From the sequence record PZ452599.1: a stretch of 51,263 nucleotides of DNA; one strand, written 5' to 3'. Position 1 is the first letter of the stretch. The number at the start of each line of letters is the position of its first letter. Under the pieces are notes generated by a model. The model did no database searches and was not told where the DNA came from. It saw nothing but the letters and a program-made list of their open reading frames with translations. The stretch is from a phage. Positions 1 through 51,263 of the stretch are shown here, in pieces. A program made the translations under genes and the position numbers.

Positions 1-1569
1 ATGATCATATGGGAAGATTTGACGGCGGCGCAAAAGCGAGCCATTAAAGAAATCAGTGAGCATTCATTCGAAAAGATGATCAGAATCTGGTTCCAATTAT
101 TGCAGGGGCAAAAATTCCAGAGCAACTGGCATTTTAGCTTATTGTGCAGTGAGGTAGAGAAGATCATCAATGGAGAGTCGCAGAATGTGATTTTCAACAT
201 TACGCCAGGTAGCGGCAAGACTGAGATTTTCTCGATCCACATGTCACCCTACGCGTCATTGAAAAGCCGGAAAGTGAGAAACCTTAACCTTTCGTTTAGT
301 GATGGCCTTGTCCAGCAAAACAGCAACCGGATAAAGGAGATTATCGGTTCTCCTGAGTGGCAAGAGCTATGGCCTGGAAAACTGGCAAAGGCGAGCGCTA
401 AAGATCTGATAGTCACCGAAGGCGGCAAGGTTAAATTGCAAGTTAACTCACGTTCTATTGGCGGCCAGGTAACAGGTTTGCGTGGCGGATATATGGATGA
501 TGGTTTTACTGGTATGCTGGTTCTTGACGATCCAGACAAGCCGGATGATATGCTTTCTAAGGTCAAGCGCGAGGCTATTCACATGCGGTTAAAAAACACA
601 GTGCGATCGCGTCGAATGAAAGACACCACGCCAATTGTTATGGTGCAACAGCGACTACACGTTAATGATTCCACCTGGTTCATGCTTAATGGCGGGATGG
701 GTGGTATTGAGTTTAAAGTCGTGAGCATTCCGGCGCTGGTTACGAAAGAATACCGCGAAACGCTTCCTGATTGGTTGAAGCCTGAATTTGATCGTGATGT
801 GCTGTCAAGTAAGCCAGTGATGATAGATGGCGTCGCTCATTATTCATTTTGGCCTGCGAAGGAAAGCGCGGAGGAGTTGCTTGCATTGCGCAATGCAGAT
901 CCTTACACGTTCGCCAGCCAATACCAACAGCAACCAATCGCGCTTGGCGGGAACGTGTTTAAAACAGAGTGGTTCCAGTATTACGGCAGCGGCGAAAAGT
1001 GCGCACTACCAAAACCGGATCGCTTTGAATACACATTTATTACTGGAGATACCGCGCAGAAGGCCGGAGAGCTTAACGACTATTCGGTTTTTTGTTATTG
1101 GGGGATGTATAAGAATCGCGTTTACTTCATTGATGGCATTCGCGGAAAGTGGGAAGCGCCGGATCTTGAATTAAATTTTATTGCCTTCGTTAACCAGTGC
1201 TGGAAGCGCAATAAGGAGTGTGGCAGCTTGCGACGTATCCACATTGAGGATAAGGCCAGCGGCACGGGTTTGATTCAGGGGGCCAAAAAGAAGATCCCGA
1301 TTGATATAAATCCCGTTCAGCGAAGCAATGACAAGGTAACGCGAGCAATGGACGCCGCGCCAGTAATGAGGGCCGGACGTGTGGCACTGCCAGAAAATCA
1401 CCCAATGCTGCCTGAGATACTGGCAGAGGTTGCAGCATTCACTTTTGATGATTCTCATCCCCATGATGATATTGTCGATAATATAGTTGATGCTGTTAAC
1501 GTCGAAATGAACTTGGCAGATGATCCGGTGGCAAGGATGAAAAAGCTGGCAGGTCTACGCAATAAATAG
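1..1569 (+). CDS. terL: terminase large subunit
   Basis: 522-aa ORF with Walker A-like NITPGSGKTE and Walker B-like MLVLDDPD; directly follows terS if window ends are joined; ATG at position 1. Confidence 0.8.
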   Translation: MIIWEDLTAAQKRAIKEISEHSFEKMIRIWFQLLQGQKFQSNWHFSLLCSEVEKIINGESQNVIFNITPGSGKTEIFSIHMSPYASLKSRKVRNLNLSFSDGLVQQNSNRIKEIIGSPEWQELWPGKLAKASAKDLIVTEGGKVKLQVNSRSIGGQVTGLRGGYMDDGFTGMLVLDDPDKPDDMLSKVKREAIHMRLKNTVRSRRMKDTTPIVMVQQRLHVNDSTWFMLNGGMGGIEFKVVSIPALVTKEYRETLPDWLKPEFDRDVLSSKPVMIDGVAHYSFWPAKESAEELLALRNADPYTFASQYQQQPIALGGNVFKTEWFQYYGSGEKCALPKPDRFEYTFITGDTAQKAGELNDYSVFCYWGMYKNRVYFIDGIRGKWEAPDLELNFIAFVNQCWKRNKECGSLRRIHIEDKASGTGLIQGAKKKIPIDINPVQRSNDKVTRAMDAAPVMRAGRVALPENHPMLPEILAEVAAFTFDDSHPHDDIVDNIVDAVNVEMNLADDPVARMKKLAGLRNK

Positions 1570-1595
1570 CACTAATTGCTAAAAAGTTATATAAT
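1564..1595 (+). promoter_or_regulatory. variant motif (TAGCACTAATTGCTAAAAAG) followed by TATAAT, between terL and portal
   Basis: Begins with terL stop TAG; TATAAT at about 1590-1595; a near-identical variant follows the kinase gene at 47321-47358. Confidence 0.35.
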
Positions 1596-1598
1596 CAA

Positions 1599-1622
1599 GG
1601 CTGGATTTTTCCAGCCTTTTTT
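1599..1622 (+). terminator. intrinsic terminator after terL
   Basis: Hairpin GGCTGG-ATTTTT-CCAGCC followed by T-run. Confidence 0.55.
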
Positions 1623-1639
1623 ATTATGGAGATTTGACG

Positions 1640-2932
1640 ATGAGTGAAAAAACAAGGCTAGTTAAGGCCGATGGATACAACGAGATTTTCAAGGGTAGCA
1701 AGGGCAATGGGCGTGTGGAGTTGCCTTTCTTTATGCAAGGGTTCGAATACACCACGCACGCTGATTTTTACATTCGCGACGGCCTAGCAAAACGAATTAT
1801 CGACGTTGTTCCAGAAGAAATGGTGACACCTGGATTTAATATTGATGGCGTGGAAGATGAGGAGAGTTTTAGATCTTTGTGGGATGAGAAGCGACTAAAC
1901 GATAAAATCATTGATGCGCTTTGCTGGTCGCGTCTTTTTGGTGGCGCTGCAATCGTGGCAATCGTTCAGGATGGCAGGGCATTAAAGTCACCTGTAGCGC
2001 CTGGTGCAATCCTTGAAGATGTTCGCGTTTACGATCGCTTTCAGGTTCGCGTAGAAAAGCGCGAAACTAATCCACGTAAGGTGCGATATGGTGAGCCATT
2101 AATTTACACCATTTCACCTGGTGCGGACTTGCCAGAATATCAGGTTCACTATTCGCGAGTCTGTATTATCGACGGTGAGCGGCTACCAAATCAGCGACGT
2201 CAGTCAAATGATGGTTGGGGTGAGTCAATCCTGAATAAGCGATTGGTTGAGGCTATTTGTGATTACAACTACTGCGAAAACTTAGCAACTCAATTGTTGC
2301 GACGTAAGCAACAGGCAGTATGGAAAGCTAAAGGACTTGCCGATCTTTGTGATGATGATGATGGTGTTAACGCCGCACGTTTGCGCCTTGCTCAAGTTGA
2401 TGATGAGGGTGGCGTAGGTCGTGCGATCGGCATTGATGCGGAAGATGAGGAATATGATGTTTTAAATTCTGATATTTCCGGCGTCGATTCATTCCTGGAA
2501 AAGAAGATGGATCGCATTGTATCTCTTTCCGGCATCCATGAAATCATCCTCAAAAACAAGAACGTTGGCGGTGTTAGCGCGAGCCAAAACACGGCGCTTG
2601 AAACCTTCTACAAGCTGATCGATCGAAAGCGAAAGGAAGAATACAAACCAATCCTTGAATTTCTGATCCCGTTCCTGATTCAAGAGGAAGAATGGAGTAT
2701 TCAGTTTGCGCCGTTAAGCGTTCCCAGCGAAAAGGACCAGGCCGAGATCTTGAACAAGAATATTGATTCTTTGAGCAAGGCTATTGACGGTCAATTCATG
2801 GATACAGAGGAGGCGCGCGACACATTGCGAGCCATTGCGCCTAACGTTAAACTAAAGGACGGCAATAACATTAAATTACCTGAGCAGGACGTAGAGCCGG
2901 AGCCAGGAACAACCGAGGGTAGCAATCAATGA
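1640..2932 (+). CDS. portal protein
   Basis: 430 aa immediately after terL; ATG 1640 with GGAG 8 nt upstream (track ORF begins at in-frame TTG 1634). Assignment by position and size. Confidence 0.65.
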   Translation: MSEKTRLVKADGYNEIFKGSKGNGRVELPFFMQGFEYTTHADFYIRDGLAKRIIDVVPEEMVTPGFNIDGVEDEESFRSLWDEKRLNDKIIDALCWSRLFGGAAIVAIVQDGRALKSPVAPGAILEDVRVYDRFQVRVEKRETNPRKVRYGEPLIYTISPGADLPEYQVHYSRVCIIDGERLPNQRRQSNDGWGESILNKRLVEAICDYNYCENLATQLLRRKQQAVWKAKGLADLCDDDDGVNAARLRLAQVDDEGGVGRAIGIDAEDEEYDVLNSDISGVDSFLEKKMDRIVSLSGIHEIILKNKNVGGVSASQNTALETFYKLIDRKRKEEYKPILEFLIPFLIQEEEWSIQFAPLSVPSEKDQAEILNKNIDSLSKAIDGQFMDTEEARDTLRAIAPNVKLKDGNNIKLPEQDVEPEPGTTEGSNQ

Positions 2933-3684
2933 TAGTGAAAGGCGTCGTTAAACAATGGCGCTTTCCTGAAGCAAGCGAGCGGCAATTGCGCCGCTCAATT
3001 CAGGAGGCGATAAGGGATCTTGTTGTGCTGATGCGCAGCAAAACAAAGGAAATGAAATTTGACGCGGACACCGAAGAAATCAACGCCGCAGAGGATGAGA
3101 TTAGTAGCTTCGCGTTAAAGCTAATAGCTGGCATCGCCGCATCACTTCCGGTTATCGGCCTTGCTGTTTATAAATTCAACGCAAAGCAATTTATTAACGT
3201 AGCGAAATCAACGGGAGGCAAGTCAAATTCCGCCGTTATCATCCTTATGGCTATTGGGGCCAATGCGAATGAGAGTTGGTATAGGACGCTATACGGTCAA
3301 TGGCATGACATGACGATCGCATCTCTTCAAAAACTATTTGGAAACATCGTGTCTGACTGGTCAACCAATATCAGATCGGCAAACTTTCGCGGAATGAGAG
3401 ATAGTCAGGTTAATGAATTGGCTGGTAAGAGGTTCGCAGTGTATAGCTCTTGGGGTAAGACAAGGGCTGAAAATATCATAGGCGCTTGGAATAGTAGACT
3501 CATGCGCCAGCGTCTTTATGATTCAAAAGTAACTCATTATTTTTGGCATGGTATGCTTGATGACAGAGAACGATTGCAGCATGTACAATGGGAAGGTAAG
3601 CGCATTGCGCTAGATTCTGAACATGATTTTCCTGGTGAGCCTTTCGGTTGTCGTTGTTGGGCCATACCAGACTGGAACAGTTAA
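2929..3684 (+). CDS. minor head / head morphogenesis protein
   Basis: 250 aa; ATGA start-stop overlap with portal; position between portal and scaffold-like gene. Confidence 0.5.
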   Translation: MIVKGVVKQWRFPEASERQLRRSIQEAIRDLVVLMRSKTKEMKFDADTEEINAAEDEISSFALKLIAGIAASLPVIGLAVYKFNAKQFINVAKSTGGKSNSAVIILMAIGANANESWYRTLYGQWHDMTIASLQKLFGNIVSDWSTNIRSANFRGMRDSQVNELAGKRFAVYSSWGKTRAENIIGAWNSRLMRQRLYDSKVTHYFWHGMLDDRERLQHVQWEGKRIALDSEHDFPGEPFGCRCWAIPDWNS

Positions 3685-3694
3685 GAGGTGTTAA

Positions 3695-4810
3695 ATGAAG
3701 GCAAAACAAAGATTTGATAGCGCCAAAGTAAAGGCGCACTTTGATGATAACGGGTTTTTAGTTGATCGCCCTATCGTGGCGCGAATTGGTTTACAAGTCT
3801 ATCAGACTCCCTTCGGTGAGCGCAGAGAATTTCGTCCGGCGTCCGAAGTATTCAAGGCCGACTCACTCGCCACCTTCGCAGGGAAGCCAGTCACGGTTGG
3901 TCACGTTACGGTAACTCCAGAAAACGCCGAAAAGGTTGTGGTTGGTTCTTGTGCTGGCGCTGGTGTGCCGAACGGGATCGGCGTAGAGGTTCCGTTAAGC
4001 ATTTACTCAAAACGAGCAATCGAAAGCGCGAAGAAGCGAGACACGGCTGAAATTTCAGTTGGTTATACCTCGGTTGATATTGATAAACCTGGCTGGGGCA
4101 ATAATAAAACTGGTGAGTACGTTTTCGATGAGGATGTTAGCGAAGACTGGAAACCGGATTCTCCTGATTGGGTTAAGTTTGATGCAATCCAGACTGAAAT
4201 CAAGGTAAACCACATCGCGTTAGTCTTCCGAGGTCGTGCTGGTATTGCAAAATTAAACCTTGATAGTCAGCAAGATTTTCCGTATAGTGACGAAGTTATT
4301 AACAACAAAGAGGATCAAACCATGACTGTAAAAATTAAACTGGATGGCGCTGTAGAATTTGATGTTCCGAAAGCAGTTGCGGATCACATTGAATCACTGA
4401 AAGCTGATGCAAAAGCACAGAAAGAAAAGGCGGACGGCCTGGAAGCTGAGCGAGATGCACTGCAAACCAAAGTAGATGGCATTCAGGATCAGATTGATGC
4501 CGCAGTCAAGAAAGCCAAAGAAGATGCCGCGCAACATGCTCAATTAGTAGCAGACGCTAAAGAGTTAGGAATCAAGTGCGACGGCCTGGATGCGAAAGCA
4601 ATCAAGGTTGCATACATCAAAGAAGTTATGGGCAATGACGTTTCCGATAAAACTGATGCCTATATCGAAACAGCTTTCGACATCGCCAAAAACTCTGATA
4701 AAATGGCGGCGCAGCGTAAGAGCATTAAGGGTGACTCTTTCGCGAATGAAAAACATGATGAAGCAGGTTCTAAGCTGAATCCTAACGCTCGTTTTGAGAA
4801 ACTGAAATAA
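3695..4810 (+). CDS. putative prohead protease / scaffolding protein
   Basis: 371 aa; GAGGTG RBS; C-terminal coiled-coil-like A/K/E/D-rich segment; position before capsid genes. Confidence 0.45.
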   Translation: MKAKQRFDSAKVKAHFDDNGFLVDRPIVARIGLQVYQTPFGERREFRPASEVFKADSLATFAGKPVTVGHVTVTPENAEKVVVGSCAGAGVPNGIGVEVPLSIYSKRAIESAKKRDTAEISVGYTSVDIDKPGWGNNKTGEYVFDEDVSEDWKPDSPDWVKFDAIQTEIKVNHIALVFRGRAGIAKLNLDSQQDFPYSDEVINNKEDQTMTVKIKLDGAVEFDVPKAVADHIESLKADAKAQKEKADGLEAERDALQTKVDGIQDQIDAAVKKAKEDAAQHAQLVADAKELGIKCDGLDAKAIKVAYIKEVMGNDVSDKTDAYIETAFDIAKNSDKMAAQRKSIKGDSFANEKHDEAGSKLNPNARFEKLK

Positions 4811-4822
4811 GGAGTAATTAAA

Positions 4823-5332
4823 ATGGCTAAAATTGGAGCAAGTTATTTTGACACTATGGCGCGTGCGCTTCCTGGTCAGGTATCCGACACGTCAGCATAT
4901 AACATCGACGGCGCTTGCGTTCTTGACAAGGAAGACGGCATCCCAATCCTGGTTGGCGTGGCTGTTAAGCTAAAAGGCGTTGACTCAATGGGTAATAAGC
5001 TGATCGACGCTATTTCTGGTGGTGGTGATGTTCCTTATGGCGTTGGCGTTCGTTCGCACTTTCAAACTACGGCTGATAATGGTCGAATGGTTTATGAGGC
5101 TGGCGGCGGAATCAACGTTATGACTGAGGGCCGTGTCTGGATGATTGGCGATGATTCCGATAAAAGCAAAAAGCCAGAATATCGTGAGCCTGTAAAAATT
5201 GATGAAAACTCTGGCAAGGTGAAAAGTGCTGGCGCTATCAATACAAACTGGGTTTACACTGGCGATAAAACCACTTTTGGAACTGGCAATAATATGTTGA
5301 CTTTGTTTGAAGTTCAGGTCTTCCCAAGCTAA
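4823..5332 (+). CDS. capsid-accessory (decoration-like) protein, paralog A
   Basis: 169 aa; AAGGAG RBS; shares YNIDG and RGVW/EGRVW motifs with the next gene; occupies the lambda gpD-equivalent position before the major capsid gene. Confidence 0.4.
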   Translation: MAKIGASYFDTMARALPGQVSDTSAYNIDGACVLDKEDGIPILVGVAVKLKGVDSMGNKLIDAISGGGDVPYGVGVRSHFQTTADNGRMVYEAGGGINVMTEGRVWMIGDDSDKSKKPEYREPVKIDENSGKVKSAGAINTNWVYTGDKTTFGTGNNMLTLFEVQVFPS

Positions 5333-5338
5333 AATCAA

Positions 5339-5362
5339 GGCGCTCGCTTGAGCGCCTTTTTT
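5339..5362 (+). terminator. intrinsic terminator between the two capsid-accessory paralogs
   Basis: Hairpin GGCGCTC...GAGCGCC followed by TTTTTT. Confidence 0.6.
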
Positions 5363-5382
5363 ATTATGTAAGGAGAAATGAA

Positions 5383-5922
5383 ATGGCTAAAGATTATTCA
5401 TCTATTATGGGTCTTTCTTGCCCTGGTTGTTTGGTTGATTCTACTCGCTACAATATTGATGGTACTGGCGTTTGTGGTTCTGAATCGATCATTGCTGGTA
5501 AGGTTGTTTTCTTTAAGGAGAGAATCGGCGGTTACAACATATTTGTTGACCACAAAGAGGAGGACGCTGTGGTTGCGGGTGTTGCGCTAAGGAGCAACAT
5601 AACAACGACAGTTAACGAGGAAGACGGGTATTCCGACTACAAGGAAGGAGACGCCATCAACATTTTGACAAGAGGTGTTGTATGGTGTGTAACTCAAACA
5701 ATTGAATCTCCCCCTGAGCATGGGGATCTTGTTTATGTTAACAATGATGGTTTTGTAGCAAAGAGTGATGGCGATGAAATCGTCGATGGCTGGATTTTTA
5801 CTGGTGACTTCTACAAGTTTGATGAAACAATAAACATAGTCGGAGTCAGAATAACGCCGCTTTATCATAGAAAATATCTTCTCACTGGTGCGATCATTGA
5901 GGCTGAAAATGGATACATATAG
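5383..5922 (+). CDS. capsid-accessory (decoration-like) protein, paralog B
   Basis: 179 aa; ATG 5383 is 9 nt from AAGGAG; tandem paralog of 4823-5332; ends at TAG 5920-5922 with an open in-frame continuation. Confidence 0.4.
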   Translation: MAKDYSSIMGLSCPGCLVDSTRYNIDGTGVCGSESIIAGKVVFFKERIGGYNIFVDHKEEDAVVAGVALRSNITTTVNEEDGYSDYKEGDAINILTRGVVWCVTQTIESPPEHGDLVYVNNDGFVAKSDGDEIVDGWIFTGDFYKFDETINIVGVRITPLYHRKYLLTGAIIEAENGYI

Positions 5923-6165
5923 GGAACAGAGACGATTGATAACGTCCAATTAAAGGTGACAGTTGTTCCGACTTGGGCCGATGACAAAACTGGTCAGTGG
6001 ACAATTACAAATCCACAAGATCCAATGGTTGCCAGTGTTAGTCGAACAGGCCTTGTTGTTCCTACTGGTGTTGGAGGTAGAGTTAACGTCAACTGGACTG
6101 CTAATGATGGTTCTGGAGTTGCTGACCAGTTTGATATTGTATTTACGAAAACCGCTGGCGAATAA
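5923..6165 (+). CDS. in-frame Ig-like extension downstream of TAG (candidate readthrough product of 5383-5922)
   Basis: No stop between TAG 5920-5922 and TAA 6163-6165 in the same frame; translated segment (VQLKVTVVPTW...WTITNPQDPMVASVSRTGLVVPTGVGGRVNVNWT) resembles a bacterial Ig-like domain; only a weak GTG at 5956 for independent initiation. Confidence 0.35.
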   Translation, partial: GTETIDNVQLKVTVVPTWADDKTGQWTITNPQDPMVASVSRTGLVVPTGVGGRVNVNWTANDGSGVADQFDIVFTKTAGE

Positions 6166-6190
6166 CTAATAGCATAAAAAAACATTGCAC

Positions 6191-6210
6191 GTTTAACAAA
6201 AAGTGCTATC
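6191..6210. promoter_or_regulatory. reverse-oriented motif copy (GTTTAACAAAAAGTGCTATC) upstream of major capsid gene
   Basis: Located between the Ig-like ORF and terminator 6217-6241; function and direction unresolved. Confidence 0.3.
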
Positions 6211-6216
6211 ATCTAG

Positions 6217-6241
6217 GCCGTTACATTTAACGGCCTTTTTT
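6217..6241 (+). terminator. intrinsic terminator upstream of major capsid gene
   Basis: Hairpin GGCCGTT-ACATTT-AACGGCC followed by TTTTTT. Confidence 0.6.
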
Positions 6242-6255
6242 ATGGAGGAAGCAAA

Positions 6256-7227
6256 ATGGCTAAAAAATATGATGAACTAGATGCTACGATTGTGGCGAAT
6301 CATTTGCAGATTCAGGGTGTTAAGTCCGACGCTTCTGATATGGGTATTTGGACCGCTCAAGAGCTACACAAGATCCGCTCTACCGCATACGAGAAAGAGT
6401 ATCCGGCAGGTTCCGCGCTTCGCGTATTCCCTGTAACAAACGAGCTTTCTGATACTGACAAGACTTTCGAATATCAGACTTTTGATAAGGTTGGCTACGC
6501 GAAAATTATCGCCGACTACACCGATGATCTGCCGACTGTGGACGCGTTGATGACTTCTGAGTTTGGCAAAGTGTTCCGCCTGGGTAACGCTTATCTGATC
6601 TCCATTGATGAGATTAAAGCAGGTCAGCGAACTGGCAAGAGCCTGTCAACTCGCAAGGCTAACGCTGCGCAAAATGCACATGATCAGTTGATTAACTTCC
6701 TGGTGTTCAAAGGTTCCAAGCCTCACAAGATCGTTTCCGTTTTCGATCATCCTAACCTTACGAAAATTGTTTCTAAAGGCTGGATGAGCCAGGACGGCAA
6801 TACCAAGTTCCCGGAAGTGGCAAGCGATGAACTGGAGGCCGCAATCGAAACGATCGAGGAAGTAACCAAAGGTCAGCACCGCGCGACCAACATCCTGATC
6901 CCGCCGTCCATGCGTAAAGTCCTAACGGTTCGAATGGAAAATACCACTGAAAGTTATCTGGAATACTTCCAGAAGCAAAACGGCGGTATCACTATCGACT
7001 CTATCGCAGAGCTTGAGGATATTGACGGCAAAGGTACGAAAGGTTGCTTGGTTTACGAAAAAGATCCAATGAACATGAGCATTGAGATTCCAGAAGCGTT
7101 TAACATGCTTCCGGCGCAGCCAAAAGACCTGCATTTCAAAGTTCCTTGCACTTCCAAGTGTACTGGCCTTACGATTTATCGTCCGTTTACGATGGTGCTT
7201 ATTACTGGCTTGAAAAAGTCAGCTTAA
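6256..7227 (+). CDS. major capsid protein
   Basis: 323 aa; GGAGG RBS; preceded and followed by intrinsic terminators; size and position typical of siphovirus major capsid. Confidence 0.7.
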   Translation: MAKKYDELDATIVANHLQIQGVKSDASDMGIWTAQELHKIRSTAYEKEYPAGSALRVFPVTNELSDTDKTFEYQTFDKVGYAKIIADYTDDLPTVDALMTSEFGKVFRLGNAYLISIDEIKAGQRTGKSLSTRKANAAQNAHDQLINFLVFKGSKPHKIVSVFDHPNLTKIVSKGWMSQDGNTKFPEVASDELEAAIETIEEVTKGQHRATNILIPPSMRKVLTVRMENTTESYLEYFQKQNGGITIDSIAELEDIDGKGTKGCLVYEKDPMNMSIEIPEAFNMLPAQPKDLHFKVPCTSKCTGLTIYRPFTMVLITGLKKSA

Positions 7228-7238
7228 TCAGATAACAT

Positions 7239-7268
7239 GGGGAGCCTTAAGGGTTCCCCTTTTTTTTA
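7239..7268 (+). terminator. intrinsic terminator after major capsid gene
   Basis: GC-rich hairpin GGGGAGCC...GGGTTCCCC followed by T8. Confidence 0.65.
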
Positions 7269-7285
7269 TTTATGGAGTACACAAA

Positions 7286-7552
7286 ATGAGCAAAACTTTA
7301 AAACTTAAAGTAACTGGCATTTGCATGATTATTATGGACGGTAAGCGTTATCATCCTGGTGATGAAATTGAAATTGAATCTGAACGCATTAATGATTCCG
7401 CAATTGAATACCTGATCGCTCGCGGTGATGTGGAAGTTAAAGACAATTCCGAAATTAACGAGCAAATCAAGGCGAAAGCGGAGAAGAAGCGCAAAAAAGA
7501 TCCTACCGAGGGCAAGAGCCGCAAAGAGCTAGAGGACGGCGGCGAATATTAA
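7286..7552 (+). CDS. hypothetical protein, structural module
   Basis: 88 aa; GGAG RBS; lysine-rich C-terminus; flanked by terminators. Confidence 0.5.
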
Positions 7553-7557
7553 TAATT

Positions 7558-7576
7558 GGGGCGCTTATGCGCCCTT
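7558..7576 (+). terminator. terminator-like hairpin
   Basis: Hairpin GGGCGC-TTAT-GCGCCC followed by short T-run. Confidence 0.4.
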
Positions 7577-7598
7577 TGTCACATCTGGAGAAAACAAA

Positions 7599-8018
7599 AT
7601 GGTAGATGAATTTTACACAGACGCTGAAATCATGCAGCAAATCGTAAAGTTAGCGCCGCCAATGCAACAAGTTGATCCCGATTTAATTGTGGCATGGATT
7701 GAGCTTGCTAAAGAGTTTGTTTGCAAAAAACGGTTTAAAAACTCATACCCTAAAGCGGTTGCGCTTTACACTCTTCACCTTATGACCTTAGACGGGGCAA
7801 TGAAACAGGAAGGTGAAAGCGTAGAAAGCTACTCCCGCCGCGTTGCCTCGTTCACTCTGACTGGTGAGTTTAGTCAGACGTTTGATCGAATTTCTTCCGA
7901 TACAAGCGGAAAGCAGATCCGACAAACGCCGTGGGGCAAAATGTACGAAGTGTTAAACCGTAAGCACGGTGGCGGCTTTGGCCTTGTGACTGGATTGCGC
8001 CGGAGATGCTGCCGATGA
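7599..8018 (+). CDS. putative head-tail connector / adaptor
   Basis: 139 aa; GGAG RBS; position between capsid and tail genes. Confidence 0.45.
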
Positions 8019-8386
8019 ACTACAATGAGATTGCAAGAATGGCTACGGCTGGGATTAACTTTTTCAGCGATGCTAACGGTATGTTTAAGTGCATCACGCA
8101 GCAGGGAGGGGTTGAGATTATCGGCGGAGAGGAAGTTACCAAGCCGGAGATTTCAGTGATGATAAAGGGGCTTGTTAGATCTCCGAGGACTAGAGAGGTT
8201 GACGGTGAAGCAATCCGAGTAACCGACAAGTTGGGGATATTCACCAATGAAACTGAGATCAAAAATGGTTATCAGATTGAAATTGATGGCGAACGTTATG
8301 TTGTCGTTGAAGCAAGGCCAGTCAGGCAGACTAACATCACGGCGGCTTATCGTCCGATATTAAGGAGGATTGCTGTGCATGGCTGA
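8015..8386 (+). CDS. putative head closure / head-tail joining protein
   Basis: 123 aa from ATG 8015 (ATGA overlap with upstream stop; GGAG 10 nt upstream); track start 8006 lacks RBS spacing. Confidence 0.45.
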
Positions 8387-8822
8387 TAACTATAAGATCA
8401 GGGAATTTCACGGTGATATAAGCAGGTGGATTGATTCAGTAAGCAGCGGCCTTGTTGATTGCGTTGAAATGTTCGCGACAAACGTCCACGAGGATCTTGT
8501 AAATCGCTCGCCAGTTGATACGGGCCGATATAAAGCCAACTGGCAGATAACAGCAAACAAGCCGCCGCTATATGCGCTCAACCAATACGATCGCGATGGT
8601 AGTAAAACCATTGCAGAAGGTAAGCGAGCAATATATGCAATTATGCGTGGCGGTGGCGCTGTGCGGTCAATCTATTTTTCAAACATGCTCATTTACGCAA
8701 ACGCGCTTGAATACGGGCATTCAAAACAAGCGCCGTCCGGCGTACTTGGAATCGTGGCGGTAAAGCTGCGATCTTATATGGCTAAGGCAATAAAGGATTC
8801 GAGGGCAAAAAATGCACTATGA
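8379..8822 (+). CDS. tail completion protein (HK97 gp10-like)
   Basis: 147 aa from ATG 8379 with AAGGAGG 9 nt upstream; DTGRYKANW motif typical of gp10-like neck proteins. Confidence 0.5.
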   Translation: MADNYKIREFHGDISRWIDSVSSGLVDCVEMFATNVHEDLVNRSPVDTGRYKANWQITANKPPLYALNQYDRDGSKTIAEGKRAIYAIMRGGGAVRSIYFSNMLIYANALEYGHSKQAPSGVLGIVAVKLRSYMAKAIKDSRAKNAL

Positions 8823-9213
8823 TTTAATGTTGGCGGCAAGAAAGGCGCTGGCGGCTGAATATGAATCACGATTTAAGATAGCCTATGAAAACGTTGATTT
8901 TGTGCCGCCTGGAGATGGTTCTATGTGGTTAAAATTTAACTACATGGAAGCGGACACGGATCGCATATCTCTTGATAGAAAATGTGTTTCTTACATCGGT
9001 TTGGTTCAGGTTGGAATTGTTATTCCTCCTGGTGGTGGCACTGATAAAGCGCGTTTGCTGGCTAAAGAGATTGCGAGATTTTTCTATGATGGTAGAATGT
9101 TTGAAACTGGCTATATTAGCGAGGGAGCAAACGTCCACGCATTACTAAAAAGTGAAACAGGTTGGTTCTTGCCGATCCGTTTCAGTGTTAGGCTTGACAC
9201 AAAGGAGGAATAA
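8812..9213 (+). CDS. putative tail terminator / tail assembly protein
   Basis: 133 aa; overlaps upstream gene by 11 nt; position immediately before major tail gene. Confidence 0.4.
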   Translation: MHYDLMLAARKALAAEYESRFKIAYENVDFVPPGDGSMWLKFNYMEADTDRISLDRKCVSYIGLVQVGIVIPPGGGTDKARLLAKEIARFFYDGRMFETGYISEGANVHALLKSETGWFLPIRFSVRLDTKEE

Positions 9214-9215
9214 TC

Positions 9216-9878
9216 ATGCACTTGCCTAATGGTTCTCAAATTTTCATCGGCGTTAATATGGGTGAGCCAATTAGCGCGACTCAAATCAGCAATGCTGATA
9301 ATCCTGTTTTTACAACCGAAAACACTCAAAGCATCAAAAAAGGCGCTTATGTTCTTATTGAAACATCTTCTTGGGGAAAACTTGTTAGTCGAGTGCTTCG
9401 AGTTAAGGAAGTATCAGATAATGTAAGTGTTACTCTTGAGGGTGTTAGCACTAAAGATACAAACGTATTTCCAGAAGGACAGAACACAGCAACTTTCCGA
9501 GAAGTGAAATCTTGGGTAGAGGTTCCTTGCGTACAGGATCTTGCGCAGGACGGCGGCGAGCAACAGTATTACACTTATCAGTGTTTGGCTGATGACCAGG
9601 AACAGCAGTTGCCGACCTACAAGAGCGCCGTTTCTCTTACCTATACTTTCGCGCATGAATATGATAATCCGATTTATCCGATCTTGCGCGAGGCTGAGGA
9701 ATCCGGCGACGTAACCGCTTTGCGTATGTACGTGCCGAAAGCTAAAGAGATGCGTTGCTGGGCTGGCGTATTGTCTTTTAATGACATTCCGCAAACCACT
9801 ATGAACGAAATGGAAACTGTTTCCCTTTCCGTATCTCTGAAAGGTCGATTCACGTTCTTACCTTCTGACGTTAAGTAA
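9216..9878 (+). CDS. major tail protein
   Basis: 220 aa; AAAGGAGG RBS; followed by strong terminator; precedes chaperone and tape measure genes. Confidence 0.6.
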   Translation: MHLPNGSQIFIGVNMGEPISATQISNADNPVFTTENTQSIKKGAYVLIETSSWGKLVSRVLRVKEVSDNVSVTLEGVSTKDTNVFPEGQNTATFREVKSWVEVPCVQDLAQDGGEQQYYTYQCLADDQEQQLPTYKSAVSLTYTFAHEYDNPIYPILREAEESGDVTALRMYVPKAKEMRCWAGVLSFNDIPQTTMNEMETVSLSVSLKGRFTFLPSDVK

Positions 9879-9883
9879 AACAA

Positions 9884-9905
9884 GGGGCGTTGCGCCCCTT
9901 TTTTC
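9884..9905 (+). terminator. intrinsic terminator after major tail gene
   Basis: Hairpin GGGGCG-TTG-CGCCCC followed by T7. Confidence 0.7.
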
Positions 9906-9943
9906 ATTCCTGTAAAATCAATCTATCAAATAAATTAATTCCA

Positions 9944-9963
9944 CTTTTAACAAAAAGTGCTAT
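9944..9963. promoter_or_regulatory. reverse-oriented motif copy abutting RBS of tail chaperone gene
   Basis: CTTTTAACAAAAAGTGCTAT immediately followed by AAGGAGA and ATG 9978; contains TGCTATAAG resembling an extended -10. Confidence 0.3.
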
Positions 9964-9977
9964 AAGGAGATCTTGAG

Positions 9978-10295
9978 ATGGCAAAGATGAAACTAACGTT
10001 AGGCCCACTGCCTGATTTTAAACTGCCTGTTTCTTTCGTGCTTCCAAATGGTGATGAGCAAGTTATTGTTTTCACTGTGCGCCACAAGAAGGCAAGCGAG
10101 ATTCACGAACGATACACGGCAGAAAAGCCGATGAGCGACGTAGAAATGATCACCTTCCTTGCTTCCGGTTGGGATCTGGAAGATGAATTTAACGAGGAAA
10201 ACGTTGCTAAATTGCTGGATTATTACCCTTCTGCGTCATTATCGCTGACTGGTCATTATATGAAAGCACTTGCGGGGCAGCGGGTAAAAAACTAA
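9978..10295 (+). CDS. tail assembly chaperone (lambda gpG-like)
   Basis: 105 aa; AAGGAGA RBS; ends with slippery A_AAA_AAC directly before its TAA; -1 frame stays open to 10612. Confidence 0.7.
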   Translation: MAKMKLTLGPLPDFKLPVSFVLPNGDEQVIVFTVRHKKASEIHERYTAEKPMSDVEMITFLASGWDLEDEFNEENVAKLLDYYPSASLSLTGHYMKALAGQRVKN

Positions 10296-10612
10296 AGCGG
10301 GCGGTTTACCTGTTTTACCTCAAGCCGCCAACTGACGCACAATTAGAGGCCGTCGGCCTATCCCGTTCAGACTACGAAGGGGAGGAGCCGCCGGAGGTAA
10401 TTTTTGATGAATCAATGTTTCAATCTTGGGATCTGTTTTGCGCCATGCAGACGCAATGGAGATCGACTAGCGGCAGCGTGTATGGGTTCGACTATAACGT
10501 TTTGCCCATGCTTTTTGACATTTACAAGATTGATGATCGTGAGATGGCGCTAAATGATTTGCGCATCATGGAACAAAAGGCGCTAGAAATGATTCATTCA
10601 AACAAAACATAA
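9978..10612 (+). CDS. tail assembly chaperone frameshift product (gpGT-like; -1 shift at 10286-10292)
   Basis: -1 frame open from 10211 to 10612 overlapping the end of G; slippery heptamer AAAAAAC at 10286-10292; canonical position before the tape measure gene. Confidence 0.6.
10286..10292 (+). other. -1 programmed frameshift slippery heptamer A_AAA_AAC
   Basis: Heptamer sits in zero frame immediately before G stop codon 10293-10295; -1 frame is open through 10612. Confidence 0.6.
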
Positions 10613-10632
10613 GCGCCGCGAGGCGCTTTTTT
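10612..10632 (+). terminator. intrinsic terminator / attenuator between chaperone and tape measure genes
   Basis: Hairpin GCGCC-GCGA-GGCGC followed by TTTTTT. Confidence 0.5.
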
Positions 10633-10651
10633 AATATCTGGAGGTTTTAAA

Positions 10652-13333
10652 ATGGCTGAAAAATACGCTGGCCTAACGCTAGGCGTTGACGTGTCGCAGG
10701 TCAACAATGCTGTTAAATCATTGCAGCAATTCAAGAAGGCAAACGACGACGCAAAAAAAAGCGTTAATGAATTTGTTGATTCTGAGGTTGTGGCCCGACA
10801 GCAAGCAAAACAGCTTGCCGAAGAACTGGCGCGCCAGAAAGCAGAATTTAAGAAAATCCAGGAGTCAATTGATCCCACCGCATCAAAGATGGATAAGCTG
10901 AGAAAGGCAGCGACACAGCTTGATGCGCTATGGAAAAAGGGCGTTGTTCCTGATCAGACTTTTTTTGAGCTTGGGGCAATTCTTGAGACGCAGCAAAACA
11001 AGCTGATCGCAACAAAAAAAGCGATGACAGAGGAAGGCCGCGCGGCGCTTGAGGAATCAAAGAACAAGGCGCGCGCAGCGGAAGAGGCTAAAAAATTCGT
11101 CCAGGCTTTGCGTGAGCAGGAAGAAGCAGCAGGAAAAAGCAAGTCTGAATTGCTGGAAATGAAAGCGGCACAGCTTGGAGTTAGCCAGGAGGCAGCACCT
11201 TACATCGCAAGGCTGAAAGAGCAGGAAAAGCAGATCCAGAAACTTGGGATTTCTACAGGCCAATACAAACAAGCAATGGCGCAATTGCCAATGCAGATCA
11301 CAGACGTGGTGACTTCACTTGCTTCTGGTATGCCAGTTTGGTTGGTCGCAGTCCAGCAGGGTGGACAGATCAAGGATTCTTTTGGTGGTGCATCCAATGC
11401 TTTAAAAGCGTTGCTATCTTTCCTGAATCCGGTAAACGTGGCGTTTGGTTTGCTTTCCGGCACGCTGGCAATTGCTGCATATAATGCCCACAAAGCACAG
11501 ACAGAGCTTGAGGCAATTAAAAAAACCGTTCAGGAAACAACTGGCTTGAGTGGTGAGTTTGCCGAAAAGATTGCTATAGGAATCCAGGAGCTTTCCGACA
11601 AGACAGGCGAAAGCGCCGAAGATCTGGCAAAGGCTTACATCACCACGAAAGACGGCGCGAGCGAGGCGATTAAAAAACTGGTTGACGTTGGAATGACTTA
11701 TGATGACGCGAAAAAGAAAGTCAACGAGTACAAGTGCGCGTCTAGCTTTGTCAGCTTGAATAACGAAATTGCAAACCACAAAAACAAAGTCCTTGAGTTG
11801 GGCGAGTCGTGGTATGAAGTTTTGAAAGCTAAGCGTGATTACGCTTCCCCGTCCGGCGGCCTGTTAGGTAAAGAGCTTGGCTATGTTAATCCTATGCTTA
11901 AGTTTGCACTTAACACTTATGAAGACATTGGAAAGGTCGTAAAAGATGCGAATAAGGACATGGCGGAGCGAGCGGAGCGAATCGACAAAGAAAACCTGTC
12001 ATTAAACAGAGTGAGAGCGGCGCAAGAGGCTTTAAACAAAGCCATTGAGGATCAGAAGGGCGTGGCGCGTTCGGCTGATGAAGAACTGAAAAAGCGCGCG
12101 GCTGAAAACGTGGAGTTCAGACGCAAAGAGCTTGAGGAGATCAAGAAGCAGGAGCAGAAAAAGAAAGAGGCTAAAGGGGGAATAGTTCGCGGCCCTACTG
12201 AGCAGCTTGATAAAGAGTTGTACGTTTTAAAAGCGCAACTGGAAACTCTTAAAGAGCATCGCACTGTTAACGATGTTATTTCTCGCCAGCGTAAATCTTT
12301 ATGGAGCATCGAAAAGCAAATCGAGATCCTGGAGAATGCGCAGAGCAAGCGTAAATTGACCGGAGCGGAACAGGCGCTACTAAACGAGCAAAAAGCCGTT
12401 CTTGAAATGGCAAGACAAAAAGCGGAGCTAGGGGATCAGATTGTTTTGCAGGAGCGCAAAAACAAGCTGGAGCAAGATAGTCTTAAGTTTATCCGTGAAA
12501 CGGAGGCGGCTATTGATGCGATTGGCCTTAAGCAACTTGGCTACACTGAAAAGCAGATCGAGCGTGAGCTAGAGTTACGCAAGCTGCGCACCGACTACGA
12601 GGCGCAAGGCGGAAGCGTTAGCGACGAAGTTTTTCAGCAAATGGAGACGAAACTTAAGCTGTATTACCAGGCACAAGACGAGGCGCAAGGCAACTGGTTA
12701 GCCGGAGCAAAGAACGCATGGGAGCTATTCGCGGAAGATGCAAACAATGCCTATGGCAATGTTCAGCAGATTGCAAGCGAGGCGTTAAACGGCCTTACAA
12801 ACCAATTAGCGAATTTTATCGCTACTGGCAAGGCAAACTTTAAAGACTTCTCGACGGCTATCATCAAAATGATTATTCAGATGATCACGAAAATGGTTGT
12901 CTTTAATGCGTTATCTGGCCTGATGGGTGGTCAAACCTGGACGATGGGGAGCTTGCTTAAGAATATTGGCGGATTTGCTGGCGGTGGATACACTGGCGAT
13001 GGCGGGAAGTATGAGCCAGCCGGAATTGTTCATAAGGGTGAATTTGTCATGACGAAGGAGGCAACGCAGCGTATCGGAGTAGGCAACTTGTACCGCATGA
13101 TGCGAGGCTATGCTAACGGCGGCGTTGTTGGTGGTTCCGGCTATACTGGCGGTGGCACTGTCACTGGTGGAGCACCTCAATTTAACATCGGTGGGATTGA
13201 TGTTAGCATCAATAACGGCAATGATCCGAAGGGTATCGAAACTGGTGTTAAGATGATCTTTACTGATATGATTAGACGTTCCTGTATGCAGGGCGGGGAG
13301 GTTTACGAATTTGTTATGAGCAAGCGAGGTTGA
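10652..13333 (+). CDS. tail tape measure protein
   Basis: 893 aa; GGAGG RBS; long coiled-coil-rich sequence, Gly-rich C-terminus; position after G/GT. Confidence 0.85.
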   Translation: MAEKYAGLTLGVDVSQVNNAVKSLQQFKKANDDAKKSVNEFVDSEVVARQQAKQLAEELARQKAEFKKIQESIDPTASKMDKLRKAATQLDALWKKGVVPDQTFFELGAILETQQNKLIATKKAMTEEGRAALEESKNKARAAEEAKKFVQALREQEEAAGKSKSELLEMKAAQLGVSQEAAPYIARLKEQEKQIQKLGISTGQYKQAMAQLPMQITDVVTSLASGMPVWLVAVQQGGQIKDSFGGASNALKALLSFLNPVNVAFGLLSGTLAIAAYNAHKAQTELEAIKKTVQETTGLSGEFAEKIAIGIQELSDKTGESAEDLAKAYITTKDGASEAIKKLVDVGMTYDDAKKKVNEYKCASSFVSLNNEIANHKNKVLELGESWYEVLKAKRDYASPSGGLLGKELGYVNPMLKFALNTYEDIGKVVKDANKDMAERAERIDKENLSLNRVRAAQEALNKAIEDQKGVARSADEELKKRAAENVEFRRKELEEIKKQEQKKKEAKGGIVRGPTEQLDKELYVLKAQLETLKEHRTVNDVISRQRKSLWSIEKQIEILENAQSKRKLTGAEQALLNEQKAVLEMARQKAELGDQIVLQERKNKLEQDSLKFIRETEAAIDAIGLKQLGYTEKQIERELELRKLRTDYEAQGGSVSDEVFQQMETKLKLYYQAQDEAQGNWLAGAKNAWELFAEDANNAYGNVQQIASEALNGLTNQLANFIATGKANFKDFSTAIIKMIIQMITKMVVFNALSGLMGGQTWTMGSLLKNIGGFAGGGYTGDGGKYEPAGIVHKGEFVMTKEATQRIGVGNLYRMMRGYANGGVVGGSGYTGGGTVTGGAPQFNIGGIDVSINNGNDPKGIETGVKMIFTDMIRRSCMQGGEVYEFVMSKRG

Positions 13334-13335
13334 TA

Positions 13336-13686
13336 ATGAAGCTGGATCAGTTTAAGTGGTGTACGCAGGTTCAGAACGGCGGCGGGGCAATGACGTCATC
13401 GAATAACGATCGAGAGATTGCATTCGGTAACGGATACACACAGGTAGCATCTGGAGGTTTTAACACAATCCGGCGAGAGTTTAGCATTGTTTACGCTGGG
13501 ATTGATTACAGAGATGTTGTCAAGTTCCTGAATGAGCACAGGCTAAAGCCTTTCTTGTGGATCATGCCTGATGGAAGCCCTGGATTGTTCAGGGTGAAAA
13601 GCGGCAGCGTCGGCCTTACTCCACTGTCGCCAACCGTTCAGGAAGTAAAAGCTACTTTTACGGAGCAATTTACATCAATGCAATAA
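13336..13686 (+). CDS. minor tail protein (lambda gpM-like)
   Basis: 116 aa from ATG 13336; immediately after tape measure; followed by terminator. Confidence 0.75.
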   Translation: MKLDQFKWCTQVQNGGGAMTSSNNDREIAFGNGYTQVASGGFNTIRREFSIVYAGIDYRDVVKFLNEHRLKPFLWIMPDGSPGLFRVKSGSVGLTPLSPTVQEVKATFTEQFTSMQ

Positions 13687-13690
13687 TTTA

Positions 13691-13715
13691 AAGCCGCCTT
13701 TGTGCGGCTTTTTTC
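13691..13715 (+). terminator. intrinsic terminator after gpM-like gene
   Basis: Hairpin AGCCGC-CTTTGT-GCGGCT followed by TTTTTT. Confidence 0.6.
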
Positions 13716-13748
13716 TTGATGTTACAATGAGCAAAAAGGAGGTAGAAA

Positions 13749-14510
13749 ATGGCTAATAAAGAATCAGGTAGAGTTGAATTTGAGAACTGCCTACAAAGTT
13801 TGTACCCAGGAGAAATTATAACGCTTGTAGAGATTGACGGGACGAAGTTCGGGGCAAATATTTACCGATTTCACAATGAGAACATTTCTTATACTGCCGA
13901 AGAATTAATGCAAGCGCAGCAAACCGGAATCTTGCCGCCGAAAGATATTATTTTTCAGGGTGAGGTTTACGGAGCGCGGCCTTTCGGTGTGAGCGGGATT
14001 AACTTCACAAGTAACGGCAGGGCAGATAAGCCTCAACTTATAGTGTCAAACCTTGACAGCAGGGTTAGCGCCATGATCAGAAATTACAATGGCATGATGC
14101 AAGCAAAGGTGACTTTCTGGATTACGGCAAAGGAATTTATAGGAGAAGGCGGAGCAATCAAAGATGGCGCTTACAGAAAATTGGTTTATTACATTGAGCG
14201 CCCAAGCCAGTATAATAGAGAGGTGGCGAAATTTGATCTGACGTCGCCTTACGATATGGATGGATTGATGATCCCGCCGCGCATCACTCAAAGCGTTTGC
14301 TATTGGGCGCAAAGGGGGTGGTACAGGAGCGGAAAGGGTTGCTCTTATAACGGATCGGCAATGTTCGATAAAGACAATAAGCCAGTAACAGATCCATCAC
14401 AAGACTATTGCGCAGGAACTGTAACGGCTTGCAAATTGAGATTCGGTCAGCAAAACGAGTTGGATTTCGGCGGTTGCGCGGTGGCGTCACTGCTACGGAG
14501 GAATCAATAA
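13749..14510 (+). CDS. minor tail protein (lambda gpL-like)
   Basis: 253 aa; AAGGAGG RBS; C-terminal cysteine cluster as in gpL. Confidence 0.75.
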   Translation: MANKESGRVEFENCLQSLYPGEIITLVEIDGTKFGANIYRFHNENISYTAEELMQAQQTGILPPKDIIFQGEVYGARPFGVSGINFTSNGRADKPQLIVSNLDSRVSAMIRNYNGMMQAKVTFWITAKEFIGEGGAIKDGAYRKLVYYIERPSQYNREVAKFDLTSPYDMDGLMIPPRITQSVCYWAQRGWYRSGKGCSYNGSAMFDKDNKPVTDPSQDYCAGTVTACKLRFGQQNELDFGGCAVASLLRRNQ

Positions 14511-15241
14511 TGATTAGTGCAAAAATTAAACTTGAAATAATGCAGCACGTTAAAGAGGAATACCCTAAAGAGGCTTGCGGCGTCATAACTCAAAAGTCAC
14601 GGGTACAGAAATATCACCGCATAACCAACGTGCATGACGATCCAGAAAATCATTTTGAAATGGACGCCGTAGAATACGCTGAATCGCTCGACAAAGGCGA
14701 ATTAATCGCGGTGGTGCATTCCCATTGCGGGGATGGTGCTAGTACGATACCGAGCGCGCACGACTCATGTATGTGCGATGAAATGGGTGTATCGTGGATT
14801 ATAGTTTCATGGCCCGAAGGTGATATGAGAATTGTCGAGCCGCAGGAGAGGCCGCTTATCGGTCGCCCGTGGTCGCTGGGGTCGTTCGATTGCTGGGGTC
14901 TTATCATGGCGTGGCATAAACAGCACGGAGTAGTATTGAATGACTTCCGAAAGCCTTACGAGTGGTGGAAGTCAGAATATGGTGAAAATCTTTACCAGGA
15001 TAATTATTTGAAAGAGGGATTTGTTGAAACTAACGAGCCTCCAAAACCTGGTGATATGGTGATTATGCAGCTATCATCGCCAGTCTGGAATCATGCTGGG
15101 ATTTATTTGGGTAACAATCAGCTATTACATCATGCGTTTGGAAAGCTATCTCGCATTGACTTGTATTCTGGATGGTATCAGGAGCACACTGTAAAAATTT
15201 GCCGACATAAGGATCTGAAATATGACATTGAAAGTAATTAA
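14510..15241 (+). CDS. tail assembly protein (lambda gpK-like; JAB/MPN plus NlpC/P60-like)
   Basis: 243 aa from ATG 14510 (TAATG overlap with L); HSHCGDGASTIPSAHD JAMM-like motif and DCWGL Cys/His motif. Confidence 0.8.
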   Translation: MISAKIKLEIMQHVKEEYPKEACGVITQKSRVQKYHRITNVHDDPENHFEMDAVEYAESLDKGELIAVVHSHCGDGASTIPSAHDSCMCDEMGVSWIIVSWPEGDMRIVEPQERPLIGRPWSLGSFDCWGLIMAWHKQHGVVLNDFRKPYEWWKSEYGENLYQDNYLKEGFVETNEPPKPGDMVIMQLSSPVWNHAGIYLGNNQLLHHAFGKLSRIDLYSGWYQEHTVKICRHKDLKYDIESN

Positions 15242-15818
15242 GCTATCTGGTTCCCTGGGTCGTAGGTTTGGCGTCTTTCACAAAATGGCGGTTGACTCAT
15301 ACCCCGAAGCAATACGCGCGTTATCTTCCCAGGTTGAAGGGTTCAAAGACTACATGCAAAGCGAAGTAGGATCACGCATGAAGTATGCTGTATTCGTTGA
15401 CGGTAAAAACATTGGTCAGCATGATGAAAAATCATGGAAGTGCGCGCGAGAGGTTCGAATAGTTCCTGTTCCAACTGGCTCTAAGTCCGGCGGCCTGTTC
15501 AATGTTGTTTTTGGTGCTGTAATTATGGCTACTGCTTTCATTACTGGCGGTGCAAGCCTGGCGGCTATGGGCGCTTTTGCATCTTCCGCATTTATGATGG
15601 GTGGTGCTATCGCGCTTGGCGGTGTCATGCAAATGATCTCGCCGCAGCAGGGTGGAATGAAACTGCAAAGCCAATCAGCAGAAAACAAGCCTTCTTACGC
15701 TTTCGGCGGCGCAGTAAATACCACGGCGGCAGGTTATCCGGTTCCTTTGCCATATGGATATAGGACAGTAGGCGGCGCGATCTGGTCGGCTGGCAGCTAC
15801 GCAGAAGATAAAGCATAA
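15222..15818 (+). CDS. tail assembly protein (lambda gpI-like)
   Basis: 198 aa; overlaps K by 20 nt; Gly/Ala-rich hydrophobic C-terminal half as in gpI. Confidence 0.7.
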   Translation: MTLKVIKLSGSLGRRFGVFHKMAVDSYPEAIRALSSQVEGFKDYMQSEVGSRMKYAVFVDGKNIGQHDEKSWKCAREVRIVPVPTGSKSGGLFNVVFGAVIMATAFITGGASLAAMGAFASSAFMMGGAIALGGVMQMISPQQGGMKLQSQSAENKPSYAFGGAVNTTAAGYPVPLPYGYRTVGGAIWSAGSYAEDKA

Positions 15819-15823
15819 AAAAA

Positions 15824-15848
15824 TACCCGCCTTGCGCGGGTATTTTTG
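15824..15848 (+). terminator. intrinsic terminator after gpI-like gene
   Basis: Hairpin TACCCGC-CTTG-CGCGGGTA followed by TTTTT; TATAAT-like element follows at about 15857. Confidence 0.6.
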
Positions 15849-15896
15849 TGCCTTTATAATGTGCAAACCAAGAAACAGCACAAAAGGTTAAAAGTC

Positions 15897-18800
15897 ATGG
15901 CTAAATATATGATAAGTGGCAGTAAAGGGGGCGGTCAAAAGCCCTACGTGCCAAAAGAGATGGAAGATAACCTGATCTCGATAAATAAGATTAAAGTTTT
16001 GCTTGCTGTATCTGATGGCGAGTGCGATCCAAATTTCACGTTGCGCGATCTTTATCTTGATGATGTTCCGGTTATTGCCAGCGATGGCACTGTTAACTAC
16101 GAGGGAGTTACGGCTGAATATCGACCAGGTACGCAGACGCAAGATTACATCCAGGGGTTTACTGACACATCAAGCGAGGTGACAGTTTCGCGAGATATTA
16201 CAGCAGACAATCCTTATGTTATATCTGTAACAAATAAAAATCTTTCTGCGATCAGAATCAAAATTCTGATGCCAGTTGGCATTAAGACAGAGGATAACGG
16301 CGATCTTGTTGGCGTAAGGGTTCAATATGCCGTAGATATGGCTGTTGATGGCGGTTCTTATAACGAGGTTATGAGAGATGTAATTGACGGCAAGACGAGA
16401 TCAGGATATGACCGCAGCAGAAGGATTGATCTTCCTAAGTTTGATGAGCGCGTTTTAATCAGAGTCAAGCGACTGACTCCAGACAGCACATCTTCAAAGG
16501 TGACTGATAAAATCAAACTGCAAAGTTACGCTGAGGTTGTGGATGCAAAATTCCGTTATCCTCTGACTGGCCTTGTATTCGTAGAATTTGACAGCGAATT
16601 GTTTCCTACGCAAATCCCTAACATTTCTATAAAAAAGAAATGGAAGATTATTAATGTGCCAAGCAACTATGATCCAATATCAAGAGAATATCACGGGTCA
16701 TGGGATGGGACTTTTAAAAAAGCGTGGTCAAATAATCCTGCTTGGGTTCTTTATGATCTGGTAACGAATCAGCGTTATGGGCTTGACCAGCGAGAGTTAG
16801 GAATACAGATCGACAAGTGGAGCTTATACGAGGCTGGCGTTTACTGTGATCAGAAAGTTCCAGACGGTAAGGGCGGTACAGAGCCTCGCTACCTATGCGA
16901 TATGGTGATCCAGAATCAGGTTGAGGCTTATCAGCTAATCCGTGACATTTGCTCAATCTTTCGCGGAATGAGCTTTTGGAATGGTGAGAGCTTATCAATC
17001 GTGATTGATAAGCCGCGCGATCCATCATACGTGTTTACTAATGAAAACGTCATCAACGGTGATTTTCAGTACACAACCGCAAGCGAAAAAAGCATGTACA
17101 CGCAGTGTAACGTGACGTTTGACGACGAACAAAACATGTATCAGCAGGACGTAGAGGGGGTTTTTGACACTGAGGCGGCATTACGATTTGGATACAATCC
17201 AACAAGCATTACAGCGATCGGGTGTACACGCAGGAGCGAAGCGAATCGTCGAGGTCGGTGGGTTTTGAAAACAAACCTTAGAAGCACTACTGTAAACTTT
17301 GCTACCGGACTAGAGGGGATGATTCCATCAATAGGTGATGTGATTGCTATCGCTGATAATTTTCAGAGCAGCAATCTAACGTTAAATCTTTCGGGACGAG
17401 TAATGGAAGTTTCAGGCTTGCAAGTTTTCGTTCCGTTTAAAGTTGATGCGCGTCCTGGTGATTTTATTATCATCAATAAGCCGGACGGCAAGCCAGTTAA
17501 GCGAACGATCTCAAAGGTGAGCGCAGACGGAAAAACCATTGAGTTAAATATTGGCTTTGGTTTTGATGTTAAGCCTGATACTGTTTTTGCGATTGACCGT
17601 ACTGACCTTGCGTTGCAGCAATACGTTGTGACAACTATCAGCAAGGGTGATGACGAAAACGAGTTTACCTATTCAATCACGGCTGTGGAGTACGATCCGA
17701 ACAAATACGACGAGATTGATTATGGCGTAAACATTGATGACAGGCCTACTTCAATTGTTCAGCCTGACGTGATGGAAGCGCCGGAGAATGTTCAGATCTC
17801 ATCTTATTCTCGCGTCGTGCAGGGTGTTAGCGTTGAAACTATGGTTGTTTCATGGGATAAGGTTCCTTACGCATCGCTTTATGAAATGCAGTGGCGAAAA
17901 GGTGATGGCAACTGGCTGAATACGCCGCAGACAGCTAACAAAGAGATAGAGGTAGAAGGAATTTACTCAGGGAACTATCAAGTAAGGGTTAGATCTGTTT
18001 CTGCAAGTGGGAACACCTCCCCGTGGTCAAAGATTGCAACCGCCACCCTGACAGGTAAAGTTGGCGAGCCAGGAGCGCCGATTAATCTTACAGCTTCTGA
18101 TAATGAAGTTTTTGGCATTCGTGTTAAATGGGGTATGCCGGAAGGATCAGGCGATACGGCTTACATTGAGCTTCACCAATCGCCAGACGGAACGGTTGAA
18201 AACTCAAGCCTGCTTACGCTGATTCCATATCCTCAATATGAGTATTGGCATAGCACGTTACCAGCGGGTCAAGTTGTATGGTATAGAATCCGTAGCGTTG
18301 ACAGGATCGGCAATGTTTCCGGCTGGACTGACTTTGTTCGCGGCATGGCGTCAGATGATGTTGAATCTGTTTTAGGCGACATTCTGGACAAGATTTTTGA
18401 TACCGAAGCGGGTCAAGAAATCAAAGAGAACGCCATAGACAGTGCCAACAAAATCAAAGACCAGGCGCAATCAATCATCCAGAACGCATTGGCAAACGAT
18501 GCTGATGTGAAATGGACGCGAGTACAAAACGGAAAGCGCAAGGCTGAATATGGTCACGCTCTTGAGCTTATCGCCAACGAAACGGAGGCGCGAGTAACTC
18601 AAATCGAAGAGTTAAAGGCTTCAATTGATGACGATATAGTTTCAAGTATCAAAACCGTTCAGGAAGCGATTGCCAACGAAGCAGAGACGCGAGCTACTCA
18701 AGTTCAGCAGCTTGATTCTAAATTTACGAAGGAAATAGACGGCGTAAAACGAGATACGGCTGCAAGTATTGGTGAGGTAAGGCAAACCATTGCTAATGAA

Positions 18801-19475
18801 TCAGAAGCGCGTGCTCAGGCAGTTCAGCAGCTTGACGCTAAGTTTACGAAAGAGATAAACGACCTTGACGAAGTGATCAAAACCGAAGTCGAGGCTAACA
18901 TCTCAGAAGTGAAACAGGCGATCGCTAATGAGACAGAGGCAAGGGTTCAGGCCGACCAGTCTTTAACAGCTAAATTCGGAGACGTTGAGTCAGCACTAGC
19001 AGAAAAACTTGATTCGTGGGCTAACGTTGATTCGGTTGGCGCTAAGTACGCTATGAAATTGGGCCTTACTTACAAGGGGCAGAAGTACAGCGCAGGAATG
19101 GTAATGCAGCTATCGCAATCGTCGCAGGGGTTGATCTCACAAATCCTTTTCGATGCTAACAGGTTCGCGATCATGACTAGCTCTACTGGCGGTACGTTTA
19201 CATTGCCGTTTGTAGTAGAAAATAACCAGGTGTTTATCAACAGTTTGTTGGTGAAAAACGGGTCCATTACTAACGCAATGATTGGTAACGTGATTCAGTC
19301 AAATAACTTTGTTCAGAATCAGCAAGGATGGAGGCTTGATAAAAATGGTAACTTTGAGAACTACGGAACGAGAGCGGGAGAAGGAGCTACAAAATTCACT
19401 AACGAAGGCTTAAAAGTGAAAGATGCAAATGGACGATTGAGAGTTGAGATAGGGAGAATAACCGGAAGTTGGTAA
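15897..19475 (+). CDS. tail tip / central fiber protein (lambda gpJ-like host specificity protein)
   Basis: 1192 aa from ATG 15897; NPAWVLYDLV gpJ-like motif; C-terminal IANExEAR tandem repeats; followed by bidirectional terminator. Confidence 0.85.
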   Translation: MAKYMISGSKGGGQKPYVPKEMEDNLISINKIKVLLAVSDGECDPNFTLRDLYLDDVPVIASDGTVNYEGVTAEYRPGTQTQDYIQGFTDTSSEVTVSRDITADNPYVISVTNKNLSAIRIKILMPVGIKTEDNGDLVGVRVQYAVDMAVDGGSYNEVMRDVIDGKTRSGYDRSRRIDLPKFDERVLIRVKRLTPDSTSSKVTDKIKLQSYAEVVDAKFRYPLTGLVFVEFDSELFPTQIPNISIKKKWKIINVPSNYDPISREYHGSWDGTFKKAWSNNPAWVLYDLVTNQRYGLDQRELGIQIDKWSLYEAGVYCDQKVPDGKGGTEPRYLCDMVIQNQVEAYQLIRDICSIFRGMSFWNGESLSIVIDKPRDPSYVFTNENVINGDFQYTTASEKSMYTQCNVTFDDEQNMYQQDVEGVFDTEAALRFGYNPTSITAIGCTRRSEANRRGRWVLKTNLRSTTVNFATGLEGMIPSIGDVIAIADNFQSSNLTLNLSGRVMEVSGLQVFVPFKVDARPGDFIIINKPDGKPVKRTISKVSADGKTIELNIGFGFDVKPDTVFAIDRTDLALQQYVVTTISKGDDENEFTYSITAVEYDPNKYDEIDYGVNIDDRPTSIVQPDVMEAPENVQISSYSRVVQGVSVETMVVSWDKVPYASLYEMQWRKGDGNWLNTPQTANKEIEVEGIYSGNYQVRVRSVSASGNTSPWSKIATATLTGKVGEPGAPINLTASDNEVFGIRVKWGMPEGSGDTAYIELHQSPDGTVENSSLLTLIPYPQYEYWHSTLPAGQVVWYRIRSVDRIGNVSGWTDFVRGMASDDVESVLGDILDKIFDTEAGQEIKENAIDSANKIKDQAQSIIQNALANDADVKWTRVQNGKRKAEYGHALELIANETEARVTQIEELKASIDDDIVSSIKTVQEAIANEAETRATQVQQLDSKFTKEIDGVKRDTAASIGEVRQTIANESEARAQAVQQLDAKFTKEINDLDEVIKTEVEANISEVKQAIANETEARVQADQSLTAKFGDVESALAEKLDSWANVDSVGAKYAMKLGLTYKGQKYSAGMVMQLSQSSQGLISQILFDANRFAIMTSSTGGTFTLPFVVENNQVFINSLLVKNGSITNAMIGNVIQSNNFVQNQQGWRLDKNGNFENYGTRAGEGATKFTNEGLKVKDANGRLRVEIGRITGSW
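18560..18980 (+). repeat. imperfect tandem repeats of about 123 bp (3-4 units) inside gpJ-like gene
   Basis: Repeated IANE(T/A/S)EAR...QQLD(S/A)KFTKEI units; clearest pair near 18666-18740 and 18789-18863. Confidence 0.65.
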
Positions 19476-19509
19476 AAAAAAAGGGGGCATAGCCCCCTTT
19501 AATTTTAAT
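19474..19509. terminator. bidirectional intrinsic terminator between convergent gpJ-like gene and leftward operon
   Basis: A9, hairpin GGGGGC-ATA-GCCCCC, then T-rich run. Confidence 0.7.
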
Positions 19510-20119
19510 CATAATGTGATGAATTTATAACCAAAACAGATGAAGCCGTGTAAATACCAACAGGACCAGAAGTTTGTGCAACCTGCCTAGATAAAGAATA
19601 TACCCCGTTGCCATACGCGGCAGCTTGAGACTCAAATATCATGAATCCACCTAAAGACGGATTACGCACAGAGTTTAAAGCTGTTAGTGATGGCATGATG
19701 GCGCAAGGGTATCCCAAGTTAACGTCAAAAGTGATCCCGCTTACAGATACAAGTTTTGCATCCAAAGGCTTCATCTTTCCATGATAAACCATCTCACCAT
19801 TAGCATTATAAAAAGCTATTCCGTGACTACCAGGAGGAGTAACCATATTGCTAAAAGCATAAACAAATACCTCACCTTGATTGTCTGACTTTTCTATCTT
19901 TATTGCGTGCTTCCCACCATTATTAAACTGAGTAAATGCTATGTATGATTTTGATGTTAATCTTACAAAAAAGAAGCACGGTCTATTTATTGGTATAGAA
20001 GTATTAAAAACGGTTCCTGTTCTTGCTGATATTTTCCCTTTATCTATAAGGTTAACAGGAGTGAAATCTGGACTTAACCACAATGATCCGTCTGGTTTTT
20101 TTATGCTCATCCCGTACAT
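19505..20119 (-). CDS. hypothetical protein; candidate receptor-binding protein (two-repeat)
   Basis: 204 aa from ATG 20119 (GGGGG 6 nt upstream); contains two copies of a ~60-100 aa unit also found in the upstream gene; lies between gpJ-like gene and Cor-like lipoprotein. Confidence 0.35.
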   Translation of the reverse strand: MYGMSIKKPDGSLWLSPDFTPVNLIDKGKISARTGTVFNTSIPINRPCFFFVRLTSKSYIAFTQFNNGGKHAIKIEKSDNQGEVFVYAFSNMVTPPGSHGIAFYNANGEMVYHGKMKPLDAKLVSVSGITFDVNLGYPCAIMPSLTALNSVRNPSLGGFMIFESQAAAYGNGVYSLSRQVAQTSGPVGIYTASSVLVINSSHYD

Positions 20120-20121
20120 TA

Positions 20122-20400
20122 TTACCCCCAAAAAGTATATATATATCTTGAGTCAGATCCAGAAAGTCCGCTCCATGTAACAGTATCACCGCTTACACCT
20201 AAACTTGGAGCGCCAGGATCTCCTCCGCGCCACGAACTCATTCCAACATATATTGCTTTCAACGACTTACCTGGCGGCCTGTTTGAGTAGGTCTTACTGC
20301 CAGATGATTGAGTAAATTTATCCAAGAAAAAAACTGGAGTTAAAAGGCCAGTAACATTTCTACCTTGCTCATCATATATTGCATACCCATATTCAGCCAT
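20122..20400 (-). CDS. hypothetical protein; candidate receptor-binding locus component
   Basis: 92 aa; GAGGTG RBS; start overlaps lipoprotein stop; YGYAIYDEQG motif repeated in downstream gene. Confidence 0.35.
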   Translation of the reverse strand: MAEYGYAIYDEQGRNVTGLLTPVFFLDKFTQSSGSKTYSNRPPGKSLKAIYVGMSSWRGGDPGAPSLGVSGDTVTWSGLSGSDSRYIYTFWG

Positions 20401-20674
20401 TTTTGCACCTCAAATCAATGAATTTTCTTTCATCTTGCCAACGGTTGATAAATTTAACTTCTTTATTGTCAACGCTCAACCTGTATTGCTTTTGGCTGAA
20501 TCTGTTTTCGCGGACAGCATTAATTTTAACTTCATGGAATCCGTTAACAGGGAATGTTTTAACGTTAAATTTTGCCGTGCAATCGATCTCCTTGAAGTTA
20601 CCAGTAGGCGAATAAGAACATCCGGTCAGAGCGGCTACGGTGGATATAACTGCGATTAATTTTTTCATCTTCAA
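20393..20674 (-). CDS. outer-membrane lipoprotein, Cor/Llp-like superinfection exclusion candidate
   Basis: 93 aa; signal peptide with lipobox LTGC (MKMKKLIAVISTVAALTGC); first gene of leftward operon driven by a motif-type promoter. Confidence 0.55.
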   Translation of the reverse strand: MKMKKLIAVISTVAALTGCSYSPTGNFKEIDCTAKFNVKTFPVNGFHEVKINAVRENRFSQKQYRLSVDNKEVKFINRWQDERKFIDLRCKNG

Positions 20675-20699
20675 TACCCCTTAGTTGTTGTTGGCTGTA

Positions 20700-20743
20700 A
20701 CTATACACGATCCGGCAAGCCGAGTTTAGCAAAAAGTGCTACT
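20700..20743 (-). promoter_or_regulatory. motif-type promoter (variant GTAGCACTTTTTGCTAAAC plus TATAGT) for lipoprotein operon
   Basis: Motif reverse-complemented on + strand at 20725-20743; -10-like hexamer 18-19 nt downstream on the - strand. Confidence 0.45.
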
Positions 20744-21112
20744 TGTTATTTTTTGTTTTCAGGTGTTATCGGATTTAAGACGGCGTAAATTTAGCGCAAA
20801 TTTTAACCAACATAAGAACAATAAATAATCAATAAAATAGGTATATACATATAAAATCAATAGTTTATTTATTTATGTATGTGTATTTGTTTTTTCTTGT
20901 TATCTGTGTTTCTTGTGGTTTTGGTTGTTTGTGGTGATTTTTCTTTCTGAGTATCTGTGTGTGCCATCATTCATGTGTATGTATATAATCCTGCGTATCT
21001 GAGAGAACAGAGGAACAAGAAAAATAACACATATTAATCATTAATTTACGTGTCAGATTTGTTTTCTTGTCATCTGAGAACGTTTAGAAAACAGAAAAAA
21101 ACAAAACAACTA

Positions 21113-21140
21113 TTGACTAAATCAACCAAATGGCTACAAT
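21113..21140 (+). promoter_or_regulatory. sigma70-like promoter (TTGACT, 16 nt spacer, TACAAT) for the recombination operon
   Basis: Hexamers at 21113-21118 and 21135-21140, about 30 nt upstream of the RBS of gene 21171; A-rich GAACAAGAAAAA box upstream. Confidence 0.55.
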
Positions 21141-21170
21141 GCACACACAAAGCAACGAGGAGCATTAAAG

Positions 21171-22226
21171 ATGAGTGATTTTAACGCCTATACTAGCGAA
21201 GAAATGAGCAATGAGCTTTATCATGATCCTAACGCGTGGACGGCTGAATACGTCAGCGGTTCCAGCCTGGCGGAGATTTACAGCACTTGCCCTGCGTACT
21301 GGAAGTACAAGCCTCGCCAGGAAACCAAAGCACTTGTTTTCGGTACGCAGTCGCATACCAATTTTGAAAGCAAGGAGTTATTCGAAAAAACATATCGCCG
21401 CGCACCGTCGCAGGATGATTTTAAAGATCTGATCACAAGTCAAACGGCGTTGGCCTCAAAGCTGAAATCTTTTGGCCTGAAAGGTACAACGGGTAAGCAA
21501 TACCCCGAATTGCTGGAAATGCTGTACAAGTGCGGTGAGGATCTCAATGTATGGTGGCTTATCGAAATGATGGCAGAATGCCAGGCCGCAGCGGAAGGCG
21601 TGCAGTTAATCGACGCGAAAGATTATGATGCCTGTGTAGCGATGCGGCGCGTACTTGAGGCAATACCTGAGCATAATGCTTGCATGAATAGCCCAACCGC
21701 GCAGCGTGAAATGTCAATATTCGGGATCATCAATGGCGTAAAAGTTAAAGTGCGCCTTGATCACGTTGACGTAAACAAGGATGTAAAGGCCACAATCATT
21801 AACGGTTACGACGAAAAAGGCCGACCTATTTATGAAGAAGTCATCTATCCAGAAGCTGTGATTATAACTGACTATAAAACAACGGTTAGCGCAAATCCGG
21901 TTGACTTCCAGCGTCTGGCTTACAATCACGGCTATTATCTCAAAATGGCTTTGCAACATGATTTATTCAAAAAGGCGTATCCAGACGAGGAAAGACCAGT
22001 AATTGTGAGATTGCTTGCTCAAGAGAAGAAAGAGCCTTACTTGCCGCTCGCATTCCGAATGAACATTGAGCAATTGAAGATCGGGCGTATCCAGTACATG
22101 AGCGTGATCAACAAGTTCAACGTTTGCCAACAGTTAGATGAATGGCCTTCGTATGCAAACGGACAACCAGAAATTGATCTTGATACTCCTGATTGGGTGC
22201 GCGCTCAATTCAGGCAGTATCTATAA
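21171..22226 (+). CDS. putative recombination exonuclease (PD-(D/E)XK superfamily)
   Basis: 351 aa; GAGGAG RBS; RLDHVD...IITDYKTT nuclease-like motifs; first gene after a sigma70-like promoter; upstream of Erf-like and SSB genes. Confidence 0.55.
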   Translation: MSDFNAYTSEEMSNELYHDPNAWTAEYVSGSSLAEIYSTCPAYWKYKPRQETKALVFGTQSHTNFESKELFEKTYRRAPSQDDFKDLITSQTALASKLKSFGLKGTTGKQYPELLEMLYKCGEDLNVWWLIEMMAECQAAAEGVQLIDAKDYDACVAMRRVLEAIPEHNACMNSPTAQREMSIFGIINGVKVKVRLDHVDVNKDVKATIINGYDEKGRPIYEEVIYPEAVIITDYKTTVSANPVDFQRLAYNHGYYLKMALQHDLFKKAYPDEERPVIVRLLAQEKKEPYLPLAFRMNIEQLKIGRIQYMSVINKFNVCQQLDEWPSYANGQPEIDLDTPDWVRAQFRQYL

Positions 22227-22301
22227 CAAACTAAACAAATAGCTAAACTTTTATAATGGTTGGTGATATAATTCGCCAACCAGATAACAGGAGAATGAGA
22301 A

Positions 22302-22559
22302 ATGACAGACAAAGACAATGCCACATTATTGCATTTAGAACGATTCATTGATCGAGTAACTATTGCAATGAAAGAATTTATTAAGCCGATGAACATTAAA
22401 GAGTCGGAAGAAATGAAGACTTACATCAAGGACGTGGTTGCATCCATTGACAACGTTATCCTTGTTGCAACGATGAGCAAGGGAAACAAAGAGCGCGAGA
22501 GGTTGGTTACTGAATCAACAGAAGAATTTATTAAAATGATTGAAAGCGAGAAGGAATAA
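22302..22559 (+). CDS. hypothetical protein
   Basis: 85 aa; AGGAG RBS 9 nt upstream. Confidence 0.5.
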   Translation: MTDKDNATLLHLERFIDRVTIAMKEFIKPMNIKESEEMKTYIKDVVASIDNVILVATMSKGNKERERLVTESTEEFIKMIESEKE

Positions 22560-23216
<657 letters not shown>

Positions 23217-23221
23217 TAAAC

Positions 23222-23243
23222 GGGGCGCTTGCGCCCCTTTTGT
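23222..23243 (+). terminator. intrinsic terminator / attenuator between Erf-like and ssb
   Basis: Hairpin GGGGCGC-TTG-CGCCCC followed by TTTT. Confidence 0.5.
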
Positions 23244-23259
23244 CATAGGAGAAAACAAA

Positions 23260-23712
23260 ATGCACGTTATTACAGGTGAGATCAGAAAAGAGCCAAAGGT
23301 AAAGCAAATGCCTAACGGCAGCACGCTATATGTTGTTGAGCTTTCCGAGCGATACAAAGACCGAGAGGGAAATTGGCAGTATACAAACTATGTGTTTTTC
23401 TTTAACGCGAAAACAGACGGCCTGAATGGTTGGTATGCTGAGGCTTTCCAAGTAGGAAAGGTTATTTCTGTTTCCTGCGATACCTTGCGAGTTGAAACGC
23501 GAGAATACAACGGAAAGATTTACAGCACCGTGCAGCCTGGCGGATTTGCAAACCTGCTATTTAGCCAGCGCGGAGAAAGCCAGCAACAATATCAGCAGCG
23601 AACGCAAGGAGGCTGGGGGCAACCACAACAGCAACAGCAACAAAATACTCAACAGCAGCCACAGCAAAGCAATCAGCCGCCGATTGACTTTGACGATGAT
23701 ATACCATTCTAA
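23260..23712 (+). CDS. ssb: single-stranded DNA-binding protein
   Basis: 150 aa from ATG 23260 (GGAG RBS); Q/P-rich linker and canonical acidic tail DFDDDIPF. Confidence 0.85.
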   Translation: MHVITGEIRKEPKVKQMPNGSTLYVVELSERYKDREGNWQYTNYVFFFNAKTDGLNGWYAEAFQVGKVISVSCDTLRVETREYNGKIYSTVQPGGFANLLFSQRGESQQQYQQRTQGGWGQPQQQQQQNTQQQPQQSNQPPIDFDDDIPF

Positions 23713-23715
23713 TAA

Positions 23716-23748
23716 CAAAAAGCCCCGCATATGCGGGGCATTTTTATT
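23716..23748. terminator. bidirectional intrinsic terminator between ssb and lateral fiber gene
   Basis: A-run, hairpin GCCCCGC-ATAT-GCGGGGC, T-run. Confidence 0.7.
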
Positions 23749-26047
23749 TGAGATCAACAAGTTTTGCAACCATCGACTTTAATTCGTCAACCTCACTTCT
23801 TAGCGATCGCAATTCCTCCTCCTGCTCTTTGCAAACTTGCAATATGTATGCAGTTACCGCTGAGTAGTCAACTTGTAGAAATCTTTCCTTCCCAATAAGT
23901 TCGCTACCGTCTTTTGTTGGGCCATGCAATTGCTGATAATCCTCAAAAGAACTAATAGCCTCCGGCACAACCTCCATGATCTCTTGAGCTATAACTCCAG
24001 CATAAGGCATACCATCTTTCTTTAACGTGTATGTATACCCACTAACTTTCTCAAGACCTAGCCTTGCATTTTCAATTGGTTTAATGTCAGTTTTCAAATC
24101 TCTGTCTGACCCATGGTTAAATGCTGTTGCGTTCACAGGTCCGTTAACTTGCAGGTGTTTAGAGTTATTTGAGTTTAACTGAGCATAGAACACCCATCCA
24201 GGGCCGTTATCGAAACCCCACTCAATAACCGACTGACGATCTGACCCGTTGCCCCACAACTTGAAGGTTGCCGGGTGTGACGAGTTGCCATCGTTCAGCA
24301 TTTTGAAATACTTACCACTCGGTCGGTCTATCTCCAAACTCGCCGCCTGTACATATGCTTTCCCCGCGAAATTCTTAGTTCCGAGTACGACGCCGTCGGT
24401 GATCAATTCAACCCTAGAAGACGTGATGTCGTTCAGAAACAGGGCGCTCGTTCCGGTGTCCTTCCCTAAAAACCAAAGACGTGTGCCTGCGGAGTTGTAC
24501 CCTGTTACATGCAGTGGTTGGTTGTTTGTTGACGCTGTTCCGTCGATACGAAAACCGCCATTGGCTGTTGTAACTTTAAGGCTGGGTACGGTCATAGCGA
24601 ATGCGCCACTGGCCGCAAGGCCGTTATACGCGATCAGCTTGTTGTCATACGCAAACTCACCATTGTCGCGCATTTGTAGCGCTTTCTGCGACGTCCTGTT
24701 GCGAATGCCAACATCAGATCCGCCAACAAACATCTCAACAATTCTAGACCCGCTTTTAGCTCTTACATAAGCATTAAATTCAGGAGACGACCCCGCGTTA
24801 TACAACTCGTACCATTGCGACCAGTTGCCAGTAGCAGCGTTACTAAGCCATCGCATAAAACGACGCCCGCTGCTGAATGTTGTATACGTCTGTATGCAGC
24901 TTTTAGGATCGTTAGCGCCAGTGCGCTGAACAAGTAGGCAGCCTGCCGCCTGAATGGGATAATTACGCTCCGGCGTTGCGCTGGCAGACGTGCTAGTATA
25001 ATAAAATCCAGCCTTATCGCCCTGAAGAACGTTAAGATCTTCGCTTACCAACGATGCCTGTCGCTCGTGCATTGCCTGAAGGTTTTTTCTCGCGCCCTGG
25101 TCGTTCGATGCGCCTGTCCCGCCGTCCCCGATCGCCACGTCACCGTTAGCACCCAGCTTCGCCAGTTCAATGGCGCCCACATTTCCAGATGAGCCGTTAA
25201 TCGCGGCATTGTTTCCAGCGAAAACCTTCACGCGAGATGTCTGGTAGTCAACGTTAAACGCAAAAAATGTGTCACCAGCCCCGCCGCACACCCCTGGACC
25301 ATACCTGAACGGCGTCATATCGCCAGAAGGGAACTGCGTAATATCATCGACGCGCCAGAATCCTCCTTTGACAGTATCGCGCAACCGCTTGAGCATATCC
25401 CTTACGCCAGTCGGCGCAGGTAATGTTACACCCGCATACGGCACTCTATTTTGAGCTTCTGAACTTTCAGCAGCAGCCGCTGCGCGATCAGCTTCTGTTT
25501 TAGCCTTGTTTGCACTGTTTGCAGCATTAGTTTCAGATGTTTTGGCGTTTGTCTCAGAAGTCTTCGCGGCACTAGCCGAGTTAGCAGCATTAGTTTCCGA
25601 TGTTTTAGCGTTTGTCTCAGAAGTCTTCGCAGCGCTGGCGCTTTGTTTTGCTGATTCAGCGCCTTGTTTCACCTGATTTACAAGATCTTTCAACCCATCA
25701 AGATCGAAATCTTTAAAAAATTCAAGTGCGTCAGCGATCTCCGTTTCCTTGCTTTGATAGTAACGCAGTGTTTCCGCTACGTCCTGCGCCAGCCCGTCAA
25801 CCGTTAACGAGTCATGAAGCAAGATCAGGTAATTTGTCTTTTGGACTACCGCGCCGCCAGTAGTAATTGCGCGAATGCTTGTATCGCTAATCACCTCTGT
25901 AATCACAGCAGCTTGCAAAGGTTGAGTAAGAAAGAAAATAGTTGCACCTGGGCGAATCAATGTTAATTGCTCACGCCATTTTGTATCGTAACCAGTTACA
26001 TAACCTTGCGCGTCCATAGACGCTTGGCCTTGTCTGTAAATCGCCAT
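23744..26047 (-). CDS. lateral tail fiber with C-terminal intramolecular chaperone (S74-like) domain
   Basis: 767 aa from ATG 26047 (GGAGG RBS); tandem [22 protein letters not shown] repeat; C-terminal [13 protein letters not shown] with [11 protein letters not shown]...VDYSAV resembling auto-cleaving chaperone domains of tail fibers. Confidence 0.7.
25521..25646 (-). repeat. tandem 63-bp direct repeat (2 copies) inside lateral fiber gene
   Basis: 25521-25583 and 25584-25646 are about 90 percent identical; encode [22 protein letters not shown] twice. Confidence 0.8.
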
Positions 26048-26065
26048 TTGTAAAATCCTCCTAAA

Positions 26066-26097
26066 TAGCACTTTTTGCTAATGACAATGCAGATAAT
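26066..26097 (+). promoter_or_regulatory. motif copy (variant TAGCACTTTTTGCTAATGAC) adjacent to lateral fiber start
   Basis: Plus-oriented copy whose reverse complement abuts the fiber RBS; GATAAT at 26092-26097; direction of action unresolved. Confidence 0.35.
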
Positions 26098-26112
26098 AGC
26101 ATTTTCAAGTGT

Positions 26113-26138
26113 AAAAAAAAACCCCGCATAAGCGGGGC
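26113..26138 (-). terminator. intrinsic terminator after primase gene
   Basis: Hairpin CCCCGC-ATAA-GCGGGG preceded on + strand by A9 (T-run on - strand). Confidence 0.6.
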
Positions 26139-26153
26139 AATACTAGCGGAGTT

Positions 26154-27083
26154 TTATAGCAGTGATTCAGGCTTGTAGATTTTTCTTTCTACACCCTGTT
26201 TAAAATTATCGTTAACAGGCATCATTATGTCAAGCCCTCTTTCCTCTGCCGCGATTATCACATCACGATCATCTTTCCGGCAGACTACGCGCATCCTTCT
26301 TTCTCCTTTATATCTATGCGCAACCATTTCAAGATTTGAAGGAGTAAAGCAAGCCCACACCTCTTGACCAGTTGATAAATGAACATGCTGGGAATCAACC
26401 CAATCAAGGCACAAATAGATCGTCTTATCCGTGCTACCTGTTTTAACAACAGATCCGCGCGTGTAGTCGCGAGCTAAAAACCAATCCTTTCCATCCTCAT
26501 CAATGAAAAGCACGTTACACATTTCATCATCCAGCCCGTCATCATGCACCAGGTGACAAGGTAGCGCGTGAATGTATCGACCATCCTTGACGCCGCAATC
26601 ATAATGACAATCTTCCGGCGGATATATCCCCTCATAAACGCTTAAGGGTGTGCGATCGAATTTTAATGTTTTTGCCATCACTTTTTCGCAGCATTCATGA
26701 CTTGCCTGTTTCCCGAACGAGTAGCCAGAAGAACGTGAAGCGCGTTTGTTTGCTCTGATCCTGTAATCCTGCGGCACTTTGCCGAGGAAGCGGCCCAAAA
26801 TGTTGATGGCCTCGCTGTAAGGTTCGCCAGTCAATTTCATTAACCAACCGATTCCAGTGTCGTTACCGCACACGTTGCAGATCGCGCCGCCGTCGCCCTC
26901 TTCGTTTAGCTTATCAGTCCATCTAAAACGATCCTTACCGCCGCAGTGTGGGCAAGGCTGATGCTTTTTGTTGAAAACATCGCTATGCAGTCCGCAAATG
27001 CTTTGTAGCGCTTCACGCCATAACCCCTTCATATATGGCAAAACATCTTCTTTCTGATAGGTCATAAAGTTTTCAGTATTCAT
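26154..27083 (-). CDS. DNA primase (zinc-ribbon plus TOPRIM-like)
   Basis: 309 aa from ATG 27083 (GAGG RBS); CPHCGG...CNVCG zinc ribbon; acidic TOPRIM-like C-terminal region. Confidence 0.6.
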   Translation of the reverse strand: MNTENFMTYQKEDVLPYMKGLWREALQSICGLHSDVFNKKHQPCPHCGGKDRFRWTDKLNEEGDGGAICNVCGNDTGIGWLMKLTGEPYSEAINILGRFLGKVPQDYRIRANKRASRSSGYSFGKQASHECCEKVMAKTLKFDRTPLSVYEGIYPPEDCHYDCGVKDGRYIHALPCHLVHDDGLDDEMCNVLFIDEDGKDWFLARDYTRGSVVKTGSTDKTIYLCLDWVDSQHVHLSTGQEVWACFTPSNLEMVAHRYKGERRMRVVCRKDDRDVIIAAEERGLDIMMPVNDNFKQGVERKIYKPESLL

Positions 27084-27137
27084 GGCAAACCTCAATAAAA
27101 AGCCCAGCAAATATTATCATTTCGCTGGGCCTTATCA

Positions 27138-27614
27138 TTAGCTATTCGTGCTGTTATCACCTTTGTAGAATCGTCCGCCTGGTTCGTAGTCTGAATTTTT
27201 GACTACGCGCAACATTTCGTATTTGTCGCAACGGGTAGTAAGTGGCTTGCCGTTAGAGTCAAACCGCAGATCTGGACGACAAAATGATGCGCGGTATCCT
27301 TTGCATCCATTATATTTGTAGTCGTTATGCACCTTTTGTGCTCCGGAGGCTGAAATCATACCACGCTTTCGCCATTGGTTAACGACTTGCTGAGATACGC
27401 GCAGACGTCGAGCCATAGCAGGAACACCGCCGTAATACTCGATCAGAATGTCAAGGCGAGATTTCAGGCTTGCTTTTACCTCATCTCGCAGGATAAGAAA
27501 TCCGGTTCGGTGTTTTCGTGGCTTTTTGTCTTTACCTCTTCGCGTTCCGTTGTTACCGTTAATAGTGCGCTTGTCGATCTCACCCGTAGACACTGCAATT
27601 CGTGCATCTTTCAT
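27138..27614 (-). CDS. putative HTH DNA-binding protein
   Basis: 158 aa; GAGGTG RBS; central helix-turn-helix-like segment ARRLRVSQQVVNQWRKRG; start abuts a motif copy. Confidence 0.45.
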   Translation of the reverse strand: MKDARIAVSTGEIDKRTINGNNGTRRGKDKKPRKHRTGFLILRDEVKASLKSRLDILIEYYGGVPAMARRLRVSQQVVNQWRKRGMISASGAQKVHNDYKYNGCKGYRASFCRPDLRFDSNGKPLTTRCDKYEMLRVVKNSDYEPGGRFYKGDNSTNS

Positions 27615-27626
27615 CTAGTCACCTCA

Positions 27627-27669
27627 TAGCATTTTTTGTTAAAACAGTTTATTGTAATGAGTCTATTAT
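27627..27669 (+). promoter_or_regulatory. motif-type promoter for helicase operon in divergent region
   Basis: TAGCATTTTTTGTTAAAAC at 27627-27645, 18-nt spacer, TATTAT 27664-27669; the same motif abuts the RBS of divergent gene 27138-27614. Confidence 0.5.
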
Positions 27670-27701
27670 ATACTCCAAATGGCATTTTTTAAAGGTTTAA
27701 G

Positions 27702-29699
27702 ATGATTCCAAATATCGAAAAACAAATATCAGCGTTAGGCGAGTCAGTAATAAAAAGCATCCAAGAGCGATTCACGGTTGGCAATATAGTGCCTTATCCT
27801 TATCAGTGCGTTGCGTATGCCGAGATCGCAAAGCGCATGAAAAACTATGAGCATCCTTTCTTTGTTAAGGCTTCTGTGTCGGCTGGTAAAACATTGATGT
27901 TTGCGATGGTTGCGGCGCAATGCCGCAAGATGGGATTGAAAATGATGGTCCTTGCTCGCCAGGCTGAAATTGTTGATCAGGATTCAGAAGAGATCAGCAA
28001 TCTTGGCGTGCCAAACTCAATCTATTGCGCCGGACTGAAAACAAAAAGCGCATACTTTCCGATCGTAGTCGGTTCTGAGGGCACTGTAGTAAACGGATTG
28101 TTTAAGTCGTTAGGTGATTATGTTCCGCACGTTATCGGTATTGATGAATGTCACCAGGTGGATTGGGAGGATCTCGCTGATGCGATAGAAAATAATGAAT
28201 CTTACCAGCAGATGACCACTAAGAAGGATTTGCCTGTACTGATTGGAGAAGAACAGCAATTTGATTCCAATGGCGATCCAATGTTCGGAACAGGGCGCAC
28301 ACAGTACACCGTAATAATCATGGAAATGATGCGCAGGTGTCGCGAGGCATACGGGCACGAATTGCGAATATTCGGTATGACTGGATCTGAGTTTCGCGGC
28401 GTGGTTCCAATACTGGTTGAAGATAAGAACAAAAAGGGATTCTGGCGTGAGCAGGTGACTAACATAGACACAAACTACTTAATCAAATTTGGCTCGGTAG
28501 TGCCAACAAATTTCGGCGACGTAGGCGATCTGGGGTATGACCTTTCAGAGTTCGAAGCCAGTAGCGAGGATGGCGTTTCAGACTTTGACGCTAAAACATT
28601 GCGCAAGATGGAAGAAAAGATCCATCAAGACGCAACAATGACACAGAAAATCATGGCTAAAGTCCATGAGATATGCAAAGACAGGAACGGAGTTTTAGTT
28701 ACATGCGCAGGGGAAAGACACTGCAAGGAGGCCGCCGCCGCACTGCCGCCAGGCGTTGAATACAGGATCATAACTGGCAAGACTGGAGATAATCAGCGTA
28801 AAGAGTGGCTGAGGGAGGCATACGAGGGAAAAGTAAAATACATCTTCCAGGTACAGGCGCTTACCACTGGCGTTAACGTTCCGTTTTGGGATACTTCGGT
28901 AATACTGAGAAAGATAGGATCTCTAACATTGCTTATCCAGCTTTTGGGGCGCGGTATGCGACTGCTTAAGCAATGGCACATTGAGCAGGGATTCAAGAAA
29001 AAAGACCATCTTGTATTGGATTTTGCCGGTACTATGGATGAGTTAGGGGATTTGTATTTCGATCCAATCCTTGAGCAAGCGCAATTCCAAAAGAGATTTA
29101 CAAACGGGAAAGAGCCTAAGACTTGTCCGATATGTGGAACGCTAAACAGCTTTTACGCTCGCCGATGTATGCACGTAGACGATAACGGGAAGAGATGCGA
29201 GCATTTTTGGACTTACAGAATTTGCGAGGACCAGGTAGATCCGAGAACGAAAAAGATAATCAAGCGCGGTTGCGGAACAAAAAACGACGTAGTGGCGAGA
29301 GTATGCCGTTGTTGCGATATTTCTCTTGTCGATCCTAACGAGAAGTTAAGCGGCAAGCACTACACCAAAAACGATTGGTGCAACGTTAAATCTTTCCGCG
29401 TTGATATGACGAAAAACCAGAAAGGAATTGTTTTTTGCTATGAGCTTGAGGCCAACGGCGACACGTTCAAGGCATACGAAAGATTTTTCCCTGAGTCAGA
29501 AAGCAACATTTGCCGGACGATATGGAGAAAAATAGCATTGCAGCACATACCGGATCGCAAGATTGCTGGTATGGTGGCGAGCTATAGAAATGCGCGTAAA
29601 ATAATGTCATACGCTCATCACATCATGCCTCCTGTACGCGTAACGCATCGCAAAAACGGCAAAGGTGAGGATAACATTGCAAAACGGGAGTTTGTTTAA
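27702..29699 (+). CDS. SF2 DNA helicase (DExH-box) with C-terminal Cys-rich zinc-finger region
   Basis: 665 aa; Walker A SVSAGKT, Walker B GIDECHQ; C-terminal CPICG...CxxC clusters. Confidence 0.75.
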   Translation: MIPNIEKQISALGESVIKSIQERFTVGNIVPYPYQCVAYAEIAKRMKNYEHPFFVKASVSAGKTLMFAMVAAQCRKMGLKMMVLARQAEIVDQDSEEISNLGVPNSIYCAGLKTKSAYFPIVVGSEGTVVNGLFKSLGDYVPHVIGIDECHQVDWEDLADAIENNESYQQMTTKKDLPVLIGEEQQFDSNGDPMFGTGRTQYTVIIMEMMRRCREAYGHELRIFGMTGSEFRGVVPILVEDKNKKGFWREQVTNIDTNYLIKFGSVVPTNFGDVGDLGYDLSEFEASSEDGVSDFDAKTLRKMEEKIHQDATMTQKIMAKVHEICKDRNGVLVTCAGERHCKEAAAALPPGVEYRIITGKTGDNQRKEWLREAYEGKVKYIFQVQALTTGVNVPFWDTSVILRKIGSLTLLIQLLGRGMRLLKQWHIEQGFKKKDHLVLDFAGTMDELGDLYFDPILEQAQFQKRFTNGKEPKTCPICGTLNSFYARRCMHVDDNGKRCEHFWTYRICEDQVDPRTKKIIKRGCGTKNDVVARVCRCCDISLVDPNEKLSGKHYTKNDWCNVKSFRVDMTKNQKGIVFCYELEANGDTFKAYERFFPESESNICRTIWRKIALQHIPDRKIAGMVASYRNARKIMSYAHHIMPPVRVTHRKNGKGEDNIAKREFV

Positions 29700-30118
29700 T
29701 GGCTATAACTGATAAAGGCGATTATCTTGAGTTTTACGAAAGGGATCCAACCGACACGAGAAGGGAAGTTAATCACCAGATAGATAGTTTTCAGTGGTTG
29801 ACTTATGCTCATCCTTATTTGCTGGCGTGGCATACGGTAAACGAGAATGAGAAGTCTAAAGCAACGGCGATGATTGATCAGCAGTCCGGCTTGGTTAAGG
29901 GAGTAAGCGATTTCATCATCCTGATTGGTTTAAACGGAAAATACCCCTTTGCAGCGATTGAGATCAAACGAGTGAATAAATCAGGCAAGGGGAAAGCATC
30001 ACCAGTCAGCGATGAACAAAAGGCTTTTTTGCGTCGCGTTCGCAGCTTAGGAGGATTCGCTGCGGTAGCCTACGGATTCAATCAGTTTAAGTTGGCTATT
30101 GAATACATGCTTAAATAG
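29699..30118 (+). CDS. VRR-NUC domain nuclease
   Basis: 139 aa; TAATG overlap with helicase; GVSDFIILIG...AIEIK PD-(D/E)XK-like motif. Confidence 0.55.
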   Translation: MAITDKGDYLEFYERDPTDTRREVNHQIDSFQWLTYAHPYLLAWHTVNENEKSKATAMIDQQSGLVKGVSDFIILIGLNGKYPFAAIEIKRVNKSGKGKASPVSDEQKAFLRRVRSLGGFAAVAYGFNQFKLAIEYMLK

Positions 30119-30158
30119 CACTTTTTGTTAAAACTGGCGCGATGGATTGCGCCATAAT
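30116..30158 (+). promoter_or_regulatory. motif-type promoter (motif, 18-nt hairpin spacer, CATAAT)
   Basis: TAGCACTTTTTGTTAAAAC 30116-30134; spacer hairpin GGCGC...GCGCC; CATAAT 30153-30158; upstream of dam. Confidence 0.5.
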
Positions 30159-30198
30159 TCAATAACACGAGATGGCTTTTAATAGCGGAGAAATGAAA

Positions 30199-30924
30199 AT
30201 GGCTAAAGATATTTTAGATAAAGACACCCATGACGCATTCGTTAGCTTTGAGCAGTTGGAGAGAGAAACGTTTATAGGGAATGCCCTTGCAACTGGAGGC
30301 CATTACCAGGCAGTAAAGCCAAATCAATATTATAAGGTAAGCGGAAACCGATACGCTGGAAGCACTACGCCGGACGTTGTGCGAGATATGTGGAGCACGC
30401 CTCAAGAGATCGTGGAGTGGATGGAATCAGAATTTGGTGAATACGATCTCGACGCGGCAGCAAGCCAGGAAAACGCAGTTTGCGAGAAGTTCTATAGCAA
30501 GGAGACAAACTGCTTAAAGCGTTGGTGGGGTAGCAACAAGCACGTATGGCTTAACCCGCCGTACAGCAACCCAACTCCATTTATCAAGAAAGCAATTGAG
30601 CAAATGGAGCACAACAACCAAATTGATGTTTTGTTGCCAGCAGACAACTCTACAGCATGGTTTTATGAGGCGCAGAAAAACGCGGCTGAAATTATCTGGA
30701 TCACTGGCGAGGTTTACGAAGAGGGTGGAGTAGAATACTCCCGCACCGGAAGAATTGCCTTTGTGTCTGGATTGACTGGTGAGCCTGTGCAGGGCAACAA
30801 CAAGGGAAGCGTGATTTTTGTCATGCGCAAACTTAAAGAAGGCGAGGAGCAGAAAACGCGATACGTTAAGATCAGCGATATTTGCCCTTCTGTAACCGAA
30901 CGTCGCGCACGCAAACGGAGCTAA
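30199..30924 (+). CDS. dam: DNA N6-adenine methyltransferase (phage Dam-like)
   Basis: 241 aa from ATG 30199 (GGAG 9 nt upstream); catalytic NPPY motif (VWLNPPYSN). Confidence 0.7.
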   Translation: MAKDILDKDTHDAFVSFEQLERETFIGNALATGGHYQAVKPNQYYKVSGNRYAGSTTPDVVRDMWSTPQEIVEWMESEFGEYDLDAAASQENAVCEKFYSKETNCLKRWWGSNKHVWLNPPYSNPTPFIKKAIEQMEHNNQIDVLLPADNSTAWFYEAQKNAAEIIWITGEVYEEGGVEYSRTGRIAFVSGLTGEPVQGNNKGSVIFVMRKLKEGEEQKTRYVKISDICPSVTERRARKRS

Positions 30925-30928
30925 CACG

Positions 30929-31186
30929 ATGGAAAAAGAGAGAAGCGTTTATTTAAATGAAACTGGCGAGTGGTTGTTATTTCGTGCTATGGTGTGCGAT
31001 GCACTTGATAAAAACCCTAACGTGAAAAAAATGATTGATTGCGATCCGTGGGAATTTTCAAGCGCATTAGATATGAGCTTTGAGGAGACAAGAAAACTCC
31101 CGCTTGAAAAATGGCACGAACAAATCAGAAATGACATGCAAGAGTTTGTCGATTCGTGGAATTTTCAGCACGGAATGATCCACTAA
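30929..31186 (+). CDS. hypothetical protein
   Basis: 85 aa; stop is followed directly by a motif copy. Confidence 0.5.
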   Translation: MEKERSVYLNETGEWLLFRAMVCDALDKNPNVKKMIDCDPWEFSSALDMSFEETRKLPLEKWHEQIRNDMQEFVDSWNFQHGMIH

Positions 31187-31229
31187 TAGCACTTTTTGTT
31201 AAAACGCCCGGCCTAGTGTCGGGCATAAT
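31187..31229 (+). promoter_or_regulatory. motif-type promoter
   Basis: Motif 31187-31205; spacer hairpin GCCCG...CGGGC; CATAAT 31224-31229; upstream of gene 31262. Confidence 0.5.
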
Positions 31230-31261
31230 TATTTCAACGAAGCAAACATGAGGAAATAAAA

Positions 31262-31441
31262 ATGGTGGTATTCGATAAACGCGCTTTTAATCTTGCTCAA
31301 GAAGCAGCAAAAGGTTCAGTAGAGGGCGGTTCAAAGGAAGGATTCCAGTTTGATTGGGAGATCGCAATGTTTTTACTGAAAGTTGCATACGGTCACGCGC
31401 CAATTGAACAAGCGGAGGCATATTATAAGCATGAAGGTTGA
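31262..31441 (+). CDS. hypothetical small protein (59 aa, not in ORF track)
   Basis: ATG 31262 with GAGGA RBS, downstream of motif promoter 31187-31229; stop overlaps next start. Confidence 0.5.
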   Translation: MVVFDKRAFNLAQEAAKGSVEGGSKEGFQFDWEIAMFLLKVAYGHAPIEQAEAYYKHEG

Positions 31442-31673
31442 GCAAGGGAGAGATGCGGTATGGAATCACGCTAAAGAATGCGGTATTGCCGACGATATAA
31501 AGAAGATCGCGCAATACTTTGATATTGCAGATGTGAGCATAATTAGCGGCGACAAGATGACTTTCCTCAAGGAAAGGCCGCGAAAAATGGTAAGAGTTCC
31601 AGCAGTTCCAACAAAAATTGATTTCAAAGAGGCAATGGCTAAAATCCGAGAGCCTCGCAAATATTATAAATGA
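31431..31673 (+). CDS. hypothetical protein
   Basis: 80 aa from ATG 31431; overlaps upstream stop (coupling); track start 31383 lies inside the preceding gene. Confidence 0.45.
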   Translation: MKVEQGRDAVWNHAKECGIADDIKKIAQYFDIADVSIISGDKMTFLKERPRKMVRVPAVPTKIDFKEAMAKIREPRKYYK

Positions 31674-31767
31674 GGATAGTTATCATGTGGCGCTTGTTTG
31701 TTCTACCGTTACCCGTTATCATCGCTGTTACAGTTATGTACCATATAGTGATGAGATAGGTAGCAGA

Positions 31768-32883
31768 ATGAAAAATGTAAAAATTACAGATGAGCAATTC
31801 AAGATCGAACGGGCGGCAGGTAAGACATATAAACAGATCGCTCAAGAGTACGGAATGAATGTGAGAAGCGTCGAGCGTCGCGCGGCGCGTCTTGCAAAGC
31901 AAGGACAGTTATCGACCATCGGAGCGCCTGGTTTTGGTGTTCATGGTGAGTCAGTAATGACTGACAAAGAAGGAAATATAATCCTCAAGTGGACCAAAAC
32001 CAGCAAGGATAAAGAGCAATTAGAGGCACTGATGCGCGCAGCTATGGAGGCGTTTAGCGAGGAAGTGCCGCGATTAGATCCAGTTCCATTGCAGGAGCGT
32101 AACTATAATGAAACGCTTTCATTGTATCCGATCTTTGACATGCACTTAGGCGCTATGGCCCATAAGCACGAATGCGGCGAAAATTGGGATACTGCTACGG
32201 CGGAGCGCGTTATGAATAACTTTATCGACTATGCTTTGATGTGCGCACCGGACAGCGAAAAGGCTGTTATCCTGATTGGTGGCGATATGCTGCATAGCGA
32301 CGGCCTTGAGGCGGTGACACCTGCAAGCGGTCACGTACTTGATCAAGATAGCCGATATGCAAAATTGGTTTACGTTGCAATCCGCGCAATGCGTCGCGCA
32401 ATTAATAAAATGCTGTTAAAGCATAAACATGTTGAGGTCCAGATCGTAGAGGGCAATCACGACCAATCAGGAATGATTTGGCTACGCGCAGCGATGGCGG
32501 CAGCATATGAGAACGAGCCGCGCGTTTACGTTGATGTTTCTCCTCGCGTTGTTCACCACACGCAATACGGAAAAACTTTCCTTGCGTACCATCACGGGCA
32601 CACAGTGCGCAAACCTGAGACTTTGCTAATGATGTGCGCGTCAGATTGGCGGGAGGACTTCGGAAACTCAAAAACGATGTATGCGCACGTAGGGCACTGG
32701 CATCACCAGACCGTAACAGAAACGTCGCTTGGCATCGTGGAGGTGCATAGCACCCTGGCGGCAAAAGACGCATACGCCGCGCGAGGTGGCTGGAGATCTC
32801 GACGCCGTGCAGCGGTTATCATTTACGACAAAGAGCATGGAGAAGTGGGGCGATTTGTTCACTATCCAGAAATGATGAATTGA
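31768..32883 (+). CDS. metallophosphoesterase with N-terminal HTH-like domain
   Basis: 371 aa from ATG 31768; calcineurin-like motifs DMH, GDMLHSD, GNHDQ, GHWHH; N-terminal KTYKQIAQEYGMNVRSVERRAARL HTH-like segment. Confidence 0.6.
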   Translation: MKNVKITDEQFKIERAAGKTYKQIAQEYGMNVRSVERRAARLAKQGQLSTIGAPGFGVHGESVMTDKEGNIILKWTKTSKDKEQLEALMRAAMEAFSEEVPRLDPVPLQERNYNETLSLYPIFDMHLGAMAHKHECGENWDTATAERVMNNFIDYALMCAPDSEKAVILIGGDMLHSDGLEAVTPASGHVLDQDSRYAKLVYVAIRAMRRAINKMLLKHKHVEVQIVEGNHDQSGMIWLRAAMAAAYENEPRVYVDVSPRVVHHTQYGKTFLAYHHGHTVRKPETLLMMCASDWREDFGNSKTMYAHVGHWHHQTVTETSLGIVEVHSTLAAKDAYAARGGWRSRRRAAVIIYDKEHGEVGRFVHYPEMMN

Positions 32884-32929
32884 TGAATTTTTATTTAAAT
32901 CAATGACAAATTAAATCAAAAACTTGCAA

Positions 32930-32960
32930 AGGGGCGGCGTTTGTCGCCTCTTTTTTTTGT
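32930..32960 (+). terminator. intrinsic terminator after metallophosphoesterase gene
   Basis: GC-rich short hairpin followed by T8. Confidence 0.5.
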
Positions 32961-33029
32961 TTAATTTTTTTACCATGTGCGTTTATCATGCGGTCAATAT
33001 ATTGACTTTAATTAATATGGAGAATAAAA

Positions 33030-33245
33030 ATGAAAGATTTTATTAACGCAGCTACCGCCGGATCTGGCGGTTCATCTATCGCAAGCGCCGCTACAGGGCA
33101 GTTAACCATTGCTATTGCTAGCTTTGTTTTAATGGCTGCATTCGGTGCATGGGGCGCTTACCTTCGCTGGCGTGATAGTAAAAAATTCCACGAGGCGATC
33201 GAAAAAGGTGATATTCAAAAAGCTATTGAGATCAGGGGCAAGTAA
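33030..33245 (+). CDS. holin (pinholin-like, two TMDs)
   Basis: 71 aa; GGAG RBS; Gly/Ala/Ser-rich weak TMD1 plus hydrophobic TMD2 and charged C-terminus; directly upstream of endolysin. Confidence 0.6.
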
Positions 33246-33736
33246 TGAGCATAAAGAACAGGGTAGCGGCTGCGGCCTTTGGCGTTGCGGTTGCCTTGAC
33301 TTCTCCACTTCTTGAAGAGATCGAAGGGGTAAGATACAAGCCATACAAAGATATTGCGGGGGTATGGACGGTTTGCGCAGGAATCACCGGACCAGATGTT
33401 ATCCTGGGGAAAACGTACACTAAAAAAGAGTGTGATGCTTTGTTGGCTAAACATATCCAGGTTGCTAAAAAAGAAGTTGACAAGCAGGTTAAGGTTGACA
33501 TTCCTGATAGTATGCGTGCAGCAATGTACTCATTCACTTATAATGCAGGCGTGGGAGCTTTCAGAAATTCAACAATGCTGAAACTCATCAACCAGGGGAA
33601 ATTAAACGAGGCTTGCGATCAGCTTTATCGTTGGACGTATTACCATAACCCCAAAACAGGAAAGCGCGAGAAGTCTAAAGGCTTACTTAACAGGCGCAAG
33701 GTCGAATACAAATATTGCACGATGGATCTGAAATGA
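33245..33736 (+). CDS. SAR endolysin (T4/lambda-type lysozyme)
   Basis: 163 aa; TAATG overlap with holin; N-terminal weakly hydrophobic SAR-like segment; catalytic E-8aa-D-5aa-T triad. Confidence 0.7.
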
Positions 33737-34128
33737 TGAAGAAATTTTTACTTACACCAATCGCAATGGCGGTGATCTTGTCTGGATGTTCAAGCGTTAT
33801 GCCACTGACCGGATTAATCGGCAGTAAGCCGGAAATCACAGCACAGGCTGGCGCGGAGAACGTGAAGCAGACAGTTGGCATTACAGCAAAGCATGACGCC
33901 AGCACAAAACAGAAAACCACAATAAAGGAATCTGCGGTTGACAAGGTGGACACGTCCAGCAAGAAGGATTTCACAACATCAACCATTCAGGCCAATACCA
34001 TCAAGGCAGACAAAATTCAGGTCGTGCAGGGTAATAACGGCAGATGGTACGATCCAATAATCATATGCGTGGTTGTGTTCATTGTGCTGATTTGTCTTTA
34101 CTGGAGGGAAAAGAAAAAGGAGGCTTAA
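33733..34128 (+). CDS. unimolecular spanin (u-spanin)
   Basis: 131 aa; N-terminal lipoprotein signal with lipobox ILSGC and C-terminal [19 protein letters not shown]; overlaps endolysin stop. Confidence 0.65.
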
Positions 34129-34146
34129 TGCCTCCTTTATTTTTAT
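34119..34146. terminator. bidirectional terminator after spanin gene
   Basis: Hairpin GGAGGC-TTAAT-GCCTCC (includes spanin stop) followed by T-rich run; convergent with leftward gene 34143-34367. Confidence 0.55.
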
Positions 34147-34367
34147 GTGTCGGGCCACATATGAGTTTCGTTTGTTGGCTTGTTCGATTCGTCGTAATGC
34201 CTTACTTCAATGCTGCAAGTGTCGCCGTACAGTTCTGCAATCTTGCGCTCATTTTCAACAGCCGATTGCTCACTCCATCCAAAATCCCTGTCATAAATTG
34301 TCGGGATTTCAGCAGAAGATCCGTTGTCATGATTATATACGCGAACTACTAAAAACTTGCTGGACAT
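34143..34367 (-). CDS. hypothetical protein
   Basis: 74 aa; AAAGG RBS; downstream of motif promoter 34404-34448. Confidence 0.5.
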   Translation of the reverse strand: MSSKFLVVRVYNHDNGSSAEIPTIYDRDFGWSEQSAVENERKIAELYGDTCSIEVRHYDESNKPTNETHMWPDT

Positions 34368-34403
34368 AATTTTACCTTTTGGTTGTTTCGTTTCGATGAA
34401 ACA

Positions 34404-34448
34404 AATATACCCGACAATAGGTCGGGCGTTTTAACAAAAAATGCTATT
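34404..34448 (-). promoter_or_regulatory. motif-type promoter
   Basis: Motif variant (AAAAAATGCTATT) 34428-34448; spacer hairpin CCCGAC...GTCGGG; TATATT -10; upstream of gene 34143-34367. Confidence 0.45.
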
Positions 34449-34638
34449 CCATGCGCTTTACCGTAACCAGTAATACACCATCATCATTGCATAAAACATG
34501 TTCAGTGGTGCTAAAAGCGAGCATATCTGAATAAAGTAGCGTAAGTAAAGCATGAATAAAATCCTCATGTGATATTGAATTTACGGCGCAGTGCTTCAAG
34601 ATCTTGTCTATTAGCTTTTGCCTGGAACAATTCATCAT
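34444..34638 (-). CDS. hypothetical protein (start uncertain)
   Basis: 64-aa ORF whose stop lies inside a motif copy as for other genes; overlaps 34565-34960 by 74 nt in another frame. Confidence 0.3.
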   Translation of the reverse strand: MMNCSRQKLIDKILKHCAVNSISHEDFIHALLTLLYSDMLAFSTTEHVLCNDDGVLLVTVKRME

Positions 34639-34960
34639 CGCCCATCTCCCCTATTCTAGCCATATCCCTGATCCAGTCGTTGCGCATACCATCCAGGCTA
34701 TACAATTCGAATCCGAAAGGCCGCTTTGACGATCCTTTGGACCAGTATTTTCCGCAGACCCCATCTATATAACCAGCCGTCATCATTCTTGCGCAAAATT
34801 CCTTAGATGCAAGGCTGGCGAACATTCGCGGCGTAAGTCCGGCGGCCCGTGCGATCCGCTCGCATTCTCTATGCTGATAGATAAATTTGGCTATGTGCTG
34901 CCTGTTAAACCAGTCGTATGACTCACACCATTTATACAGATCAAGCAAAAACATAATCAT
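34565..34960 (-). CDS. hypothetical protein
   Basis: 131 aa; ATGA overlap with upstream gene stop. Confidence 0.5.
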   Translation of the reverse strand: MIMFLLDLYKWCESYDWFNRQHIAKFIYQHRECERIARAAGLTPRMFASLASKEFCARMMTAGYIDGVCGKYWSKGSSKRPFGFELYSLDGMRNDWIRDMARIGEMGDDELFQAKANRQDLEALRRKFNIT

Positions 34961-36537
34961 CCCAGCAGTATTGGATTTACAAAAATAACACCATTAATCA
35001 CACAAACATAATTTCTCTCTTCCAGCATTGGCAGCAAGTGCCCTTCTATCCTCTTCATTACGCCAGCTTGACCAACGAAAGGTTTTACCTTTCTCGCTGA
35101 TTCGTACAGGGCGCGAATATTCAGAATCCCTTTATTAGCCTTGCCGTGTCTAGTGATCAATTCAATCAATTTACCCATTTCAGCATCATCACCAGCATAA
35201 CCAGAAGCATTGGCGGCGCTAATGTATGTTTTGCTCAATTCCTGAAACATGATCAGCGCCTCTTGCATTGTTTCCACGTCGATCTCTTTCGACTTCTGCG
35301 GGTATCCAGCAGGATTAAACCAGTTGCGGATAACATGCAGGACGGAAGCAAGCCTGATCACCTGTTTATCCATTTTACCAAGCGCACCGCGTAACATTGT
35401 ATGAGAATACTTTCCGCCGTCTGCAAGATGCGGTTCCATATCCTGACGAGCAATGTTTAGCACTCGCATAGCTGAACGGCTTATTTTCAGCGATATATTT
35501 GATTCGCTCATGATGTTATGCACCAATTGATAATATTGGGCCTTCAATTCAGAATCCACCGCCTCATAGGTAGAATCACCATTTTCATCAATGAATGAGC
35601 GACGGCCTAAGAATGATTCCTCGCGGACCAACAAAAAGCGCTCACTCACACCGATACCGCGCGATCCAGCGTCCATGATTCCGCTTATCGTTTCATCCTG
35701 GGCTATAACGCTCATACATCCAAGCGCGCGAAAACTCATGTTATTGTCAGCATTAGCACGGGCAATTGATACGTGACCATTATCCCACGCCTTAAGCACT
35801 AGCTCACTGTTAGTCTTCCTTTCGCTATTTGCATAGGTCAAGCCTAGCAGACTGTTAATACTTGTTGCTTCGTCAGATATTACGGCAAAGTTACCTTGCT
35901 TGTTGTTGATTTTCGCCAAGCCTTCTGGAGTGGTATCTGAAACAGGGAAAGTTATATCACACATCTTTTCCAGCTTCTCCTCCAGATCCTCTTTTTCCTG
36001 GTATAGAGATTCCATATCAGCGCCTGATCTTTCGCTTTTCATCTCCTTTGCAAGACCTGCCAACTTTGCCTGTATTTTCTTTCTTTCCTTGCGGCGTTGC
36101 TCGTTGATCTTCTCAACTTCCGCAATCATCGGAGCAATAGCCATGCTGTTGATCGCAGATTTACCAGTTGACGGCGGCTGGCTTGTAACGACGTAAAGCG
36201 CAGTCGGCTGATCTGTTCCGTGATAGTCAACCGTAAAGCGTCCAAGCATAGCGGCAGAAATGCAGCCGATAAAGTGCATGTAAGCCGATGATTCAGGGAA
36301 TTGAACGGATCGCGCAATGCTGCGTGATAGCTTGCCGACAACATCAATATCATTACCAAGAGAAATAACGGGGTAGCGATCGTGACCGCTATTTACATCC
36401 TTCACGTCGCCCCAAAAGCTGGACGACTGGCGATAGCCGTTAGCCTGAATTGATACGCGAACTGGTGAAAGGTTCTGGCTTTCAGCCATAGCGATTATTT
36501 GCTGTGGAGTTAATTTGTTCGTTTCTAATGAAAACAT
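34957..36537 (-). CDS. P-loop NTPase, putative replication-associated protein
   Basis: 526 aa; AAAGGAGA RBS; Walker A-like SQPPSTGKSA; large early gene on the same strand as primase. Confidence 0.5.
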   Translation of the reverse strand: MFSLETNKLTPQQIIAMAESQNLSPVRVSIQANGYRQSSSFWGDVKDVNSGHDRYPVISLGNDIDVVGKLSRSIARSVQFPESSAYMHFIGCISAAMLGRFTVDYHGTDQPTALYVVTSQPPSTGKSAINSMAIAPMIAEVEKINEQRRKERKKIQAKLAGLAKEMKSERSGADMESLYQEKEDLEEKLEKMCDITFPVSDTTPEGLAKINNKQGNFAVISDEATSINSLLGLTYANSERKTNSELVLKAWDNGHVSIARANADNNMSFRALGCMSVIAQDETISGIMDAGSRGIGVSERFLLVREESFLGRRSFIDENGDSTYEAVDSELKAQYYQLVHNIMSESNISLKISRSAMRVLNIARQDMEPHLADGGKYSHTMLRGALGKMDKQVIRLASVLHVIRNWFNPAGYPQKSKEIDVETMQEALIMFQELSKTYISAANASGYAGDDAEMGKLIELITRHGKANKGILNIRALYESARKVKPFVGQAGVMKRIEGHLLPMLEERNYVCVINGVIFVNPILLG

Positions 36538-36565
36538 TCGTTAGCTTCTCCTTTGTGGGCCGTAA

Positions 36566-36610
36566 ATTTTAACGGCCCAATACTACCCCGTTTTGTCAAA
36601 AAGTGCTATT
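36566..36610 (-). promoter_or_regulatory. motif-type promoter (variant with TTGACA)
   Basis: Motif 36590-36610 (- strand reads AATAGCACTTTTTGACAAAAC); spacer hairpin GGGCCGTT...AACGGCCC; TAAAAT -10; upstream of P-loop gene. Confidence 0.5.
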
Positions 36611-36827
36611 TGATCCGCTCTATTGCAACCAGAAGTCGATCAGGCTGGCGGTCGCTGTAGCATTCTCCTGTAATCCCATCCTTAAACGTAAAGTAAAGCG
36701 CCTTATGATATGAAAAACCAATCAGCCAACCTACCGCCGTTTTTTTGATGGGCCTGACTATATCGCCAGGCTTGAAAGTCTTTGTGGTAGAATGCGTTAC
36801 TTTGTAACGGTTCTCACTGTTTATCAC
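36606..36827 (-). CDS. hypothetical protein
   Basis: 73 aa; GTG start overlapping upstream stop (GTGA); stop inside motif copy. Confidence 0.4.
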   Translation of the reverse strand: MINSENRYKVTHSTTKTFKPGDIVRPIKKTAVGWLIGFSYHKALYFTFKDGITGECYSDRQPDRLLVAIERIK

Positions 36828-37210
36828 AGATATTTGCCCTCAAACAGATAACATCCGCCAGCAGAGAATCCGACCTCTTCACGGTACAGGTTCCAGCGGT
36901 CGCCGCACTCATCAAAAACATAACCCGCAACGCTTCCAAGCGGTCGCCCTTTCTCGATCTGGTATCGCTTGCCCTGCTTAAAGTGCTTTTTGCACGGCAT
37001 GTTATGATCTACAAACGTGCAAAGAACGGTTTTTGTGTTAATGGCGCGGTAATCATCTCGGTTTGCTGGAAGCCAGCGGCTACCCTTAACAAGCGTCTTA
37101 ACTTGGAACTCTTCCACCTCGATCACATCATCACTTCCTGCAATCTTCTGATAAACCTTTTTAAAACGGCCTTTCATCAATACGTTGGTTTCATTACAGA
37201 TAACATTCAT
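36824..37210 (-). CDS. hypothetical protein
   Basis: 128 aa; AAGGAGA RBS; downstream of motif promoter 37241-37284. Confidence 0.55.
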   Translation of the reverse strand: MNVICNETNVLMKGRFKKVYQKIAGSDDVIEVEEFQVKTLVKGSRWLPANRDDYRAINTKTVLCTFVDHNMPCKKHFKQGKRYQIEKGRPLGSVAGYVFDECGDRWNLYREEVGFSAGGCYLFEGKYL

Positions 37211-37240
37211 GATCAGATCTCCTTTGTTTGTTCGATGTGA

Positions 37241-37284
37241 TTATGCCAGGTTTTTACACCTGGCTTTTAACAAAAAGTGCTATT
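37241..37284 (-). promoter_or_regulatory. motif-type promoter
   Basis: Motif 37264-37284; spacer hairpin GCCAGG...CCTGGC; CATAAT -10; upstream of gene 36824-37210. Confidence 0.5.
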
Positions 37285-37990
37285 TTGAGTTTGACTCAAA
37301 GACGGCGCGAGCAAATCCGCGCGGAGTGAGGGAGCGGATCATCTTTGTGCGCGATGACTTACCGCCAGTTTTGGCCCAGCCTGGATTATCTTTGTCTTCC
37401 TCTTTCGGCAGGATTAAAGCGCGCGGAGGAATAACAAAGCCGTTGCCAGTCCAGAGGCACGTTTTCTTAAAATAGCGATCCCGTGCCGGAATAATATCAG
37501 GGAAGTCGGGATGTTTATCATCTTCCGGCAGATAGCCAGCGTAATCGCACGGATGGAACGTATAATCAGGCTTTCGCCATAACGTTGACAACTTGCCAAC
37601 CGGATTTTCGATCATGTAAGGAACACCGAAATAATCAGCTATATCAGCCGCGATTCTGCAAGTGTCGGCGGCCTCATCTTGGAACGATGGATTCTCAAGG
37701 CGTTTTTTGGCCCAATGGCGAGATCCGCTATTTGCAAGGTCGGTGCACGGCGGAAATGCCATAATAAAGTCAGGAATGCCCCATTCCTCCCAGCGCGCGC
37801 GGTGGTAAAATCTTTCATCAATCCAGACGTTAACGTATTCGATATTCTCATGCTGTATGCGCACTGACTGGTAATCACCGTGATCGCCGCCGTCAGCATT
37901 AAAGCAAATGCACTTATAGCCATTATCAGCCCAATCTTTAACGGCTTTACCAGATCCATCAAATAGGGAGAATATTAAACCTTTATACAT
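37280..37990 (-). CDS. DNA (cytosine-5)-methyltransferase-like protein
   Basis: 236 aa from ATG 37990 (GAGG 8 nt upstream); motif I FDGSG, motif IV FPPCTDLANSG, motif VI ENPVG. Confidence 0.6.
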   Translation of the reverse strand: MYKGLIFSLFDGSGKAVKDWADNGYKCICFNADGGDHGDYQSVRIQHENIEYVNVWIDERFYHRARWEEWGIPDFIMAFPPCTDLANSGSRHWAKKRLENPSFQDEAADTCRIAADIADYFGVPYMIENPVGKLSTLWRKPDYTFHPCDYAGYLPEDDKHPDFPDIIPARDRYFKKTCLWTGNGFVIPPRALILPKEEDKDNPGWAKTGGKSSRTKMIRSLTPRGFARAVFESNSK

Positions 37991-38000
37991 CGTCATTACC

Positions 38001-38225
38001 TCAAAACGGAAAACAGCTCGGACAACTAGGATCGAAATCGCATCCACAATCATTAACAATCATATTGGGATCTGCAAATATTGCGCTTGATTCAAGATCC
38101 ATATCCATATCACCTAAAGCCTCATCAAGAGTCTTAATTTTATATGCCACTTCAAGCGCCGCCTCTTTATTTAGTCCGGCATCTTCTGCCATTTGAAGGC
38201 GCTCAAAAAAACCGTCCTGACTCAT
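38001..38225 (-). CDS. small acidic protein (candidate DNA-mimic / anti-restriction)
   Basis: 74 aa, strongly D/E-rich with C-terminal CGCDFDPSCPSC; GGGAG RBS; ATGA-coupled to upstream membrane peptide; immediately upstream of the C5-MTase gene. Confidence 0.45.
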   Translation of the reverse strand: MSQDGFFERLQMAEDAGLNKEAALEVAYKIKTLDEALGDMDMDLESSAIFADPNMIVNDCGCDFDPSCPSCFPF

Positions 38226-38338
38226 CGCATAACTCCCTTAATAACAGCCAAGATAATAGCCAGGCCAGCAGCAGTAACCAAAAATCCAACCGCGCCAATA
38301 ATCGAATAAAAAAAGAAATCAATAGCTTTATCTATCAT
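38222..38338 (-). CDS. small membrane peptide (38 aa, not in ORF track)
   Basis: ATG 38338 with GAGGTG RBS; single hydrophobic helix; stop overlaps next ATG. Confidence 0.45.
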   Translation of the reverse strand: MIDKAIDFFFYSIIGAVGFLVTAAGLAIILAVIKGVMR

Positions 38339-38349
38339 TTTTCACCTCA

Positions 38350-38373
38350 TTTAAAAGGCGGCAAAACGCCGCC
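38350..38373 (-). terminator. intrinsic terminator
   Basis: Hairpin GGCGGC-AAAA-CGCCGCC with A-run on + strand (T-run on - strand) after gene 38381-38608. Confidence 0.5.
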
Positions 38374-38380
38374 AGATTAA

Positions 38381-38608
38381 TTAAAGAGCGCGCCAACTTT
38401 GAATATAGAAAGCGTTTTCTTCCAGTAATTCTTTTACCTGATCTTTATTGTATTTGCGCACCTTACCGCCTGGATGGATACCAATAAGATAGCCGCCTTT
38501 GCCCTCGGTGATAGTGATTTGGCTAATTCCGCAGGACTTATCAAGTTTTACAGCCACGCGGTGATGAGCGTCAATAGTTGCCATAATGTTTAAAACTTTT
38601 GCTTTCAT
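38381..38608 (-). CDS. hypothetical protein
   Basis: 75 aa; GAGGA RBS; followed by leftward intrinsic terminator. Confidence 0.5.
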   Translation of the reverse strand: MKAKVLNIMATIDAHHRVAVKLDKSCGISQITITEGKGGYLIGIHPGGKVRKYNKDQVKELLEENAFYIQSWRAL

Positions 38609-38716
38609 TTAAATATCCTCAATTGAAATATGAATGACGTGGCGCTCTTTTTCCGTCGCCGCCGTAATGGTCATTTGCAACCGCCACCATCCAAGCGTTT
38701 TTGAAAATAAATAGCC

Positions 38717-38929
38717 TCATTTCTTATTTTTCAGCTTAAATTTATGACCTGGAACACCAGCTCCAATATACCCATCGTTGTATTCCATTAAATAAAGGTG
38801 AAGACCATTATCTGAAATTACATGAGGATCTTCTTTGAGATTTCCCATTAGTGGATATTCTTTTCCGCGCGTAAATTTCCAAATTGAGTTATAAGTTTCT
38901 ACGCATTTAAGTTTTAATTGCTTTGCCAT
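38717..38929 (-). CDS. hypothetical protein
   Basis: 70 aa; TAATG-type overlap with upstream gene. Confidence 0.45.
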   Translation of the reverse strand: MAKQLKLKCVETYNSIWKFTRGKEYPLMGNLKEDPHVISDNGLHLYLMEYNDGYIGAGVPGHKFKLKNKK

Positions 38930-39210
38930 TATGCGATCCCAGTTACGTTAAAACTTACAGCCTTTGTTGCGCTAAATACATAAGCATCAACAGCGCCGCC
39001 AAATACACGAATTTTACCCTGGCCGTACTGCGCATTCATATTTCGCCAAACCGTTCTATTAGAGCAGAATGCGCTACCAGTCTTAATAAGCGTATCCATC
39101 TCTTTTCTTAGATCGCGATAGTCCAGCCAGAATCTAAAGGCACGCTGTTTAATTCGCGCCGCCTTGATTTTTTCTCTTGCGCTATTGAAATCATTCTTTC
39201 CGTATGCCAT
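38929..39210 (-). CDS. hypothetical protein
   Basis: 93 aa; overlapping start/stop with neighbours. Confidence 0.45.
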   Translation of the reverse strand: MAYGKNDFNSAREKIKAARIKQRAFRFWLDYRDLRKEMDTLIKTGSAFCSNRTVWRNMNAQYGQGKIRVFGGAVDAYVFSATKAVSFNVTGIA

Positions 39211-39407
39211 TAAATGATCTCCATGTATGTTTCAAAGCCATTTAACTTGAACAGGCCGTTTTCACATTTGCGCACGTTCCAAGTTAGCCCTGAGTGGTAC
39301 GCCTCCATATCATCAAGGTCAATGGTGATTTCAGCACCTTTCTTAAACAAACCTTTTTCGTGAGACTTGTCGCGCTTAACAACTTTAACATCAACCTGAT
39401 TTTCCAT
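39210..39407 (-). CDS. hypothetical protein
   Basis: 65 aa from ATG 39407 (GAGGA 7 nt upstream); track start 39458 would lie inside promoter motif 39463-39483. Confidence 0.5.
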   Translation of the reverse strand: MENQVDVKVVKRDKSHEKGLFKKGAEITIDLDDMEAYHSGLTWNVRKCENGLFKLNGFETYMEII

Positions 39408-39438
39408 CTTTAAATCCTCGCTTGTTGTCGATGGGTGT

Positions 39439-39483
39439 AATATACCATTCAGGCGCACATAGTTTTTAACAAAAAGTGCTATT
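39439..39483 (-). promoter_or_regulatory. motif-type promoter with conserved leader
   Basis: Motif 39463-39483; TATATT -10; leader ACACCCATCGACAACAAGCGAGGA nearly identical to that at 39915-39944. Confidence 0.5.
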
Positions 39484-39769
39484 AAACAACTTTTCCAGTT
39501 AAAGAGATAAGTTGCCTTGTGATTTTGTGGCGGCGATACTGACGCTCGACAACAGGAAGGTTTTCACCGATTTGATGACCAAAACAGATCGGCAATTCAC
39601 CTTCAAGGGATCGGAAGCCACCAAATTCAAGATCCCGCACTGGCTTAGCGCGCCAGGCTTCAATAAATCCGCGCTCGTCACGAGTGATATAGCGGTATAT
39701 ATTCGGGAGGGGCAATTGTATCCCCTCAAAATCCACTGTGTCGGTGTAGCTGTAAAACTTAGAACTCAT
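39482..39769 (-). CDS. hypothetical protein
   Basis: 95 aa from ATG 39769; track start 39820 overlaps an upstream small gene; stop inside motif copy. Confidence 0.45.
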   Translation of the reverse strand: MSSKFYSYTDTVDFEGIQLPLPNIYRYITRDERGFIEAWRAKPVRDLEFGGFRSLEGELPICFGHQIGENLPVVERQYRRHKITRQLISLTGKVV

Positions 39770-39912
39770 AGTCAACAACTCCAAACTCGTTAACGATTTG
39801 CGCCTTATAGAAGCCACCATTTTTCGCCAGGTTGTAACAAGCGGCTAAGGTTTCAAATTCGCGCGCTTCCGGCTGGCTGTTTTCGTGTTCCCAGGTAATC
39901 AGAGTAACCATT
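39763..39912 (-). CDS. hypothetical small protein (49 aa, not in ORF track)
   Basis: ATG 39912 with GAGGA RBS, downstream of motif promoter 39945-39989; leader nearly identical to that of gene 39210-39407. Confidence 0.45.
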
Positions 39913-39944
39913 TTCAAATCCTCGCATTCGTTGTCGATGCGTGT

Positions 39945-39989
39945 AATGTACAGGAATACGAGGATTGAGTTTTAACAAAAAGTGCTATT
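39945..39989 (-). promoter_or_regulatory. motif-type promoter with conserved leader
   Basis: Motif 39969-39989; TACATT -10; leader ACACGCATCGACAACGAATGCGAGGA. Confidence 0.5.
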
Positions 39990-40252
39990 TAGTCCAGGAA
40001 TTCGATTTCACGCTCTCCAGTTAACGGATCCACAAGCCAGAATCCGAGCGGTTCGCCGTGAACACCGCCATAGAATCCAAGCGCTGTCAGATCTTCACCT
40101 TTAACGAATACCAGGTTTCCGCTACGGCTTACGTGAGACACGTTAACGATAACCGGAAATGTGCGATCCTTAAATGCAGGCCGCAGGGCGTAACATCCGT
40201 TGTTGAGCAAACGTGCTTTGCGCTTAACTGGAATAGGTGCATTAATTTTCAT
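39989..40252 (-). CDS. hypothetical protein
   Basis: 87 aa; AAGGAG RBS; stop inside motif copy. Confidence 0.5.
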   Translation of the reverse strand: MKINAPIPVKRKARLLNNGCYALRPAFKDRTFPVIVNVSHVSRSGNLVFVKGEDLTALGFYGGVHGEPLGFWLVDPLTGEREIEFLD

Positions 40253-40478
40253 GGTTATTACTCCTTATCGTAAAGATTTAAAGACGTATAGTTTATTGCG
40301 GTAACTATATATCCGCATTGTTATTTCTCGCAGTGCAATATATTCCTTCCTGTTTTCCGGCAGACTGGCGAGCAATAACAGGCAGTATTTATAAGCGCGG
40401 TCAAGATTTCTTTCCGTGCCCCTGCAATATCCCTTGTTGCGCCTGGAACGGTACAGCCATAACAATTTCTTGAACATT

Positions 40479-40688
40479 TCAGATACGCCCATACAGATCA
40501 CAGACTTCGTTGATAAAACAGCGTTGAGACTCTTTATCCTGCTTCTCAAACATCGCACGGCACTCATAGCGGTGATTATGCACGATGACAACAACCATAT
40601 TTTCAGGTGCTGACGGGTGACGCGCGGAAGCGTCGCAGATTGAAACATCCATACCCATCTCATGTGCTTTCTTGATCACATCCAACAT
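40479..40688 (-). CDS. hypothetical protein
   Basis: 69 aa from ATG 40688 (AGGAGA 7 nt upstream). Confidence 0.45.
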   Translation of the reverse strand: MLDVIKKAHEMGMDVSICDASARHPSAPENMVVVIVHNHRYECRAMFEKQDKESQRCFINEVCDLYGRI

Positions 40689-40942
40689 TTTTTCTTCTCC
40701 TGCAATAAGCAAACATCATTGATAAAATCAGCACGGCCCTTAATGTTGCTGATGTGGAACGTCTTTTCAGCGTACAGGCCATCACCTTCAATCACGATCA
40801 TTACGCGAGTCGGTTTATTCACGGGCGCACACGAAAAGAGTGGTCGCACCGGAAGAAATTTAGTAGCCACATCCAGGTTAGCCCTGGCGGCCCTGCAAAA
40901 TGCCTCCGCCAGATCCAAATCATTTTCGGTAATCACCGCCAT
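40676..40942 (-). CDS. hypothetical protein
   Basis: 88 aa; start overlaps upstream stop. Confidence 0.45.
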   Translation of the reverse strand: MAVITENDLDLAEAFCRAARANLDVATKFLPVRPLFSCAPVNKPTRVMIVIEGDGLYAEKTFHISNIKGRADFINDVCLLQEKKKCWM

Positions 40943-41214
40943 TACTTCTTGATCTCCTCACTGATAAATTTCAGCACCTGACGCAAGAAAACCTCGTTGT
41001 TGATAGTCGCTGGCAATTCTTCTTTCACTTCTTGCGGCAGATAGATATTGCCGTGCCAGGTCAAGCAATCGTAGTTGATACGATAAGAGCAAAGCCACTC
41101 GCAATCGTTATCTGCTTCCCAAATACAGAGTTGCAGAACATCGCCAAAATCTTCAACAGTCAGATCCAGACCGTGACGCTTAGCGAAATTGAAAGTGGTT
41201 TTGCTGATGTTCAT
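40942..41214 (-). CDS. hypothetical protein
   Basis: 90 aa; GGAG RBS; first gene downstream of motif promoter 41249-41293. Confidence 0.5.
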   Translation of the reverse strand: MNISKTTFNFAKRHGLDLTVEDFGDVLQLCIWEADNDCEWLCSYRINYDCLTWHGNIYLPQEVKEELPATINNEVFLRQVLKFISEEIKK

Positions 41215-41248
41215 TGCTATCTCCTGAGCGGTTCGTTTTGATGTGTGT

Positions 41249-41293
41249 AATGTACCCGATCAGACGACCTGAGTTTTAACAAAAAGTGCTATT
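41249..41293 (-). promoter_or_regulatory. motif-type promoter with conserved leader
   Basis: Motif 41273-41293; TACATT -10; leader ACACACATCAAAACGAACCG; upstream of gene 40942-41214. Confidence 0.5.
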
Positions 41294-41322
41294 TGACGGT
41301 TAGCGCCAGGATTGTGATCGAA

Positions 41323-41413
41323 ATAATCAGAAGTAATCATTCGTAATCAAATCACGTCAAAATGATGATTGCCTTTGCAAATTTGATGAGAAAAGTAATC
41401 ACGTTTAATCATT
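41323..41413. repeat. cluster of short GTAATCA / TAATCA iteron-like repeats
   Basis: At least five copies in 90 bp inside the 600-bp non-coding region; a related TTAATCATTAAT element occurs at about 21035-21047. Confidence 0.45.
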
Positions 41414-41831
41414 GGTTGCAGGGGAGATAGTGAAACCTTCCCCTCTTGCCTCACTTTTCCGCCTGGCTGTCAGTGGTTGTTATGTTCCGTTCCCACGTGT
41501 TTTTTTGTTGACCTTCCGCAAAATACGATAACAAAAAATAACAAACAATACCTATATAATACATTGAAAAATAAGGATTATTTATTTATATGTATCTATA
41601 TATTCTCTTTTGTTATCTTGGTTATTGTGGTATTTGGTGGGGGTATATAGTTTTTGTGTATCTGTATGTGTGTATGGGTATGTAGGGGCATATATATCTA
41701 TATGGCGCTTTCCGCGCGAAAACTTCGATAACAGGCAATGATAACATTGATTTATAAGGAAAAATAACGCCCATATTGTTATTGTGCCACCATATAAAAT
41801 TGATAAAACACGCGGGAACAAGAAAAAACAG

Positions 41832-41860
41832 TTGACACATTAAATAGCATTATTGATAAT
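41832..41860 (+). promoter_or_regulatory. sigma70 consensus-like promoter (TTGACA, 17 nt spacer, GATAAT) for the rightward early operon
   Basis: Hexamers at 41832-41837 and 41855-41860; GGAACAAGAAAAA box immediately upstream; RBS and ATG 41889 follow. Confidence 0.6.
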
Positions 41861-41888
41861 GCCCACACCTAACAACCAGGAGGCAGAA

Positions 41889-42353
41889 ATGAGCGAGCAA
41901 TCATTCACTGACACGCTGCGCCGTGCCGCTATTATGCTGGCTAACGGCGAGGAAGAGACGATCAAGATTCCTGACGCGTATTTGCAGGTCCACATGTTCG
42001 GCAAGAAGTCGGCAAGCAATCCGGCGGCCTACATTCGCCAGATCATGAGTCGAGTGCCAGAAGTCGCCGAGCGGGGGCGCGTATCCGTTACCCGTGGCGT
42101 TTACGGGCCGGAAGATGAAAACTTCGGTAGCACTTTCTACGAGGTGCGGATTGTTGAAGGTCGCCGCAAGGTTTACAACAAAGAGGCACTGGAAAGGGCA
42201 GTACGCCAGGCCAAGCGCAAAGTTGCAGAGGCGATCATTGATATGTCACCCAACCTGGCAAACTATGAGCCGGAAGAGTACGAAACATTATCAAAGGCCG
42301 TCGCTGACTTTCACGCGATGATCAAAAAAACTTTCCTGGAGGATGAGCAATGA
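41889..42353 (+). CDS. hypothetical early protein
   Basis: 154 aa from ATG 41889 (AGGAGG RBS); first gene after canonical promoter 41832-41860. Confidence 0.55.
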   Translation: MSEQSFTDTLRRAAIMLANGEEETIKIPDAYLQVHMFGKKSASNPAAYIRQIMSRVPEVAERGRVSVTRGVYGPEDENFGSTFYEVRIVEGRRKVYNKEALERAVRQAKRKVAEAIIDMSPNLANYEPEEYETLSKAVADFHAMIKKTFLEDEQ

Positions 42354-42613
42354 AAAAGGCATTAATCAGCGTTTTGGCGGCAATGGCATTCCTGACCGGA
42401 TGTAATGGTGATGGCGCTTACGTCGATGCGCAAATGGCTAACCCTTCCGATACTTACAACGTCAGAAAACTATTTACAGTTGATGGTTGCGATGTGTACA
42501 GGTTCAGCGATAGCCGATACGTGTACTTTACCAACTGCCAGGGTAGCGCAAACTGGTCAACTAACGAAGGTAAGTCGGTTGGTCACTACCAGAACACAAC
42601 AAACGTGAAATAG
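42350..42613 (+). CDS. lipoprotein (second; candidate superinfection exclusion or surface-modifying protein)
   Basis: 87 aa; ATGA coupling; signal peptide with lipobox FLTGC (MKKALISVLAAMAFLTGC). Confidence 0.55.
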   Translation: MKKALISVLAAMAFLTGCNGDGAYVDAQMANPSDTYNVRKLFTVDGCDVYRFSDSRYVYFTNCQGSANWSTNEGKSVGHYQNTTNVK

Positions 42614-42653
42614 CACTTTTTGTTAAAACGCCAGGTGCAAAGCCTGGCATAAT
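42611..42653 (+). promoter_or_regulatory. motif-type promoter
   Basis: Motif 42611-42629 (begins with stop codon of lipoprotein gene); spacer hairpin GCCAGG...CCTGGC; CATAAT 42648-42653. Confidence 0.5.
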
Positions 42654-42685
42654 AGCCTCATCGAAACGAGATTGAGGAAACAAAA

Positions 42686-42871
42686 ATGGCACGTCGCATC
42701 ACCAAAGACCTTAAAGTTCTTAACAAAGAAAACGTAGTTAAAATCCTGGTTATTTGGGGCTACAACGAAGAAACAGCAAAGCAGAAGGTAGAGGCAGGTT
42801 ATGACCTGGCTGTAAAAGCAATGCCAAACGACGACGCCAAAGGCATTGCAAACTATGTAGCTTTCTTTTAA
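42686..42871 (+). CDS. hypothetical protein
   Basis: 61 aa; GAGGAAA RBS; downstream of motif promoter 42611-42653. Confidence 0.5.
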   Translation: MARRITKDLKVLNKENVVKILVIWGYNEETAKQKVEAGYDLAVKAMPNDDAKGIANYVAFF

Positions 42872-42886
42872 TTAGCGGGTGAATAA

Positions 42887-43072
42887 ATGAAAACGAAATT
42901 AGTCCATAAATCAGAAATTAAGATCGGCGATACTGTGATTCACAACGGCGAGCTTAGAACGGTTGGCAAAGAGTCAATAAGCCACGATGAATTTATGGGG
43001 ATCTTGTTGTTCGGTGACTCTTATCGTCTTGGTTACAAGATGGTTGAGCTTGTGGAAGAGGTAAAATTCTAA
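42887..43072 (+). CDS. hypothetical protein
   Basis: 61 aa; GGGTG RBS; C-terminus VELVEEVKF resembles C-termini of 44364 and 44582 gene products. Confidence 0.45.
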   Translation: MKTKLVHKSEIKIGDTVIHNGELRTVGKESISHDEFMGILLFGDSYRLGYKMVELVEEVKF

Positions 43073-43073
43073 A

Positions 43074-43116
43074 TAGCACTTTTTGTTAAAACTCGAAAAC
43101 GATAACCAGGCATAAT
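43074..43116 (+). promoter_or_regulatory. motif-type promoter
   Basis: Motif 43074-43092; 18-nt spacer; CATAAT 43111-43116; upstream of gene 43172. Confidence 0.5.
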
Positions 43117-43171
43117 AAATCACATAGGGCGGCACGGCGTCACCCAGTTAAACCAATCAGGAGAAAGCACC

Positions 43172-44065
43172 ATGTTAAAACTTGCTGACATTAAATTCCC
43201 TATCACCTTCGAATCTCGCGGCATTGGTCATTACATTTTTACCGATGAAAAAACATGCCATAAGGTTGATATGAATAGCGACAAACTAAGCCCATCAACA
43301 ATGGAGATCCTGCACTTTATTGATGCGCACAATACGCATTACAACGCACTTAAAGACTATGGCTATGCAATGCCAGGCTACACATGTTTGCACTACAAGC
43401 CATATAAGGGCCAGGTGTTACCAGTGCGCTCACCGGAACGCGCAGAGATTCCGATGGTCAATATGAAAACCTGCGACTACAAAAAGCTGTGGTGCTTAAG
43501 TCTGGACAATATCAAGTATCCGATCACGTTCCACACGACTGGTAAGTCAACGATTCGCTACACATCGCGCGACAATGGCGTTTATAGCGATGGTACGAAA
43601 TCAGAGTTGAAAGTTGATTTCTTTGTCAACGGTCACAACAAATTCAATCCGCACAACGAAGAGGATAAAGTGTATTACGTGGAAGACATTACAAAACACT
43701 TGTTTGGAGAAACTCCATTCGGCGGCGGAAAGACGTCAATTCAAAAAATCATTGGCGAGGAGATCCACAAAGCGGCTGCCGAAATGAAAGCGCCTGGAGG
43801 CTGGCGTATTGATAAGAGCGCCTTTGCCTATCAAGAAATCGTAACGCAGGGCGCGATTGAAGATATGCCAGTTGCAGCCACGCTAAAAGGAGTCCGACTT
43901 GATGACGGCACATGGTATGAGTTAACGGCTACACCAAAGACGATCGAAATTCATGATGATGTTGTTATCCTTCTGCTTCACTACGGCGGCACTAAAAACC
44001 GGACTGTTGCAGGTGAGATCAGCATCAAGCGCGGAACGATGGTTAAGTGGAAGGTGAAGATTTGA
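43172..44065 (+). CDS. hypothetical protein with internal duplication
   Basis: 297 aa; AGGAGA RBS; two related segments (LADIKFPITFESRG... / LDNIKYPITFHTTG...). Confidence 0.55.
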   Translation: MLKLADIKFPITFESRGIGHYIFTDEKTCHKVDMNSDKLSPSTMEILHFIDAHNTHYNALKDYGYAMPGYTCLHYKPYKGQVLPVRSPERAEIPMVNMKTCDYKKLWCLSLDNIKYPITFHTTGKSTIRYTSRDNGVYSDGTKSELKVDFFVNGHNKFNPHNEEDKVYYVEDITKHLFGETPFGGGKTSIQKIIGEEIHKAAAEMKAPGGWRIDKSAFAYQEIVTQGAIEDMPVAATLKGVRLDDGTWYELTATPKTIEIHDDVVILLLHYGGTKNRTVAGEISIKRGTMVKWKVKI

Positions 44066-44141
44066 GTTTGCTCACTGCGGCGCACGTCGCCGCATGGATC
44101 GGATTGTTTGCCTACCTGTTTAGCTTTTATTGAGGTGAGAG

Positions 44142-44294
44142 ATGGCTACCTGGATTTTGCTGATTCTTATGATTGATGGCGGCGTTGACCATATCGAAAT
44201 GAATAGCCAGCAATCTTGCATTGAGGCACGAGAGCAGATCAAGAACAACAACAGGTTTTATGCGTACACTCACACGCTATGTATTAAGAAATAG
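44142..44294 (+). CDS. small membrane protein (50 aa, not in ORF track)
   Basis: ATG 44142 with GAGGTGAGAG RBS; N-terminal hydrophobic helix WILLILMI; stop TAG begins next motif copy. Confidence 0.45.
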   Translation: MATWILLILMIDGGVDHIEMNSQQSCIEAREQIKNNNRFYAYTHTLCIKK

Positions 44295-44333
44295 CACTTT
44301 TTGTTAAAACTCAAATGTGGGGCCAGGTATAAT
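44292..44333 (+). promoter_or_regulatory. motif-type promoter
   Basis: Motif 44292-44310; TATAAT 44328-44333 lies in the loop of hairpin GGGCC...GGCCC; upstream of gene 44364. Confidence 0.5.
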
Positions 44334-44363
44334 GGCCCTACTTTCAACGAAGGAGATAAAACG

Positions 44364-44582
44364 ATGTACATTAAAAAGAAGATGAAATGCGTTTCCGTTA
44401 ACTATGCTTGCTCTGGTATGTTCAAGCCTGGCGAAATCTATACAGCGCAAAAACTGAAATCATCAACCGGATCTTTTTACGTGAGCAATAGTAAGGGGCA
44501 TCGCATGTTCCTGAACGGCGGCGAAGGCACTAAGGTTATGGCACACGCTATGGTAATGGCTGAATTTGAGGAGGTGAAATAA
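44364..44582 (+). CDS. small protein of FxPGxxY family, paralog 1
   Basis: 72 aa from ATG 44364 (AAGGAG RBS); FKPGEIY...FLNGGEG and C-terminal AEFEEVK shared with next gene and HAD-protein C-terminus. Confidence 0.5.
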   Translation: MYIKKKMKCVSVNYACSGMFKPGEIYTAQKLKSSTGSFYVSNSKGHRMFLNGGEGTKVMAHAMVMAEFEEVK

Positions 44583-44815
44583 TGATCATTGAAAACAACT
44601 TTCTTTGCGTTAAGAGCAATCGACCATTCTTCACGCCTGGCAAGGTGTACCAGGGCAAGAAGGACACAAGAGATGGTCACTCTTATCATGTTCACTGCAA
44701 CAACGGATACAAGTTTTACCTTAACGGCGAGAATGGAACTGAGATCGTTGCTTTTGAAAACGTAGTTGCCGAGTTTGAGCAGCTTACAGACGCTGAATTT
44801 GAGGAAGTGAAATAA
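44582..44815 (+). CDS. small protein of FxPGxxY family, paralog 2
   Basis: 77 aa; TAATG overlap; FTPGKVY...YLNGENG; ends AEFEEVK. Confidence 0.5.
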   Translation: MIIENNFLCVKSNRPFFTPGKVYQGKKDTRDGHSYHVHCNNGYKFYLNGENGTEIVAFENVVAEFEQLTDAEFEEVK

Positions 44816-44817
44816 TC

Positions 44818-45027
44818 ATGGATCAGAACAAAACAGCAAAATATAAATTCACTGACGACTACGGAGACACTATCGACGTTTATCAGCGTGGGAATCAGAT
44901 CTTTATAGATGGCACTTTCGAATATGGCCGGATGCCAGACTTTCGGGGAATACTTTCGGCAGATAGCGCGCGACGCATGGCGAACGTGTTAAATAAACTG
45001 GCGGCAAAGATTGAGGCGATGCAATGA
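44818..45027 (+). CDS. hypothetical protein
   Basis: 69 aa; tightly packed after paralog 2. Confidence 0.45.
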   Translation: MDQNKTAKYKFTDDYGDTIDVYQRGNQIFIDGTFEYGRMPDFRGILSADSARRMANVLNKLAAKIEAMQ

Positions 45028-45815
45028 AAAAATACACTTTCGAACTGTGGGGCAAGAAGTACGAATTAATCACCAGCAAGCCGATTGTTATCGTTGATCT
45101 GGACGGCACGCTATCGGAAGGATCGCATCGTTTGCATTTGCTGCCAACTGAAAACTTGCACCTTACGGAATCGTGGCGCGAGTTTAACAGGGCCGCCGCC
45201 GGAGATTCACCGATTAAAAGCACTATCGCGGTTATTAACGGTTTATGGGTGTCGGGATTTGCCATCGTCATCTTGACCGGACGCAGCGACGAGGTTCGCT
45301 ATGAAACCTGCAAATGGTTGAATGAGAACGGCGTGAAGTTTGACGAAATCATCATGCGCCGCCAGGAGGACAACCGAAAGGATACGGTTATTAAAGAAGA
45401 AGCCTTGCGCGCTATTGGCCTGGACAACATTGTTTGCGCCTTTGACGATTCGCCGAACGTGGTTAAGCACTTCCGCAGCTTGGGGATCACAACCTATCAG
45501 GTCACGGAATACGACAAGCCACACGCTCACATACAATCTCACGGCGTGGATGAATTGAAGTCAAAAATCGAATGCGAAGGCGAGCACTGTTTTAGTGTGG
45601 TTGATGGTAAATGTTTGCGTTGCGGCGTGGAATCAATCAAGATCACGAAGCGCGCCCGATTCGTCGGCAGCAAAGACAGCCTGGTCAATGCCAGCTTTAT
45701 CAAAGGCAAGGTTTATGATGTTCATAGCCATGATAAAAACCGATTCTTTTTGTGGGATGAAAAAGGTTTTGGCTGGTGCTTTAAGCATGACGACGGCGAT
45801 TTTGTTAATGCGTAA
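45024..45815 (+). CDS. HAD-family phosphatase with C-terminal zinc-ribbon / FxPGxxY-like domain
   Basis: 263 aa; HAD motif I VIVDLDGTL, motif II ILTGRSD, motif IV FDDS; C-terminal CxxC...CxxC followed by FIKGKVYDV...FLWDEKG. Confidence 0.6.
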   Translation: MKKYTFELWGKKYELITSKPIVIVDLDGTLSEGSHRLHLLPTENLHLTESWREFNRAAAGDSPIKSTIAVINGLWVSGFAIVILTGRSDEVRYETCKWLNENGVKFDEIIMRRQEDNRKDTVIKEEALRAIGLDNIVCAFDDSPNVVKHFRSLGITTYQVTEYDKPHAHIQSHGVDELKSKIECEGEHCFSVVDGKCLRCGVESIKITKRARFVGSKDSLVNASFIKGKVYDVHSHDKNRFFLWDEKGFGWCFKHDDGDFVNA

Positions 45816-45858
45816 TAGCACTTTTTGTTAAAACATCTTAACGGGCTTGCGGTATAGT
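45816..45858 (+). promoter_or_regulatory. motif-type promoter
   Basis: Motif 45816-45834; TATAGT 45853-45858 inside hairpin GGGCTT...AAGCCC; upstream of gene 45890. Confidence 0.5.
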
Positions 45859-45889
45859 AAGCCCATCAACAACAAACGAGGATTAAATC

Positions 45890-46153
45890 ATGGCTAACAA
45901 GATCGAATTTTTCAAAGCGGTAGACATTATTGATGGCGCGCCTAGCTTCTTTGCGATCCATTCTATTGACGGCAAGGATATTGGGTACAACGTTATCCGT
46001 CGAGATGGAATCTCAAAACTTAGCGATCTGGTAGGACATATTGTGTCAAACGGGAAATGCGCATGGCCCGATTCGCAACGAGAGCCACGCCGCCGCGACA
46101 TGGTAGAGCCTGTTCTGCTTTACACTCTGGTAGTAGAAGGAGAAAATAAATGA
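45890..46153 (+). CDS. hypothetical protein
   Basis: 87 aa; GAGGA RBS; downstream of motif promoter 45816-45858. Confidence 0.5.
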   Translation: MANKIEFFKAVDIIDGAPSFFAIHSIDGKDIGYNVIRRDGISKLSDLVGHIVSNGKCAWPDSQREPRRRDMVEPVLLYTLVVEGENK

Positions 46154-46335
46154 TTTGGTTACTTGCTTTTTTGGTTGTTTTTCTTTACATTTCAGGCTTG
46201 TTTACGTTCCGCGCGTTGGTGAAATATTCTGACGCGACAGACAAAGACGATAAAATCGTTCTCGCTTTCTGGTTTGTTTGGGTGTGGTTAGCAATTTACG
46301 AGATCATCAGAGACAAACAGAAATTTGAGTGGTGA
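46150..46335 (+). CDS. small membrane protein (two predicted TMDs)
   Basis: 61 aa; ATGA coupling; hydrophobic LLAFLVVFLYISGLF and LAFWFVWVWLAIY segments. Confidence 0.45.
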   Translation: MIWLLAFLVVFLYISGLFTFRALVKYSDATDKDDKIVLAFWFVWVWLAIYEIIRDKQKFEW

Positions 46336-46391
46336 TTCTTGCTATGGCGCATTCATGCAGTGCGCCATGTTGAGAAAACCTAAAGGGGGAA

Positions 46392-46535
46392 ATGATGCGT
46401 AACTTTGAAAAAATCATTACCAAAAAGAAGCGTCGCGGGTACGATGAGCATGTGGAGTTTGTGAACAAACAGCGCAAGAAGCGCCATAGACGCGAAATGC
46501 TGCATAATATCAAATCACGCTATGGAGAAAACTAA
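46392..46535 (+). CDS. small basic protein (47 aa, not in ORF track)
   Basis: ATG 46392 with AGGGGG RBS; K/R-rich; stop abuts next ATG. Confidence 0.4.
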   Translation: MMRNFEKIITKKKRRGYDEHVEFVNKQRKKRHRREMLHNIKSRYGEN

Positions 46536-46727
46536 ATGCAATTGCCACCATTTGACAAAAAAAGCGAAGAGATTGCCAAAACTGCATGTCACCTTCGAGA
46601 GCTTGCCGACATGATAGAGCGCGGTCAGGTTATGATTGTCAATATGACGATCAAAAGCGAGAATAGAAATTTCAAGGTTTTAAGCGAGACAACAGAAATT
46701 ACCGTCTTGAAAGCAAGGGGAGAGTAA
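46536..46727 (+). CDS. hypothetical protein
   Basis: 63 aa; immediately after small basic ORF and before kinase. Confidence 0.45.
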   Translation: MQLPPFDKKSEEIAKTACHLRELADMIERGQVMIVNMTIKSENRNFKVLSETTEITVLKARGE

Positions 46728-46729
46728 TC

Positions 46730-47320
46730 ATGAAACGAGACATTATCATCCTTAATGGGCCTCCAGGTTGTGGAAAGGACACTATTGCAGCTTACCTAAC
46801 GGGCCATCGTTACCCTGCTGTCAAGGCGTCATTCAAACAGCCGATGTTCGATATTGCGTTTTCCATGCTGGGAGTGTACCGATACGATGAATTTATGGAC
46901 CTGTACAACGACCGAGAACAAAAAGAAAAGCCTCAAGTTATTTTGGGCGGCAAGTCACCTCGACAATTCATGATCTGGATTAGCGAGGATGTAATGAAGC
47001 CAGTTTTTGGAGATCACTATTTCGGGCGTCGAATGGTTGAAGAGATTCACGAGATGTACCGAGATTTGGCGGTTGTGATCAGTGATGGCGGATTCCCCGA
47101 AGAAATCAAACCGCTGGTTAAGGCAGGGCATGAAGTGCATATTTGCCGATTGCATCGCGACGGCTTCACGTTTGCTGGCGATTCGAGAGACTACATTGAC
47201 CTGAGCGGTTATCACTATCGAATCCATCACTATGACTTCCACTTGCAGGACGGCAAACCGGAACTGGCTGTAAACGAGATCGTCAATGCTGTCAAATGGA
47301 AACACACGCAGATTAAATAG
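46730..47320 (+). CDS. P-loop nucleotide/nucleoside-monophosphate kinase (T4 gp1 dNMP kinase-like)
   Basis: 196 aa; Walker A LNGPPGCGKDT; stop is followed by a variant motif copy. Confidence 0.55.
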   Translation: MKRDIIILNGPPGCGKDTIAAYLTGHRYPAVKASFKQPMFDIAFSMLGVYRYDEFMDLYNDREQKEKPQVILGGKSPRQFMIWISEDVMKPVFGDHYFGRRMVEEIHEMYRDLAVVISDGGFPEEIKPLVKAGHEVHICRLHRDGFTFAGDSRDYIDLSGYHYRIHHYDFHLQDGKPELAVNEIVNAVKWKHTQIK

Positions 47321-47358
47321 CACGAATTGCTAAACGCGGGGCGCAATGCCTCGCTATA
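47321..47358 (+). promoter_or_regulatory. variant motif (TAGCACGAATTGCTAAAC) followed by TATAAT
   Basis: Begins with kinase stop TAG; TATAAT at 47353-47358; upstream of gene 47391. Confidence 0.4.
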
Positions 47359-47390
47359 ATGCAAACACCAATCAACGAGAGGAAATCACA

Positions 47391-47771
47391 ATGGTTAACA
47401 TCAGAAAAATCCGCGTCGGCACTAAATTCTTAGTTACTTACGCAATTCCAGATAGCGGAATGAAGAAGGGCCAGATTGTTAAGGTTGATAGCAAAAGATT
47501 CGGAATCCCTGGTATCAATGGCTATCTAATCAATAGAGATCTTGGATTCGACGGCTTCGCTATCCGTGCGCTTGAGGGTATTGTTGCCACTCTTAAACGA
47601 ATCACTAATCATCGCGGCTGCCCAATCAAGACGATTAAAGCGCCAATAAATTACGGCAAACTGGATAATCGTCGAATCCGCCGCCTGGCGCGTAACGCGT
47701 TAAAATTCCGTGGCGTAGGCGATGATTTCTACTATGGATACAAGAGGATTGCGCGCAATGCTGGGAAATAA
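47391..47771 (+). CDS. hypothetical protein
   Basis: 126 aa from ATG 47391 (GAGAGG RBS), downstream of TATAAT at 47353-47358. Confidence 0.45.
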   Translation: MVNIRKIRVGTKFLVTYAIPDSGMKKGQIVKVDSKRFGIPGINGYLINRDLGFDGFAIRALEGIVATLKRITNHRGCPIKTIKAPINYGKLDNRRIRRLARNALKFRGVGDDFYYGYKRIARNAGK

Positions 47772-47870
47772 CAATAACGCAACGAATCCTAAGCCACCTT
47801 TTGATTTTCATTCCGCAATGATTGCGGTATTATCAATGCTACTTTTTCTTTATAGCATGAGGGCGCTACT

Positions 47871-48119
47871 ATGGTTTTTAACGCATTAAAACGACTGTTT
47901 AAGCCGGAATACCGGATCGTATTTTGCCGCGACTGTTCTACTTATCATGTGCAGCGACGCAGCTTAGGCGGCAATTGGCACTATGTTACAGATGACTTTT
48001 TCGGCATCATTGCCACTGAATTTAAGTATTACAGTGATGCTTATATGTACGTGAAGAAGCGCCACCGCTTACGCAAGTGTCGTTTTTCCGTGCTGATTCA
48101 CGTTAATGATTGTTACTGA
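47871..48119 (+). CDS. hypothetical Cys-containing basic protein
   Basis: 82 aa; GAGGG RBS; CRDC motif. Confidence 0.45.
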   Translation: MVFNALKRLFKPEYRIVFCRDCSTYHVQRRSLGGNWHYVTDDFFGIIATEFKYYSDAYMYVKKRHRLRKCRFSVLIHVNDCY

Positions 48120-48126
48120 GGTGAAA

Positions 48127-48309
48127 ATGAAAACTGGTATTATTATTCTTTTCCTGATCCTTTTCGGTAGCCATTTAACCATTAACTATGAGGGCATTAT
48201 GGCCTTTTGGGGCAACTTGATGGTTTTTGCCGCTGGTTCAATTACTGGCTACTCTGACGGGAAAAAGGACGGTGTTCGCAAGATGCTGATGGGACTTAAA
48301 CAAAAATAA
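48127..48309 (+). CDS. small membrane protein
   Basis: 60 aa from ATG 48127 (GAGGTG RBS); hydrophobic IIILFLILFG and LMVFAAGSITG segments. Confidence 0.45.
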   Translation: MKTGIIILFLILFGSHLTINYEGIMAFWGNLMVFAAGSITGYSDGKKDGVRKMLMGLKQK

Positions 48310-48320
48310 GGGGATCTGAA

Positions 48321-48611
48321 ATGGCAAACAAAACTTACCGCAAACTACTGGTTAACGCTTTTGAAAACATTGCGCAGTGTAACAAGTGGAACGACTCTAA
48401 ACACTCGCCAGTCACAATGAAGCGCGCCGGATTCAAAAATGCTCGTTCATGGGCGCGAGCTTTCGCAGCTTGCTATATGCCGGATGGTGGACTAGGAGCG
48501 ATGAACGATTTTTTGATCAACATGATAGAGGAAGCTGCGCGAGAGGATCGACCGCTGACACAGCGAGATTTTGACGACTTCGCGCGCGATGAGCTTTACT
48601 ATCTGAGCTAA
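48321..48611 (+). CDS. hypothetical protein
   Basis: 96 aa; AAGGGG RBS; stop followed by motif copy. Confidence 0.5.
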   Translation: MANKTYRKLLVNAFENIAQCNKWNDSKHSPVTMKRAGFKNARSWARAFAACYMPDGGLGAMNDFLINMIEEAAREDRPLTQRDFDDFARDELYYLS

Positions 48612-48654
48612 TAGCACTTTTTGTTAAAACTTCCGCAAGGGCATTTGATAAAGT
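48612..48654 (+). promoter_or_regulatory. motif-type promoter
   Basis: Motif 48612-48630; GATAAA-like -10 inside hairpin AAGGGCA...TGCCCTT; upstream of gene 48687. Confidence 0.45.
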
Positions 48655-48686
48655 GCCCTTATTGAAGCGAAACAGAGGAAAGCGCA

Positions 48687-48899
48687 ATGAAAATCAAAAT
48701 CACCAAAATCGACACCATCAACGGCGACGGATCAATCACTCTTGAGCAATGCGGTTTGGTTGTTGGTGATGTGCTGGAGGTTGACGGTCATTTCAGCGAC
48801 GGATCTTATTGTGTTATTGCGCCGCGTAACAGCGAGTTTATCAAGGCTGGCGATAATATTAGTGTTAACCATGACGAATGCGAGGTAGTAGAAGAATGA
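48687..48899 (+). CDS. hypothetical protein
   Basis: 70 aa; GAGGAAA RBS; downstream of motif promoter 48612-48654. Confidence 0.5.
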   Translation: MKIKITKIDTINGDGSITLEQCGLVVGDVLEVDGHFSDGSYCVIAPRNSEFIKAGDNISVNHDECEVVEE

Positions 48900-49159
48900 T
48901 CACGATTAACCTGTCAGAGCAGCAAGCGCGCATTATGTTAGCGGCCTTTGGTTGGCGAGATGATGACGGTATTCAGGCAACGGTTAAAATCCCTGAGACG
49001 GTAGCGCGTGAAGTTTTTAACCAGCTTGAACACGCATTTGTTCCTGTTGGCACTGATCAGGCAGAAACAGCGGCTTGGTTCGGAGAGAACGGATACAGAG
49101 ATCAGCAAGTCGAAAACTGGAAGCGCATAAACGAGACTATGGAGGAATCAGGTTTATGA
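48896..49159 (+). CDS. hypothetical protein
   Basis: 87 aa from ATG 48896; ATGA coupling. Confidence 0.45.
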   Translation: MITINLSEQQARIMLAAFGWRDDDGIQATVKIPETVAREVFNQLEHAFVPVGTDQAETAAWFGENGYRDQQVENWKRINETMEESGL

Positions 49160-49470
49160 TTTACATTCACTACTACCAAATCGGAACTAACGAGAACAAA
49201 AAAGAGCATCGTTTCATCCACGATGATTTTGACAAGGCAAAGGCCCAGCAACAGGTTTTAGGCGGCGTTATTCAGGCTTTTGAGCCTGTGGAAGATATTG
49301 AGTACCGCGAGCATTTAAAAGATGTTGTTATTGATGAGATCTCTTGCTTGATTGATGATATGACAAATCACGGCCCTGGTTCCCCGTGGGAAGATGCAGG
49401 ATCTGTAACGTGGGATAAGGCCAAAGTTAAGACGCTAAACAACTTTCGAGAGATTCTCGACGGTTTTTAA
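49156..49470 (+). CDS. hypothetical protein
   Basis: 104 aa from ATG 49156 (GGAGG RBS); ATGA coupling. Confidence 0.5.
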   Translation: MIYIHYYQIGTNENKKEHRFIHDDFDKAKAQQQVLGGVIQAFEPVEDIEYREHLKDVVIDEISCLIDDMTNHGPGSPWEDAGSVTWDKAKVKTLNNFREILDGF

Positions 49471-49540
49471 TTAAAAACGCATAGCCGTTAGAGCGCCTCA
49501 ATCGCATTCTAACGAGCTATTTTTCTGGTAAGGTGATTTA

Positions 49541-49669
49541 ATGGATGAGTACAAACAACCTTCGCAGTGGTGCAAAGAGAAGCAAGAAGAGGCACTGGAG
49601 CGCGGAGATGTGGAAGAAGCTATGAACTATTTCAAACTTGCGGAAGAATGGAAGGGGAGAGGATACTGA
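49541..49669 (+). CDS. hypothetical small acidic protein (42 aa, not in ORF track)
   Basis: ATG 49541 with AAGGTG RBS; stop overlaps next ATG; alternative to the RBS-less upstream extension of track ORF 49567-49899. Confidence 0.35.
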   Translation: MDEYKQPSQWCKEKQEEALERGDVEEAMNYFKLAEEWKGRGY

Positions 49670-49899
49670 TGTTCGGCATGAATGAGGCGCAATTCAACGC
49701 AGCTAAACGCCAGGCTAAAAAGTGCGGCGAGGCGATGAAAGCGGATGTGGAAAAGCGCGGGAAGTATGTTGATGAAGTAATGAAGGGCATCATTGCAGAA
49801 CACTACCAGCCAATCGCGCCAATGTTGACGATCACTCAATTCATTTGGCTATGTGGTTACTTGCGTGGACGTTGGGGGAACGCTTTCGACAGGGAATGA
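49669..49899 (+). CDS. hypothetical protein
   Basis: 76 aa from ATG 49669 (GGAGAGGA upstream); shorter form of track ORF 49567-49899. Confidence 0.45.
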   Translation: MFGMNEAQFNAAKRQAKKCGEAMKADVEKRGKYVDEVMKGIIAEHYQPIAPMLTITQFIWLCGYLRGRWGNAFDRE

Positions 49900-50061
49900 T
49901 TGACAACTCTTTCCTGATTGGTTAGCATGGCGTCGTTTACATAAGAGCGGCTTAGTCCGAACGCGTGACGCGATAGTCACACAGCAACGGCGATATGCAG
50001 GAGGTTTTTGCAATGCAAGATAATCCGTAAGACGTATCGCCTTTTTTAATGGAGATCCAAA

Positions 50062-50295
50062 ATGATTAAATACAAATTAACCGTTTCTTTCCGTGATACC
50101 GTTATTCATCCTTTCTACAATAGCTTTGTTAACAGCTTTACAGTAGAAGCGACAGAGGATCAGCTGGACGGTGACGAAACTTGCATTTCTATTGGAAATG
50201 TTGCTTACCCGATTCACAACATTACCAGCATTAAGCGTGAGGTTGTCGCTGATGAATTACAAAGTGAAGATGACGATCCGGCGAATGGGGCGTAA
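50062..50295 (+). CDS. hypothetical protein with acidic C-terminus
   Basis: 77 aa; GGAG RBS; preceded by hairpin plus T-run. Confidence 0.5.
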   Translation: MIKYKLTVSFRDTVIHPFYNSFVNSFTVEATEDQLDGDETCISIGNVAYPIHNITSIKREVVADELQSEDDDPANGA

Positions 50296-50437
50296 TTGCC
50301 AATCATGCAAACAGGAATATGAATGCGTAGTTGATGCTCTTGATGAACTGGAAGCAGTAGCAAAAGCAAAAGAGCAATCGGGCGCTAATCCTGAAACACA
50401 TCAATTTTCAATTAACCTTGTGAGGGCTTTACAATGA
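50252..50437 (+). CDS. hypothetical protein (start uncertain)
   Basis: 61 aa from ATG 50252 (GAGG 9 nt upstream); overlaps end of previous gene in another frame; ATGA-coupled to next gene; alternative starts at 50270 and 50285. Confidence 0.35.
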   Translation: MNYKVKMTIRRMGRNCQSCKQEYECVVDALDELEAVAKAKEQSGANPETHQFSINLVRALQ

Positions 50438-50658
50438 TCGCATTATCTTTCTGCATTGGTTTTATCATGGCTATCATTATCTTTTCCGTTGTCATGCGCT
50501 TTGCTTATAAGTTCGTGATTAATAAAGGTTGGTACGCTTCTGCAATCTGGAGCGAAAAACAAAAGAAATGGCTTGTACGTGGTCAATACCTGATGATCGG
50601 TAGCAAGATCCTAAATTCCATTCGAGCCAAAGATGGGAAAGTAAAATATACAGCTTAA
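50434..50658 (+). CDS. small membrane protein
   Basis: 74 aa; N-terminal TMD IALSFCIGFIMAIIIFSVV; followed by terminator. Confidence 0.5.
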   Translation: MIALSFCIGFIMAIIIFSVVMRFAYKFVINKGWYASAIWSEKQKKWLVRGQYLMIGSKILNSIRAKDGKVKYTA

Positions 50659-50662
50659 AAAT

Positions 50663-50688
50663 CACCCGCCGCACGGCGGGTTTTTTAT
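50663..50688 (+). terminator. intrinsic terminator before terS promoter
   Basis: Hairpin CCCGCCG-CAC-GGCGGG followed by TTTTTT. Confidence 0.65.
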
Positions 50689-50699
50689 TGCCCGTTGTT

Positions 50700-50708
50700 T
50701 GGTATAAT
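50700..50708 (+). promoter_or_regulatory. extended -10 promoter element (TGGTATAAT) upstream of terS
   Basis: TGnTATAAT at 50700-50708, between terminator 50663-50688 and terS RBS. Confidence 0.5.
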
Positions 50709-50736
50709 CAGGCATCTAACCAAAGGAGGATTAACA

Positions 50737-51263
50737 ATGGCTAAAAACGTTGAGCCTGCTGTAAAGGCATTAAATTTCAAAGAGTTATACAATAAAACTT
50801 ATGGCGATATTGTTACGCTAAACAACCGCCACAAGTACACGCCGGAACAGGTTTTTGATATGGCGATCCGCTATTTCACTTGGGCCGAAGAGAATCACAT
50901 CCAGGCGGCTGAAACTGCTTCCTTTCAGGGTGACGTGTACGAGAGCAGAGTTTACAAGCCTCGCGTTTTCACGGTTAACGGATTCAGCTTGTATCTCGGC
51001 GTGACTGAGGCCGCCGTAAGCAAATGGCGTAAAGAGCCTGGATTCTGCGATGTGATGGAGTTTGTTGATAAAGTAATTTACGAGCAAAAATTCCAGCTTG
51101 CGGCAAATAACATGATTAACGCTGGATTTATCGGTAAAGAGATCGGAGTAGAGAAGCCAGCAACAGTGAGCGTTGAAGCGAGCGCGGCAGCTAATGCAAG
51201 CATTGACGCAGTAACTGCCGATGAGGTGAAAGAGGCTGTGATTGATATTCTGGAGCAACTTTA
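50737..51263 (+). CDS. terS: terminase small subunit (3' end completed only if window ends are joined)
   Basis: AAAGGAGGA RBS; 175 codons to window end; final TA plus position 1 A forms TAA overlapping terL ATG; HTH-like FSLYLGVTEAAVSKW segment. Confidence 0.6.
   Translation, partial: MAKNVEPAVKALNFKELYNKTYGDIVTLNNRHKYTPEQVFDMAIRYFTWAEENHIQAAETASFQGDVYESRVYKPRVFTVNGFSLYLGVTEAAVSKWRKEPGFCDVMEFVDKVIYEQKFQLAANNMINAGFIGKEIGVEKPATVSVEASAAANASIDAVTADEVKEAVIDILEQL

What the first reader, a model, noticed from the sequence alone, without database searches (positions are those of the whole stretch)
49900..50047. Candidate small RNA or attenuator: promoter-like element, 110-nt structured region with a 5-codon mini-ORF, then terminator
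TTGACA (49900-49905) with a 17-nt spacer to TAGCAT is followed by a non-coding stretch with internal hairpins. A long stem GGCGATA...TATCGCC (49989-50041) has a loop that holds a Shine-Dalgarno-like GCAGGAGG and the ORF ATG-CAA-GAT-AAT-CCG-TAA (50013-50030), then T6. This resembles a leader-peptide attenuator or a small RNA just upstream of gene 50062.
Basis: inference. Interest (0 to 1): 0.45.

Follow-up and report, generated by a model that had tools for sequence, protein, structure and literature searches.

The report
Conserved T1-family phage small RNA
The flagged stretch is a real, previously unannotated structured non-coding RNA with its own promoter, conserved in the same genomic position in nearly all sampled T1-like coliphages (Drexlerviridae); in this phage it ends in a genuine terminator, but the 5-codon mini-ORF is an accident of sequence.

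Summary
The window is a complete Warwickvirus genome (Drexlerviridae, 99.4% identical to phage tiwna).

By sequence alone the promoter match is no better than chance. Conservation makes it credible: the -35 TTGAC lies 34-36 nt upstream of a near-invariant RNA 5' motif (CGUnnACnnAAGAG) in 44 of 45 representative relatives.

Three hairpins covary strongly:
- H1: 49948-49959
- H2: 49965-49980
- H3: 49989-50041

A covariance model of the 5' motif, H1 and H2 hits 96 of 100 related sources, once each and always on the sense strand. It also hits phage T1. It finds nothing in Rfam, E. coli genomes or HK022.

The mini-ORF is not conserved. Its ATG is ACG in tiwna, and the 17-nt insert holding it is missing from most Hanriverviruses sampled.

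The U-run after H3 occurs only in Warwick-, Hanriver- and Henuseptimavirus-like lineages. Elsewhere the last hairpin (loop ...CCGUAA) is followed by AACcAUUC and then a small ORF or a tRNA gene.

Best reading: a conserved promoter-proximal non-coding RNA module. Here it is released as a ~112-nt terminated RNA and also throttles read-through into three small genes. Its partner and function are unknown. Leader-peptide attenuation is rejected.

The parts
49900..49905 (+). -35 hexamer TTGACA
   Evidence: TTGAC is present 34-36 nt upstream of the conserved RNA 5' motif in 44 of 45 representative relatives from at least 7 genera.
49914..49921 (+). Conserved spacer motif CTGATTGG (family consensus CTGAyyGG); role unknown
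   Evidence: It is conserved inside the promoter spacer well beyond what sigma-70 needs. In other genera the TGG sits directly before the -10 hexamer, as in an extended -10.
49923..49928 (+). -10 hexamer TAGCAT
   Evidence: Relatives have TAGCAT, TAACCT, TAGATT, TAACTT, TACATT or TAGTAT at the same position.
49934..49947 (+). Predicted RNA 5' end and conserved single-stranded motif CGUUUACAUAAGAG (family consensus CGUnnACnnAAGAG). The transcription start is inferred at 49934 or 49935.
   Evidence: Invariant columns C1 G2 T3 A6 C7 A10 A11 A13 in A4. The start site is inferred from the fixed 35-nt distance to the -35 hexamer; it has not been measured.
49948..49959 (+). Hairpin H1: CGGC-loop-(U)CCG. 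It is weak in this phage (3 base pairs plus one mismatch) and 4-5 base pairs in relatives.
   Evidence: All 4 pairs show changes on both sides across the family: CGGC/GCCG, GCGC/GCGC, GCGG/CCGC, GCUC/GAGC, UGUG/CACA, ACGG/CCGU.
49965..49980 (+). Hairpin H2: GUGAC-GCGAUA-GUCAC
   Evidence: 4 of 5 pairs show changes on both sides, and 99-100% of cells are paired. RNAalifold predicts four of its five pairs independently.
49989..50041 (+). Hairpin H3, the terminator stem: 9-bp base 49989-49997 with 50033-50041, enclosing a variable inner hairpin
   Evidence: RNAalifold predicts it. 6 of 9 pairs show compensatory changes and 98.9% of cells are paired. Fold energy is -21.2 kcal/mol.
50013..50030 (+). 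Mini-ORF ATGCAAGATAATCCGTAA. Judged non-functional; it lies in and around the apical loop of a lineage-specific inner hairpin.
   Evidence: ATG is ACG in tiwna. The segment is absent from most Hanriverviruses sampled.
50025..50033 (+). Conserved unpaired motif CCGUAAGAC on the 3' side of the H3 internal loop; family consensus CCGUAA in the loop of the last hairpin
   Evidence: It occurs only once in the window with no mismatch.
50042..50047 (+). U6 tract. Together with H3 it forms an intrinsic terminator; the predicted RNA 3' end is about 50044-50047.
   Evidence: A run of 4-8 T is kept in Warwick-, Hanriver- and Henuseptimavirus-like relatives. It is absent from Pocis76, Tlsvirus, Tunavirus, Eclunavirus and Rogunavirus.
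50062..50658 (+). Downstream cargo reached only by read-through: a 77-aa ORF, a T1p56-like 61-aa ORF (50252-50437) and a DUF7299 membrane protein (50434-50658)
   Evidence: All are of unknown function.
50664..50681 (.). Strong intrinsic terminator that closes this short operon before terS (start 50737)
   Evidence: A terminator is annotated at this position in Sip, KP36, Sazh and T1.

Best explanation
This is a conserved non-coding RNA module of the T1-like phages (Drexlerviridae), not an attenuator run by a leader peptide.

Proposed mechanism in this phage:
1. Host sigma-70 RNA polymerase starts at about 49934/5 from the promoter at 49900-49928.
2. The nascent RNA carries a 14-nt conserved single-stranded 5' motif, then hairpins H1 and H2, then a long hairpin H3 that displays a conserved unpaired CCGUAAGAC.
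3. H3 plus U6 acts as an intrinsic terminator. Most polymerases, including any arriving from the upstream early genes, should stop near 50044-50047 and release a discrete RNA of about 112 nt.
4. The fraction that reads through expresses the three small genes up to the strong terminator at 50664-50681.

The element keeps its 5' motif, H1, H2 and the CCGUAA hairpin whether the cargo is a small ORF or a tRNA gene. Its 3' end is set by a terminator in this lineage and would be set by RNase P cleavage where tRNAs follow. I therefore think the RNA itself is the functional product. It would be a small stable RNA, either a riboregulator or a decoy, that presents its conserved single-stranded segments to an unidentified protein or RNA partner. 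Throttling of downstream transcription would be a secondary effect.

Shown: the anatomy, the conservation, the covariation and the loss of the mini-ORF. Inferred: the transcription start, termination, release of the RNA and any action in trans.
For: - Identity and synteny.
- The promoter sits at a fixed distance from the RNA motif in 44 of 45 representatives.
- Covariation on H1 and H2: 97-98% of cells paired against 64-70% in shuffles; covariation score 0.71-0.72 against at most 0.13 when the partners are slid.
- Covariation on H3: 6 of 9 pairs compensatory, and the helix is predicted independently by RNAalifold.
- Last hairpin in the other genera: 100% paired, all 5 positions change on both sides, against 71 +/- 5% in shuffles.
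- Model R1 hits 96 of 100 sources, always on the sense strand, and once in the window. It also hits T1 at 7623-7676 in the unannotated gene 58-57 gap.
- Indels of 1, 2, 4 and 17 nt rule out coding.
- tRNA genes start about 10 nt after the last hairpin in Rogunaviruses and in L076 and L095.
- About half of the Weberviruses sampled show a hairpin plus U-run at H2, just before the ribosome-binding site, so terminator-like ends may have arisen more than once.
- No Rfam family, tRNA or host homologue explains the element.
Against: - No transcript data exist. The start site, termination efficiency and RNA accumulation are all inferred.
- In Tunavirus, Tlsvirus and Eclunavirus nothing obvious defines a 3' end. 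The last hairpin is followed by AACcAUUC and a ribosome-binding site, so there the element is formally a 5' UTR.
- The 5' motif has four freely variable positions (CGUnnACnnAAGAG), which is unusual for a contiguous base-pairing seed.
- No complementary target was found in the phage genome. Host targets could not be searched.
- Weberviruses lack the CCGUAA hairpin altogether.
Confidence: 0.55

Rival explanations
1. Purely cis-acting 5' leader. The RNA modifies the transcribing polymerase, or blocks Rho, so that transcription from this promoter proceeds through untranslated or tRNA cargo and through downstream terminators. This would be protein-independent processive antitermination in the manner of HK022 put, or anti-Rho action like the rrn leaders.
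For: - The element is promoter-proximal, with two covarying hairpins directly behind the start.
- Its position is conserved ahead of a strong terminator and the terminase and late genes.
- The cargo can be untranslated tRNA genes, which are the kind of transcript exposed to Rho.
- The element is independent of cargo identity.
Against: - Model R1 finds nothing in HK022.
- The late modules of T1-like phages each have their own promoter-like element, including an extended -10 directly before terS, so read-through is not obviously needed.
- Three genera maintain a canonical terminator inside the element itself. That is easier to explain if stopping there is the point.
- No sense-strand boxA was found by eye.
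Confidence: 0.15
2. Classical Hfq-type trans-acting sRNA. The 5' single strand is a seed that pairs with a host or phage mRNA, and the terminator hairpin with its U-tail binds Hfq.
For: - It has its own promoter, a 5' conserved single strand, internal hairpins, and a terminator with U6 in this lineage.
- AAC repeats lie between H2 and H3.
Against: - The seed is interrupted by four variable positions.
- Most genera have no U-tail.
- No phage-internal target was found.
- No Hfq or target data exist.

This is a narrower version of the best explanation, so its probability is contained within it.
Confidence: 0.2
3. Leader-peptide transcription attenuator. Translation of the 5-codon ORF inside the terminator hairpin would control termination.
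For: A ribosome-binding-like GGAGG lies 8 nt upstream of the ATG, and the ORF sits inside the terminator hairpin. JLBYU41 keeps an ORF there.
Against: - ATG is ACG in the 99.4%-identical phage tiwna.
- The whole segment is absent from most Hanriverviruses sampled and is replaced by ATG-free hairpins in Pocis76 and L037.
- The ATG lies in the apical loop of a covarying inner stem.
- There is no conserved alternative pairing, and no amino-acid biosynthesis genes follow.
Confidence: 0.02
4. A DNA-level site (pac, replication origin or operator) rather than an RNA.
For: It is single-copy, intergenic and close to the terminase genes. The pattern of conserved and variable positions at the start resembles protein contacts one helical turn apart. 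There is also a conserved spacer motif.
Against: - Compensatory changes keep three to four helices intact while their sequences drift. Double-stranded DNA sites do not do this.
- The orientation is fixed relative to transcription.
- The hairpin is followed by a T-run only on the sense strand.
Confidence: 0.04

Closest known systems
Lambda PR' - 6S RNA - tR' (the Q-antitermination leader); comparison from general knowledge
   Same: A constitutive sigma-70 promoter drives a short structured transcript that ends at an intrinsic terminator just upstream of packaging and late genes. There is a conserved motif inside the promoter spacer, which is where lambda has its Q-binding element.
   Different: No Q-like protein was recognised among the 15 ORFs scanned against PHROGs. 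The terminator is missing in most genera. terS has its own promoter-like element downstream. There is no sequence similarity.
HK022 put RNA (cis-acting, protein-independent antitermination); comparison from general knowledge
   Same: Two hairpins in the nascent RNA downstream of a promoter.
   Different: The covariance model finds nothing in HK022. There is one copy per genome rather than two. Antitermination activity is untested.
Phage T4 RNAC and RNAD, small stable RNAs transcribed from the tRNA region with unknown roles (PMC3014915)
   Same: A phage small RNA that in several Drexlerviridae lineages is co-transcribed with tRNA genes and would be released by tRNA processing. Function is unknown.
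   Different: No sequence relationship has been shown. In this window there are no tRNA genes, and the RNA ends at a terminator.
GraL, short transcripts from termination in the E. coli greA leader (PMC2836576, abstract seen)
   Same: A leader in which most transcripts stop at an internal terminator to give small RNAs, while the remainder form the mRNA.
   Different: That is a host gene, with a different sequence and structure.
Leader-peptide attenuators (trp, his, pheA type); comparison from general knowledge
   Same: A terminator hairpin just upstream of genes, with a tiny ORF nearby.
   Different: The ORF is not conserved, carries no regulatory codons, has no alternative pairing, and is followed by unrelated genes.

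Membership tests
Leader-peptide transcription attenuator | A conserved, translated leader ORF | tested here: not met
   ATG is ACG in tiwna. The ORF segment is deleted in most Hanriverviruses sampled, and Pocis76 and L037 have no ATG.
Leader-peptide transcription attenuator | Mutually exclusive antiterminator and terminator pairings that are conserved | tested here: not met
   The only candidate, the H2 loop GCGAUA pairing with the H3 3' strand UAUCGC, does not covary. BabyEgg and IsaakIselin change the H3 strand without changing the H2 loop. RNAalifold gives a single structure.
Leader-peptide transcription attenuator | An intrinsic terminator directly before the regulated genes | tested here: met
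   H3 plus U6 at 49989-50047 lies 14 nt before the start at 50062.
Any Rfam 15 family (riboswitches, ribozymes, known sRNAs, leaders) | A covariance-model match at or near the gathering score | tested here: not met
   No hits at the gathering score in the whole window. Nothing in the element at E up to 10.
Intrinsic (Rho-independent) terminator | A stable G+C-rich stem followed at once by a U-run | tested here: met
   9-bp base stem, -21.2 kcal/mol for the hairpin, then U6. The stem covaries. The simple scanner misses it only because of its limit on loop length.
Sigma-70 promoter | -35 and -10 hexamers with a 16-18-nt spacer, conserved in position | tested here: met
   10 of 12 matches with a 17-nt spacer. 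TTGAC is at a fixed distance in 44 of 45 relatives. Activity itself cannot be tested here.
Hfq-dependent trans-acting sRNA | Its own promoter and a terminator hairpin with a U-tail of at least 5-6 | tested here: met
   Met in this phage. Not met in Tuna-, Tls-, Ecluna- and Rogunavirus relatives.
Hfq-dependent trans-acting sRNA | A contiguous conserved single-stranded seed with identifiable targets | tested here: inconclusive
   The 5' 14 nt are conserved but have 4 variable positions. No phage target was found. Host targets could not be searched.
Hfq-dependent trans-acting sRNA | Binding to Hfq and regulation of a target | not testable with these tools
   Needs CLIP, RIL-seq or genetics.
HK022 put-type antiterminator RNA | Sequence and structure similarity to putL or putR | tested here: not met
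   R1 run with filters off on the whole HK022 genome gave a best score of 5.3 bits at E 4.4.
HK022 put-type antiterminator RNA | Makes the transcribing polymerase resistant to terminators, acting in cis | not testable with these tools
   Needs read-through reporters or in vitro transcription.
Lambda Q / PR' late-leader system | A Q-family antiterminator gene in the genome | tested here: inconclusive
   None of the 15 ORFs scanned against PHROGs matched one; most fall in families of unknown function. Not every ORF was scanned.
tRNA or tmRNA | A cloverleaf recognised by ARAGORN | tested here: not met
   No genes found in the window.

The most novel reading that the evidence does not exclude
The element is a new class of phage riboregulator shared by the sampled Drexlerviridae lineages. 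One version is a protein-independent RNA that reprograms the transcribing host polymerase (put-like or anti-Rho), so that a single early promoter can drive untranslated or tRNA cargo. The other version is a released decoy RNA whose invariant CGUnnAC and CCGUAA segments capture a host factor or a defence nuclease.
Probability: 0.15. Interest if true: 0.8.

Novelty: new member of a known kind. Interest (0 to 1): 0.55.

Why it matters
T1-like phages are classic, abundant coliphages and Klebsiella phages that are now used in therapy collections. Their gene regulation is still almost unknown, and no non-coding RNA is annotated at this locus in any record examined here.

This element is among the most conserved non-protein features of the family; its 5' motif is near-invariant, while the neighbouring protein is only 31-57% identical between the genera compared. 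It sits at a fixed position ahead of the terminase region, has clean covariation support, and is absent from Rfam.

It gives a defined, mutable target for asking how these phages time or insulate expression of their pre-terminase cassette (three hairpins, two invariant single-stranded motifs, and a terminator present in only some lineages). It also allows a test of whether a lytic siphovirus uses a small RNA against its host. At the least it should be annotated, and the N-terminally extended ORFs called across it in some records should be corrected.

Tried and rejected
- **Rfam:** the gathering-score scan of the whole window and a permissive scan of 49600-50400 found nothing relevant.
- **tRNA and tmRNA:** none.
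- **Host mimicry or host origin:** blastn against 5,426 E. coli genomes found no match.
- **Self-targets:** the complement of the 5' motif and copies of CCGTAAGAC occur no more often than chance.
- **Relationship to HK022 put:** none.
- **Loose pattern scan of IMG/VR:** it mostly returned chance matches. Model R1 confirmed only Drexlerviridae-sized contigs.
- **Literature:** seven searches found no description of this RNA or of transcript maps for T1-like phages. The TLS re-annotation lists only three sigma-70 promoters, none of them here.
- **Downstream and upstream proteins:** PHROGs, Pfam, PADLOC and PDB sequence searches gave only families of unknown function.
- **Ideas considered by eye and dropped:**
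  - tRNA-Tyr anticodon-loop mimicry by CCGUAA; variants CCAUAA and CUAUAA break it.
  - An RfaH ops-like GGCGGTA; it is found only in Webervirus.
  - A lambda boxA match; it lies on the wrong strand.
  - Pairing of the 5' motif with the downstream translation start; seen in Sazh only, with no covariation.
  - A CGU/ACG helix enclosing H1; both sides are invariant, so it cannot be tested, and it is broken in three genera.
  - RNase III processing of H3; the stem is too short in Hanriverviruses.
- **MAFFT alignments of the last hairpin** were misaligned, so I counted those pairs with a script instead.

Full report
**What the window is.** The 1.86 kb around the finding is 99.4% identical to Escherichia phage tiwna (Drexlerviridae, Tempevirinae, Warwickvirus). 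The window is a whole genome that starts at terL and ends inside terS. The finding lies in a 162-nt gap that is unannotated in every record I opened. On one side is a 76-aa gene (49669-49899; phrog_303, the homologue of T1 gene 59). On the other is a 77-aa ORF (50062-50295). After that come a T1p56-like ORF, a DUF7299 membrane protein, a strong terminator (50664-50681) and terS (start 50737).

**Checking the observation.**
- The promoter scan scores TTGACA-17-TAGCAT at 10 of 12, the best in 47000-51263. Promoter-like sites are not enriched there (6 against 7.2 +/- 2.5).
- My genome-wide count of sites with at least 10 of 12 matches is 15, against 12.3 +/- 3.4 in Markov shuffles.
- The fold energy is only moderately unusual (z = -2.7 and -2.1).

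On this sequence alone, then, the case is weak. Rfam gives nothing at gathering scores or at E up to 10, ARAGORN finds no tRNA, and E. coli genomes hold nothing similar.

**Comparative evidence.**
- blastn with the gap sequence finds 131 phage records. About 60 are 95% or more identical; about 70 lie at 60-90%, including sampled records from Hanrivervirus, Henuseptimavirus and Hafnia phage Pocis76.
- The upstream protein occurs in 835 records spanning the Drexlerviridae.
- Opening the region after it shows the same element every time, in Tlsvirus Sazh, Webervirus KP36 and NJS1, Tunavirus SH2, Eclunavirus Ec_L1, Yersinia phage YP10S2 and Rogunavirus Jk06.
- The same holds for 80 IMG/VR loci.

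The shared anatomy is a TTGAC -35, a spacer holding CTGAyyGG, a TAnnnT -10, and 5-8 nt later CGUnnACnnAAGAG, hairpin H1, AAC, and hairpin H2. The 3' domain is more variable. Its last hairpin carries CCGUAA at the 3' end of its loop. The -35 lies 34-36 nt upstream of the C of CGU in 44 of 45 representatives, which puts the start site at that C or G.

**Structure.**
- On a plain MAFFT alignment of 21 diverse sequences, the H1 and H2 pairs are 97.3% paired against 70% in shuffles. 8 of 9 pairs change on both sides. The covariation score is 0.71, against at most 0.13 for slid partners.
- A covariance model (R1) hits 96 of 100 sources, always on the sense strand and at the syntenic place. It hits once in the window, at 49934-49985 with 66 bits. 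On its 58 distinct sequences pairing is 98.2% and the score is 0.72.
- T1 itself carries the element at 7623-7676, in the unannotated gap between genes 58 and 57.
- For the window's own lineage, RNAalifold independently predicts four of H2's five pairs and all of H3. H3 has 6 of 9 pairs with compensatory changes and 98.9% pairing.
- In the other genera the last hairpin is a 5-bp stem that is 100% paired, with changes on both sides at all five positions. Shuffles give 71 +/- 5%.
- Indels of 1, 2, 4 and 17 nt exclude a conserved reading frame on either strand.

**The mini-ORF.** It sits in a 17-nt segment that is absent from most Hanriverviruses sampled. In the 99.4%-identical phage tiwna its ATG is ACG, and CCG-TAA is CCA-TAA. 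Pocis76 and L037 have different inserts without an ATG. The segment folds into an inner hairpin whose stem differs in sequence but stays paired, and the ATG lies in and next to its apical loop. I found no conserved alternative pairing. Leader-peptide attenuation is therefore rejected.

**The terminator is specific to some lineages.** H3 with a run of 4-8 U occurs in Warwick-, Hanriver- and Henuseptimavirus-like phages. In Pocis76, Tlsvirus, Tunavirus (including T1), Eclunavirus and YP10S2, the last hairpin is followed by AACcAUUC and a ribosome-binding site. In Rogunaviruses and two deeper lineages (L076, L095), tRNA genes begin about 10 nt after it. Weberviruses have a short form that ends at H2. 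In about half of those sampled, H2 is followed by UUUUAUU just before the ribosome-binding site. The conserved part is therefore the promoter with the 5' motif, H1 and H2, and usually the CCGUAA hairpin. The cargo varies.

**Interpretation.**
- The element survives whether an ORF or a tRNA follows it, so control of translation cannot be its common role.
- The 13-14 unpaired nucleotides at the 5' end argue against a simple 5'-hairpin stabiliser.
- Nothing points to a riboswitch-style switch.
- The 3' end is set by a terminator in this lineage, and would be set by RNase P where tRNAs follow.

I therefore favour a released small stable RNA whose invariant single-stranded segments are the working surface. 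In this phage the terminator would also limit read-through into the three small genes.

I put about 0.85 on [quoted passage not shown], and about 0.35-0.4 on action as a separate RNA. The composite statement gets 0.55.

The main rival is a purely cis-acting leader that makes polymerase resistant to terminators or Rho (0.15). It fits the promoter-proximal hairpins and the tRNA cargo. It does not fit the maintained internal terminator, and it finds no similarity to put. A DNA-level site is very unlikely given the compensatory changes.

**Comparison with what is known.** The architecture resembles lambda PR'-6S-tR' and the terminated greA leader (GraL, PMC2836576). In the lineages with tRNA cargo it resembles the T4 tRNA-region RNAs C and D, whose roles are also unknown (PMC3014915). 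It is not a member of any Rfam family. The TLS re-annotation paper lists three sigma-70 promoters and 21 terminators but nothing in this gap (PMC11447400). I found no paper that describes the element.

**Verdict.** This is a genuine and ordinary-looking but undescribed phage RNA family, a new member of the known kind "small structured phage RNA or terminated leader". The mini-ORF and attenuator reading is refuted. Function remains open and is directly testable.

Noticed in passing
window, 23 sites, e.g. 42610-42628, 43073-43091, 44291-44309, 45815-45833, 48611-48629 (+); 37265-37283, 39464-39482, 41274-41292 (-): The 19-nt repeat ATAGCACTTTTTGTTAAAA occurs 23 times against 2.4 expected, mostly in the orientation of the neighbouring ORFs. 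At most sites an extended -10-like sequence (TGGCATAAT, GGTATAAT, GGTACATT) follows about 20 nt downstream, often with a G+C-rich inverted repeat in between, and then a CA-rich leader (CAUCRACAACAA...). These look like the phage's own activator-dependent promoters. They match the 'direct repeats' reported for TLS (PMC11447400), whose role that paper left open.
   Followed up: partly
window 49942-49949, minus strand: The reverse complement of the RNA 5' motif reads GCCGCTCTTATGT and contains CGCTCTTA, the lambda nut boxA sequence as I recall it. It is on the non-transcribed strand and is not kept in other genera (GCCTCTTA), so it is probably chance.
   Followed up: partly
L102:1693-1768, L103:1722-1876, L021:1503-1578, L076 ~1610-1800, L095 ~1720 onward: In Rogunaviruses and two deeper Drexlerviridae lineages the same promoter and leader drive tRNA genes, which start about 10 nt after the CCGUAA hairpin. 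ARAGORN calls tRNA-Arg(CCU) in the Rogunaviruses, plus tRNA-Trp in L103. For L076 and L095 the tRNA genes were read by eye only.
   Followed up: partly
L006:698-1000 (damhaus), L007:696-998 (slyngel), L008:697-999 (pSf-1): These GenBank records call the downstream gene about 70 nt longer, starting at an ATG inside the terminator hairpin H3. That start is not conserved (the window has an in-frame stop), so these are probably wrong start-codon annotations.
   Followed up: partly
window 50664-50708: A strong hairpin terminator (ACCCGCCGCACGGCGGGT flanked by T- and A-runs, called on both strands) is followed at once by an extended -10-like TGGTATAAT (50700-50708), about 30 nt before terS. terS therefore seems to have its own promoter rather than depending on read-through.
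   Followed up: no
window 50062-50295 and 50252-50437: The 77-aa ORF and the T1p56-like ORF overlap by 44 nt. They share an N-terminal pattern (MIKYKLTVSF and MNYKVKMTIR) that is also seen in the first downstream ORF of other genera. The 77-aa gene may be a diverged duplicate of the T1p56-like gene. Different records annotate different starts for the second ORF.
   Followed up: no
window 45024-45815: The early region encodes a polynucleotide kinase/phosphatase (phrog_415), as in T1. In T4 this enzyme repairs tRNA cut by host anticodon nucleases (from general knowledge). No RNA ligase was looked for.
   Followed up: no
window 41832-41860 (+), 26233 (-), 23161 (+): These are the three best sigma-70 consensus matches in the genome (11 of 12; the first two are TTGACA-17-GATAAT, the third TTGACA-18-TAAAAT). 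The one at 41832 sits at the head of the rightward block of small early genes.
   Followed up: no
L053, L055-L067, L084 (Webervirus), about 40-58 nt into the element: In about half of the Weberviruses sampled, H2 (GCCCC/GGGGC) is followed by UUUUAUU and then a GGGG ribosome-binding site. This is terminator-like, and the CCCC strand could alternatively pair with the ribosome-binding site.
   Followed up: no
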